In this document: positions 1 through 64,000 of the stretch, one piece after another
How the letters are laid out: the number at the start of each line of letters is the position of its first letter
Numbering within the stretch: position 1 is the first letter of the stretch
Assembly: GCF_031769215.1 (NCBI RefSeq)
Contig: NW_026781951.1
Location: forward strand, 496,001-560,000
Direction of reading: 5' to 3'
Length of the DNA stretch: 64,000 nucleotides
Source of the DNA: Ylistrum balloti
Taxonomy: Eukaryota
Program-made: the position numbers and the translations under genes
The notes under the pieces: generated by a model
Told to the model about the DNA's origin: nothing
The model's database searches: none
The model's input: the letters and a program-made list of their open reading frames with translations, nothing else

Positions 1-141
1 ACAAAACAGAAAATGGAAGTTAGATAGGTATAAGTAGTTCCAGCTTGTATTTCACTGAAACAATAGGTAGTTGCACACATCTGAACATGTACGTAAATCA
101 CACAATCTTCTTTATAGCAATACATGGAGATTTCTTTATCA

Positions 142-2770
<2,629 letters not shown>

Positions 2771-3700
2771 GTTTGCCTGGTAAATCTGACGACACAGAAT
2801 CGAGCTAGTTCGCAATACACCTATCTTATGTAGAGCTCTACTATACACAATGGCGATATTTCTGTTGCCATGTAAATACATACAGTTATTATCATATCCT
2901 AGAGTTAGTGCCCCTGGTTTCACACGGTCAGTTGGAATGACAGCCGATAATGGACGTGACGAGAATGACATTTATGAATGAGAGCTAAGAGACCAGGGAA
3001 TGTAAATTTAATTTTGTTTTCGTTCCAGTAATATTTTCTCACTCACAGTCACGGTATTGTATTTCAACTTATACATTTAAAATTGTTATTTTTACTAGAG
3101 AGATACAAGGAAAAGTCAAACTTTAGGCGAGAAGGTGCAGTAGACCCATGATTTAGTGAATTTCTTAATTTTCATATATTAGACAATTTTAAAACAAAAT
3201 CAAGTACATGTGTACATGCACTGTGCCATCATTCGAATGAATTAAAACATTGGTAAAAATTATATTTCTTTGCGTTATATGAAGTTGAACGTGATTGTTG
3301 CTCGTTGTATACATTGTTCTCATTTGAGAACGTGACATTACTTACTCTAGTTGATCTAGGTTTACATGGCAGGCGTCTCCATGTAAATCTTTCTCTTTCT
3401 CATATTTTGTTTTCACTAAATTTCAGCTTAGATTATAGGTATGGTGATATGTTGGCATTTCCTTGATTTTCTGCCACAAACAGTCTCGATTAACGATGAT
3501 GATATAAAGCGACTAAATGTGGTCCAGATAGTTTTTTTTTTCCGGCGGAAGCCACTTTGTTTGTTTGTCAGTATATCGTGTACTCCTAACCATTAGTGTA
3601 AATTTTACATTGAATGGATAATAATGACATTCCAAAGTAGCTGAGAGGGACTGTGGGATCTTTGGTGTCCGACTTAGGAATTTGTCGTATTGATACACAT

Positions 3701-3795
3701 GACCAGTCACGTGATATCTAGTTTTACCCTTGACCAGTCACGTGGTATATATAGTTTTGCCTTTGACCAGTCACGTGGTATCTAGTTTTGTCTTG
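3701..3795. promoter_or_regulatory. Three tandem ~32-bp units, each carrying GACCAGTCACGTG (E-box CACGTG), between the divergent FMO and CHST-A genes
   Basis: GACCAGTCACGTG(A/G)TAT...TAGTTTT occurs three times, ~930 bp upstream of the FMO ATG. Function is inferred. Confidence 0.4.
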
Positions 3796-5981
3796 TATAC
3801 AGCGACTTTCACCTCCTATCCTTGTAATTACGGAGTAAGATATAATGTCCAAGGGATGACCCAGACTGACGGCGTCATCCGTCAGACATTTCAGTTGTTT
3901 ACTTGGTTTCCTTGTAAACCTCGACAGAACAGATAAGTCGTATCAAACACAAGCCTGTTACTGATTTGACAAGTACTGCGATTTTTAGTCTCAAATCAAA
4001 ATGTGTGTCACAGTCCTTATTGTACACTTTTACCTTAAGAACTAAACGTGATAATGTATCGTATGTATAATCGATTTAAAAAAAACACATTCCACCAACA
4101 TAGAATGATAATACGGCTTGTAATACACTGAATACTACTGAGTACTGCCGAACATAAGAATCGGAAGAGTGAAATGCGCATGTCAGAAATATATAAATAA
4201 AGTTGCAAAGCAGGTAAACTTTTTACGGAAAAGCATAGAAACTTCTTACAAATGACAAGTTATTTTTCAATAAGTAATCAGTTTATGTTTATTCTAAAAT
4301 AATTGCATCGATTGTTTAAAACATTTTTGAAACTTTTATTAGACACAATTTATTGATGTCAAGATGATTGTGAAGCATGCATACTGGCTTGGTTAGTGTA
4401 GAGCGCGGACAGAACTCGATTTCAATATTTGGTTACATAAGCTTGTTGTAATTTATCGTTTAGTAATAAAGTCGACTAAAACATTTCTGTAAAACATAAA
4501 TCACACTTTTGCTACATATATGAAGTAAATACCGTTGTTTTAATGACGGTCAGATCAACCTATTGTTGCCATGGAAAGGTGTGTTGTCAATGACGTTTCT
4601 GCCGCTTTAGTTGTACCTTTTTAATGGCTTGGAAGTGAATTTAGAGTTATTTTATGTACTACGTCATTATACGAGTGAAATATGTAGGTAGTAACTTTAC
4701 ATTTTAATTTCGGCTAGCAGTATCGGTAACGGGATACCGTTTATTGGATATAGTAACGCCTCCATCCTGCTCCTCTCTCCTTATATGGAAATATGAAATC
4801 AATAGGAGTTATTTCCCTTGCATCAACCAAGCTATATATTCAATCGTGGATAGATTAACCCGTTGATTAGGACACATAAATCAAATTCTGTCAAATGATT
4901 CTTTTTAGTAGAAGTGTTTCATGGTTAAGGTTTTGTGCAGTTTTTTAAAAGTTACTTCAAGATATTTGGATCTAATCTTGTAATAGTGAAATATACTTGA
5001 AACAAATGTATACTGTACCTTTTCTTTGTCTTTCACATCTGTTTATTGGCTTGATAATGTTTCGTTTTCTACTTTTTGTCGTACTCTTGATTTTTCCTAT
5101 AAAATGGTAGGAAGATACAAACTCAAGGAAAGTGTTTATTTTTATCCTATCCTTTTAACCAGTACGGTACAACTAAAGACATAATCTTCACGTGTTGCCA
5201 CACTGTTATGGTGTTGCTAGAATGTTTTCAGAAATTCCATCTTTTGTAAAATTACATTGTAGCTCTTTTTCATTACAAGTTCTGAAATGTTTCTTTCTTA
5301 TAAGTAAAAATAATACAAAATCTGTTTCTAGTCAATCAAATATGCCAGTAATCTATTCTTTAATTGTTTATTTAATTGTTTGTTTATTTGTTTATTTATT
5401 GCTCTTTTGTGTTTTCTACTTATGCTCTTTTCGTTATTCCAATACTGATCTAATATTACAACCCACGTTTATGTTTGGTGAGATAAGTAAGAGAAATGGC
5501 GTTAGAAATCTGTGAACCTACCATCAACATCGCCAGTATATTGTTGTGATGCACAATGAATAATCACGATCGCTACCTACCGTATGACGACCTGTTTGCT
5601 ATATGATCCCAGTCCCACATGGTCAACACTGGAAAGGTCAGCGATCACTTAAGTGTATCCTTGATTGTCAATGCTCGCTCATGTTGATCGTAAATGTATA
5701 ATACGAAGAACCGCTGATAATGTAACTTTACATAAACAGATCTAAATTACAACTCTATCAGCTGATTAGAACAAAGCTTTTGTTATTGTAATCAGACAAT
5801 CAATTCAATGGAACTCACCTCGATACATATGTATTTAAACCATACACGATGGTCACTTGTAAACCAATAGATGCGGCTGTCCTTTCACAATGCTTGCCAA
5901 TACAAGATTATCTGTTGTTTTTGATGCTTATGGTAGCGGACACACAGTTTTGGACTAACGTAGTGATTTAATTGTAACACA

Positions 5982-8900
5982 ATGTTGAGAAGAACGTATC
6001 TACTGAGCTTCATACTTGTTATAACGATGTCACTGTGCTTTCACGTTTATTTTTCAAATCAAAAGGATAGCGGCAAAATAGAATTCTTGGGGAAAGGAAT
6101 GGATCGGTATGTATGAAATAAGCATTAGAAAGTCAACAACACATCACTAACAATACGCCCGAATCACAGCACACATCGCTTTCATTCTGATTAGTGCTTT
6201 TAACATTACCGATATCACCTGTTGGTGTTGTTGTCTGTCTAATGATTTTAACATTACCGATATCACCTGTTGGTGTTGTTGTCTGTCTGATGATTTTAAC
6301 ATTACCGATATCACCTGTTGGTGTTGTTGTCTGTCTCCTGTTGGTGTTGTTGTCTGTCTGATGATTTTAACATTACCGATATCACCTGTTGGTGTTGTTG
6401 TCTGTCTGATGATTTTAACATTACCGATATCACCTGTTGGTGTTGTTGTCTGTCTGATGATTTTAACATTACCGATATCACCTGTTGGTGTTGTTGTCTG
6501 TCTGATGATTTTAACATTACCGATATCACCTGTTGGTGTTGTTGTCTGTCTGATGATTTTAACATTACCGATATCACCTGTTGGTGTTGTTGTCTGTCTG
6601 ATGATTTTAACATTACCGATATCACCTGTTGGTGTTGTTGTCTGTCTGATGATTTTAACATTACCGATATCACCTGTTGGTGTTGTTGTCTGTCTGATGA
6701 TTTTAACATTACCGATATCACCTGTTGGTGTTGTTGTCTGTCTGATGATTTTAACATTACCGATATCACCTGTTGGTGTTGTTGTCTGTCTGATGATTTT
6801 AACATTACCGATATCACCTGTTGGTGTTGTTGTCTGTCTGATGATTTTAACATTACCGATATCACCTGTTGGTGTTGTTGTCTGTCTGATGATTTTAACA
6901 TTACCGATATCACCTGTTGGTGTCGTTGTCTGTCTGATGATTTTAACATTACCGATATCACCTGTTGGTGTTGTTGTCTGTCTGATGATTTTAACATTAC
7001 CGATATCACCTGTTGGTGTTGTTGTCTGTCTGATGATTTTAACATTACCGATATCACCTGTTGGTGTTGTTGTCTGTCTGATGATTTTAACATTACCGAT
7101 ATCACCTGTTGGTGTTGTTGTCTGTCTGATGATTTTAACATTACCGATATCACCTGTTGGTGTTGTTGTCTGTCTGATGATTTTAACATTACCGATATCA
7201 CCTGTTGGTGTTGTTGTCTGTCTGATGATTTTAACATTACCGATATCACCTGTTGGTGTTGTTGTCTGTCTGATGATTTTAACATTCACCCGATGATTAC
7301 CGATATCACCTGTTGGTGTTGTTGTCTGTCTGATGATTTTAACATTACCGATATCACCCCTTGGTGTTGTTGTCTGTCTGATGATTTTAACATTACCGAT
7401 ATCACCCCTTGGTGTTGTTGTCTGTCTGATGATTTTAACATTACCGATATCACCCCTTGGTGTTGTTGTCTGTCTGAAGATTTTAACATTACCGATATCA
7501 CCCTGTCTGATGGTGTGTTGTTGTCTGTCTGATGATTTTAACATTACCGATATCACCTGTTGGTGTTGTTGTCTGTCTGATGATTTTAACATTACCGATA
7601 TCACCCCTTGGTGTTGTTGTCTGTCTGATGATTTTAACATTACCGATATCACCTGTTGGTGTTGTTGTCTGTCTGATGATTTTAACATTACCGATATCAC
7701 CCCTTGGTGTTGTTGTCTGTCTGATGATTTTAACATTACCGATATCACCTGTTGGTGTTGTTGTCTGTCTGATGATTTTAACATTACCGATATCACCCCT
7801 TGGTGTTGTTGTCTGTCTGATGATTTTAACATTACCGATATCACCTGTTGGTGTTGCTCTGTCTGATGATTTTAACATTACCGATATCACCTGTTGGTGT
7901 TGTTGTCTGTCTGATGATTTTAACATTACCGATATCACCCCTTGGTGTTGTTGTCTGTCTGATGATTTTAACATTACCGATATCACCTGTTGGTGTTGTT
8001 GTCTGTCTGATGATTTTAACATTACCGATATCACCTGTTGGTGTTGTTGTCTGTCTGATGATTTTAACATTACCGATATCACCCCTTGGTGTTGTTGTCT
8101 GTCTGATGATTTTAACATTACCGATATCACCTGTTGGTGTTGTTGTCTGTCTGATGATTTTAACATTACCGATATCACCTGTTGGTGTTGTTGTCTGTCT
8201 GATGATTTTAACATTACCGATATCACCCCTTGGTGTTGTTGTCTGTCTGATGATTTTAACATTACCGATATCACCTGTTGGTGTTGTTGTCTGTCTGATG
8301 ATTTTAACATTACCGATATCACCCGTTGGTGTTGTTGTCTGTCTGATGATTTTAACATTACCGATATCACCCCTTGGTGTTGTTGTCTGTCTGATGATTT
8401 TAACATTACCGATATCACCCCTTGGTGTTGTTGTCTGTCTGATGATTTTAACATTACCGATATCACCTGTTGGTGTTGTTGTCTGTCTGATGATTTTAAC
8501 ATTACCGATATCACCTGTTGGTGTTGTTGTCTGTCTGATGATTTTAACATTACCGATATCACCTGTTGGTGTTGTTGTCTGTCTGATGATTTTAACATTA
8601 CCGATATCACCCCTTGGTGTTGTTGCTCTGTCTGATGATTTTAACATTACCGATATCACCCCTTGGTGTTGTCGCAATATGAAGGACGAACTGGTGGTCC
8701 ATTGATGTTTATTGATCAGATTTTACTTATTTAGGTATATGCATTTACAAATTATATATTACATAAAAGATGGAACAAACAGATGTGTCTCCTCATTGTT
8801 TTAATAGTTACGTCGCGCTCTGCTGAATCGAACTTAAATCCAAAGATATAAAGACAATGAAGTGCTATACAAAAGACCTGCACTAATTGATAAGAATATT

Positions 8901-11454
8901 GGCATGCATGTCTAAATCAGGGTTAGAGGAATGTGAACATATACACATGTACTTGGCGTTATTCAAAATAATCTTTAGTATTTTGGGGAAACGCAAACTT
9001 GGTTTATTACAGAACAAACTCACCCTCGTCAATATTCCGACATTACTAACAATATTTTCTCTTTATTTTCTAATTTTTCCCACCATGTGTGAATCGATGT
9101 CCTCTACAGACAATATAGTATATCTAGGTCGCTCATTAGACTTACGCACTTTGAGATATTTATGAGAATGCCTTTGAAAATCGTGTCTATCTGTTTCTGA
9201 TGACGCAGCCAATCACAAAACTTCTGATAAATATCGATGCAAAGTACGATTAAATTCTATTATGGTTTGGTTCTATGAGACACCTATTATTTGCATCTCG
9301 TGCACTAAGTACGTCAGAGCTAGTCATTTGTCTGATGAAGGTGATCGAAACGTCGCATTAAACCTTCTACTGGTTGTGTTATAATATAAAGTTGACAGTG
9401 AAGTCATCGAAACATCACATTCTAATCTTCTACTGGTTGTGTTATCAGAACTATAATGTGACCGTGTAGTCATCTAAACGTCACATTCTTATCTTTTACT
9501 GGTTGTTTTATAAGAACTATAAGGTGACCGTGTAGCCATCGAAACGTCACATTCTAATCTTCTACTGGTTGTGTTATGAGATGAAAATGACGTGTAGTCA
9601 TCGAAACGTCACATTTTAATCTTATACTGGTTGTGTTATGAGATGAAAATGACGTGTAGTCATCGAAACGTCACACTCTAATCTTCTACTGGTTGTGTCA
9701 TAAGATGAAGGTGACCGTGTAGTCATCGAAACGTCACACTCTAATCTTCTACTGGTTGTGTTATAAGATGAAGGTGACCTTGTAGTCATCGAAACGTCAC
9801 ACTCTTATCTTCTACTGGTTGTGTTATAAGATGAAGGTGATCGTGTAGTCATCGAAACGTCACACTCTTATCTTCTACTGGTTGTGTTATAAGATGAAGG
9901 TGATCGTGTAGTCATCGAAACGTCACACTCTAATCTTCTACTGATTGTGTTATGAGACGAAGGTGACCGTGTAGTCATCGACGCGTCACATTAAACCTTC
10001 TACTGGTTGTGTTATGAGAACTTCTATTCTATATTATTCACAGGTTTCTTAGTTATCCTTTGAGGACTACAAGTCATGTGGAAAGGCTAAGGAAACAGGT
10101 AAAGAAGAATCATCACATACTACTTATAGGCTATCTGGGAGGTGGAACATCACTTCTGGGAGATATTCTAGGAACCAGAAATACTAGTTTCTATTTGTAT
10201 GAACCACTTCACTACATGGCACGATTTGGATACTTCAAGCCTGGGTACCAATGCAGCATGAAGACGGGCAATTGTTGGTAAGTCAATTGGTAGTTCTTAG
10301 GTATGTGGTACATATAGGTATCTAGATTGAATCAAGCATTCTACATAAAAATGTTCTGTTGAAATTGTAGAACATATACAATGCATACATCCCTTATAAT
10401 TTAACACAGTGATATCACTCACTTTGGTTTTATTACATATATGCTGTATTATAGAATCAAATAGCTGCAATAAATATAAGTACAAATATTATTAACCGGC
10501 AAATTCTGAAGACCAACAGGTCACATGACTGGTGGCATTAAGTTCAGCAATTATATTTTGATTTAACGTTTATTATTCTTCCTTTTTTAAATTTGGAATC
10601 GTATTTAAATGGAAAAAGGAATCCAAAATTATCATTATTATTAAATGTTTTTACTTTTTCACAGGAAGAACAATCAGACCAGCGACCAAGCTATAAGGAC
10701 CGTACAGGCAATATTCAACTGTGATTACGATCATTACAATCATACAGTGCAATGGTGGCAGGTCCGATTATCTGGTGCAGCTGGAAAAGTCAACGATCGA
10801 AACTGGAATATTTCCTCTTCTAGATGTAACAGAACTTGCTTAATGAAGTATCTGAAATTATGTTCACATTATGATTCAATAGTTAGCAAAATACCAAGAG
10901 TAAGTGTCAGCTTAGCTTCACAACTTTTGAATAAGTTTTCGAACCTGAATATAATCCATCTCCTGAGAGATCCAAGAGCTATAATGAACTCAAGGAACAA
11001 ATATGACTGGACCCCTGTCCCAGGTGGCGCTATAGCGTTATGTAATAAAATGGCAGATGATTTTCTTGAATCAGTAAAATTGAAAAGGGTTTATCCCGGA
11101 CGATTTTACACTGTGTTTTACGAGGATATGGTGACGGATCCATTCGAAACATTTAAATATATTTATACATTTGCGGGGTATAACTTCAATGCAGATGAAC
11201 AACTCCGTATTAATAAGAAAACGCGAAATTCCCAGAACATTGCATGGGGTTGGAGGAACATTATCGACCATAATGTCCTAAAAGAAACAAATAAAGCATG
11301 CAGTCACTTATATTCGCTTCTGGGATACCCGCAAGTTAGAAATATAGAGGAAATAAGAAACAGGAGTTTCCCGCTCCGATTAAAAGTAAAAGGGGCCAGA
11401 CACTTTAATAACATCGCCGATATATATCGGTCGATGTCAAACAGACGTCAATAG
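5982..11454 (+). CDS. Carbohydrate sulfotransferase-like paralogue A (exons 5982-6106, 10044-10277, 10665-11454; 382 aa; type II membrane)
   Basis: Signal-anchor exon MLRRTYLLSFILVITMSLCFHVYF...MDR|gtatgt. Exon 2 has LLIGYLGGGTSLLGDILG...FYLYEPL. Exon 3 has HLLRDPRAIMNSR (3'-PB) and VFYEDMV. Both introns are phase 2, GT-AG; total 1149 nt in frame. Confidence 0.9.
6198..8672. repeat. 48-bp minisatellite (CTGTCTGATGATTTTAACATTACCGATATCACCTGTTGGTGTTGTTGT), ~51 copies, in CHST-A intron 1
   Basis: Exact 48-nt period (5 units per 240 nt). Two variants, CACCTGTTGG and CACCCCTTGG. It accounts for all the long repetitive ORFs in 6147-8705. Confidence 0.97.
9328..9357 (+). ncRNA. Minimal Penelope-type hammerhead ribozyme-like motif (stem II collapsed in this first unit)
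   Basis: TTGT-CTGATGA-A-GGTGATC-GAAAC-GTC-GCA: full CUGAUGA and GAAA core, palindromic ACGT stem III, GUC triplet, short stem I. Confidence 0.55.
9334..10016 (+). repeat. 63-bp minisatellite, 11 units, derived from the 3' part of a hammerhead-like motif; ends ~25 nt before the CHST-A exon-2 acceptor
   Basis: Unit GATGAAGGTGACCGTGTAGTCATCGAAACGTCACACTCTAATCTTCTACTGGTTGTGTTATAA. GAAACGTC recurs at 9541, 9603, 9666, 9728, 9791, 9854 and 9917. Confidence 0.92.
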
Positions 11455-13157
11455 AGTATGTGACATTACTCCACGGGCCTTGGACAATGACAAATAATAC
11501 GATACTTGATCGCAAATAAGAAATGCAAATGTGATATACGAAATAACATAAAGACTTCGAGCAGATATGCTTATTTATAATTCATAAATAATGTTCGCTT
11601 TTATGAGTTAAACATCCTCTCAACAGACAGGGTCACAAGAGGATCAGTGGCAAGAAGACATCAAGGATGACAAACAAAGCACAGAAAGGAACAGAAAGAA
11701 AAGGCGTGGCGAAAAGTGTGTAGGTGAAGGGGTGTTGATGGGCGGGGACGGTATCAGATGTATTTCGCACTTTTCAACTTTTAAATCCGTGTCACAATAA
11801 TAAAGTAGCGATTGTGACGCTAGAAGTAAAGCTATCTATCCGTCTTTCTCAAAGGAAACAAATGCGAGTTGAATATCTTTTCAGTTATAATCACATTTCC
11901 AAGTGTACTGTATTTACAAGGAGTAAAACCGACAAGCATGATTCTTCCTCACTTTTAACAGTCTTTATGTTGTTGAAGAAGAATAGCACAGGAGAAGGGA
12001 ATTAACATCAACATATGTAGATATAAACTCAAGAAATGAAATTGAATATAGATATATTACATTTTAAATGAAATTCATCGGTTTAGGTGCGTTACCGTCA
12101 TCAGTATAACAAATATGCGGAACTTACACTGTAGTTGAAATAGTAGAGTGATATATGTATGTCCATCTGCATCAATATTTTGTCTACAAATGCATGGTAA
12201 TTAGTTAGCAATCTGAGATGTATGGACGAGTGACGAATCAATTCCACCCTAAGTATGGAGAACAACTCTGCTATTTTCTATTACTATTGAGAGATACTGT
12301 AAACTGAATTTCAACAGAAAAGATTAGGAGTTGTTATACCTATTAAGTTCAGATCTACAAGTTTGACTACAAGTATCATAATGTAGATTCATATTTATTT
12401 ATCTATTATCTAATTGCTTGTTTACTTTATCTATTTAGTTATATATTTAATTAATATCTTAATTTTAAGGTTTTAAATTGTAGGCTTCTTTATGACGTCA
12501 ACAATCATGTGTATGAAAATAATCAATTAAAATACAAATTAAGTCACTGAAACACATATATATGTATCAGTGACGTTTTGACAGACATATATTTCTAATT
12601 TGTTTCTTAAGATATTCTCGGATGATTAGAAGAAAAAACGTTAACCATACGCTGCCAAATCTATAATCACTGACTGGGAGTTTATAAGCCTTCTACTGTA
12701 TTAAACATACTGCATTATTTTGATATGAGTCACCACCGTTGAATGGTAGCGACTAGAATGAGTTCGACAGGTTCAGATAAGTGGCACGCTTACTTTTGTA
12801 AGAATCTGTCGGGTCTGATCAAAAATTGTGCTGAAAAATGCACCCCCCCCCCTCCCCCGCCCGAAAAAAAAAATAATGTAAGTCCCCTTCTTTGTTTCTG
12901 TACTTTAACCTTAACAAATCCAATAACAATCCACCTGTCACACGCGTCATAAACGTGTGGAACTCGATGATTAATGACACGTAAATCCTATTTAACTCTA
13001 TAGTGGTGCAAACTGCGACAAACTACAAAACACATTGCTATGCATTGAAGCTATTCCTGAGAGGAAATTATTGCATGCACAATTTGAAAAACAAAACTTT
13101 TCCGTGCCGGCAATATTTACGTTTGGGTATGTACGTTGGCAAGGTCCAAATGACAGC

Positions 13158-16100
13158 ATGATGTCTCCGCGACTGTTTCTTCTGGCTGGTATTCTGTTCA
13201 CAGCATTGTTATTATCCTATATGATATATCGCTCTGATTTCCTCGACAATCCCAGATCTAAAGGGGTTGTTCGGTAAGTACTCGATCTGTTGATCATTTT
13301 TTTGTTTAGGAAAATAACAGTTTATTTGTTTGTTAAACAAAGTGATTTTTTCATTTAGATTGCCATTTTCTTGTTATTTGGATATTGCTTTCAATGTTAT
13401 AATCAACTGAAGATTATTACTGAAGTACATCAAGTGTAAATAAAACATCTCAGCAATTGATCACGAGTCATATAAATCCTTCTGATACGTGCTTCCATAT
13501 TTCGAGCGATGCATACCCTAAGTCATACATAATTGTACTTTAATGAAAGACGGCACATCGAAAATTGAAGAATGCCGAAAAATCACAGATGACATGTTTC
13601 TATAATGGTTGAAGATGGTATTACATACAGGAAATTAGATGTCAGCTATTCTGTTACTTCTGGAACAATGCAGCGTCTGAATCAAACGTATTCACGAGTC
13701 TCAGGTTTAGTAATCTTTCAAATTCTACAGTCAGAGATGACAAACGTTTGTGTAGAAATGCACGACGAACCCCATTTACCACCGACGATCAGAGGAGAGT
13801 GGGATGCCAATATTCGGATTAGCCGGCGTACCCTGAACAAACGACGTTTAAGCAATAGGTAACTACGCTCTCACCGACCAGTAAAACGTCCTCTGTTGAC
13901 TGAAAGCCACCAAGACTCCAATCGGCACGTGATCTCCGGAAACGGAATATTAGGTCTGGGTGAAGAGTCTTACAGACGGAAAATCCTTTTTTGGAGACTA
14001 AGAAATACGGCATACCATTAGAATGACATTTTGGACACAACAGCCTTTAGTGTTGGCGATATTGCTGTTTGGTTATAGTTTTCTCTTAATTTAAGTTTCG
14101 CTTTCAAGTCCTTGATAGAACTTTATAAAGGCAGCAGTACCATGATCAGATCCTTCAGCCTTTAGTTATTTATTATGTCAATGCCAATCCATTGGCAGAT
14201 CGGCTTATCCTAATGGATGGCAATGCCAAACCATACAATGCACAAATACTACATCAAACAAGAAGTGATAGAAACGTTTTTCTTCCATCGCCTGTAGAGT
14301 CAGCACATTAAACCAGCAGGTGTGAAATTATCTCGGAAAAAAGTAAATGCCCGGGATCCAAATAGTAAGCAATATGAGAATTACCCGATTCGCTGAATTA
14401 AGAGCGGCAGTAGCTTCCTCAAACCAAGCTTCGGTTCTGGTCAATGGTATGAGAATAGGGACATAAGAAATGTAACAGAAGTGTGGCCGCCTATATCCGA
14501 TATTGACACTTTCATGTCCAATATTTCTCATTGATTAAGCAATAGGTTTTGATGATTTGATGACGTATCTGAAAATAAGAGATGGTTTTGGTCAAACTAT
14601 TTTCTTGACTTTGAAAATGCATTTTGAGCACATCGTTTTAAAATGATACAGCACTTACGATTCTGTTTTATTATTTTTTCCATCGACTATTTATTTCCGT
14701 TTACTGCCTAAACGTCCTATATATCCTGTTGAATTTTCTTAAATACGTCGAGTAAAATTAAGCCCAGTCCAAAATATGGTTGGTCAAGTGTTTGGCCAAG
14801 CGTATATGTATACATGATTATTAATGCTGCGCTTAATATTTGCTGTGAATTAGTACAATAATTGTACGTAAGTTTTTCCGTAATCCTATTTTGATTGATT
14901 CGTCACTGAAAAAAGAATTTTCATTGCAAGTGTAGTATTCAACAATACTATATACGTAAAAACAATATCAACATTGTTATAAATACCCGCTAGGGTTTCA
15001 GATGGCAACAAGTGAACTAGTTTCGGGCGGCCAAGATTATGGGATGGAGACAAGAAAAAGTAAACTGTCCTCTTTGGGAAACACAAATATATATATAGGT
15101 AGCCTCTTTCTCATTTCGTCGCTACTTTTTACTAATAAATGACATTTTGTTTACAGAGTAGTTGCTGATCCCCAATATCGCCCGTTCCCTTTGTCCAACA
15201 ATGGAAAGAAACGAAAGAATTCTCACGACATACTACTGATTGGCTATTTAGGAGGCGGAACCTCTTTTACAGGAGATATTCTTGGGAAACGGAATGATAG
15301 CTTCTATTTGTATGAACCATTGTATTCCTTATATAGGTTTGGATACTTCAAGCCAGACTATAGCTGCAGTATGAAAAAAGAAAGCTGCAGGTTAGTAGAA
15401 GAGCATTGTATAAGGGAAAAAGCAATGTTGTGTCAAATGCAAATCTGTTTTGTTTTGAAATAAGTAAATCGATATGAACTAAGTATAGAACTTCCCAGAA
15501 TGTCTCATTTACGATGTTGTAACCACTTATGATAATAAAAATCCACAGACGGTATGACTACCATTACACTATTAATCTGAATGACAACCAAACATGAAAA
15601 ATTCAGCAATGATTATTATGGCAATATCTTATGATTGTTTTTTAGGTTAAGATATCCATTCCCATCTGAATTTTCTTTCTAATGCTAATCCGCAGTGTAA
15701 AGTTTAATTATTCTGCACTTCAACATTAAAAATACATTATTTCCATTACTTAAAAAATCTTTGATAACGGCTTGCTATCTACATTGTAATTGCCTTTTTT
15801 CGTTTTCCTCCCCAGGCTTATTAGTTCCTGTTACCTCTAGTAATCCTAACATTATACAAAATATTTCCTATTCCAAAAAACTAAACAAACAAAAACAACT
15901 TTTTGTTTAGATGTTATAATCTAAAGTGTTGCTGTCCGCCAGAAGTAATATTTTCAGCCCCGGACACGTTAGTTAGATCAAATATCAGCATGGAGAAGGA
16001 AACAATAATGTACATCTCAATCGACGAATGCCATCCTAAACTACTTATTATGTCCCAATATATGGTATTTTAACAACGTTTTATCATTTATATGTAATTC

Positions 16101-16925
16101 GTAAAGTTGAGTACCGCAAAATGAGTTATCTGTATAGACCGGTTTCAACCAGTTTTCGTTAGTCAAATGTCAAAACAGTGCTTCGTTTATCGGATTTTTT
16201 CTAGCATTTTTTCATTCTCGGAATTTTCTAAACATGACATTACTTACATGGATTTGCATGGCAGATTTCGTAAATGAAACAGAAAACGCTTACGAAACAC
16301 CCGGTCTTATTCTTCTTGTACATTTTCAAGGTTCTCCACTTAGATATTTCTTTTAGTTCATCTGATGTCCTAGTTTAATGGAATTCGAGCTTGGATCATG
16401 ATTTAATTGACATGTTTGTTTTTTCAGTACCATTAAGTTATGTTTGTGATAGTTTGTAAATAAATGGTTATAGACTATTTTGCTACAATGAGGTTTAGCA
16501 TAAAAGCAGTCAAAAAAATTGAAATATTAGCAAAAGCATTGAAAAGTCCCCGAAATAACAGTTGCCATTTTGCGATAATATCTGAAAAAAATTTCCAAAA
16601 GAATTCATGAAATGTAAGTGTGATTGATTTAGCAAGCCATAAATCATCTTAAAATATTGTACACGTCAGGTGAATATCATATTTAAATACTAATGTCGCA
16701 GTTTATATCTAATTATCAATAAACACTGCAAGGAGCCACCATTATAGAGGTCTAGACTATGAAAATATAAAAAAGCAAACTAACAACTATCAACCAACGA
16801 AACAAATCCTCCCGATTCAATTATCATACATCGTCGATCTTGTCCGTTACTTCAATCGCAGACATGTGATAAGTCCATAATCTACGAGCATGTCTTTTGT
16901 CTTTTTTTGTTTTTTGTTTTTTTGT

Positions 16926-16967
<42 letters not shown>

Positions 16968-17884
16968 TTTATTTGTTTTGTTTTTTTCCAGTTTTTCCCT
17001 TGTTTTAAATTCTTTCAGTTCGATGATATTAAGTATAAATTACCAGTGTACAATGCGATTTTTCAACCTATTTAAACCATTCCTGTCTTAAATGCTTTTC
17101 TTCTCTTCACAGGAGAAGAAATGCAACGAATAGTCAAGTCCTTGAAAGAGTTCAGGCATTATTCAATTGTGAGTATGGCCAATACGTTCACGATGTCAAC
17201 TGGTGGCAAATCCTAAAATCTGGTGGCGCTGAGAAGGTCAACGATCGTCATTGGAAAATATCTCCACATTGTAAAGGAATTTGTTTAATGAAGTATATTA
17301 ATTTATGTTCAAAAGATGACTCCATAGTTAGCAAAATACCCAGAATAAGTATTAGCTTAGCATCAAAAATTTTAAACAAGTTACCGAACTTAAAAATCAT
17401 TCATCTCTTAAGAGATCCAAGAGCCATAATGAACTCCAGGAAGAAATATGACTGGACCCCTGTCCCAGGTGGCGCCATATCTTTATGCAACAAAATGACC
17501 GATGATTTTAGAGAATCACATGAAGTGAAAATTCTTTACCCCGGGAGATTATTGACCGTGTTTTACGAGGATATGGTAACAGATCCATTGAAGACCATAG
17601 GAGCAATGTATAACTTTTCAGGTTATGATTTCGATGCGGATGAACGACACCGGATACTTGACCAGATCAGAAATTCATCGAAAATCGCCACAGCCTGGAG
17701 AACACGTATACACGATGATGTCCTGACAGAGACAAACAAAGCATGTGCTCATTTGTATCCGGTTTTCGGATACCCGCAATTTGTGAATCGAATGGAAATT
17801 AATGATACAAACATCCCTCTCAGAATGAAGACGACAGGAAGAGAATTCCCTACAATATCGCCAAATAAGTCAAAGGATCGTTGA
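13158..17884 (+). CDS. Carbohydrate sulfotransferase-like paralogue B (exons 13158-13273, 15157-15390, 17113-17884; 373 aa)
   Basis: MMSPRLFLLAGILFTALLLSYMIY...VVR|gtaagt; LLIGYLGGGTSFTGDILG...FYLYEPL; HLLRDPRAIMNSR. Phase-2 introns; 1122 nt in frame. Confidence 0.9.
13572..14470 (+). mobile_element. Degenerate Tc1/mariner transposase fossil in CHST-B intron 1
   Basis: Frameshifted pieces read MVEDGITYRK.LDVSYSV (HTH-like), ISRRTLNKRRL...LRSHRPVKRPLLTESH, RNIRSG*RV, QILQPLV...NPLADRLILMDGNAKP (DDNA-like) and GKKVNARDP. TIRs not identified. Confidence 0.75.
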
Positions 17885-18485
17885 TGATAAGCATTCTATA
17901 TACTTATTTCTGACGGTAACTTTGTCGGAACACACCTGCTACATATATTTTTGCTATATTTTGCAGCGACGGAAAACAGCTGTATTTTAGCAGGTGCATT
18001 AATGGGTGTAAGTGTGTGTGAGTGTGGTGGTGGTGTTGATGTTGGTGATGGTGTGTTTGTGATCATGTCGGTGTGTGTGCTTTAAATCATCGGTTGCTGT
18101 ATAGGAAAACATTTATGCCTAAAGTACGACCGGTTTGTAAAATAGTACAAAACTTAGTTACATGTATACAAATAATGTGTAGCCAATAGTTAAAGCTTAA
18201 TATAAAGACAAATCCGTTTATAGAGAACTTTTATGAAAATATTCATAGTCACTGATATGTCATTATCTTAACATATTCCAATATTCGATATTATGGTATG
18301 TTTTTTAAAGTGGAGATAAACAAATTGTTGATTTGTTTGTATTCAGAAAATGTTTTAATAATCTAACTTATTTATCTTACAAAAATTCAAAACAAGTATT
18401 TCCAGGTTATGTATCAATCACTCTTGTTGACCTGGAGGATTGAAGAATTTGAGGTCGAGCATATGACCCTATATCTATTCTGATC

Positions 18486-18548
18486 CATTCCGGGATTTGA
18501 GCCCCGGACGCTTATGTGAAAGGCGAGCGCGTTATCAAAATACCACCA
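18486..18548 (-). mobile_element. tRNA(Glu)-like SINE head, degenerate
   Basis: Minus strand GGTGGTATTTTGATAACGCGCTCGCCTTTCACATAAGCGTCCGGGGCTCAAATCCCGGAATGG. Shares TCGCCTTTCAC and a B-box-like segment with the element at 30357. Confidence 0.5.
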
Positions 18549-18668
18549 TGCTTCAAAAATGTGTTCTTGTATTAAAAAACAGAAATTTGGACATGAAAGC
18601 CTTGACATTTATCTAAGAGTTCAGCACGTCCGCTGGCGATTATCAATATGTAAACGTCTAGAAAAACA

Positions 18669-19606
18669 GGTATTGATTTCCTAGGTAAAACAAGTGTTGA
18701 TTCCCTAGGTAAATCTAGTGTTGATTCCCTAGGTAAAATTTGTGTTGATTCCCAAGTTAAACATATGTTGATTAACTAGGTAAAACAGGTGTTGATTAGC
18801 AAGGTAAAACTAGTGTTGATTCCTTAGGTAAAACTAGTGTTGATTCCCTAGTTAAACAGGTGTTGATTATCTAGGTAAAACTAGTGTTGATTTCCTAGGT
18901 AAATCTAGTGTTGATTCCCTAGCTAAGTAAAACTAGTCTTGATTCCCTAGGTAAACATGTATTGATTCCCTTGGTAAAACTGGTGCTGATTCCCTAGGTA
19001 AACAAGTGTTGATTCCCTAGGTAAAACTGGTGCTGATTCCCTAGGTAAAACTAGTGTTGATTCCCTAGGTAAAACTAGTGTTGATTTCCTAGGTGAAACT
19101 AGTGTTGATTCCCTAGTTAAACAAGTGTTGATTCCCTAGTTAAACAAGTGTTGATTCCCTAGGTAAATCTAGTGTTGATTCCCTAGGTAAAATTTGTGTT
19201 GATTCCCAAGTTAAAGATATGTTGATTAACTAGGTAAAAGAGGTGTTGATTAGCAAGGTAAATCTAGTGTTGATTTCCTAGGTAAACAGGTATTGATTCC
19301 CTGGGTAAAACTAGTGTTGATTCCCTAGGTAAATCTAGTGTTGATTCCCTAGGTATAACTAGTTTAGATTCCCTAGGTAAAACTAGTGTTGATTCCCTAG
19401 TTAAACAGGTGTTGATTATCTAGGTTAAACTAGTGTTGATTCCCTAGGTAAATCTAGTGTTGATTCCCTAGGTAAAATTAGTGTTGATTATATAGGTAAA
19501 ACTTGTGCTGATATCCTAGGTAAAACTAGTGTTGATTCCCTAAGTAAAACTAGTGTTGATTCCCTAAGTAAAACTAGTGTTGATTCCCTAGGTAAAACTA
19601 GTGTTG
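18669..19606. repeat. 23-24-bp minisatellite (TTGATTCCCTAGGTAAAACTAGTG), ~39 copies
   Basis: Direct periodicity, e.g. GTTGATT at 19531 and 19555. Confidence 0.95.
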
Positions 19607-20281
19607 CGACGTTCATTGCTCCTAATCAACATCGAATATGTATTCGCGTAGTAGGCTGACATAGTCAAGTAAACATTTTTCATGTTCATGTTAATTATTG
19701 AATTGTTGACAGCTCTAAGACTGGAGAGGACTTGAATTGCGAATTAAAACTGACATGATGTACTGTGCAAGTATGGCTTCTTCCTACAAGGTAAGTCTCC
19801 TTGTGATGGATTAGAACTTCCACCGACTTTATCGTGCTACACTTGTAATCACGTTGACGTTTACTACAGAAGACGACCACAAGGACTTTCCACCTGGTAA
19901 TGTTATTCTGAGAACAATGCCGAATGCTTAACAGTGAGTCGTAATTACATTTGGTAGTCTATTACATCTTCCGCCCAGAAGACAACCAAAATTCTCACTC
20001 ACAGCGAAGAATCCTCAACAAAACCCAGACTGAGGCAGAGTCAAATGAGTCACAAAGGGAAACAGTAGCTGATTGTTGTTTTGACAGAAGAAACAAAATC
20101 AGACCCCGATTCTAAAAACTTCTTAAGAATAGTACGATGGACCAATCCTAACTCATTTCCTGTATTGTTTCAAAAAACAAAAACAAAAAATAACAAAAAT
20201 AAAATAGTGGTCGGAAACCAACCATACATGATTTCATGTGATTTCCATGCTTTACTGTACATCGTCTAGCGGTAGATTTCC

Positions 20282-20615
20282 CAAGTACACTGCATGGTAG
20301 AGTGTAATTTAACACCCCTACTCGTCCCTCAAATCAGTCTTCATGTCATCACAGAGGGAAGTTTTACAAGTACACTGCATGGTAGAGTGTAATTTAACAC
20401 CCCTACTCGTCCCTCAAATCAGTCTTCATGTCATCACAGAGGGAAGTTTTACAAGTACATTGCATGGTAGAGTGTAATTTAAGACCCCTACCCGTCCCTC
20501 AAATCAGTCTTCATGTCATCACAGAGGGAAGTTTTACAAGTACATTGCATGGTAGAGTGTAATTTAAGACCCCTACCCGTCCCTCAAATCAGCCTTCATG
20601 TCATCACAGAGAGAA
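20282..20615. repeat. 85-bp tandem repeat, ~4 copies
   Basis: CAAGTACA starts at 20282, 20367, 20452 and 20537. Confidence 0.95.
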
Positions 20616-22038
20616 ATTTATTTTACTTTTTCTGATTTCGAAAAGATTTACTGTATAATTGGTAATATTCGCGGCATTTAATTTCATGATATTCGCGGTC
20701 ACAAATCTCAAAATTAATTACTGAGCAATATTTCACCACAAATAAGCAAATCTCTTATATACACAGATAACAATGCACAAACATGCGCGAAATGTATTCA
20801 TCGTGAAAAAGCCAAAACTCGAACAACCGCAAAATATTATCCCCGCGAAACTTAACAACCATACAGTATCTTTGAAATAGTTTACCTATTTACTTCTACT
20901 CAAAATAGGCGTTTGGTGATGGAGGTTAAACGCAAAAGAAGTTATAAATTGAAGTATGGTTGAAGATATGTATCAATTGTTCAAAATCAACTGTTTACTT
21001 TAAGAAAGGTTCCAGTTATTGTCCTGACAATCTTATGTGTGTTGAATCAAACAATCTAAAATTCTAATGTGACATTTTCATTATTCGTTATTATAACGGT
21101 AAAATGATTTTCTTATATTTTTTTTCACCATTGCATTTATTAGAGGAAATCCGTCGTATCTGTCTATCAATAGTCTGGATATATATTTTTTTCCGTCATA
21201 TATGATAACGCATGCGCACAAAACGTGGCACTGCTGGTGATTGATGTCACTTATTTCGTATTTCTGAATTGACTAAGAGTTATCAACATCAGTCATACCC
21301 ACGGTAACATCCAATTCTAAAAAACGGGATTTTACTTACTGTGTCACTACTGTCGCTTGTCATTTTTGCCCGCCGTCATGTGCACGTTTTCAAAACCATT
21401 ACGTAGCTTTATCAACGCTAAATTTGAAAGGGGTTCACTAAACCAAAGAACCTGGACTTTGGAAACTGACTGTGAATATCAGGATAGCATAGAAACGAAA
21501 ATGGAAGTATAGAAAAACACGTACCCTCAATAAAAAAAAACTAATGTTTTTACTGTGATGTCGCTTTAGTCTTTTACGTGTGCTACTTTTGCTGTTCGCC
21601 TGCGCTCTTTTACTTTAATCTTTTGACCCAAGTCCGTAGCATACAATTAACCAAAAATCACAATAGTAATCAATGTGACTTTTGACCTCTGTTGCACGCA
21701 TCGCCAACACTGAAATTTCCGTGAGCATTTAGGCGTAATTTCGTATTGTTAATGCGTACAATGATCTGTAATACAATCGACGATAGACTATGTGATCACA
21801 AATAGGTACACAACTAGATAACGAAATCTTCATAAAGCCGACATGATTGTAGCCAATGAATCATTATTGAAACAACGCGTATTCCAGTCATTGACACATA
21901 TTCAAAAGCACTAACCAAGGTAAACATTGTTAATGAATCGTCGTGACAGAAGACACCGACTGCTAGTCTAGTTATGTGTTTGTCTGGTTTTGGTTTATCT
22001 GTTGGTCTATGATATTGATAGTTCTCTACAGCAATATA

Positions 22039-24999
22039 ATGCTACGGCGAACATATATAATTTGTTTGTTACTTGTCACGGCATTTTCACTATGTCTCAA
22101 TGTGTATATTTCAATTCACAAGGACAATATCAGCAATGAAAGGTTGTTGGAGAAACGATTAGATCGGTACGTATTTAGTTTTAATTCTTTTCGACTTACT
22201 GCTGTATACTTATTTCATCATTTAACTGTTTATTCGTCTTTATATTTTTACTTTTCTTTTTATTTTCCCCATTTTGTTTCTTTTTTATTCTTCTTTTTCT
22301 GTAATAATTGGAATTCTCTAGATAAAACAAAAACAACGAAAATGACTTCCTGACAATATCGTAACATGTATTTAATAATAACCCTTTCCAAAACGCGTAA
22401 TATAAGGAGATTTCACTTACCTCGGCATGTGTCTGTAAGGTAGGAAAATAATGGTAGGAAATTATGTTTGTATGTCGCTTTGTTTCTTTGAACAATTGTA
22501 TTACATTGTGCTTAAAAACTTTGACAATTCCTTTTAACGGTTCAATGAAGTATTTATTTCTTTTACATCGCAATGTTTACTGCAATAGATTGATTCTGTA
22601 TCCTAATTATTTCACACGTGCTATATAACTGGAGCAAATGATGGAAAGCGATACAACGACCGTGGCGTTCTGGCGACTGTGGTCTTCATCAGTCAATCGT
22701 ATGTTCACGTTTAATATTAACAGAGGGAAAAACAACTTAAAACAGGGTTGGAGCCAACAGAGAACAATGCGATATATCATGCCCATAGTTGTATAGATGG
22801 TGGCGCGGCTCAGAATATACACATGTACCTGTTCTTCTGAAATTAATGTATGTATATAAATCCCCCCGTCTAGAATTTTACAACCGCCATAGGTTTCAAA
22901 ACTTAAGCCCTTAGCATCACTGACGAGCCCTGGAAGAACGAAGCAGATGTATGATGTAGCATCACTGACGAGTCCTAGAAGAATGAAGCGTTGTACGATG
23001 TAACATCACTGACGAGCCCTCGAAGAACGAAGCAGTTGTATGATGTAACATGACTGACGAGCCCTAGAAGAACGAAGCAGTTGTATGATGTAACATCACT
23101 GACGAGTCCTAGAAGAATGAAGCAGTTGTACGATGTAACATCACTGACAAGCCCTAGAAGAATGAAGCAGTTGTATGATGTAGCATCACTGACGAGTCCT
23201 AGAAGAATGAAGCGTTGTACGATGTAACATCACTGACAAGCCCTAGAAGAATGAAGCAGTTGTACGATGTAACATCACTGACAAGCCCTAGAAGAATGAA
23301 GCAGTTGTATGATGTAACATCACTGACGAGTCCTAGAAGAATGAAGCAGTTCTATGATGCTGTTCGATTCATTGTTCGCTTTAATGTACCTAGGACTAAA
23401 TTTGTGTTAAGAATTGGTTTTCACGTTTTGTCTTTTGCATAACTTTAGAAAATAGTATTGTCTTATTTACACTTTATTTACAGGTCGTATGGCGACAATT
23501 CGCATCAAAACGGCTCCTTAACGAAGCACGATATGCAAGTAAAAAAGTCACGTGACTTACTACTGGTGGGTTATTTGGGAGGTGGAACAACGTTTATGGG
23601 AGATATTCTTGGTTCAAGGAATAATAGCTTCTACTTGTATGAACCACTTTACTCTATGGCGCAGTTTGGATATTTCAAGCCTGGACACCAGTGCAGTATG
23701 ACGGGGGGATGCAGGTTCGTTAATAACAGCTTATATGAAAATAATAATGATATCACATGTAACCGATCTTCAAAGCTATATCTTTTAAGGTAAAAAGTTA
23801 ATACGAAATATATCCTTCCAGGAATTAATCAACATTGAAAATCAGAACTTCATTTCTTAGCTTATGTCAGAAATTCCATTTCCAGCAGCAGTTACGTTTA
23901 GATATTTAAAGTTAATTAATCATTTTTTTTAATTATGAAACATTCCTTTAGCTCATGTCTTCGTTACGTGCTGCAGTGTTTTCCATATCACATATCCTTC
24001 AGTCATACAATGATTGTGTACTTCCCTACTCAGTTTCCATTAGCGATATATTTCTCCTTCATAATGCCTGTCATAGTCTCAAATTAACACGTGAAACAGA
24101 AACTGCGAAACATGCACAGGTTACGGAATCATCCGAGCATGCTTGTGGTTACAAGTTCACTTTCGTTTATTTTCAGTTCGATAATACCAAGCTAGGTAAA
24201 CACAGACGTGACTGTACTGTGTTTTAACTACGAGAAATGAACAAATTTCTTTTCGCTTCTTTTTTCATCTTACAGGAAGAATGCTCAGATTGATGACCAC
24301 GTTCTAAAAATAGTTCATGCTATATTCAGCTGTGAGTATGACCATTTCAACCACAATATCACCTGGTGGCAAACTGCTGCCTCTAAAATATCCAATGATC
24401 AAAGATGGGAACAGTCTTTTCTGGGTTGTAATGTAAATTGTTCGAGAAAGTATTTGAGTTTATGTTCACAACATGGTTCAATTGTTAGCAAAATGCCGAG
24501 GATAAGCATCGGCTTAGCCTCAAAACTTTTGAACAGGTTACCGAACTTGAAAATAGTTCATCTTTTGAGAGATCCTAGAGCTATCATGAACTCGAGGAAA
24601 AAATATGACTGGACCCCTGTCCCAAGTGGTGCCATATCATTATGTTACAAAATGTTCGATGATGTTCTTGAAGCGGAAAAAGTGAAAACAGCTTATCCCA
24701 CCAGGCTGTATACCGTATATTACGAAGATATGGTCATGGAACCTCTTGAAACATTTGAGAAAATCTACAACTTTACGGGCTATAATTTCGATGCAAATGA
24801 AAAAACTCGAATCCTTGATAAGATGCAAAATTCTACGAGAATAGCAAAGGCTTGGAGAAACGGTATAGACGATAAAATCTTGAGGGAAACCAACAAAGCG
24901 TGCACTCGATTATATCCGCGACTAGGATACCCACAAATTTCGAATTTATTAGAAATCAAAAACATGAGCATTCCACTAAGAAATAAAGTAATCGGGTAA
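22039..24999 (+). CDS. Carbohydrate sulfotransferase-like paralogue C (exons 22039-22166, 23484-23714, 24276-24999; 360 aa)
   Basis: MLRRTYIICLLLVTAFSLCLNVYISI...LDR|gtacgt; LLVGYLGGGTTFMGDILG...FYLYEPL; HLLRDPRAIMNSR. Phase-2 introns; 1083 nt in frame. Confidence 0.9.
22914..23360 (+). repeat. 45-bp minisatellite, 10 units, each a hammerhead-ribozyme-like monomer; ends ~120 nt before the CHST-C exon-2 acceptor
   Basis: Unit ACATCA-CTGACGA-GCCCTAGAAGAAC-GAAGC-AGTT-GTA-TGATGT-A. ACATCA and TGATGT are exact reverse complements flanking the core. Confidence 0.9.
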
Positions 25000-25904
25000 A
25001 GTCTTTCAAATATCTCTTTAACGTTTTGGCCACAGATGTAACACAGTCAAAGCTACAGTTGACTATGGGTAAATACTGTTCCTCAGTCCATTGTTTTATG
25101 AGTATAAAGTGAAAACTCGCTGAAAGACCACCAAAATTGTGACCACTTTTACTTTTAAGGTCAATTTTGATAGTTGCATGGATCAGTCTCGCATTGAATT
25201 TGACTTCACAACCTAATCAGACCAATGACCAGTCACAAAAATTCCCAAAAGTACCTGGTGTGTAATGCATTCCATCGCGTACAGATGGTAGTGGTTATTT
25301 AGTTGTATCTAAGGGTCAAACAGGCTTCCAAGATATACTTACTGTAGGTATGACGCAGTTATATTAATAGACTGTTTTTATTGATTGAAAATATGGGCAA
25401 AAGTTACCATAATCGGGAATTGTCTCTTTTTGGTTGCACCAAATATATTGCCCAGACAGTTTCGCCGGCGAGTCCTTTTACCCAAGCATATATCACTAAT
25501 CTGATCACGTCAATAGAAACTGCATTCAATATAATGAAAAGAGATAGGTGGGGTCAGTTTTTTTTAAAGATTTATTGTGTAAAACTGGGTTCATTTGATC
25601 GATTAACCCTAATCGAAAATCTGGCTTATCATAGCTTATATACAACGATTTACATCAGCATAAGGTTGTAAGTAGAAGCAAATCTTTTCACAAGATGGCC
25701 AATGCAATCATAGGTTTTAAGGAGATAACCTTTGATAAAGTGCCTCATTAACATTCATGTGTAAATGATGTCACTGAAACAATGCAACATAAGAGGATAT
25801 TGGAAAATAAAATGGAATTGCTAATTACGTAACATATACAGCCTCTGCTTTGTAAGGATAGTCTCTCCTATCTATGCTTAATATGTGAAAACGAAACTCA
25901 CACA

Positions 25905-26122
25905 CAATATAACTAGGTTTAAATCTGCGTTAAAGAACTCTTATATCTCACACTACGTTTAAATCTGAGTTTAAAAACCCTGATATCTTACACTACGTTT
26001 AAATATGAGTTAAAAAAAACCCTGGTATCTTACACTACGTTTAAATATGAGTTTAAAAAAACCCTGATATCTTACACTACTGATATCTTACACTACGTTT
26101 AAATCTCAGTTAAAGAACCCTG
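25905..26122. repeat. ~40-42-bp tandem repeat (GATATCTTACACTACGTTTAAATATGAGTTAAAAAACCCT), ~5 copies
   Basis: CACTACGTTTAAAT recurs at 25951, 25991, 26033 and ~26091. Confidence 0.85.
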
Positions 26123-27849
26123 AGTAAAAAATAGAAAATAGAACTGGATATAGAATTATTTTTTTTTAAACAAAATCAAAAAGGTTGGAAACCGTACCGT
26201 ATTGGTCGGCCAAATACCGAGATATTGGTGTGTACGATTTTCATCTGTCCTGCTACTACTAATCAGCCTAAGGATGACTGAATGGGACCCTATCGGCTGT
26301 GACATCAAAAGTTCAACATCTGGTTACAGTCGCCATAGTGAGAATAGGCGAGATCGAGAACAACCGTATATGCTACGTTAGGTTCCAAATGAATGTTTTT
26401 GAGGATTCTGATAATTCAGACGATAAAATCATGTAGACGGTAAAACGTCGTATGAAATTTGCCTTAAATTATCACTTTAAACGTATTTATTGTCAACCTT
26501 AAAACAAGGGATGAGGCACCAGTTATATACAATTATATATGGAAACAATTGCTATCATGGCAATTTGTATACATTGTATGTCTACAATAAATATTTTTTA
26601 TAAAAATCAAAATTTGTTACTAGACTTTCTGTAGGACTGCACTTGTCTGAAGAAATTTGAATTAAGGCATGTGGTAAGATGAAGACATTTTTAATGAAAT
26701 TTTATATCGAAATATTTACGACACCCACATGTATAAAACAACGAGAAACTCGATCAGACAAGGAACTCCACAGAGTAATATTTGAAAAAAGAAAACCAGC
26801 CAGAAGATGTTTATTAAGCCAGATTCATTCCGAAACATGTGCCCCTCTGCAATATAAATTGCTAAGTACTGTACATTTGTATTTCAAATTTGCATTTCAT
26901 GCTTTCTTGTCCTAAGGAGAGATGTATGACCGCAACCTGTACATTGTTCATTGGTTTTATTGCGATTTCACATACACACAAAGTAAACAACATATGTATT
27001 TCCTGGCCATAGGTGTTGTGGGTTATTTATAAAACAGGTGCGAATGACAGTTTTAATCTAGGGTTGAACTTTACCAACAATGTTGTTTTATAGGCCAGAG
27101 TCTGTAAAACGCTTTACGTTAATATGAAAAATGGTTAAGTGATGGAATATAGTGACATGATGTGGAACCAATTATATTTGTATATAGTTTAATTTTGAAT
27201 ATTAACCTATTTTCAAATCAGCTGAGCTTGCTAGAAACCATCGTAAGCACAGATATTCAAAAGTTTGTTTAGTTTGCTCGATTTCTAAGTTACTTGTAAC
27301 ATACACACGTAAAATCTTTCTTTTGAATAATGATTGAAGTAATTAAATTGATAAATTGTTTTCCCAAAGCAGATTTAACAGTAAAATGATGTTGTCATCG
27401 ATCAACAGTTATTTTGTTAAATTAGAAAGACACAAAGCAGGAGCCATTGAATTCACGCCAAAGTACGTAACAATCAAATATAGACCACAATTTGTATATC
27501 TAAGCGACCGACAATAGTTACATACTGATTTTCATGAGTTGGTTAATAATTGTGATCACCACTTTCTTCAAATAACCGTGAAATTTGCTATAAAAAACAA
27601 GGATAGTTTATAAGTTACATAATATATAATTGTCTAATGCAATCATCCACAAACTTTTGAAAAATGATCGTCGTTCATAGTCATTTTATACATCACGTGA
27701 TTGACGTTAATCGGTTAAACGGTTCAAAGTCAAATGAATACGATAAAAGGACAAAAAGGCAAAGTTGCTTTTATTAACCAACCAAAGTTGACGCTTTTCC
27801 ATTTGAAAGGCATTTAGGGTGGATAAATGATATCATCATCCTATGAATT

Positions 27850-39268: not shown

Positions 39269-41820
39269 ATTGATTAAAACCTTTTTAATTAAAATTTTAG
39301 CATGATTTAATTTACGTCGTAAAACTATAATGTGAAACATTTTAAATTCATATGTTTTATGCTTTAAATCTATTTATATTCTAAATGTTTCTATAACTTT
39401 TCTAATTTATGAAGTGCATCACTTTTAGTAGTCCAACGTAATAGTAGTCTGTTTAAATACTTTATTAGGGTACTTAACTTCAAGTGACCGCCAAGTCATC
39501 CTTCTGTGATGTTTGGTGATAATCCATGCAGAAGTATGCTAAATTCTGCCAACAACTTTCAGAGTTGTACTCAAGAGAAAGAAATACTCTGGTGACGGAA
39601 AAACGTTGAATTTGTTTGACCAAATCACGATGTCCACTACGCCGTCACAAAAATAGTCCACGAGAAAAATTTTCATAACGTCAGCACTCCACTTATGGGG
39701 AAAGCATACATCTATTGATAACGATGTATACAAAAATGCAAGTCTTTGATGTCACCTAGGATTAATTGAATTATGTCCTACTTCCGATCAAACATGAGTT
39801 TTATTCATCCCAAACTAATGCAAGGATGAGGAGTGTACTTGTTTCAGCGATAATTACGTATGATATTATATAATGTAACACTTACGTGGAGATATCCTGA
39901 TTGTTGTTCCCATGGAAATATTATCTAATGATAACACCAACAACAGGCTTCAGAATCAGGAAACAATTTTCTGGCTCAGCCAATCGTGTATAGCGTCATG
40001 AAAAGAGATGTCATTTGTGATTCGCTGAGCAAAAAAAACCTAGTTTTATGATGTCCCTTGACCTTGACTTCGGAAAACCTTACAGAATAGAAAAGCAAAG
40101 ATATTTTGTATTGAAAGACAAAGTAGATATACTTTAATGAATCAAGTTTCGGTACTTCGATTCTTTAAGAGTTTGTAACCAAAATGATATGGGAAAGATG
40201 ATTTTTCTAGCCATGTCAGTCATTCTGTATCGTCCGATGTCCATCTTCATCTTTCTGACAGACTGAGTCTAACATTGGAATTTTATGAAATACTTTGAAT
40301 TGTTACATCTTTAGGAACGTTTGGATTTTTTTTTTCAAATTTAGTATTTTGTATCCTGGTGTAGGGGGGACTCATCTTTGTATAAACAGTGGACCCATTA
40401 TAGGAAATAAGTAAAATCATGCTTTTCCTGCTGGAATTCCAAGATCTGTTAAAAACTTTACAACGAGAATTGTAAATAGAAGTTTCTGGATCTGAAAGAT
40501 GTAATATCTAGGTGAGCGATACACTTTCTTGTTTTCTGGTTTTATTCCTGCCTAAAAAAAAAAAAAAAAACACGAGTAATCTCCCTTACTCCATCACTTG
40601 CCGTGTGGGCTATCGTTAACAAAACTAACAATATAGACTGATGTGAATCTAACGTTTAGCAACACCGAGATAAAGAGCACATAACCAGTCGATGATGCAT
40701 GGTGTGGTAGACTCGACGCTAAGTTGGGACATACTTTTTTTCTCTCAAATGACATTCATTATTTTGTAAAAAAAAAAAAGAAAAAAAAAAAGAGAGAGTT
40801 TCACTACTAAACATGTACCAAAACAGTTCTACGCGATCAGCCTTTTCACTTTTTCTAGAAATAAATGAAAACATTTAGTATTTGGTTTGATATTTACACA
40901 AAATGGGAAGGATGGGGGAGGGAGGAGGGGTTAGGGGGTTATAGTGCTAAAATATATGCCAGTCATATTCACACTGGACGAAATCGTAATAAAGTGTATC
41001 TGATGTGTTCGTTTGGTTAACAAGTGAGCGATTAACAACACTCTCATATATCATCTAACTTGAATATTTCAGTAAAAGATGAAATATTTGGGTCGTAAAG
41101 GAGGTGCAGATTTTTGTTTCTCAAGATACAAAAGTAAACCAAATTAAATTGGATACTTCATTCCCACATCTGTACAATGCTTATATACAATAAATTCCAT
41201 ACACAGGGGGAAATTTCTGTCTTACACTACAAAGATTAAGAAAGAAAAAGATGAATAAAGATGCAAAACCCATAGGTGATCGATAATGGTTTTCTAATAC
41301 TTCGTATAATTGGATAATTTTCATGATCTTACGCCGATTTACACATGAATTCTGACGCTAGCCCCAAGAAGGCGGCCATCTTTGCCGTTGAAGCAGATGA
41401 TTGATGGAAAATTGACAATTGGGAAATTTATTATAACGACATACTTAAATGCGTCATTGAAACATGAAGTAGAGAGTACGCTGATGATAATCTTTGTGAC
41501 ATGCCAAACACTTAAGAATTTGCTGTGTCAAATTACTATATATCTTAGACACAAATAATACGCGATTGCCTTTTGTTTCTAAGGTTAAGTGTATCCCTGA
41601 TATCAATTATAATGAGAGAATGTGTAGTTGTGAAACTAGGACGTGTTAGCGTTATGGAATTCCTGATTATCATCAACTGTTTCGTAATGCTAGAAGGCGA
41701 CTGAGGAAAACCCAAAGTGATGGGAAAATGGCAAAATCTTGACAGGGAGTTGCAGTAGCCCGATAACCTAGAAAAAAGTCGATATCTAATTTATCTGATA
41801 ACTTAAGAACAACTTCAACA

Positions 41821-42075
41821 CATGCATTACAGTATATATGGTATGTATTCTAAACCATACTACCATTAAAACGTGGTATGCTGGTTACAGCAAACCAAGG
41901 GGACATGTATTACAGTATATATGATATGTATTCTAAACCATGCTACCATTAATACATGATCTACCGGTTACAGCAAACCAAGGGGACATGTATTACAGTA
42001 TATATGGTATGTATTCTAAACCATGCTACCATTAATACATGATCTGCCGGTTACAGCAAACATGGACATGTATTA
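41821..42075. repeat. 83-bp tandem repeat, 3 copies
   Basis: CATG(C/T)ATTACAGTATATATG at 41821, 41904 and 41987. Confidence 0.92.
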
Positions 42076-42084
42076 CCCAATTTA

Positions 42085-42735
42085 ATACAAATTTAAAATA
42101 GATCCTTCCTGCCTGAATATTTGACAAATTTGAAAAGCTTTTGTGACAGATGTTTTTAAATCATACAAATTTAGAAATAATACAGGAAGTCGTGGAATAT
42201 AATACAAATTTAGAAATAGATTCATGTAGAGTTGTGGAATATAATACACTTTTAAAATAGATGTGATAAAGCAATTTTACAAAAGAAATAAGATGTGGAA
42301 TAAAGCAAATTTTAAAATTAAGATGTAATAAAGTACTTTTAAAATTAGAAATAAAGCACTTGTAGAGTCGTGGAATATAATACAAATTTAGAAATAGATT
42401 CTGTAGAGTTGTGGAATATAATACAAATTTAGAAATAGATTCTGTAGAGTCGTGGAATATAATACAAATTTAGAAATAGATTCTTAGAGTCGTGGAATAT
42501 AATACAAATTTAGAAATAGATTCTGTAGAGTCGTGGAATATAATTACAAATTTAGAAATAGATTCTGTAGAGTCGTGGAATATAATACAAATTTAGAAAT
42601 AGATTCTGTAGAGTCGTGGAATATAATACAAATTTAGAAATAGATTCTGTAGAGACTACTTGAAATGTAATACAAATTTAGAAATAGATTTTGTAGAGAC
42701 TTGAAATAAAATGCACATTTAGAAATAGATTATGC
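42085..42735. repeat. 41-bp minisatellite (TACAAATTTAGAAATAGATTCTGTAGAGTCGTGGAATATAA); 5' part (~42100-42360) is a mosaic with 43878 onward
   Basis: 41-nt period (42381, 42422). The 5' part contains patches identical to 43878-44140. Confidence 0.9.
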
Positions 42736-43689
42736 AGAGAAATTGAGATCACTTTTATCGCACAACTATTTGAAAGCGGTACGTTTTGTTTTGACTCGCT
42801 GTCGGATTAATGCTAGGTGTGGATATTACCTCATACAACACCTGAACAATAAACTTTATCCACAGAGCATGTGTGTTATACTTTATCCACAGAGCATGTG
42901 TGTTTTGATTTGTTATTTCATATCAAGAGCTAACCTGGTTTTCCTTTTTCTCTCGTCGTTACACCTCATCACCCACCCCACAGATACAGACTGGTACACA
43001 AATGTCTATAAATAGCCTAATCTATGTTTCGGTTTCTCCTAGTGTCGTTTTGAAGGGTAATTTTTTTGTATAGTTTTGTAGTAATAAAGCCAAGTCCAGT
43101 TTCCTTGTATCAGGGTAGTTTGATAAATGTATACATACAGGGATATTTTCTGACGATTACATATTTAGCCAACGGCTAATCTTCCATTTGGTCCTCTTGT
43201 TAGTAAAATACAGTATATATGTGTTTGTTAAAAGTTACATATTGTATAGACATAGTAAACCTGTGGTAAGAAAGCAAAATATCACAGAAAACAATTTGGA
43301 TTGGAATATCACAGGATGCATAAATATCATACATAATATTACATCAATTTAAACAGCTCCAGCCTTATACATATATATAATAGTGTAGCAAAGAAAAAGA
43401 AAAATGACATAAGATAACACCAATAATATAAAAATGTGTGTTTACAATGTTGACACACGATATCCACTAGAGGATAAACACTTAATTATGGGTTAAACGT
43501 TTTATAGGTAAGTCAATATGATAATAATCTGATAAAATATTGAATCGACTTAATACAGTTCTTTAGAGAATTTTAATATGAAATCTGATCATCCATGCTT
43601 AATGAGGTGATTGCTGAGAGCACGTTTAAAGGAGGCAAAACGTGTTGTCGTCCTTATCTCATTCGGCAAATTGTTCCATTTGGCTTGCT

Positions 43690-43990
43690 GCAACTACAAA
43701 ATCATTTCCATATTAGACTTTAAGTTAAACAAACTACATAAATATTCTGGAACAAGATGATGGACACATTTGTATACCATTGAACCTGCCCTGTAACGAT
43801 AACAATCAGCAAAAGGCAACCAGTTTAAAACACAAAACAAATCGCCAGATGGAATGTCATATGGTACATCGAAAATCATCCTTCCTGCCTGCTTTTGAGC
43901 TTTGAAAAGCTTTTGTGACAGATGTTTTTAACATCATCCCCAGACTGTTGAACAATACAGGAAGTGGGGGAAAACGCATGCATTAAAATG
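43690..43990 (-). mobile_element. 3' fragment of an L2/CR1-type LINE ORF2
   Basis: Minus-strand pieces NACVFPHFLYCSTVWG and IFDVPYDIPSGDLFCVLNWLPFADCYRYRAGSMVYKCVHHLVPEYLCSLF match the post-RT C-terminus of CR1/L2-like ORF2. Confidence 0.75.
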
Positions 43991-44297
43991 TGATAAATCA
44001 CTTTTAAAATTAAGATGTGATAAAGCACTTTTAAAATTAAGGTGTGATAAAGCACTTTTAAAATTAAGATGTGATAAAGCACTTTTAAAATTAAGATGTG
44101 ATAAAGCACTTTTAAAATTAAGATGTGATAAAGCACTTTTAAAATTAAGATGATAAAGCACTTTTAAAATTAAGATGTTAAAGTACTTTTAAAATTAAAT
44201 GTGATAAAGCACTTTTAAAATTAAGATGTGATAAAGCACTTTTAAAATTAAGATGTAATAAAGTACTTTTAAAATTAAGATGTGATAAAGTACTTTT
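43988..44297. repeat. 27-bp minisatellite (GTGATAAAGCACTTTTAAAATTAAGAT), ~11 copies, abutting the LINE fragment
   Basis: 27-nt period (9-aa period in overlapping ORFs). Confidence 0.93.
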
Positions 44298-45060
44298 ATA
44301 GATAGGTATTGTTTATGGTATTCATACTCCTAAAATAAAGAAAATCTGCAAAAACATATTTCATTCTATCACTGAAATATGAGAGATAGGATAGAAATAT
44401 CATCGAAATAATAAAAAAAAACTAAAAACAAAAAGATAATTTTTAAGCCTTATTAGCACGTGACTGGCGGTTTTCCCCACTTTCGTTTCGTAATAGCGAT
44501 GTACACATGCAATAAGCGAAACTAATACAACGACGCAAAAACAACCTGGCTGGCTCATGGGATATTGTCGAACTATTGAGAAAAACTACCTCTGATACAA
44601 ATCTTCAGGTTTTGATTTATATTGATGGAGTTATTTCGAAGTTATTTGATGGTTTTAGCAATTACGCAGGTGTAACGCATGAAAAAAAAAACAAAACTTT
44701 TTTGGGGTTTTCATATCCATATCTGTTTAAATAAAACGAAAACTTCAATACCATTGGATGATCTTGGATATGATAATTAGAAAAACAGAGAACTAACTAA
44801 TCAATGTCAGCTATGTTGATAAGTGAGAAACGACAGCAAGTCAATATTGTAATTTCCCAAACTTTGCTTACACACAATATACAATATCTGTGTTTGAGGA
44901 ATATTTTATATATGTTATCTGTGTTATAGGAAACTTTTGTGATTCTGGTGAATTATTGCTAGATCATGAGATCAAATTTAAATATTGATAAAACAAATGC
45001 AATTCTTTATCAGATTTCAAATTTGAACATGTATGTACAGTTATTGTGTGGCAGAGTACC

Positions 45061-45747
45061 TCATTGCAGAAGAGCTTTCAGAAGCATATCTCTTTCATTT
45101 TCTAGTTCTTGTACAATCTGGCGTATCCTCGAGGCTACCACGTTTGTTGATCCGTTATAAGTCTCGACTGATGTTTCGACAAGAATTATGATATCTAAGG
45201 GTAGAATCAAGACGTTGAGTAAAATTCCAGCGCGTGCTAATCTTTTGGCGAAATTCTCCGTGAAAAGGTTTATTGGCCCCATGCGAACTCCATTTGTCAC
45301 AGCATAATCAGTGAACACTTTTACGGCAGTGTTCCCTGTCGACTGTCTTCCATACTGATCCCTTAATTCCTGTTCACGGGAAATCCTTTCGTTAATCAAC
45401 ACAGATTGACTCAAATCTCTCTCTAGTGCACTTTGAACTTTTTGAAGTAAATGTTTTTCGTGAAAATATTTCCCAATACTTGCTCCTCCTGAAGTCACTG
45501 CACTTCCAACACTAGTGCCCGCAAGGGCAAGTCCAAGGCCAGTGCTAAGACCACAGGTGACACCTGACATCGCAAAACAGGCTATAGCACCAACACCAGA
45601 CACTATAGACCCTGTCGTTGAAACTATTTTGGAATAGTTAAACCATTTCTGCATGGTGTCAAGTTCATCTGATAGCTCTCCAAGTCTGCGTATACTGTCG
45701 TCTCTCGCATGTAGCCACATTTCAAATTGTCTGATATTGTCGGACAT
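45061..45747 (-). CDS. Apolipoprotein L-like protein, single coding exon, 228 aa
   Basis: LGELSDELDTMQKWFNYSKIVSTTGSIVSGVGAI...GLSTGLGLALAGTSVG (APOL hydrophobic hairpin pattern). C-terminal AGILLNVLILPLDIIILV...IRQIVQELENER. Acceptor tttacag 32 nt upstream of the ATG. Confidence 0.8.
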   Translation of the reverse strand: MSDNIRQFEMWLHARDDSIRRLGELSDELDTMQKWFNYSKIVSTTGSIVSGVGAIACFAMSGVTCGLSTGLGLALAGTSVGSAVTSGGASIGKYFHEKHLLQKVQSALERDLSQSVLINERISREQELRDQYGRQSTGNTAVKVFTDYAVTNGVRMGPINLFTENFAKRLARAGILLNVLILPLDIIILVETSVETYNGSTNVVASRIRQIVQELENERDMLLKALLQ

Positions 45748-46819
45748 TTTTACTTGATGTGGAACTTCAGCCTGTTGTGCTGTAAACAGTCAAGTGAATA
45801 TCTATCTCTGTAAATACTTGTAACGTAGTTATGCAACATTTGCGTTTCGGTTTTCCCCAGAATACATCAGTTTTCCGTACCAAGTTCTATTTTTAGGCAT
45901 GATCGACATGAGTCATACTTACAGTGGACTCAAAAATAGATGCATGTTTCTATTCACAGGGAGATGCCAACACCTCTAGTATAACCCACAAAGATTCAAT
46001 TGCAAGTAAACGCATGTCAGAATATCCCATGTTCAAATTGTAACATAAGGAAAAATGTTTATACTTAACAGAAAATTAAATCAAATCATTAATATTCATA
46101 TGACATGTTATTTGTGATATCTCAATTTAGTAAACAAGTGAATAACTGTGTAAACCCATGTTACGTGGTTATGCAACATGTGCATTTGGGTTTTCACAAG
46201 AATACATCGATTTGTGATATTGCAATTTAGTTCATTGTTTATACCCTTCCGAACCCAAGAAAAAAGGTGATAAAAAAGAACAATTGCCTATATTTAGAAT
46301 TTTACTAGTAAAACAGATAAAATCAAAACTATAGTGTGGATAACCTAGGATACTATGCAGAAATGAAGGAAAATGAAAACGAAAGTTCAAAGGTAGAATT
46401 AATATGGATTTGATGATGATTATTGAAGGTGAACATATATATATATATCTGTTGGAAAGTTTGGTACAAATTGAGTTATGAAGAAAAAAACCAGGAACTT
46501 GAGGAAAGGTCACTTTAAATGAACAATATTTGGTTTAACAAACTATGCATGCAAATCCATTGTATAAAAATCATCGCATTTATCATGAAGTTTTCCTTTA
46601 ATACCTTTGATGAACTTCCAGAAAAATATCAACTTATACAAATTTTCTGAAAGTTCATGTATTATTATGCGATTCGCTAATCTCTTCCAGAACCTTTTAC
46701 CAACAAATTTGACACTAGTTATTCGTCCATTCTTACCTCCAAATATAAAGATCTTTTTAAAAATACTTGTTGATTCATTTATGTCATAGCTACTGGTAGA
46801 GGAAAATGGCACGAGCAGT

Positions 46820-47270
46820 TCTTGCCTGATGACAGAAAATGGAATAAAATTTATACAATACCATATAAAGTCACAAAAATACTAAATTTTAATGGCTTCA
46901 ATATCAAATGTCACACCGTATTCTTACCACAAATTCTAAACTATTTCCAGTAATAAAAACATAATAAGGGAGTTTACGAAAGTACAAAATCTACTACAAT
47001 GTCTAAAAACACTTATAGACGTCCTTTATATACCATTTTCAATTCAAAATCAATTCGGGTTTACTAATGACAGAAATCTTTTAATATGTTTTTCATTAAA
47101 TAATATATCTATAGAAACAGATGTCTTACTAAGTCTGTAAATGTTAACGCTTTAGTCAACAATAGCAGAGATTACTATAACTTACAGAGGTATATAACAG
47201 TAAGCAAACATTTCTTTTGAAAGAACAAAGCTAGAAATACCTGAATTAAATGGAAAAACCTTATTCAACT
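46820..47270 (+). mobile_element. 3' fragment of an L1/Tx1-type LINE ORF2, degenerate
   Basis: Frameshifted pieces DDRKWNKIYTIPYKVTK, WLQYQMSHRILTTNSKLF and IK*YIYRNRCLTK...YYNLQRYI resemble the L1/Tx1 C-terminal region. Confidence 0.6.
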
Positions 47271-49464
47271 TGATATCTAAACATTTTTACCTGGTTGTCA
47301 TTGTCATTGTTCAATTTAAACAGCAAATAAAACAGCCCATCCACTTATATTGAATATATGTTTATTTTACGTAAGCATGCATGTGTATGGGTATCGTTCA
47401 GTACATGCCAATTCTAAAGGGTGTGGTGTGTTTATATGTAAACCACTACACAGATATAAATCACTGCTGAATTGATTCGCTTTGTGTAATAAAATGTGAA
47501 CTTAAAATAAAATATGTAGTGTAAATCTAGTACCAACATTTGAGTAAGACTTTAACTTTCAATCTAAATGTAATAAATTATAGTAAAAGTTGCATTTGCT
47601 ATCATCATGCAACACTGCATCAGTTTACATTATAACGACTATCTAAGCTTTTATGTTACTCCGAATTCCATTTTAATGACGAAGTGAAATGAGTTTCACA
47701 CCATTCACTATGTTGTCCAAATTACAGAATCAATTCGAGGGATTTGACATAGGCTATGTGTCATTATGAAATTGAATTATGTTAATGGTAGATTGCGGTG
47801 TATATGTGTCTCAAAGCACTCTGTTCCTCTTCTATGTTTTAGGAACTCATTCGACCAATGGTTATTGATTGTCCAATTCCCTCCAATCAGAAAACATTGA
47901 AAAATGAGTAGAATATTGAGTACAATCAGAGCTAGAAATTAGTATCCAATATATCAAGGTACAACAGGATGATCTTTTTCGAAAATGAAAAGAGTGTCGA
48001 ATAGAATCATAGCTAGAAAATAGCATGATATAAATCAAGGTGTAACATGATTTTCTTCACACCTAAAGATTATACATAGTTTTAATATTAGTTTGGAAGT
48101 ACAATACTGCGAGATAGACACACGAGGAATGGTACAAAATATACACAAGGGGATAACACTTTTCAATATAAATACAGAATAAGATGTTATAATAGCAACG
48201 TTATTAAATCGCAATTAAACTGCATCATACGCATGCCCCTCTAGAACGCGACTGTGATAGCGCATGCCTGAATCATAAAAGTACATGTGTATATCTTTAA
48301 CTGTGCTGCTATTCCAGTGAATCAAGACATGACATGCAGGTTACGACGAATCGTATAGACTAAAGTCCACTGGTGGTACCTTCCACGTGCAATATCAAAT
48401 AATCTCGCTAAAAAGTGAGCTTAGTTTCCTTGTTAATTTACAAATGGCTCTTGCAAAGAGCCATTCAGAAATGACGTGTGAAGTACTTAATGACATGGTA
48501 ACATGCCAACATTTTCATTGAATTAAAGCAATTATATTATCTGGATTAAACTTTTTTCTTATCATTAAAAATCACAAGCAGATAAAGTATCAGATTCACT
48601 GATATTCATTCAAAATAGACGGTTTTAATCATAAATGCCATACAAAGTAACAGCTCGAAGGAGGCTATATATATATTATCGTAGCGGGTTTAAAATGTGG
48701 AATGACTGCTATTTATGTTCGACTTTAACTACGTAAAATCACAACATTTGTTACGAATGAACATGCCATCAACAAGCCAAGTACCTTTTTGTGCTACCTC
48801 GACATTGACTGTCATTATAAGTCACCAGATCATTATAAATACTTGAAAAGTAAACATTAAAACATGTATATAGCTTTATGTGTACATAAGCAGACATTTT
48901 ACATTAAATTGAGTTTAAAACCCGTGAAATATGTCGGGGAATTATTTCGTACAAGTTTGAAGTACTGCTACTGAAAAAGTTAGTATTTTCTATTATGTTT
49001 ATATATGTATATTGAACAGATAAAAGTTTCGCATCTTTCAACTACTGTTGTAAATAACCTGATTTATTAAAGACTAGAATATAACTTGAAAATTGACTAT
49101 TCATTCATTTTCGTTCTTATCTAGTTTTTTGTTCAGTTCAGTCTTGTTTTCATAACTTTAACCAATTACATCAACGTTTTTAGAATGAAGAAATTGTGTG
49201 CAGGAACTAAACAAATATCTGCATAATGTTTGTGATGGATGATATCATTTCCTGACGTTTTGTTATATGAAAAGAATATCGTTTATTATTATGGTATCTT
49301 TACATTTTTCGTCATGTTGTGGAATGATATTATGCATGATAACGGACATTATAGGTAGCTCTGACACCATAGTAAACTGTTGTTTTAGTTTAAGTTACAG
49401 CATTAACGTAACACCATCTACCCAAAGCCATGTTTCGTCAGCAAATGAATTAGAATTCGATTAT

Positions 49465-49608
49465 NNNNNNNNNNNNNNNNNNNNNNNNNNNNNNNNNNNN
49501 NNNNNNNNNNNNNNNNNNNNNNNNNNNNNNNNNNNNNNNNNNNNNNNNNNNNNNNNNNNNNNNNNNNNNNNNNNNNNNNNNNNNNNNNNNNNNNNNNNNN
49601 NNNNNNNN
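49465..49608. other. Assembly gap (144 N)
   Basis: Run of N. Confidence 1.
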
Positions 49609-52600
49609 TAATTATGCATGTTTTATTTGGTCTGATTTAGATAATCCTGTGATCACCGTATAATTAAAGGACACGTGATTTGAGGACACGTGTCTTAAAT
49701 TTACAACCCACTTTGTAACATTATACTTTACTTGTATAAAACCTGGTACCACAGAGAGCGTCGAGACTATAAAGGAATTGCGGTATATATAGTGACATAC
49801 AATTACTTCTGAGTTCGCTCCTACATTTTGACTGAAGTAATTGTGACCGGTCCTAGTTCAACCAAACGAATTCTTTTTGTAGTCATTGTAATCTTATAAC
49901 AGATATTGTCGCCTCCTTTTCTTGTGAAGTTGCAAGTAAACCATGCGTTGTGATCCACAACATGACTAATATTATTGTTATTATATATTTTGGAGATTTT
50001 AGCTCTCATATCGTTTACATTGATTACAACTGGAGTGTATTGGACAACACCGTCAAACTCTATTTTTTGGATCTGCGCGTTTTCAATTTTAATCTATTGA
50101 AGTATGTATTCATTAGCTCTTAAATGATACTTTAAATGATATATAACATAAGGGCATCGGAATTTGATAATATTGACAAGAAGAAAATAACCAATGACTC
50201 TACAATACACCCCTAATGTCATAAAAGTAATTCACCTACCAATGATTGTGCCGCTTGAAATGCGACTTAACAGATTATATTGAACTTTGAAGTCTGCGTC
50301 ATGTGGATAATTTAGCACAATAGTATAAAAGAAACAAGTAATACACTAGTAGAGGTTCATATATGCATACAGGTTGTAAGATATCAATTCAAACTTGGAA
50401 GTTTGAGTACTTGACAATTGGCTTTACGGGATATTTATGCATTAACTAACGTTATTTACGATAATTAAACACTTACAATCTTATATTACCGGCATATCTA
50501 GTACATTGCAGCCTATATCAGTCGTTATTTCTGTAATAACGTGATTTTCATCACGTGAACAACATATACAGATAAACGATATCGAACGTACCAAGGTTAT
50601 AGATCCAGTTTAAGACACCAGTAATTAGACTAGATCGTGCCCATTACACGTCAGAAGTGTACATTTTTAAACATTGGATCAATGATCACGGGTTATGTAT
50701 ATATTAGACTAGCACTCGAGTCTCTGCAAACTAAGGTCATTTTTAGAGACTATATCAATACAACCGTCTATTTATAAACCCGTTCTACACGATCTCGCTT
50801 TTTGAAATCATCAGAGCAAAGCGAGTGGAGGTGCACCGTAGGTATATATGTGTAGGGTAGTTTATACATTTGTCAGGTAAATACAGGATAATCAGCTTTA
50901 TCGCTTCTTTAGTGAAAAATAGACTCTCCTTTTTAACTTAAAAATTATTCAAAATAATACTTTTTATCTCTGTTGCAGTTAATGCCATTCAAATGAAGTA
51001 GGTCATGGGTAGAACTCCCTTTATGTTCCCCATCGCTCATTCACATTCAGAATCTGACTGGCATATCCGCGTGTGTATTACTTTTGTAACCCGGTACAAT
51101 GAATATACATTGCTCAGAGAACACATATAATGACACAAGCGTATTTAGTCTTCAGCAATACCCGACCAGTGAAGCCTGGGCATTGTACAAGATGGCGTAA
51201 TTAAGAAAGACAATGGACCGATCTAAATAGCACCATCTTTTATACTATCAGCGACGTTTCTTGAATGGACGAAATGTAATTTCGCGATTCTCTTGAACCC
51301 GTAGAATGTTAAAAATGGTGATTTTGACCAATGCGGAAGTATTGTTTTCAATCCCCAGACTGGAGACGTCTATAAATCTTCAAGGTAAGAATAAATTACT
51401 GGTGATTTTCATATATATCATCATTGAAACATACCTGTGTATTCATAGATACCTGTTACAACTGTCAGTACACATACCATTTGTATATAGTTCAGTTACA
51501 ATGCCTGAAATATCGAATATTGGAAATTGTCATATTGTTCACCTTGTTTGATGATACGACTTGCATGAGTTGATTACAATGAGAAACACTTACTGACATT
51601 ATACTACATACTACAAACGTGGCGTGTAATGGGACATTCAAAAAATACATTACATTCAGTTTTATCTATAGAAAGACTATACATTTGATATGATTGAGGA
51701 GTCAGGGGATTTTACATTTACAACAGTCTAGTTTCTTGTGCTAATGGTAGGTACATGCATATCTTGATTGGATTTATTAATGCCAAGTTAATGCTAAAAT
51801 TGTCAAATCAGTTTAAGTTCAGCAATGACAGAGATGGTACAAAAGACACATAAGTGAATATCACTTTTCAGTATAAATTATAACTTACATACAGTAGAGC
51901 CAGTTATGAATAAACTGCATGTGTATGTTTTGTAATCTAGGACTCGTCAGTACAAAAGGATGTTGTTTTTACACCTTTTCTGTCAACAAACTAGACATAA
52001 ATAATATAAAATTATCTATGTTTATATATAAACTTTACAACTTTCGTTATTCATTGTCATCAGGACTAACAGCGAGTATAATTCTGAGTCAATAGTAAAT
52101 ATAGAGGATGGGTTGAGTCCAAAACAAACTGTTAAGCACTACAGTGCTTTCTTACAATTGAATATCATATGATAAATGAAAACGATTTGAAAGTATCAGA
52201 AAACACGGTGGATGATGTACATTTCTGTTCATTTTAGAAAGCATTTTTACATTGTAAACAAAAGCCATTATTGTGTAAGGATCTGTAGTGATGTCTGTTT
52301 ATTGAACAGTTCGAACAACAGACAAATGTTTTCTATAACGATTTATGACGCTGCGCAGTATTGTCATATAGATACGTTTAAATATCTACATCATTAATTA
52401 TTAGGCATCATTAACAACAAATCACACATGTATGATGATCTGACCCTGTGTGTTGTATGGTCCTGATGAAGCTAGAAATAAGTCATATTTATAGTTTGAA
52501 TGGGATCAAGAATCCATTACCTGCTTACATTCCTTAGTTCTTTAACCAAATTATTTATCTTGTTTTAGACAATATTTAAAAAACAAATAAATCAATCAAT

Positions 52601-53640
52601 CCTAATTCCGTTTAAGTCCGTAATTAATTATTTGAATACCTTAATCGTTGTTGTTTGTACATACATTAGATCCTTATGTTCGGAATGGATTTTGATAGCA
52701 CTCTATCCAAGTGTTATTGACATGCTAATCAACAAACAGCTGATTCTGAAAACAAATCTCAAATGTAATATCTTTTGTTTTATAATACTAATCCAAAGTT
52801 GGTATGATGATACAATAAGATAGATAATTTCCAATAAGTTTTCTGAACAAATAAATGTTTTATGTCAATTGTCAAGGACAAACTAATAATATACATATTG
52901 CTGTATGGAAAATGTAGCATAATGCACACAAAATTGCAAGCACAAAACCTATTAGCAATATTATGTGAATTTTATGTAAATTTTAAATATTTTCATCCCT
53001 AGAATACTTGTTTTTAAACTTTAATACAAATTCTATAAAAGAAATAAATAACAATTCTGCTTTAGCAACCGCGTACAAGAATTCCTAAATGTGGCATACA
53101 AGAAAAATGAATAGATTAAGAAATATTAGATATAATGTGGAAGTATATAGACACCTTAAAAAACATGAAAGAAGTATATATGGTCAGATTATATGCCATG
53201 AATTAAAAAAGGTGGACTAACTCTAAACCGTAGATTTAAATAGATATGCTCGAATGACTGGAAAAAGTTAATCCTGCCACATAACATGAACACGAGACAC
53301 AATCTTAAAAAAATTATATGACCTATTGAGACTTAAACATTTACATAACTTAAGCATCAGTCTTCACTAAACCGAAACGAGTGAACTTTTTGTACCAATA
53401 TATATATTTACTAATATATATGATAATTTTAACCTTGATATTATAAACTATGAGAGAGAAAGAGATGAGGGGGTTACATATTTAAACTAGGCAGCACGAA
53501 ACTATGTCAATTTTGAAATATTTGCAAATATCCAACAGCGGTTCCGTAATCAATGTTTAAATCAATTTGGATTTAGAACAAAATACATAATGGCAATTCC
53601 GAGTACGCACACGGAGTAGGTTTAGCTTATTATGTAGGTT

Positions 53641-54900
53641 TAACTCATATTATAGTTACTTCTATACTCACTACACATATCAACTCATATTATACATACT
53701 TCTATACTCACTATACATGTTAACTCATATGTTAGTTACTTCTATACTCACTACACATATTAACTCATATTATATATACTTCTATACTCACTATACATAT
53801 TAACTCCTATATAAGTTACCTCTATACTCGCTATATATACTAACTCATATTATAGATACTTCTATACTCACTATACATATTAACTCATATGTTAGTTACT
53901 TCTAAACTCACTATATATACTAACTCCTATATAAGTTACCTCTATACTCACTATATATACTAACTTATATTATAGATACTTCTATACTCACTATACATAT
54001 TAACTCATATGTTAGTTACTTCTATACTCACTATATATACTAACTCATATGTTAGTTACTTATATATATACTCACTATATATACTAACTCATATGTTAGT
54101 TACTTCTATACTCACTATATATACTAACTCATATATTAGTTACTTCTATACTCACTATATATACTAACTCATATTATAGATACTTCTATACTCACTATAC
54201 ATATTAACTCATATGTTAGTTACTTCTAAACTCACTATATATACTAACTCCTATATAAGTTACCTCTATACTCACTATATATACTAACTCATATTATAAA
54301 TACTTCTATACTCACTATACATATACTCATATGTTAGTTACTTCTATACTCACTATATATACTAACTATATATTAGTTACTTCTATACTCACTATATATA
54401 CTAACTCATATGTTAGATACTTCTTTATTCACTATATATATTAACTCATATATTAGTTACTTCTATACTCACTATACATATTAACTCATATTATGTATAC
54501 TCTATACTCACTATACATATTAACTCATATGTTAGTTACTTCTATACTCACTATATATACTAACTCATATGTTAGATACTTCTATACTCACTATATATAC
54601 TAATCATATTATAGATACTCCTATACTCACTATACATATTAACTCATATGTTAGTTACTTCTATACTCACTATATATACTAACTTATATGTTAGTTACTT
54701 CTATACTCACTATATATACTAACTCATATGTTAGTTACTTCTATACTCACTATATATACTAACTCATATGTTAGTTACTTCTATACTCACTATACATATT
54801 AACTCATATGATAGTTACTTCTATACTCACTATATATACTAACTCATATGATAGATACTTCTACACATTAACTCATATTATAGTTACTCATACTCACTAA
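53641..54900. repeat. 40-bp AT-rich minisatellite (TAACTCATATGTTAGTTACTTCTATACTCACTATATATAC), ~31 copies
   Basis: Exact 40-nt period from 53641 to ~54060, then small indels. Confidence 0.95.
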
Positions 54901-55198
54901 ATATGTTTACTCGGATTATAGGTACTTCTGACATATCCTACAATTTTTCGTTCAATATTCTAGAATTTTCAATCGACTTCAGCTTTTATAAAACAAGGGA
55001 GTATCATTTAACAAATGAAGAATGATATTAAGATCATTTTTCGTTATTTAATATTTTGATTAAAGAGTATTGCTTTGGAGATTGATTTTATATTGGACGC
55101 GCCATTTGATAGAGGTTTTGAAGCGTACTAATGGGGATTTGTATTGCTGTGGTGATATAGAAGCTATGTCAATGTACACGAATGATACATGTGATGTA

Positions 55199-55236
55199 GC
55201 ATCACTACCGAGACCGCGGAAACAACATTATGATGT
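55199..55236 (+). ncRNA. Solitary degenerate hammerhead-like monomer related to the 45-bp array (probably inactive)
   Basis: GCATCA-CTACCGA-GACCGCG-GAAAC-AACA-TTA-TGATGT, in register with the 45-bp unit and preceded by TGATGTA. Confidence 0.4.
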
Positions 55237-55412
55237 AGTTTTTCACTATTTTGCTATATAAAACTGGTGTTCACCCAGGTGTATTTTGTTCATCCTTAAA
55301 GAACGCGTTGGAAAATGTTGTGGCAAAGATACGTATTAGAATAATTAATAAAATTGGTGTACACTACGTGTTACTGTATGACGTCATAAAAACATTTTTC
55401 TTTTGCAGTGGT

Positions 55413-58400
55413 ATGGAATGTAGTACGGCTGCACTCATCACTTCAGCTCATTTTATAGCTGCCTGCTATATATTTCTCTGTCTGTTTGCCTTAGGTGAGT
55501 TTTTCGATAAAACAGTATTCAATTGTAGTTTTGTAGTATCAAATAAAATAATGATTAATCTCCTACTTAATAATGACATGTTGATACAGGGAAACCAAAC
55601 ATTGTGTCCTCACATGTATTGAATAAATAAATACCAAAAGTGGTTTTCATCTAAGCAAATTTGTGAGTTCCTTTGTTGTTTAAAATACACCTGTTATTGA
55701 ACAAGGGAATTAAGAGGGTAGACATCAATTTTAGTCATTGTTGCCTTGTGTCTACGTAACCTCAGGTAACTATCCAAAGGACCATTGTTCGACACTTCTA
55801 TCACTATAACTTTCTGTTTCTCAGGAAACAGGAAAACGGTTTGGTCTGTGATCTTGTGCTTGTGTCCATAGGCACAACAGTTTTCCCTAACTTACTCCAG
55901 TGGGCATGCGACAGGTTTTACGTTCATTGTTCAGTGAGGTTGTCACCAGCTATTATTCGGAGAAACCTCTACAGAATGACACGGCCGTTATCGTGGCATT
56001 AAAATACCAAAAACGCAAACATTTTTAAAACTATAATTCATATTTAATTGCATTTATTTTGTTTTACAATTTAAATCCATTCAAAGAAAAACGGTCATGC
56101 AGACACTGTACTGTGTTTATGCAAATATTTATGTCAAAGTCTGTTAGTTGTGACAATAAACAATCAAACTAAAAACCTTATATATGTTAGGGCGTATAGT
56201 GTGACATGATGCGCTACTCATTGTTCTCTAGATGGCATCATCTACACCACTTGAAGTGTATATTATGTTATGGATTTTTTTATTTTTCAAAATTGTCAAT
56301 TGTCGCTAAAGTAGATTTTTTTCAGTACAACATAGAAGCAAATCTATCGGATACAAGATATATCACAGTGTTGATGAAATGAGAAACCTTTTTTTCAATG
56401 ATGGTGTAAAATAAATAGTTGCGATCAATCAAAGCAGTGAATTCTTTTCTCTGCATTGAAATTCGCCGATTTTCCTGCTCAGACATAAATGAAGCGAAGG
56501 TTGAATAAGATGGTTTTCCGTCAAATCCTTGTTAATTACGAGCTTTCTCTAATTTGATATAAAATACAGTTTTGCAATCAATTCTTAGCAGATAACAATT
56601 AAAAATAGTAGAACACCACGTTACGAAGCCTAATTAATTCAAAACAATATGTTCCCTACTTTGTAGATTTATTGGAACTTAATATCAATAAATAGTACTG
56701 ATACCAATAAGGCACAATAACATCCATAAAAACGTGCAAAGAAAATAAAATCAGGTGTTCAAGAAGGGAAATGGTCTTCCGCTATGCACATGGATGTTGA
56801 TCAATCGTAGTAAGTAATATCGCGTTCTAAAATGAAAACAACAAAATTGTAACTAAAAGAAATATTAAAGAGCACAAACAGGTCCAGTTTTATATCAACC
56901 AAAGAAACTGAATATTTCCCTGTGTTGGGTACCTGTTATCAACATTTTCCAGGAAAATCATGATACGTCTATTGGTCTTTGGTTACCGAATCAAGGGTGA
57001 AGATATTCAGGAAAATTTCCCGTAAATGTTGTATTGTTGTCAAGAACATTTGAAGGAAAACGATTATCGCTTTTTGAATATCAACTCTCCCATTATATCC
57101 AATAAGAAAAAGAAATACGAGAAATTGTAATATGAGAAACCTTCATTCTGCTCAATGGTGAACCAATCGTGCGAAGTATGGTCCCTGCTTAGGAGCGTAC
57201 AAATATTGATGTAAAATTTCCCTAGATAATCATTATGGAAAAAATTGTTTTCCGACTTTCCACAATCTCACGAACATATGTTCCATTTCTTTCACTTATG
57301 TTTGATTTTTTTTTTTTAAAAAAAACTCGAAACAAGACATCTTCAATGAAAACCAAACGTTAATGTATTACTGGAATATATATGATTAATATCTAACAAT
57401 AAAAAAAACAAACATTTTATTCATATTTCATGTAACCTAAGTAGAAATGTACCTGTTGTGATGTTTTCTAACATCAGGGACTTGTTATTGTTTTTGTTGA
57501 CAGGAACCTGTACAAATGATTGTCCACATGATGAACAAGTAAACAATACACCTAAGTACCTCACATCTTACGGATATCCAAACATGTATAAACGGTAAGT
57601 TATTAAAATTTTGCATACATTCTTATATACAACAAGCAGTACAGGAAAAAATGCTAAAGCATAAATTGATATTTTAAGATACGCTCTGTAGAGTGTCTGA
57701 TACATTATAATGTGTTTTTTCACAATGCTAATATTTGATTTTCGACCTATTACAGTCTCAGATGGTTATCTCCAGTCCTAAAACACCCCACTAAAATATA
57801 TGCATAAAATGTATAATTATAAAATATAGATACATGACGTGTTAACTGTATGTATTTTCACATATGCACATCTCGTGTATTAGTTCTAACTTTTATATGT
57901 TACAATATAAACAAAAACACCTGGAAACATAGCTGATGGTAATCAACTTAAGGCCTATATGTACACAATGAGATTTCAGGCCAATGATACAACATATTCT
58001 GAATCATCAAATCCTGGATAAGAGTAAAGAACGAATGAAGTACGAATATAACAAGAACATTTTTTTTTATTTCATTACATAACTGCATTTTTTTCTTGAT
58101 TGACCGATTCTAAATCATCTTACCTTGCTCATGCATTATTACAATCCTAAAAAGCACCTCCGGATTAATAAACCATTCCAACCTCATTAATCAATAGCTT
58201 CTAAAAAACAAAAACAAAATACCAGCACGAGAAACTTATCAGAATTGCTTAATCGATTTTAATGATCTGTATAATGAATACAGTCATGTTATGTTGTTAG
58301 GTATCAATTCAATTTTGCTGAATTTTAGTAAATAACAAATTATCGGTCAAAAAAAAATAATACTGCTTCAGTTCTATCCAGTATATTCACTAACAGGAAC

Positions 58401-61400
58401 TTTCGTAATTTGAAAATGTTATGTAAATATCATATTATCAATCCTGTGGTATATAAATACGATGATTTATTAATCACCGAAAGTGATAGTTCCATTACAT
58501 TTAGATTTAGGAAGTATCACTCTGTCCGGTCGATAAAACATTCCGGATATTGACATGAAAACATGTTTTCGAAAGTTGTATAATACGTCGTGCAGTAAAT
58601 ATATTTATCGTGTTTTCGTCGAATTGTAAATGATGTGAAATAAAGACAATGTTGTGTTGTGAAGAGAAGATATTATCATTGTAATGTAATCGTAACCTTC
58701 AGTACATGTAATTTGATAAACATGTGTAAGTATATAAAGATATACATTTTATTTCTGTTAAGTGCTACTTAATGCTAATAATTTATCAGTGAACTGAATT
58801 GATAGGTAAATCAATGTTTTGTATGGTTTTCTGTATCGTTGTTTGAATCATACTCTATGATGATCAACATTGTTATTATGCCAAGAAACCAAGACCATAT
58901 AATCAAGAAATGTAAACATATAAGAATTTGTGACGTATCATTTACTTCTGTCAAACCCTAAAAGAACATGTAATAGAATGAATTGTATTAACTTTAGAGT
59001 TTATCGAAATAAATCTAATTTACAGAAATAAAGACTGTTATTGGAGGTTGACTTCGACGAATCCAAACAAAAAGGTTAAGATACAAATACTGGATATTGA
59101 TATTGAATACGACCAGTTATGCGAGTTCGATTATCTGGAAATATATGATGGTAAGTATAATTTTGTATAATGGAACATATTAATTTATCCACTTAAGCAA
59201 AATGATGGTATCATGTCAGTATTTTTATATGTTCATCAAGAAATAAAAGGACAATACCAATATGTCAACATAATTCGTCTCATATACATTTACACCAAAA
59301 AGGCAATAATCTGCGTATATATTTTAACATAAATCCTCTAGAATACAGAGTGAGATAACCGCTAGCGAGATTAGGAGTCACAAACTCTGAAAAAACTGTA
59401 ACCATGAAATCAATGGTCATTCAACATGTATAAAGGAATAATACAAAAGCAAGGAATGACAATTTTCAATACATAAGAAAAATATACAATAGAGGTAAAA
59501 TTACAACATACAAGATTTTTTCCAATAATTTATTATCTCATTTATTCATTCCTTCATTAGAAATGAATGTTATACATCCACGTTGTACATAAACTTAAAT
59601 AGGGGATTTACATAGTACATTGTTACCAGAAAGGATACACAGTTAATATGAAGTCAACTAATTGTCTTCCATTCGGATTGGCTTTATGCCAACTGTATGG
59701 TAATAGTTAATTACTTATATATCCATCGTCAAATATATATTGAAAAAAAAGCAAATACCAGGAATGCGTCGTTTAAATTCCCGGCTTAAAAAAAGCTGAC
59801 GCCAGCAAGTTCAAATCCGAAAATAGTATACTTCATTTTTGTCATCATCAATAGCAATTGTATGAAATGATAAAGTCACAAATTAAATCAAATTGATTAT
59901 AATTAATAATATAAAAGTGTAAAATACAATTATTTAATTGTTTCATTTTTTAAATAAAAGCAATTTACGGCTTTTAGAATAAAAAAAACCACGAACATTA
60001 TACATGGAAGTTGATCCTGTCAGTATGTGACGACATTTTGTTTGAAACGGATTCTGCATGTGTAATTTGGATTGTACTGACTGTAGCAGACAGAGTTGAC
60101 AAATTTGGTAGTGAAGTACATTTGTATGCTATGGTAATAAAAATATTTTTTGGCAATATAACATGTCTGACAATGAACTTGTTTTGTTATAAGTTGATTG
60201 CTCTGTAAAGTTACTAACATTTCTGAAGATCTTACGTAGAAAAAGAAATTGTCTTGTTTTGTTTACCTCTAGAGACATCTAAATTTCAAACACCGACCGA
60301 ATCAATGTAAATGTAGTCTACCGTTTTATATCCTACAATTTGGCGTAGTGACTATTTATAGGCGAATACAACACAGTATGTAAATATTACATTTATATCT
60401 ACCAGGACTACTTCTTGGTGGACGTCTCACCTTGGCGTCTGGATGAGAATTTATACGCTGAGCCAAAAGGCGGATTTCATAGCCTGATATACTCCCATCT
60501 GATTTACACTAAACGATAAACTGGTGTTAGAATGGAATTAAACTTACATATCTTAAATTGGTAAAATAATCATTATCTGTAAATAAAATGCACTACACGT
60601 TTTGCTTGCCAGGTTACAATGACAGGAGCCCATCCTTTGGAAAGTTCTGCGGGAAAGAAACCTTCACGATTGTCAGTTCTGGAATGTACTTATATTTCTA
60701 TTTTCATACGGATGATGAAATTAATGGAGAAGGGTTCAAATTTAAATACAAGACAGTAGATTTTAGTACAGTCAGTAGCAGCTATCCACCCCCTCTGGAT
60801 AAAGATGAAAAGGATAGACGTAAGTGTATAAACATTCTGTTTTACCTATGTAGCATACGTCCTTATTAATATTGTTTTCTTGTCTTGTTTATTTCTTTGT
60901 GTTTCTCTTCTTATGGTTCTTTTGCCGTTCCAGGAAGTAAGCTACTTACATATACGTACATAACAGGAGGATAATGTCTGTGCTTCCTGTTAGATAAAAA
61001 AACTATTGCAAATATTCGGCAAAGAGAGAAACACATACAAATAATATTCTATTCGTGGCTTGTATAATGTATATGTTATAAGGATATTTTATTTACAAAA
61101 CATGAAACCAAAACTTCAAAATAAATATTCTATTTATAAAAGGCATGATGATACCGATGTCTCAAAACTGATAATCCACAGACGGATAAATTGCATGTAA
61201 TATTCCTATAGCGTACTTACATTTACATCAAACAAGCAGTTCTTTATAAAATGGAGTTTTAACGTTCAATGTCTCTTTCTATTTAAGCTTTGGACCCAGG
61301 CAATGAAAAAGCATTTGGCGGTGCTAAACTCTCAACGTTAGTGGGCGGATTGCTAGGAGGTTTGTGTTTATTAGTAGTCGTTACAGCTGTCTGCTGTATG

Positions 61401-61811
61401 TGTTCTACGAGGATTTGTCGACGATGTCGTCTTAGAAACAATGGACGTCAACGAACGTCGGTATCCCCTCATTCTAGTGTGGTAGAGATTCCCCAACGCA
61501 ATCGGCCACGTCGATCGTCGCCACCTACGATATCACAATACAATACCAGACGTGCTAATAATAATATATGGAGTACAGAACAGAACTTTCCAATGGTGCC
61601 TATTAATCCACCTCCGTATAGTGAAACAGAGAATCAGCCAGTGTACTTAGTTCACGGAGTTCCTGGATACAATTCATACTTCCCTCCGTCCTCACCGCCT
61701 CCTACATATTCTTGTGGGCTAAGTTCGGATTCTAATCCCCCAGCATATGATGATGATAGAAATTCGCCGCCTAACTACGTTCCGGATGAGGAAAATCCAC
61801 CACGTTACTAA
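55413..61811 (+). CDS. Single-CUB type I membrane protein with Pro-rich PPxY tail (exons 55413-55494, 57504-57594, 59026-59150, 60613-60819, 61288-61811; 342 aa)
   Basis: Signal-peptide exon MECSTAALITSAHFIAACYIFLCLFALG. CUB motifs LTSYGYPNMY, DCYWRL, CEFDYLEIYDG and GKFCG...YFHTDDEINGEGFKFKY. TM LVGGLLGGLCLLVVVTAVCCMC. All junctions GT-AG and phase-compatible; 1029 nt. Confidence 0.88.
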
Positions 61812-64000
61812 TCATTTTCTAGTTGTCTCTCTGTTGCTCAAACAATCGTCGTTATACACAAAACAATGCCGGCTGGTTTCCTTATTGGCGTTAAGACTTT
61901 GTAACACATGTATAAAAATGTAGAGATCAGGTTATACGGATAAATAGTTAACTTTTATAATTTTGTTGATATTTATTTGGATATTTTTATATTGTACAAT
62001 ATGTTATTTTTTACTGTGATATGTTTTGTATCAATCTAAATCTATTTATAACTGCTCTATAGAAGAACGAGCACGTTTATTCATATCAAGGCCCAGCATT
62101 TACTTGAAACTCATATATGACTGATCGGGATATCAATCAGGATGTCATTATTTAAGGAACAAGTATGCACCTACCTTTTGCTACATTTATATATAATTTT
62201 ATCATATTATTATATCTTGTCATATCGATCACATGATAAATAGTATTTAGTACTCAGATGACACAATACCAAGCATTGTAGAAAACATGATAATAGCGAA
62301 AATAAGAAACGAGTTAAGATATTACTCCTTACTGATTAAAGTTGAGTGATTGATTATTGCACTTAAACAATTTAGAATGGTACCACTGTCAGAAGAGGAA
62401 AATGTTATGAGTTTTCTTGTTCAAAACGACCTGGTTTTGAAAGAATTGAAGTAATTTCCAAAGGAAAAATTGTGTACATATATTAGTATGTTACTATGTT
62501 TTTGTGTAATTTTATATAATTATATTGCTTACATATAACATATTTTATAAATGAATGAGGTATCTATTTTAAAGTCGCTATGTCCGTATACCTTTATGTA
62601 AATGGCATCAGCAGCAGAATAATGCAAATATCTGATTTTATAATTGTAATATGGCTTTCATCTATTTATGATCATAAAAATACATATATAACAATGTATT
62701 TCGGTAAAATGAATTAGAATGACTGGTAGTTGCAAACTTTTACTCCAGTTGTATCAAGTATTCAATTCAAAATATAAATCAATGATGGCGGACGACATAT
62801 CAAAATTTTTGAGTTTGATCATTTGGAAGTATAAAAGTATAAACCATTTATCAATAGAATGTCTTAATAAATGTTGGACATGCCGGATTTGTGTTACGTT
62901 AAAATTGAAGCAAGTTGACGACAAATTCCCGCCAAAAAGAAACAAGTAATGTTTCCACAATTGCAATTCATTCCAGATCTGCCTTATAATGCAGTGGAAT
63001 ATATAATAAATTAAGAATGATTAATGAGCATTAGCCAAAAGAATATCAAATCAAGTAATGCCGATGATAATGATCATGTACAGCGAACTTTAATTTCTAT
63101 GTAAATTTCCTGTTTGTATATAAGTAATTTTACAATTAACGTCATCTTTGGATTTTTATATCATTTTTTATTTTTGTATATGAATTGACTTGTAGTGCAT
63201 GATTTCTGTTCTAACTGTATTTTACATGATTGGAGTTACACTTTTTGACTGTGATATCTGTTTTCAGTATACATTATTAACTGCTGGGCGGTAATCTTGA
63301 AAGTATTATTGTGCATATTTGTACAATTTCCTACATACAGGTATTGAAATTATGCATCAAATGTTTTAAAAATAATTTCTACCTGGCAAATTCTTGATAT
63401 AATAAATGTCAAGATTATTACACGGAAATGTTTTGTTTTGCTTTACATGTGATAATTACACATTGACTGCCAACACATTGAGTGATTACAAATGATCATA
63501 CATGTGCGACAAACAAGTAAACCTCTGGTTGGGATTGATGAAAATATTTTACACCAGAAATATGTAAAATTTAGTGTCCCGTTGTATTTTCTTAACAGAA
63601 AATTACCTCAGTAATATCTTCCTATTATTCCAAACTCATTGCGTTCCAAGTTCCAAAGTGAATGTAGATGACCTAACAACTACTCGTTCTTTGACCTGTT
63701 CTAGTTTAATTGTTCCAGCTGAGCACATATCTACTGGTACTACGAAACTTTTTCATGTAAGACCAAAAACACCGTGACATCTTGTCCATTTATTGGAATG
63801 TGTATTTCGACATCTGGATTCAGAGGGAAAACTGTTTTAGAGAGTGAATGAAGTGGTGCTTTAGATGTATTTTCTGGGGTATTATATGTATTATAGGTCA
63901 ATTATCAGTCTGAAATTGACGAGAAAAAAAGCCTTACATTTCTTAATACTAATGTTAAATCTGCATTTCACTGTTACACTGATAGAAAGGTTGGAAATAG

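Follow-up and report, generated by a model that had tools for sequence, protein, structure and literature searches.

A dispersed tandem array in a presumed sulfotransferase intron of Ylistrum balloti probably descends from the hammerhead region of a Penelope-like element

In a 64,000-nucleotide stretch of Ylistrum balloti DNA (contig NW_026781951.1; the whole stretch is called the window here), positions 9294-10029 very probably represent an inactive insertion that derives from the 3' UTR of a Penelope-like element (PLE) and is truncated on its 5' side. It has the same orientation as a sulfotransferase gene, in whose presumed first intron it lies. Tandem Repeats Finder reported a 63-bp period at 9344-10019 (10.7 copies, 89% matches, score 955), which, together with a unit-by-unit reading, confirmed the repeat array and the restriction of CTGATGA to its first unit, both described in an earlier note on this DNA. 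The window contains a single CTGATGA followed by GAAACGTC (9332-9354), and none was found in 100 shuffles. Six units keep GTCATCGAAACGTCACA, with 3' strands at 9597, 9659, 9722, 9785, 9848, and 9911; the number of units carrying GTCATC-GAAAC-GTC-ACA between 9597 and 9917 is thus the one counted in the earlier note. Adjacent units are most similar to each other. The features of the locus are listed in Table 1.

Table 1. Features of the array, its flanks, and the neighboring exon, in window coordinates.
Feature	Position	Strand	Description or basis
Candidate 7-bp target-site duplication, left copy	9285..9291	+	TATTATT, 2 nt before the insert; direct reading
Penelope-like 3' UTR remnant 5' of the hammerhead	9294..9328	+	CATCTCGTGCACTAAGTACGTCAGAGCTAGTCATT; local alignments to L041, L055, and L070 begin at 9291-9295
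Unit 1 (U1)	9329..9382	+	TGT-CTGATGA-A-GGTGAT directly into CGAAAC-GTC-GCA
Unit 2 (U2)	9383-9445	+	Diverged 63-bp unit (GAAACATC); without CTGATGA core
Units 3-4 (U3-U4)	9446-9577	+	66-bp variants with a different junction (AAGAACTATAAGGTGAC); without CTGATGA core
Units 5-6 (U5-U6)	9578-9701	+	62 bp (GAGATGAAAATGAC); 3' half intact
Units 7-10 (U7-U10)	9702-9953	+	Canonical 63 bp; AAGATGA-A-GGTGA(C/T)-C(G/T)TGTA-GTCATC-GAAAC-GTC-ACAC
Unit 11 (U11)	9954-10015	+	GACGC replaces GAAAC
Family 3' terminus	10016..10029	+	GAGAACTTCTATTC; end common to L016, L018, and L041
Candidate target-site duplication, right copy	10032..10038	+	TATTATT; direct reading
Sulfotransferase exon (candidate start), same strand as the insert	10044..10277	+	Translation and alignment to sister exons 23536-23701 and 15214-15375

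Unit 1 contains the strand of helix I (TGT), the CTGATGA core, a bulged A, and the 5' strand of helix II (GGTGAT), while the 11 bp that form loop 2 and the 3' strand of helix II in the complete family motif are missing. This 11-bp deletion and the variable unit length of 62-66 bp are absent from the earlier note. In units 5-10 (9578..9953), CTGATGA is replaced by AAGATGA or GAGATGA, so that C3 and U4 are lost, and the 3' half GTCATC-GAAAC-GTC-ACA is intact. The 66-bp variant unit is also found at locus L010. The 5' remnant has a 15-bp deletion compared to other copies and marks the point at which the insert is truncated, and the 36-bp tail that is present in only some family copies (L011, L058, and L070) is absent from the window copy. 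The two flanking TATTATT words may represent a target-site duplication, or a chance pair in this AT-rich DNA.

The window array belongs to a dispersed family, whose arrays, 89-97% identical, occur on at least 32 other contigs. The complete motif, TGT-CTGATGA-A-GGTGAC-N6-GTCATC-GAAAC-GTC-ACA, was found at no fewer than 93 exact places in the genome, and the reversed pattern, used as a control, at none. Many family copies consist of a single unit with a common left flank and a common 3' end, and an independent run, made up of DNA-like contigs, contains the locus and, in its loose ends, matching family flanks. The complete motif lies approximately 110 nt from the sharp 3' end of the family, and a descriptor scan recovered complete cis motifs outside the window (e.g., L070:1498-1537).

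The earlier note had assigned the motif to the minimal hammerheads (min-HHRs) of Penelope elements, and this was borne out by the exact complete copies and by the agreement of their features with those published. Min-HHRs are located in the pseudo-LTRs and 3' ends of metazoan PLEs (Cervera and De la Pena 2014, PMC4209133; review PMC6155905). The family motif shares with them the CUGAUGA...GAAA...GUC core, an unpaired base at the 5' end of helix II (the bulged A), a long helix II of 6 bp (GGUGAC/GUCAUC, including one G-U pair), a palindromic ACGU (GAA-ACGU-C) with a zero-length helix III loop, which implies dimers, and a short helix I. Its position near the PLE 3' end and the predominance of solitary copies from truncated elements are likewise shared. 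Helix I, for which UGU/ACA pairing alone is possible, comprises 3 bp, compared to 4-5 bp in most min-HHR families and 2 bp in D. virilis (PMC4209133). Even the parent motif is a candidate ribozyme only, as helix I is this short and the minimum-free-energy fold of the monomer pairs UGAUG with CGUCA. A literature search for the exact motif words returned chance matches only.

Several lines of evidence connect the family to a PLE. In L041, the motif lies approximately 215 nt past the end of a decayed GIY-YIG ORF, and decayed GIY-YIG words were found 5' of the 3' UTR in both L041 and L044. Pfam gave no match for two stop-free 50-aa ORF pieces, and the ESM Atlas returned weak leads only for the ORF pieces (0.88-0.89), one of them a cluster with GIY-YIG. 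A 53-aa ORF piece matched 406 proteins at E≤0.001. One of these, P0018, contains an RVT_1 domain (below the Pfam cut-off) and a carboxyl-terminal GIY-YIG domain (just above it), and in four further matched proteins a GIY-YIG domain scored at or near the cut-off. On contigs C149 and C44, remnants of a P0018-like ORF (amino acids 403-669 and 352-616, respectively) are collinear with the 3' UTR family. The family motif is therefore located at the 3' end of an element encoding a reverse transcriptase (RT) and a GIY-YIG domain. The earlier note had named a lack of genomic CTGATGA...GAAACGTC copies linked to Penelope-like sequence as evidence against it; such copies exist, as the exact complete copies described above are physically linked to this Penelope-like RT/GIY-YIG ORF, and the Penelope origin of the array that it had suggested is supported.

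The manner in which the copies are inserted points in the same direction. Hallmarks of PLE insertions are extensive loss of 5' sequence while the 3' end stays constant, a neighboring inverted copy that is itself 5'-truncated, and, in some copies, a tail of 30-40 bp (PMC8557442). In this family, upstream homology fades gradually (28, 21, 16, 12, 8, and 2 of 29 other loci per 50-bp step), whereas downstream homology ends abruptly at approximately 110-150 bp. Inverted 5'-truncated partner copies were found at L003, L011, L015, L047, L048, L052, L054, L060, L062, and L068, as well as on contigs C676 and C553, and the optional tail measures 36 bp. A GGTCGATTCC word in the left flank had raised the possibility of a tRNA-derived SINE head; this was rejected, as ARAGORN detected no tRNA in eight loci and the flank is PLE 3' UTR.

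The inverted ends of many copies also resemble terminal inverted repeats, and Helentron derivatives with short, dispersed, satellite-like arrays are well documented in Crassostrea gigas (PMC7492417). The array could thus form the central repeat block of a non-autonomous Helentron/HINE-type or MITE-type DNA transposon, with a coincidental likeness to hammerheads. We consider this highly unlikely. The left flank is collinear with RT/GIY-YIG ORF remnants, upstream coverage fades gradually, the optional tail is a PLE trait, and in inverted copies it is the inner junction, with the 5'-truncated partner, that varies, while the outer ends are constant. A coincidental hammerhead is also improbable: the relaxed descriptor is expected to give 0.005 chance matches per 64 kb on both strands, and a chance match within a 330-nt UTR has a probability of approximately 1e-5. 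HINEs carry a left sub-terminal repeat, a complementary repeat, and a microsatellite on one side and a right sub-terminal repeat and a palindrome on the other, and insert at TT without target duplication (PMC7492417). None of these substructures was seen, and the flanks that were read contained neither a microsatellite nor a 3' palindrome, the left flank running into the GIY-YIG ORF end instead. On the basis of the GIY-YIG-collinear flank and the 5'-truncation profile, a Helentron/HINE or MITE carrier was rejected.

The family does resemble the transposon-borne, dispersed satellite-like arrays of bivalves, such as Cg_HINE (PMC7492417) and those in oyster satellitomes (PMC8268682, PMC11136912), in that its arrays are short (about 5 to more than 40 units), occupy many chromosomal sites, and are carried by a mobile element with constant flanks. 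In contrast to Cg_HINE, the carrier is a PLE 3' end rather than a Helentron, and the monomer measures 63 bp, as against 140-180 bp. CgiSat24 (66 bp) of C. gigas was also considered, but its published consensus is unrelated to the window unit.

The origin of the array from the PLE 3' end can be read from its junctions. Single-unit copies read ...CATTTGT-CTGATGAAGG...GTTATAA-GAACTTCTATTC, while array copies read ...GTTATAA/GATGAAGG..., which bears out the earlier placement of the duplication boundary inside the core. None of the 365 family array units begins with CT, in accordance with the claim that CU is confined to the first unit. Intact family members carry at their 3' end one minimal type-I hammerhead, approximately 110 nt from the terminus (TGU-CUGAUGA-A-GGUGAC-loop-GUCAUC-GAAAC-GUC-ACA), without a helix III loop. 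In the scenario that we propose, a stretch of 63 bp, which begins with GAUGA in the core and ends with UUAUAA, would have been duplicated head to tail at a GA microhomology in an ancestor shared by many copies, possibly by template switching or slippage. As this duplication started inside the core, the units after the first carry AA in place of C3 and U4. Array-bearing 3' ends would then have been dispersed to many loci in 5'-truncated form, in keeping with reverse transcription primed at the target, and arrays would also have expanded and contracted locally.

Not all arrays share this phase. L057 contains 33-bp units with 5' halves only, L064 contains 61-bp units with the complete motif, and the 66-bp variants represent yet another duplication phase. 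A minority of family arrays with 61-62-bp units (L064, contigs C331 and C702) has the complete motif in each unit. The presence of mirror-image and other phases at other loci suggests accident rather than design. The exact 3' half is kept in only 111 of the 365 units, variability in the arrays peaks at the CpG at C11.1/G12 (75% and 72% consensus), and G12 is the most mutated base. Judged by these patterns, family arrays evolve without constraint on the core, that is, by neutral decay.

Tandem hammerheads are known from non-LTR retrozymes and from PLEs with tandem min-HHR copies (Cervera and De la Pena 2020, PMC7229834; Li et al. 2026, preprint 10.64898/2026.07.22.740005). Like the family, they are arranged head to tail, stem from a retroelement with a hammerhead, and have ties to PLE pseudo-LTRs. 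However, retrozyme units are 150-450 bp long and each contain a complete, active type-I hammerhead, giving rise to circular RNA, whereas the 63-bp unit that dominates here is broken within the core, which precludes unit-by-unit self-cleavage. Neither the unit length (62-66 bp) nor the missing CT start of the 365 units fits a retrozyme.

The position of the insert raises the question of co-option by the host gene, either as the branch point and pyrimidine tract of an acceptor site or as an intronic regulatory element or source of small RNAs. The reading frame of the sulfotransferase exon is open from 10018, with homology to paralogues at 10096-10262, a candidate acceptor cacag/G at 10043/10044, and a donor G/gtaagt at 10277/10278; position 10044 is the candidate exon start. 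The insert ends 14 nt before the candidate acceptor, every unit contains CTAAT followed by a pyrimidine-rich stretch, and in a sister gene another hammerhead-bearing array lies 5' of the homologous exon. Against this, paralogue homology starts only at 10096, the exon start being predicted, arrays of the same family occupy many unrelated loci, and the array evolves like neutral DNA. Co-option therefore seems highly improbable to us.

The earlier note had further proposed that the repeats in between loop out and the 5' half in unit 1 pairs with a 3' half in any one of six units, resulting in a discontinuous hammerhead with alternative GUC cleavage in the CHST-A pre-mRNA. Every core nucleotide is indeed represented on a single strand, the sense strand, the parent motif is plausible as a min-HHR, and there is a precedent in the discontinuous hammerheads with very long insertions in Clec2 3' UTRs of mammals (Martick et al. 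2008, as reviewed in PMC6155905). In Clec2, too, the two ribozyme parts lie hundreds of nucleotides apart in a host transcript, making it the nearest precedent for a split mechanism. There, however, the insertion interrupts helix I of a complete type-III hammerhead that has tertiary contacts and is conserved across mammals. In the window, the gap would fall in loop 2 of a minimal hammerhead that has no helix III; local pairings compete with it, and conservation is not apparent.

The predicted folding does not support this proposal. The predicted probability of in-register helix II pairing of unit 1 with all downstream units sums to approximately 1.6% (≤1e-2 per site), of which the six intact sites account for approximately 0.5%, so the distant halves are not predicted to pair stably. 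In the minimum-free-energy fold, the unit-1 strand pairs locally instead (9340-9345 with 9357-9364). A split helix II would hold two G-U pairs next to a helix I of just 3 bp, a partner molecule would also be required in the absence of helix III, and even complete, dimeric min-HHRs are barely active in vitro (PMC4209133). The fastest decay at G12 and the other duplication phases likewise argue against a maintained ribozyme. No complete cis hammerhead core (C3 U4 G5 A6 N7 G8 A9, G12 A13 A14, U16.1 H17, helices I and II) was found on either strand of the window by descriptor scan; unlike in PLE min-HHRs, no unit is complete, as the 3' strand of helix II is missing from unit 1, and C3 and U4 are missing from units 2-11. 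The Rfam hammerhead models (clan CL00010; RF00163, RF00008, and relatives), suggested earlier as a check on the array, gave no match at E≤10 in window 8500-11000 and none at ten loci including exact complete motifs, although these models expect helix III, which min-HHRs do not have. As a positive control, they detected an unrelated 45-bp family, which scores 20-21 bits at window 22959-23352 and reaches 41.6 bits at other places in the genome. A split minimal hammerhead assembling from unit 1 and six 3' halves, perhaps co-transcriptionally or with the help of proteins, is thus extremely improbable, and the window locus is most likely without ribozyme activity. If it did form, the sulfotransferase pre-mRNA would gain alternative self-cleavage sites, conferred by a split ribozyme of retroelement origin that acts on a host intron.

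Taken as a decayed PLE insertion, the locus offers a sequence-level account of a minisatellite that was born from the ribozyme region of a PLE and then spread by retrotransposition. The four duplication phases (33, 61, 63, and 66 bp) center on a single hairpin, which therefore seems especially prone to template switching or slippage. These findings may be of use for invertebrate repeat annotation and for ribozyme searches, in which arrays of partial cores are false leads. For the host gene, the meaning is likely small: a tolerated intronic insertion near an acceptor site.

Tandem Repeats Finder placed a repeat with a 63-bp period at 9344-10019 (10.7 copies, 89% matches, score 955), which was divided into eleven units by splitting at the conserved word CTACTGGTTGTGTTAT (see table). 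Six units retained GTCATCGAAACGTCACA, with 3' strands at 9597, 9659, 9722, 9785, 9848, and 9911, and CTGATGA with GAAACGTC at most 30 nt after it was found once in the window, compared with 0 in 100 shuffles. The array had thus been described correctly in the earlier note, including the six intact 3' halves and the single CTGATGA. Absent from that description was a deletion in unit 1, which lacks 11 bp present in all other family members.

Features of the array, its insertion site, and related copies (L, family copies elsewhere in the genome; C, contigs)
Feature	Position	Description
Unit 1	9329-9382	TGT-CTGATGA-A-GGTGAT directly joined to CGAAAC-GTC-GCA
Unit 2		diverged
Units 3-4		66-bp variants
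Units 5-6		62-bp variants
Units 7-10	9702-9953	AAGATGA-A-GGTGA(C/T)-C(G/T)TGTA-GTCATC-GAAAC-GTC-ACAC
Unit 11		GAAAC replaced by GACGC
TATTATT, 7-bp direct repeat	9285-9291 and 10032-10038	candidate target duplication, 2 nt outside each insert end
Candidate acceptor	10043/10044	cacag/G
GIY-YIG words	L044:1102-1254	CVYNIRW.NC...ATGET.R....RLTEH
GIY-YIG words	L041:1128-1286	SALAYH....H.IDW....IVDRE....RRLVKEAIWIRR
ORF remnant and UTR	C149	aa 403-669 at 199150-199926; UTR 199062-199277; both minus strand
ORF remnant and UTR	C44	aa 352-616 at 2692310-2693077; UTR 2692067-2692278; both minus strand

Three canonical units, used as the query, matched arrays of 89-97% identity in the same genome (648.5 Mb), on 32 or more contigs besides this one. 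Exact occurrences of the complete pattern CTGATGAAGGTGAC-N6-GTCATCGAAACGTC numbered at least 93, compared with 0 for a backward-read control pattern. Single-unit copies were frequent among 30 loci fetched around these places, and contained a constant left flank ending in ACTACGTACGTCAGTGCTAGTACGCTCCACACTGGTCATTTGT, the complete motif, and ACACTCTAATCTTCTACTGGTTGTGTTATAA-GAACTTCTATTC, in that order, while some copies only carried an additional 36 bp (TATTGACATTACCAACCTGAAGAAAATGTTCCAAAA) at the 3' end. Both flanks recurred at loose contig ends in an independent public run. Comparison of single-unit copies with arrays showed that the duplicated segment runs from GATGAAGG to GTTATAA, with its junction at the GA common to CT-GA-TGA and ATAA-GA-AC. 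The duplication boundary therefore lies within the catalytic core, as had been proposed from the window alone; every unit after the first begins with AA in this comparison, and of the 365 exact 63-bp units collected at 20 independent loci, 358 have AA as their first two bases and none has CT.

The distribution of homology around the motif points to the carrier of the repeat. Across the 30 loci, homology to the reference copy was lost gradually upstream (28, 21, 16, 12, 8, and 2 loci per 50-bp step) and stopped abruptly 110-150 bp past the motif downstream, which reads as the profile of 5'-truncated retro-copies. At ten loci, an inverted, 5'-truncated partner copy abuts the 5' side. Among the hallmarks of Penelope-like element (PLE) insertions, Craig et al. 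(PMC8557442) list 5' truncation, an inverted partner, a tail of 30-40 bp that is carried by some ends only, and a hammerhead close to the 3' end; the family matches in its truncation, inverted partners, optional tail, and hammerhead position. The left flank of the longest copies extends upstream into a decayed reading frame with GIY-YIG endonuclease words, which were also found in copies L055 and L056. Pfam returned no match on 50-aa GIY-YIG pieces; an exhaustive phmmer search with a 53-aa piece returned 406 proteins at E<=0.001. One of these, P0018 (674 aa), has an RVT_1 match (E 3e-5) that falls below Pfam's cut-off and, C-terminal to it, a GIY-YIG domain just above the cut-off, a domain order that corresponds to the architecture of canonical endonuclease-bearing PLEs. 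In four shorter matches, the GIY-YIG domain was at or near the cut-off. Genome searches with P0018 and, separately, with the ORF end and 3' UTR of copy L047 gave collinear, abutting matches on contigs C149 and C44 (see table); on contigs C676 and C553, the same parts were arranged head-to-head. As the ORF remnants contain many stops and are just 35-36% identical to P0018, the lineage looks old. Upstream of one truncated copy (L041:5-612), an unrelated tandem repeat can be translated in long, repetitive open frames (MKGYCLTAVKGYC...).

Rfam detected no hammerhead at E<=10 in the window or in loci with the exact complete motif. The minimal hammerheads of metazoan PLEs (Cervera and De la Pena, PMC4209133) combine a short helix I with a long helix II that has a single unpaired base at its 5' end. 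Most are solitary copies left by truncated elements, and they are presumed to act as dimers, since they lack a helix III loop. Set against these, the family motif has GAA-ACGU-C with a 4-nt palindrome, a bulged A, a 6-bp helix II (GGUGAC/GUCAUC) with one G-U pair, and a very short helix I of 3 bp (UGU/ACA). A relaxed custom descriptor found the motif in copy L070; when both strands of shuffled 64-kb windows were scanned with it, matches averaged 0.005 per window. About 50 matches are expected by chance genome-wide, yet about 1e-5 inside one given 330-nt UTR. Structure and context thus support assignment of the motif to the minimal type. This assignment does not extend to activity, as helix I is short, the minimum-free-energy fold of the monomer is predicted to bury the core by pairing UGAUG with CGUCA, and published minimal hammerheads cleave poorly even as dimers (PMC4209133). 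Together with the family profile and the collinear RT/GIY-YIG remnants, the motif type supports the Penelope origin of the array.

In the window, alignment to other copies begins at 9291-9295, and the insert comprises a 5'-truncated 3' end (9294-10029) without the 36-bp tail. On the same strand, a sulfotransferase frame stays open from position 10018 onward, with homology to two sister genes starting at 10096 and a donor at 10277/10278. A first exon, with a membrane anchor, may lie near 5967-6113. Given this and the same-strand exon at the candidate acceptor, the insert most likely sits within an intron, in sense orientation. In the interval 10016-10044, 14 nt separate the end of the retroelement fragment from the candidate 3' splice site; if this acceptor is used, its branch point and pyrimidine tract would lie within the last repeat unit. 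Much of the same presumed intron is occupied by 48-bp units (CATTACCGATATCACCCCTTGGTGTTGTTGTCTGTCTGATGATTTTAA) in an array of 2.5 kb (6150-8672, 97% matches in the scanned part), which contains CTGATGA and no GAAA partner. A 45-bp array at 22914-23360, upstream of the homologous exon in a sister sulfotransferase gene, gave sub-threshold Hammerhead_1 and Hammerhead_3 matches (20-21 bits). This unrelated 45-bp family reached up to 41.6 bits elsewhere in the genome, where its 45-bp tandem runs lead into a conserved 3' tail resembling that of an element (L034, L036, L037). It probably represents the 3' terminus of a second retroelement family with a hammerhead.

Minimal hammerheads of PLEs were described in 2014 (PMC4209133), as have been their tandem copies in PLEs and non-LTR retrozymes related to PLE pseudo-LTRs (PMC7229834; preprint 10.64898/2026.07.22.740005), and transposon-borne dispersed arrays in bivalves (PMC7492417). 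The words of this family had no occurrence in the searchable literature, and we found no published account of this family, a 63-bp minisatellite whose unit boundary falls within the core and which was dispersed together with PLE 3' ends. Identity with CgiSat24 was rejected.

While the earlier note was right in its observation and in the origin it assigned, its mechanism, in which the 5' half in unit 1 pairs with downstream 3' halves as a working ribozyme, was not supported. In a partition-function fold of 9320-9965, in-register pairing of the unit 1 GGUGAU summed to about 1.6% with any downstream G(U/C)CAUC and about 0.5% with the six intact sites; this strand pairs locally, with 9357-9364, in the minimum-free-energy structure. 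A long-range core would have two G-U pairs in helix II and three pairs in helix I, and its helix III would require a second molecule. The core is not protected across the family arrays: nowhere in the unit is conservation lower than at the two positions of the CpG formed by C11.1 and the catalytic G12 (75% and 72% consensus, 365 units), the exact 3' half is present in only 111/365 units, and all six helix II pairs in 268/365. Elsewhere in the family, this hairpin region was duplicated in other phases. In the oriented copy L057 (1039-1534; C129 near 341380), fourteen 33-bp units carry the 5' half only (CTGATGAAGGTGAC...GTAGTATTACATTTGT); a single complete motif and a normal 3' end come after them, which makes this copy a mirror image of the window array. 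The oriented copy L064 (1379-1950; C176) mixes 63-bp units with 61-62-bp units that each carry a complete CTGATGA...GAAACGTC; arrays of such complete-motif units also occur at C331:884891-885107 and C702:564103-564260, and 66-bp variants are shared by the window and L010. Duplication is evidently indifferent to its consequences for the ribozyme, for which reason we would consider a functional split ribozyme in the window array highly improbable.
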